This document shows positions 1 to 11,515 of a stretch of DNA of 11,515 nucleotides, piece by piece. The notes under the pieces were generated by a model, which was not told where the DNA came from, made no database searches, and saw only the letters and a list, made by a program, of their open reading frames with translations. Location of the stretch: NCBI GenBank assembly GCA_043228905.1, contig JBHGNT010001150.1, positions 1-11,515 of the forward strand, written 5' to 3'. Origin of the DNA: Azolla caroliniana (taxonomy: Eukaryota; Plantae; Polypodiophyta). Every line of letters starts with the position of its first letter. The first letter of the stretch is position 1. The position numbers and the translations under genes are program-made.

Positions 1-608
1 GCCTTGGACCGAGGAGTAACCGAATGAGAAGAAGGGGAAGGAAACCACCAATGTGCTTCACACGCGCGCAAACACACAGATTCCCAGGAGTTGAATAATG
101 GAGATAGAACGAATGTATATGTATATATAAACCGAGGAGTTACAACTGGCAAGCCGGCTAGTGATAGGCTCTAACGCTTGCACACACACGCACAGAACGC
201 GAGATGGAGACTCTACCGGAAGCACTCGGGCGTTCCGCGGAGCAGAGTCAGCCTCCCGAAAACCTGCACAAAACGACTATCGAGAAGACAGAGGAGAAGA
301 GATCGCTTCCAGTCCAACAGCAGTTCGTTCTCTACAAAGCACGATCCCCTTTTTCCTCACACCTCTCCCTCTCTTTTATAGCGCAAGGAGGGAGGCCGTT
401 ACCACCCGTTACATCATGTTTATTGCCTGTCCGTTTGGACAGGGATACGCCTCGATTTTCTCCCTAATGAATGCGTGCTACCTAGGATTTCACCTCAGCC
501 GACTTGTACCTATCTATGTACTATACAACAAAACTTGTGTCTACGTGTAAGGGCCGGTTTACGCACGTTATACCCGGTTTCCGCCTAGCGACGGTTTTCT
601 CCACGACA
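1..608 (-). mobile_element. LTR (5' LTR or solo LTR) of a probable Ty3/Gypsy element; runs off the left edge of the window
   Basis: Minus strand begins TGTCGTGGAGAAAACC at 608, with a TATAAAA at 380-374 and downstream (GT)n/(TA)n tracts typical of R/U5. No PPT precedes 608 on the minus strand, so it is not a 3' LTR. No coding homology is recognisable. The superfamily call is inferred. Confidence 0.65.
374..380 (-). promoter_or_regulatory. Putative TATA box of the left LTR
   Basis: Minus strand reads cgcTATAAAAgag, about 230 bp inside the LTR 5' end. Confidence 0.45.
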
Positions 609-619
609 ACGTGCGGTTT

Positions 620-631
620 GGTGGGGGTGGA
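620..631 (+). other. PPT-like G-rich tract
   Basis: ggtgggggtgga lies immediately before TGTCGTGAAG at 632. Confidence 0.5.
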
Positions 632-960
632 TGTCGTGAAGATTTTCGGCAATGGTGTGAAAATCACATAAAACGTACGAAATCGAGTGCAATTCATATA
701 AAATAATAATATTGAAGATACTAATTTAAAGTAAGTTTAATATCTTAATACAAAAAGATAGAGGTCTTGAAGAGCTTTCGGATGCACTTTATTATATAAG
801 AAACGGACATCTAAGTGTCAACTTATGTGGGTAGGAAGTTCGCAAAGACAAAGAGAAAAATAAAATTGTGAGATATCCCACATAGACAGGAAATAAGGAT
901 CTCACCATATATAACGTAGAGCAAAAGCTATTATCTTTGTGTCTATGTGTGGAGCATAGA
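632..960 (+). mobile_element. Truncated 3' LTR of a second probable Gypsy element
   Basis: Starts TGTCGTG (same 7 nt as the LTR at 608) right after a G-rich tract. It has an AT-rich U3 and TATATAA at 908-914. It is cut off about 45 bp after the TATA, where Copia integrase codons begin at 961. No matching CACGACA terminus is present. Confidence 0.55.
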
Positions 961-3156
961 GAGCTGTATTTCGGGTGGAAGCCAAATTTGTGACACCTTC
1001 GGATATTCAGTAGCATAGCATATGTGCATGTATCGAATGAGAAGCGGCTAGTGAACCCGGAGAGGTTCAAGTAGAAGATGAGGAATTTTGTACTCTAGAA
1101 GAGAGTCTGATCGCATTTCGGCTGAGCAGGCCAAATGATGGACTGAGTCGGAATGACCAGTCGGATGAAGAACCGATGAGTAGTGGAGACTCTGTCGTAC
1201 TCTCCCTGCGCAAGGAATCGAGGAGATGGTTCACACGCAAAGTGAAGTGGAAGAAGAAGATGTTGGGATATGACACCGGTAGTGAAGGGTGAGATCGGAG
1301 TGAATCTGACATTGGAAAGGATGAAGGCGGACCTTTAGAAACGAAGTCCAAACCGACCAAGGAGGGCCTCAAACCGGCTGCCTCAAACTATACCGGTCAA
1401 CCCGCCAAAAGATCCCCGTAAAACGGTATAGACACAATGAGTACACGACGCATCACTATGCGTACATGACCAAGGTGGCGGAAGTGCGTGAGCCGAAGAG
1501 CTATGTAGAAGCAGCGAAAGACGCAAATTGGCGCGCTGCTATGGAGGAAGAAATGCAGGCACTCGATGTCAACGACACATGAGATCTAATTGACCCTCCC
1601 CGTCATTGTAAACAAATTGGTTGTAAGTCGGTATATAAGGTAAACTACAATGCCGACGGTTTGGTCAACCGGTACAAGGCCCGGTTAGTGACGAAAGGAT
1701 ACACATAGACCCACGGAATCGACTACGACGAGACCTTCGCTCCGGTAGCGAAGATGACGACGGTTCGTGTGGTATTGGCTGTTGCTATGGCAAGGGGATG
1801 GCATCTTCACCAAATGAACGTGAAGAATGTGTTTCTTCAAGGTGACCTTGAAGAACGGGTCTATATGAACCAACCCCCCGATTTTCAATCGAAGTTGAAT
1901 AGGTCGTCGGTGTGCCGACTCAAAAAGTCACTTATTGGTCCAAAGCAAGGCCCCCGAGCTTGGAATGCAAAAATCACGCATCGGTTGCATAAGATGCGGT
2001 TTGTGGCCTCAAAGTCTGACTCTTTACTGTTCATCCGGAAAGGTCTGGATGGTCCGGTTAGTATCCTACTATATGTAGATGATCTAGTCATCACTAGACC
2101 AAGACTCGATGAAATCGGCCGAGTGATGTCCCAATTGTTGGAAGCATTTGAAATGAAGGACTTGGGGGACCTTCATTATTTTCTTGGGATCGAGGTGATC
2201 TGGACCCCCAATGGAATATTTCTCTTACAATGCCATGATGTGTTGAATATGTTGTACAAGTTCGGCATGACGGAATGTCGATCGATCTCCACACCCCTAG
2301 ACCGGAACCTGAAGCTATGTCCCGACTCCGGACCGGCATGCAATGAGAAACGGTTCTGACAAAATTGTCAGAAGCCTTATCTACTTGATAATCACCCGAC
2401 CCGACATTAATTATTCGATTGTAGTGATCAACCAGTTTATGCACAAGCCAACTATGGAGCATCTTCACCAAGCTGCTCAGATCAGACAAGTTGCAGCACT
2501 TTTCAGAGATGCTCGGCATTCAACATCTCGATGTGCTGCACTTAAGGGGGAGAATGGGAACCGAAACGGGTAATGGCACCGGACAAGGAGCCAAAGAGAA
2601 AGAGGAATGAGCCAAGACAGGGGGAGATAAGAAGAAAAAGGAAGTTGAGTCGACTAGAAAAGTTGATATATCCGAGCAAGTCGGAATAAGCGGCGGCGGC
2701 GGAAAACTCAGAAAGGACACAACCAACCGGAAGGAGAATACCAAGACCCGGACATGGTCCAATGTTGTGAAAGGCTTGAAAACGGAAGACGAGCTGGAGA
2801 CTACCAACACGGACAAGAGCTGGAATGAATTGTAGACAACCGATTTGATTCAACAGTTGGATTCGGATGATTCGGATCAACTAAAGGTTAAGCGAATGAC
2901 AACGCAGCGGAAGTCAATGCCAACACGGAGGAACCGGCCAGTCGACAAGCGCCGGAGTCATGACGGCGAGGAAGCTGAGAAGGGCCTATTGCGTAGACAT
3001 GTCGACCAAGAAGGTCGAGGAGTGCAAAACTGAACGGGTCGTGGAAGGAAGAACCAGACCGGACGAGGAGGGCAAGCAAGGCGGGAGGACGCCAGAAGGA
3101 GTCGGACGGAAGAACCGACTACCACAGAAACTTACTTGACCTCAAGTTCAGCTTGA
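961..3156 (+). pseudogene. pol: Copia pol pseudogene: integrase C-terminus, linker, RVT_2-type RT, RNase H C-terminal remnant and ~200-codon extension
   Basis: Motifs ELYFGWKPNL*HLRIFSSIAYVHV (961-), YKARLVTKGY, LHQMNVKNVFLQG, LKKSLIGPKQGPRAW, YVDD (2072-2083), DLGDLHYFLGIEV, TRPDI and IFTK...LRG (2461-2550). Stops at 991, 1580, 1706, 2608, 2833 and 3031. About 63 codons are deleted at ~1047 relative to A', and RNase H is deleted at ~2460. Confidence 0.93.
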
Positions 3157-3163
3157 GGGGGAG
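3155..3163 (+). other. Polypurine tract of Copia A
   Basis: ttGAGGGGGAG directly precedes TGTTGAG, the canonical Copia PPT/LTR junction. Confidence 0.9.
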
Positions 3164-3572
3164 TGTTGAGTGAGCAAGCTCAACCGGATCCAGATCGGTA
3201 TCCGGAACGGAGAACCAAATCGATGTTTGGATGATATCCGGAACCAAGAGTCGGATTGGAGAGCCGAATCGGATTGAAACTGGTAGGCCGTTAGAGGCCT
3301 ACGGATCCAGCCTAGTACGTAGGCATATTTTTGGGAGTTCGTGTCAATCGCTCGTATGAGCATTGAAGTACCTATCAGTCCTTTATGGACTTGTATAAAA
3401 GTGCTCTCTCAGCATATTCTATGTACACAGAGGAGTTTTATTTTTTAATTGAGTTTATGTTTTGCCATCTTTGTCGCTCCCGTGTAAGGTCTCCATTAAA
3501 CCTTCTTCTCTACATTCTGTTGGTATCTGGCTGAGCCGGTTTGTCATACGCTTCCACATATTAACTTTAACA
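3164..3572 (+). repeat. 3' LTR of Copia A (409 bp)
   Basis: TGTT...AACA termini. Homologous to 9267-8823 on the minus strand, sharing ggtaggccgtt, ggcctacggatc, agcctagtacgtaggcatatt and cttccacatattaac. Confidence 0.92.
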
Positions 3573-3665
3573 GTTCTCGACTAGGTCGGTCTTCGTCCGC
3601 ATTCACATTCGGTCAAATCGGGCTCGACCGATCGGTTTCGACCGAGTCGACTCTCTTTCAGGTCG
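3573..3665. other. Unassigned GC-rich spacer between two LTR termini (oldest visible layer)
   Basis: Bounded by ...AACA (3572) and TGTTAG (3666). It is CpG-rich and contains two 10-bp palindromes. Confidence 0.5.
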
Positions 3666-3943
3666 TGTTAGAATATTCATATTAGAAATAAGACGTTATT
3701 ATAAATAACAAGTATATCATAAATAAAGAAATAAGAATAACTAATGTAACCACCTATTAACGTGAGTTTTGTTCACTGTGACACAACTTTTGGTTACAAA
3801 GTTACATTCATGTGAGTTTTGATCACAATGAACATTCCCATTGTAAAATTCCCTATGATCTCTATTGCCTATAAAATGTAACATCTACCATGAATACAAT
3901 GTAATCTCTCTTTCTTCATAATCTTAAGTCATATGTATCAACT
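3666..3943 (+). repeat. 5' LTR of Copia B (~275 bp; 3' end at 3940 or 3943)
   Basis: Abrupt GC-to-AT switch at TGTTAGAATA (3666) and TATAAAA at 3870-3876. Ends ...gtatCA (3940) or ...tcaact (3943, decayed AACA), just before the gag ATG at 3968. Confidence 0.7.
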
Positions 3944-3967
3944 TGTTATCCTGAAAGATCTACGAAG

Positions 3968-5962
3968 ATGGAGTCTAACACAAGTCCAAAAAACAAAACG
4001 TCAATGACAGGAAAATACACCATGGAGAAACTCAACGACAAAAATTATAAAATGTGGAAATTAAGGATGATTATAATCCTCAAAAGCACACAATTAATCG
4101 ATATTGGTAAAGGTATAATACCAAAACCTTCAACCATCCCAGAATCAATAAAATGGAAAAATAAAGATTTAGATGCACGCATGGAATTAGTTATGCATCT
4201 AACCGATGAACAAATAGATTTAGTAAAAGATTTAGAAACATCAAAAGAAATATGTGATGCCTTGAAGGAATGCCACGAACCCTCAGACAGGACAACAAAG
4301 ATCAATAACTTAAGACACCTTGTCACATTGGAAATGGAAGAAAGTGAAGGAATTGATGCATTTATCAAGAAATGGCAATTAGCCCTTGATCAAACATTAT
4401 CGGCAGGTAATAAAATTGATGACGATATGAAATTCGATTTAATTTTGGGTGATTTACCAAATTCGTGGGACACCTTTGTCACCACACATGGAAATGATGA
4501 CATTTCGAACATGAAGAATATCTTCCTAAAAATGAAAAGAGAGGAGATTCAAAGAATTAAGGCAAGGCCAAACACAATGATGAATCAATGGCAATGACTA
4601 AGATTACAAGATTTCAAAAATCCAACTTCTCAAAGCCAAGATTTCAAAATTTTCAAAAATCATACAAGCCAAATCAACCATCAAAGCAAGGAGCACTCAA
4701 TGTTTCCACAATCATATTTAGATATTGCAACAAATTGGGACACATGGAAAGAGAATGTTGCTAGAAGCAATATGATCAAAGAAACAAAGGTAAAATGTTC
4801 AATGCCCAAGCACATTCTGCATTAATACCTAATGAAGAAGAAAACACATCCTTCATACAAGCATTCATGTAAGAAATACAAACTAACAAAATTCAAATGG
4901 AAAGATTATGGTACTTTGACAACGGAGCCACCCACCATTTCACCCATAGTCGAGAATGGTTACATAATTAAAATCGACTTCATCACCCACTTGAAGTATG
5001 CTTCGGAGATAATGGTACCAAGTTAGCTCTTGAAAAAGGTACAATTTATCTATCAATCAATAATAAATCCAAAATTACAATCTCGAATATTTACTTTGTC
5101 CCCGGTTTAGCAAAGAACTTACTATCTTTAAGTGAGGCTACATCAAATAGAACGATAATCGAATTTCATTACAATTGTTCTATAATTCGTTACAAGTTAC
5201 CCACTGGAGATATAATTAAAACAACATGTCCGAAGATTGGAAAACTATACGCATTAAAGATGATGGATCATTCGCCTATCGAAGCATATATAGCTTCATG
5301 CCATCAACAAGATGACCAAACATTGATATGGCACTATCGGCTAGGCCACCTACATCCAAAATCAATGAACACAATTCAAACACATAAACTTGTTGAAGGT
5401 ATACCAACTAAATCATTTCAATATTTATCTATTTGTGAATGATGTATTTACGACCAGAAAATTAGAAGAAAGTTCCCTCACCATATTCATCAAACCAAGA
5501 GGCCACTCCGAATCACCCATTCCGACTTATGCAAGCCGCTATAAACACCTTCAATAACTGGTAATCGATATTTTATTACCTTTATTGATGACTTCACAAG
5601 ATTCACTATAATTTACTTCATGAAGAGTAAAGCCGGTGCTTTCAATGCCTTCAAAACCTATAAAGCACTTGTTGAAAACCAATGTCAATCTCAAATTAAC
5701 ACAATTAGAACTGATAACGGTGGAGAATATTGTTCAACGGAATGGAAGACATTTTGTAAGACACAAGGAATAAGACATGAGTTTATAGCTTCATACAATC
5801 CACAACAAAATGGTGTGGTGGAGCGGAAGAATAGGACACTACTTGATGCAAGCCGGAGTATGCTTCAAGTCGCCGGTCTACACAACGGATTTTGGCAAGA
5901 GGCCATCTCTAGGATGTGTTATTTACAAAACAGATCTCCCCACAAGGTACTCACATTGAATA
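3968..5962 (+). pseudogene. gag-pol: Copia gag-pol pseudogene (Gag, Zn knuckle, aspartic protease, integrase)
   Basis: KLNDKNYKMWKLRM and LILGDLPNSWDTFV (Copia Gag); decayed CCHC knuckle FRYCNKLGHMEREC (4717-4758); protease WYFDNGATHH (4909-); WHYRLGH...CE*C; integrase HSDLC, FIDDFTR, IRTDNGGEY and QNGVVERKNRTL. There is a frameshift at ~4580 and several stops. Confidence 0.95.
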
Positions 5963-6118
5963 TGTCATGAACGACTAGACGAGGCTAAATACTAAGAGAG
6001 AGAGAGAGCATAGATAAGAGAGCAAGAAAGAGAGAGGAAATAGACAAAAGGGCGAGAACTGAATTATGCTTCCATAACTGGTGTTGTTCACCTTGATTTT
6101 AATCAAGTTGCACCCGAG

Positions 6119-6126
6119 TTTTTATA
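6119..6126 (-). promoter_or_regulatory. TATA box of the chromovirus LTR
   Basis: Minus strand reads tgTATAAAAActc, between U3 and the CT-rich region. Confidence 0.65.
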
Positions 6127-6155
6127 CATAATGTGGAGATATGCATGTAAGCTAG

Positions 6156-6209
6156 GAAACATCTAGAGAGTGCATGAAGATTCATTTTCTAGAAGTTTCT
6201 TGAAAGTTC
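6156..6209. promoter_or_regulatory. Heat-shock element (HSE) arrays in U3
   Basis: Perfect TTCtaGAAgtTTCttGAAagTTC at 6187-6209 (5 alternating nGAAn units), plus a degenerate GAAacaTCtaGAgagTgCatGAAgaTTC at 6156-6183. Confidence 0.75.
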
Positions 6210-6265
6210 TAGTGATTAACCTACAATTTAATAAGTTGAATCTTATACAATACAATAATGCATAG

Positions 6266-6337
6266 ATGGATGTAGCTCAACTAGTAAGGTTTCCCAATAA
6301 GACCAGGAGTTCATGGGTTCAACCCCCTACATTCCAT
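6266..6337 (+). ncRNA. tRNA-like (pseudo-tRNA / Pol III type-2 promoter) module inside the LTR, antisense to the element
   Basis: A-box-like TAGCTCAACTAGTA (6273-6286) and B-box GGTTCAACCCC (6316-6326), with U8-T54 distance 45 nt. Closing stem gatggatgtag/ctacattccatc. Stems are partly decayed, so this is not called a functional tRNA. Confidence 0.65.
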
Positions 6338-6350
6338 CGTGTCCATGACA

Positions 6351-6363
6351 TTATCCTCCCTTT
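6351..6363 (-). other. Polypurine tract of the chromovirus
   Basis: Minus strand reads AAAGGGAGGATAA, immediately followed by TGTCATG. It overlaps the pol stop codon. Confidence 0.9.
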
Positions 6364-8822
6364 AAGGCCGCCTCCCAAGACCAGCGGCCGGCTTATGTGG
6401 GTATTGTTGATGAACATCGTGAATGGTCTCTGAAGCATTTTGTAAATGTGTAACCGGTTCCCATGTGGCATCTGAAATGGGGTAACATTTCCATAAGACC
6501 AAATATTGGAGTTATTGACGAAGATAATGGGAGTCAAGGAGTTGGTCAACCACATATTTGTCTCCCGTCGACAATTCCACAAGTGATGGTGGAGGAGGTT
6601 GTCGTCCCAGAATTCGAGAAGGATGGTAGAGTTTGAGGAGGGAAATGTGAAAAACATCATGAATCCTGAATGTTGAAGGAAGTGCTAACCAGAAGGCAAC
6701 TAGGTTGAACCGCTCGATGATACAGAAGGGGCCTAGTCTTTTGTAGTCCAATTTTGCACAAGGACGTGTGGTGGCGATGTGGCGACGTGACAACCAAACC
6801 ATGCCCCCTGACTACAAACGTCGGTGCAGCCAAGTGATGTTGGTCTGCCTAATAATTATATTGGTAGCTAGTGACACGGAGTTCCAGGGAGAGGTCAACA
6901 TGGACATCGTGTAAAGTGCGGGCACATGTCTCTGTCGAAGGATTGACCAAAGTTGCAAGTATGAAAATGTTGAAACGAGGCTGAAATCCATAGTTTGCAA
7001 AGAAGGGGGAAACCTTAGTCGAAGCATGGATACTATTATTGTAGGAAAATTCTGCCATTGCAAGGAAGTCCACCCAATCCTCTTGTTCGTAGCTCATGGT
7101 ACACATGAGGTATTGTTCGAGGATTTGGTTGACTTGTTCGGGTTGTCCATCAGTTTGAGGATGGTATGCTGCTGAAATGTTTACAGAAGTCCCGAATGTC
7201 TGCATAAGTCGTCGCCAAAAGTGGGAAATGAATTGAGAACCTCGATTAGAGGTGATATCCTCGGGTAAGCCATGTAATCCGACAACATTATTAAGAAAAA
7301 ACTCAACTATCTCTTCTTTGGAAATGGTTTTGGAACATGGGACAAAGTGAACCATCTTCGAAAACCGATCGACGATTACTAGCACCATGTCATGGCCACC
7401 GAACAAAGGAAGGGCGGTTTTAAACTCCATGGATAGAGAGGCCCATGGTCTACTTGGAATTGGGAGCGGGTGGAGAAGACCGTATGGCCGATGGTGAGCC
7501 GTTTTGGATCGAGCACATAAATCACATGTCTTGATAAATTCCTTGACAAATTTCCAAGGTTGAGGACACCAAAACCCCCAAGATAGAACCTCCAGGGTTT
7601 TCATGACCCGGCCGGTAAGAGGATCATCATGATAGTTTTGTAGTACCCGTGTATGACACGATCCATTGGGAACGTACAAGAGATGATTACGAAATAGTAA
7701 CCCATCCTGGGTTGTAAATTGGTTGAGATATGAGCTTTTCATGTCCAGGGATAGGTCATTGATGCAGGCCATGATGTCTTTTGCGAATGGGTTTGACATT
7801 GTTGCCGTGGCGATCTCATTGAGAAAAGAATCATCATGCAACATGCAAGTGGCGAACATCTGAAGTTGATCGGGCCTCAACAAAAAATGGGATTGTTGCG
7901 AATATGCGTCATCCCCTGGGTGCAATGTGAAATTTGGTCGCCGAGAGAGGCCATAAACTTTCCCATGTTGAACTCCGGGTCGAAACAAGATGACCATCGG
8001 GCTTGCCTCCAATTCCCATGTACGACTGGTGGTGAAGTAAATTAGATTTTTGTGGCCATTCAACAATTGGATACGATGTTGGGCCCCAACCAAATAGGGT
8101 CGCCATTCGGCGAAGGCAGAAATGATTGCTGCAAGCTCCTTGTCGTAGACCGGATAATTGATTTCTGGGGCTATAAACTTCCAAGAGTAGAAGGCAATAT
8201 GATGTATTGTGTCCCCGTCATATGGTTGGGACAGGACAACTCTAATGGCAAAGTTAGAGGCATCGGTTTGACCTTGGAAGGGCCTTGTGGGGTCGGGGTG
8301 GACCAACATTGGGGCTGTGAGAAAAGCTGCCTTGAGGGGATCAAAAGCACTTTGCGCCACGGAGGTCCAAGGAAATGGAGTATCTTTTCTAGTAATGATT
8401 CTACCTCTTTCAACCAATTAGGGACAGGCCAATTGGTGATTGCCGCTACCTTGCGTGCATCCATTGTGATCTCGGAGGGTGAAATCACGTAGCCTAGGAA
8501 TTCGATAGAGGTTCGATCGAATTCACATTTCTCACTTTTGGCATAAATCCCATGTTCCCGAATTTTGGAGAAATATATTGTTCATCATATGGTTGAAGAC
8601 TACGGGGGTGTTGGTGAGACCGAAAGGCATCAACTTGTACTTGAAATGTCCATAGCGTGTTCGGAAGGTTGTTTTCAAGTCGTCTCCAAGCTTGATACAC
8701 ACTAGATTGTAGGCTCCCCGAAGGTTGATTTTGGAGAAGATACGCCCGGTTCGAAGTTGGTCAAGGACTGTTGGAATTAAAGGTAAGGGATAACAATTAT
8801 GTACCATAATTTTGTTGAGACC
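6362..8822 (-). pseudogene. pol: Gypsy pol pseudogene: RT (YLDD deleted), RNase H, integrase, GPF motif, chromodomain
   Basis: [37 protein letters not shown]; RNase H TDASNFA, NYPVYDKELAAI; integrase CDLC, VIVDRFSKMVHF, YHPQTDGQPE; KLDYKRLGPF, VFHISLLK; chromodomain YVVDQLLDS..LQYLVLWKCYPISDATWEP. Stop at 6364-6362. Confidence 0.96.
6410..6556 (-). other. Integrase C-terminal chromodomain, one internal stop
   Basis: YVVDQLLDSHYLRQ*LQYLVLWKCYPISDATWEPVTHLQNA; the aromatic-cage positions Y, W and Y are retained. Confidence 0.9.
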
Positions 8823-9267
8823 TATAAAGGTTAATATGTGGAAGCTTGTAGATGAAACCGGCTTACAAAAGAAAATAGAAAACAGAGATAAGGTTTAATG
8901 GAAGCTTGAATACACGGGAGAGACAGAGAGAGAGCAGAACAGAAACTTTATTCAAAATAATAACATTGTCTATATACAAATGTCCTATAGAACACTAACA
9001 AAAGTCCTTAATGGACTGAAAGAAGTACTTACATATACTTCAATCCTCATATGAGCGAGTGACACTAACTCCAAGGAATATGCCTACGTACTAGGCTAGA
9101 TCCGTAGGCCTTTAACGGCCTACCGGTTACAATCCGATTTGTCTCTTTCATCTGGGTCTTGGTTTCGGATACCGATCCGGATACTTTTCCGGTTCTTCGT
9201 TCCATATACTGATTCAGATCCGGCTTATTCAGCCGATCCGAATCCGATTGAGCTTGTCCGCTCAACA
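8823..9267 (-). repeat. 3' LTR of Copia A' (445 bp)
   Basis: Starts TGTTGAGCGGACAAGCTCAA (compare TGTTGAGTGAGCAAGCTCAA at 3164). Ends cttccacatattaacctttaTA (terminal CA mutated), after which Gypsy RT codons resume. Confidence 0.9.
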
Positions 9268-11515
9268 CTCAACTTGAGGTTGGATCAAGGTGTCAGTGTT
9301 TGCCGGTCCTTTCCTCCGGCTCCTCCCGGTGTCTTCCCGCCTTGCTCACGCTCCTTTTCCCGTCCAATCCCACTTCCGACAACCTGTCCCATTCCGCGCT
9401 CCTCGACATTTTTGGTTAGCTTGCATGCTCATAAGGCCCATTTTAGCTCCTTTGTTGCTGTGACTTCCGCACTTCTCAACCCGTCAGTTCCTCCGTGGTG
9501 GTGACAACTTCTACTGCCTTCTTGTCCGTTTCGCCTTTAGTGGAACCAACTCCTCCGAATCAAATACGTTCGGGTCATTAGACCACGTTCGAGTCTTGGC
9601 CTTCTCCTTCTGGTCAGCTCTATCCTTCTGAAATATACCACTGTCGCCGCTTGTTCCGACTTGCTTGGATTCTACCACATTAGCTTCCTTGTCTCCCCTT
9701 GTTTTGGTTTCCCTTTCTCCGGCTCCTTGTCCGGTGTCATTACCTGCCTTTCTGGTTTAGGGTTGGAGACCAAGCCACTCTGAAAAATGCTACAACTTGT
9801 CGGTTCCTAGTGCCTTGGTGAAGATGTTGGCAACCTGCTGATCTGTGCAAACATACCGGAGTTCAACTTCACCGCTGAGGACCCGCTCATGCACAAAGTC
9901 AACATTCAACACATAATGTCACTGACACAACAATATGTCGTCAGGGGTGTGGATCACTTCGATCTTGAGGAAGTAATGAAGGTCCCCCAAGTCCTTCATT
10001 TTGAATGCATCTGACAGTTGGGACTTCACTCGCCCGATTTCAGTGAGTCCGGATCCAGTGATGACTAGATCATCCACGTAAAGCAAGATGCATACCGTAC
10101 CTTCCAAACCTTTCCATATGAACAACAAAGGGTCAGACTTTGAGGCCGCAAACCCCATCTTACGCAACTAGTGCGTGATTTTCAAATTCCAAGCACGGGG
10201 AGCTTGCTTCAAGCTGTAAAGTGACTTCTTGAGTCAGCACACTACCGACTTGTTAATCTCAGACTGAAATTCGGGGGGCTGGATCCTGTAGACTTTTTCC
10301 TCAAGGTCATCTTGAAGAAACACATTCTTCACGTCCATTTGGTAAAGATGCCACCCCCTTGTTGCAACAACTGCTAGCACCACACGAACCATTTTCATCT
10401 TCGCTACCGGAGGGAAGGTCTCTTCGTAGTTGATTCCGTCGGTTTGCGCATATCCTTTCGCCACTAACTGAGCCTTCTACCGGTTGACCGAACCATTGGC
10501 ATTGAATTTCACCTTGAACACCCATTTTCAGCCAATTGGTTTGTAGTGTCGGGGATGGTCAACCAGGTCCCATGTGTCGTTAGCATCAAGTGCATGCATC
10601 TCTTCCTCCACAGTGGCACGCCAATGTGCATCTTTTGCCTCTTCTGCATAGCACTCTGGCTCACGCACTTCTGCCACTTTCGTCATGTACGCATAATGAT
10701 GTGTGATATAGTGTGTACCCAATGCCGTTTGACCAGGTTCTTTTGGCAGGTCCATCAACATAACTTCTTGTTACCCAATTTCGAGGCCTTTTTGGCCGAC
10801 TCGGACTTCGTGACCGTAGGTCCGTTTTCGTTTCTTTCAAAGTCGGATTTGGTCTGATCCAACTCTTCTTTGCTAGTGTCATATTCCAACATTTTCTTCT
10901 TTTCTTTCTCTTTGCATGTGAACCGCCTTCTCGGTTCCTTATGCATGGAAAGCATGGCTGAGTTTTCGCTTCTCGCCAGCCCTTCATCTTGCTGGCCTTT
11001 CCGACTCAACTCTTCATTGGGCCCGCTCAACCGAAATGAGATCAGACTCTCATCTAGAGTACTGAATCCTTCTTCATCTTCTGCAGGGATCGTCTCTGGC
11101 TCACTGGACTCATCTTCCGGAATCGGGTCGGAGTCGGGGGTCCGAGACGATAGAGAGTACCAAGATGCCGACTCATCAAATTTGACATCTCGGCTTACTC
11201 GGACTTCCTTTGTCTTGGGATTGTAACACTTGTATCCCTTTTTCTCATGAGAGTAGTGGACCAAAATGCACTTCTCTGACTTCATGTCCAACTTCCTCCT
11301 CTTCTCATCCGGCACATGCACATAGGCAATGCTACCGAATATCCTAAGGTTCCTTACATTTGGCTTTCGTCCGAAATATAGCTCGTGTGTTGACACCTTA
11401 TCCTCGATCCGGTTTTGGATGTAAACGACCGTCCGGACCGCCTTGGCCCAATAGAACCTTGGTATGCTCTTCTCCTCCAATATCGCCCATGCCGCCTCCA
11501 CAATCAACCAATTCT
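9268..11515 (-). pseudogene. pol: Copia pol pseudogene (integrase C-terminal half, RT, RNase H remnant, extension)
   Basis: YWAKAVRTVVYIQNR, LRIFGSIAYVHVPDEKRRKLD, KKGYKCY, VSRDVKFDE; RT LYQMDVKNVFL, YVDD (10080-10069), DLGDLHYFL; RNase H tail FVHERV..QQVANIFTKAL. Multiple stops and frameshifts. Confidence 0.94.

What the first reader, a model, noticed from the sequence alone, without database searches (positions are those of the whole stretch)
6265..6338. tRNA-shaped Pol III promoter module built into the U3 edge of a chromovirus LTR
Seen: 6266-6337 maps onto a 72-nt tRNA frame. It has U8-A9-GCTC (6273-6278), D-loop AACTAGTA (one G>A from the conserved GG), and an anticodon arm tccca-ATAAGAC-cagga with 3 of 5 pairs, U33 and purine 37. 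A 4-nt variable loop precedes the T-arm ggg-TTCAACC-ccc, and an 11-bp closing stem with one bulge (gatggatgtag/ctacattccatc) closes it. It ends about 12 bp from the LTR terminus, is antisense to the element, and has no A-tail or visible TSD, so it does not look like a later SINE insertion. Known: A/B boxes recruit TFIIIC, and Cassandra TRIMs carry 5S-rRNA-derived Pol III promoters in their LTRs. Inference: this may be a tRNA-based analogue of Cassandra in a protein-coding Gypsy family. I do not know of a description of it, but cannot search.
Basis: partly seen in the sequence, partly recalled or inferred. Interest (0 to 1): 0.82.

Follow-up and report, generated by a model that had tools for sequence, protein, structure and literature searches.

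The report
Backwards SINE head in retrotransposon LTR
The tRNA-like patch matches the front end of an abundant short mobile element (SINE) of the same plant and sits back to front at the outer edge of this retrotransposon's terminal repeat; it was likely captured from that SINE, points away from the element so is unlikely to transcribe it, and may be kept as an outward-facing binding site for the tRNA-gene machinery.

Summary
The sequence is as described, but it is not a folded tRNA and not a Cassandra-type promoter. It is an A-box/B-box pair (1 of 1000 shuffles) with no Rfam tRNA match and no covariation. The head is fixed in the LTR family (34 of 83 loci), including copies with intact pol. 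It faces away from a TATA box and an 11-nt self-primer that account for the genomic RNA. Within the family it is no better conserved than the rest of U3. In favour of a role: one distant chromovirus of the same host (~50% pol identity) has a different A/B pair at the same place and strand, while 0 of 63 protein-selected distant elements and SM-Tcn1 do. Best reading: a captured SINE head, perhaps kept as an outward TFIIIC site (0.42), nearly tied with a passenger (0.38). This scan noted tRNA boxes in fungal LTRs on other DNA before.

The parts
5963..6350 (-). 3' LTR (388 bp, TGTCA..TGACA ends) of a Tcn1-like chromovirus, inserted in a Copia integrase frame
   Evidence: homologous LTRs in 34 loci
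6263..6341 (+). Segment shared with the 5' head of the free SINE-like element (tRNA-derived head plus start of body; this copy lacks about 8 nt of the shared 3' part that most copies have)
6273..6284 (+). A box, one mismatch at 6283 (shared by 5 of 28 LTR rows)
   Evidence: box consensus recalled, core motifs as in PMC10886601
6317..6325 (+). B box, intact, 44 nt from the A-box start; no T4 terminator before the LTR ends
6342..6350 (-). LTR terminal bases outside the shared segment (about 12 nt in most copies)
6351..6363 (-). Polypurine tract
6119..6126 (-). TATA box of the predicted Pol II promoter of the genomic RNA
6084..6094 (-). Predicted RNA start and 11-nt self-primer, 32 nt from the TATA start, complementary to the sequence next to U5 in relatives
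6155..6206 (.). Palindrome in U3 between TATA box and module
6365..8894 (-). Broken pol remnant: RT, RNase H, integrase, SH3, chromodomain (stops and frameshifts); the 5' part and 5' LTR are not in the window

Best explanation
The module matches the first 80-90 nt of a free tRNA-derived SINE-like element of the host and lies back to front about 12 nt inside the U3 edge of the LTR; it was likely captured once from that SINE, is now copied with the LTR, and is likely kept as an outward-facing TFIIIC/Pol III site that would keep the LTR's outer edge open or shield the predicted Pol II promoter 140-180 nt inside, not as the promoter or primer of the element's RNA. Shown: shared sequence and its ends, a free abundant family with that head, presence in LTRs of intact elements, orientation, box spacing, lack of tRNA fold. 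Inferred: direction SINE to LTR, Pol II/TATA transcription with self-priming, TFIIIC binding, boundary role. The capture route is open: a template switch onto packaged SINE RNA shortly after plus-strand priming at the PPT would give this strand, place and 3' truncation without tail or TSD; insertion followed by deletion would too.
For: Free family: 29 of 83 loci from an A-box search carry the head with another body, A-rich end and AG-rich flanks; 1350-2452 contigs per run lie on one free copy in 4 of 4 runs that also hold the window, body included. Heads: 28 LTR rows are one side of a 0.041 branch from 12 SINE rows (93/80 support). Other promoter: TATA plus 11-nt complement exactly 32 nt apart in L020, L038, L031 and 8 nt in L056, that is in 4 of the 5 tested loci whose U5 side borders internal sequence; most Tcn1 elements are predicted to self-prime (PMC6317226 passages). 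For retention: L008 holds a chromovirus about 50% identical in pol with a different A/B pair (one mismatch each, spacing 45) at the same distance from the LTR end and on the same strand; 3 of 6000 shuffles match so. A-B spacing is 44 nt in 25 of 28 rows, against modal shares of 8/23 to 20/23 in four other 44-nt LTR windows. B box intact in 22 of 27 LTR loci. The module-bearing U3 is 90% identical between elements whose chromodomain DNA is 65-71% identical.
Against: No selection signal inside the family: module outside the search motif 0.87 against U3 0.84 pairwise identity (253 pairs); B-box core columns with shared variants 2 of 6 against 43 of 134 in U3, p=0.71 (low power). An A-box GG loss is carried by 5 of 28 rows. 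L008 is a single decayed copy, and whether its module is homologous or independent is unresolved. 0 of 63 distant chromovirus 3' ends and SM-Tcn1 (read by eye) have it, so the clade does not need it. The tree is unrooted. The LTR sample was picked by the A-box motif, so module-less family members could not appear. No binding or RNA data.
Confidence: 0.42

Rival explanations
1. Same origin, no function: a SINE head captured at a recombination hot spot just after the PPT and carried as a passenger in a successful LTR.
For: Module no better conserved than U3; no covariation; A-box variant amplified; absent from 63 distant elements and SM-Tcn1; the donor is very abundant. A pause of reverse transcriptase about 12 nt after PPT priming is known for HIV-1 (recalled, no call) and could make this site a hot spot.
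Against: A second lineage has near-intact boxes at the same site and strand with little else alignable; box spacing is stable.
Confidence: 0.38
2. The site is kept for its RNA: Pol III reads from the 3' LTR antisense over the PPT and chromodomain end (to the first T4, about 130-180 nt) and this RNA tunes the element.
For: No T4 inside the LTR in 24 of 28 rows; first T4 at +128 to +183 in 3' LTRs where one was found. Pol III units in the U3 of autonomous retroelements are known in foamy viruses (PMC3993851 passages).
Against: No conserved fold or terminator of its own; the T4 position differs between lineages.
Confidence: 0.08
3. Reverse direction: the module is old in the host's Tcn1 LTRs and the free SINE was born from its outward Pol III transcript.
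For: L008 aligns colinearly with the window module to the LTR end (z 5.5, partly from boxes and terminus); the tree is unrooted.
Against: The free element does not continue with LTR-terminal or PPT sequence; unrelated SINE-like heads share the same 19-nt motif; LTR rows are one tight group, SINE rows a star.
Confidence: 0.09
4. One reading: a tRNA-based Cassandra analogue, a Pol III promoter that serves the element's own transcription.
For: Intact boxes, fixed in the LTR family.
Against: Antisense and at the U3 edge; TATA and self-primer present; a multi-kb coding RNA needs Pol II (argued in PMC10886601); head shared with a free SINE.
Confidence: 0.03

Closest known systems
Helenus / TRIMp3 (Kojima 2024, PMC10886601; parts 1-4 of 6 of the text, searched passages and supplement passages read)
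   Same: tRNA-derived A/B boxes inside an LTR, no working tRNA; origin proposed as SINE insertion into an LTR; the paper also says 'not a few' Repbase LTRs hold tRNA-like parts but follows up only TRIMs.
   Different: Helenus is non-coding and short; in the two named LTRs I looked up the module is sense and near the U5 end. Here the element codes for pol, self-primes, the module is antisense at the U3 edge, and the likely donor SINE is still free in the genome.
Cassandra TRIM (PMC7215508 passages; PMC10886601)
   Same: Pol III promoter boxes fixed in LTRs of a plant retroelement.
   Different: 5S-derived, starts the element's own RNA, tRNA PBS, non-autonomous.
tRNA-derived SINEs (SINE2)
   Same: The free family has an A/B head, about 200 nt, A-rich end, dispersed and tandem copies.
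   Different: The LTR holds only the head; the free element has a second A/B pair on the opposite strand at its 3' end; TSDs and LINE partner not shown.
Tcn1 chromoviruses (SM-Tcn1, PMC2864245 passages and supplement S3; PMC6317226 passages)
   Same: RT-RH-INT-chromodomain order, aromatic-cage-type chromodomain, no tRNA PBS, predicted self-priming.
   Different: The SM-Tcn1 LTR shows no antisense B box near its U3 edge (read by eye).
Foamy virus U3 Pol III miRNA units (PMC3993851 passages)
   Same: Pol III-type unit in U3 of an autonomous retroelement, separate from the Pol II promoter.
   Different: Those are transcribed hairpins with terminators and shown products; here no terminator, no conserved fold, no RNA data.
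cqgypsy_1 of Culex (PMC3286476 passages)
   Same: tRNA-derived sequence inserted at an LTR of a Ty3/gypsy element.
   Different: Two whole tRNAs with CCA at the LTR/PBS junction with a 26-nt duplication, found as one copy.

Membership tests
Helenus / TRIMp3 | Non-autonomous, short (311-1263 bp), no protein coding | tested here: not met
   Pol remnant in the window; intact 1243- and 1246-aa frames beside module-bearing LTRs
Helenus / TRIMp3 | tRNA-derived boxes A and B in the LTR | tested here: met
Helenus / TRIMp3 | Module oriented to transcribe the element (sense) | tested here: not met
   Antisense here; sense in Helenus-1_SMo and LTR-1_PGr
Helenus / TRIMp3 | tRNA primer-binding site | tested here: not met
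   Self-primer complement next to U5 instead
Cassandra | 5S rRNA-derived LTR core | tested here: not met
   No 5S match in Rfam; boxes are tRNA type
tRNA gene | Cloverleaf scored by ARAGORN/RF00005 and kept by covariation | tested here: not met
   (62% of cells paired; 135 of 500 shuffles reach the covariation score)
tRNA-derived SINE (free family) | 5' head with A and B boxes | tested here: met
   L037 head 0 mismatches, spacing 45; B box intact in 11 of 18 copies
tRNA-derived SINE (free family) | Short, dispersed, high copy, no LTR ends | tested here: met
   154-209 nt to the end motif in 8 of 18 copies where it was found; unrelated flanks
tRNA-derived SINE (free family) | 3' A-rich or simple-repeat tail | tested here: met
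   Short A-rich end running into AG repeats
tRNA-derived SINE (free family) | Target-site duplications | tested here: inconclusive
   Only 6-10 nt purine-rich matches inside AG-rich flanks
tRNA-derived SINE (free family) | 3' end shared with a LINE partner; Pol III transcription | not testable with these tools
   No host genome held, no RNA run laid
Tcn1 chromovirus | Ty3/gypsy domain order with C-terminal chromodomain bearing the aromatic cage | tested here: met
   (cage residues read by eye in intact relatives)
Tcn1 chromovirus | No tRNA PBS, self-priming | tested here: met
   PMC6317226
Tcn1 chromovirus | Placement in the Tcn1 clade on an RT-RH-INT tree with reference elements | not tested
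   REXdb files too large to read; only by-eye likeness to SM-Tcn1

The most novel reading that the evidence does not exclude
Autonomous, self-priming chromoviruses of this plant lineage have more than once recruited tRNA/SINE heads, back to front, to the same spot at the U3 edge, as a built-in outward-facing TFIIIC boundary that protects their Pol II promoter from the surrounding chromatin; the live donor SINE makes this a snapshot of the SINE-into-LTR step proposed for Cassandra and Helenus.
Probability: 0.3. Interest if true: 0.72.

Novelty: new variant of a known kind. Interest (0 to 1): 0.45.

Why it matters
Cassandra and Helenus are supposed to have arisen by a SINE entering an LTR, but that step is a conjecture in the papers read. 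Here donor and captured copy coexist, with mappable junctions, in an autonomous element. If the boxes prove selected, LTR retrotransposons can carry their own Pol III-type boundary, testable with one B-box mutation. If not, it is an ordinary captured fragment that still warns against reading A/B boxes in LTRs as Cassandra-like promoters. My ten literature searches (open-access library only) found no description of an antisense SINE head at the U3 edge of a coding chromovirus.

Tried and rejected
No host genome is held, so copies came from host-derived contigs in metagenomes and run contigs. No RNA holder listed. A-box motif in viral contigs: 0. Single-protein scans of viral and genome contigs: no relative; the alignment scans worked. 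Parent tRNA: 67 of 70 viral-contig matches to a head motif were called tRNAs, mostly Ala (26) and Gly (18), best identity 68-74%, so no isotype can be named. A too-short A-box pattern gave 0 matches and was replaced by an 11/12-nt version. The first box scan missed L008 because it demanded C61; the relaxed scan was then applied to all rows alike, so the L008 chance figure is post hoc. In some searches, 26 of 97 loci whose match stopped short of the chromodomain end were left out, and 8 more with under 200 nt downstream; the 3 hits among 63 (L163, L177, L192; shuffled sets 0-2) are not antisense at a U3 edge. An empty-site LTR was not found among the 15 of 66 joints shown. Cloverleaf and long closing stem: no covariation. 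Module as reverse-transcription primer: wrong end of the element, self-primer present. 5-bp TSDs did not match in 3 of 3 complete LTRs without internal flanks (L006, L009, L070), possibly assembly chimeras. Supplements of PMC7466625 held no searched motif; REXdb sequence files and the .DOC files of PMC2864245 could not be read and may bear on how widespread the module is. No family covariance model was built.

Full report
Setting. The window is a nest of decayed LTR retrotransposons. A Ty3/gypsy element lies on the minus strand: RT, RNase H, integrase, SH3 and chromodomain at 8894-6365, PPT at 6363-6351 and a 388-bp LTR at 6350-5963 that interrupts a Copia integrase frame. Its 5' end is not in the window. 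Domain order, chromodomain type, fungal-like nearest named proteins and self-priming point to the Tcn1 group of non-seed plants (PMC6317226 and PMC2864245, passages); no tree with reference elements was made.

Observation. Every quoted feature is at its coordinates. The A+B box pair is unique in the window and appeared in 1 of 1000 shuffles. The tRNA shape is not real: ARAGORN and Rfam do not call it, nor any of 20 related loci; the fold is unremarkable (z -0.86); over 26 distinct LTR rows the cloverleaf pairs in 62% of cells with no excess covariation, and the long closing stem has 0 pairs changed on both sides.

What else carries it. A 19-nt A-box motif found 84 stretches in metagenome contigs, 83 loci stored. 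By context: 34 lie in homologues of the window LTR, 29 (three pairs are duplicates) lead a different body, 20 are unrelated SINE-like heads or chance matches. The 29 define a free element of about 200 nt with an A-rich end, unrelated flanks, frequent tandem copies and AG repeats just upstream in 12 of 22 examined. Laid on one free copy, 4 of 4 runs that hold the window (three coded organisms, three studies; one may be the window's source) gave 1350-2452 contigs each, covering head and body, with AG-rich loose ends at the 5' boundary. Summed depth at the B box was about ten times that of LTR-only U3, a crude figure that the tool says is no copy number. The shared segment runs from the free element's 5' end to about 10 nt past the tRNA-like part and stops about 12 nt from the LTR terminus. 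On an unrooted tree 28 LTR heads are separated from 12 free heads by one 0.041 branch: one exchange. I read it as SINE to LTR (inference) because the free element continues with its own body and tail and no LTR-terminal sequence, and unrelated SINE-like heads share the motif.

It is a family trait. Depth across the module is of the same order as the rest of the LTR in 4 of 4 runs; 13 of 32 LTR loci have the PPT directly beside it; two carry intact pol frames of 1243 and 1246 aa. U3 is 90% identical between elements whose chromodomain DNA is 65-71% identical, so the module-bearing LTR was likely swapped between pol lineages; collapsed assemblies could contribute.

How the element is transcribed. 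A TATA box (6126-6119) lies 32 nt before an 11-nt stretch (6094-6084) that is complementary to the sequence next to U5 in L020, L038 and L031, with 8 nt in L056 and no match of 6 nt or more in L026; seven loci with other flanks gave at most 6-nt matches elsewhere. That is the Tf1-type self-priming layout (11-nt primer recalled; self-priming of Tcn1). The module lies 138-183 nt upstream of TATA and points away, so it is neither promoter nor primer of the genomic RNA. A Pol III transcript would leave the LTR, since 24 of 28 rows lack a T4 inside it: into host DNA from a 5' LTR, antisense over PPT and chromodomain from a 3' LTR.

Is it selected? Within the family, not detectably: 0.87 against 0.84 pairwise identity, B box 0.915; shared variants in 2 of 6 B-box core columns against 43 of 134 U3 columns, p=0.71; 5 of 28 rows share the A-box loss seen in the window. 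The A box cannot be judged because it was the search motif. On the other side, box spacing is 44 nt in 25 of 28 rows, and the only other chromovirus 3' end in these host contigs (L008, about 50% pol identity) has a different A/B pair, one mismatch in each box, spacing 45, B box 33 nt from the LTR end (34 in the window), same strand; 3 of 6000 shuffles do as well, with criteria relaxed after seeing it. Its U3 beyond the module is not significantly alignable (z up to 2.65), so common descent and separate capture both remain. Either needs selection on the boxes or a capture hot spot. The trait is not clade-wide: of 63 protein-selected distant chromovirus 3' ends none has an antisense pair at the U3 edge; L192 has a sense pair in its LTR; SM-Tcn1 shows none (by eye).

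Mechanism. Best reading (0.42): a captured SINE head kept as an outward-facing TFIIIC/Pol III site acting as boundary or open-chromatin anchor for the Pol II promoter; barrier activity of tRNA-type boxes is recalled knowledge, binding here is untested. A passenger at a hot spot is nearly as likely (0.38); regulatory antisense RNA 0.08; LTR-to-SINE direction 0.09; Cassandra-like promoter 0.03. The origin part (head shared with a free SINE, fixed in the LTR, not the element's promoter) I hold at about 0.85.

Known systems. tRNA boxes in LTRs are in print as Helenus, with SINE insertion as proposed origin and a remark that not a few Repbase LTRs hold tRNA-like parts (PMC10886601); this element fails membership on coding capacity, orientation and primer. 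Cassandra (PMC7215508 passages), foamy-virus U3 Pol III units (PMC3993851 passages) and cqgypsy_1 (PMC3286476 passages) are partial parallels; PMC13570524 (passages) only cites such captures. Ten searches found no antisense U3-edge SINE head in a coding chromovirus. Two unchecked notes of this scan report tRNA boxes in fungal LTRs; none matched by sequence, and the 8 of 45 same-genome notes shown concern another feature.

Verdict. Observation partly confirmed, interpretation partly supported; new variant of a known kind; interest 0.45.

Noticed in passing
L037 about 826-921, L047 about 715-810, L007, L027, L032 and others: The free SINE-like element has a second A/B box pair on the opposite strand at its 3' end (spacing 43-48; found within 4 mismatches in 9 of 11 copies, within 2 in 4), so two tRNA-type promoters face each other. 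One search found no description.
   Followed up: partly
L008 3359-3436 (minus strand): Distant chromovirus of the same host with a different antisense A/B pair at the U3 edge.
   Followed up: yes
L192 about 3938-4005: A distant chromovirus LTR (40% identity) with a sense A/B-like pair and a perfectly paired T-arm 40-110 nt from the U3 edge; not called by ARAGORN.
   Followed up: partly
window 6155-6206: Palindrome in U3, among the better conserved LTR parts (10 of 52 columns with shared variants).
   Followed up: partly
L020, L038, L045, L059: One LTR with internal sequence on both sides: tandem elements or collapsed assembly.
   Followed up: no
window about 960-3580 (+) and 8810-11515 (-): Two related Copia copies in inverted orientation, 70-90% complementary in blocks, flank a second Copia type (3905-5962) and the Gypsy remnant.
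   Followed up: no
L172-L250: 144 of 164 pattern-matched stretches in the prokaryote genome collection encode chromovirus-like integrase, likely eukaryotic contamination in these assemblies.
   Followed up: no
L005, L010, L014, L018, L049, L075, L076 and duplicates: Unrelated SINE-like heads from other samples share the same 19-nt A-box motif.
   Followed up: no
table 7, run X4, place 6340: Loose ends (16 contigs, agreement 0.5) hint at further LTR families with the same PPT and a B-box-like motif just inside the terminus.
   Followed up: no
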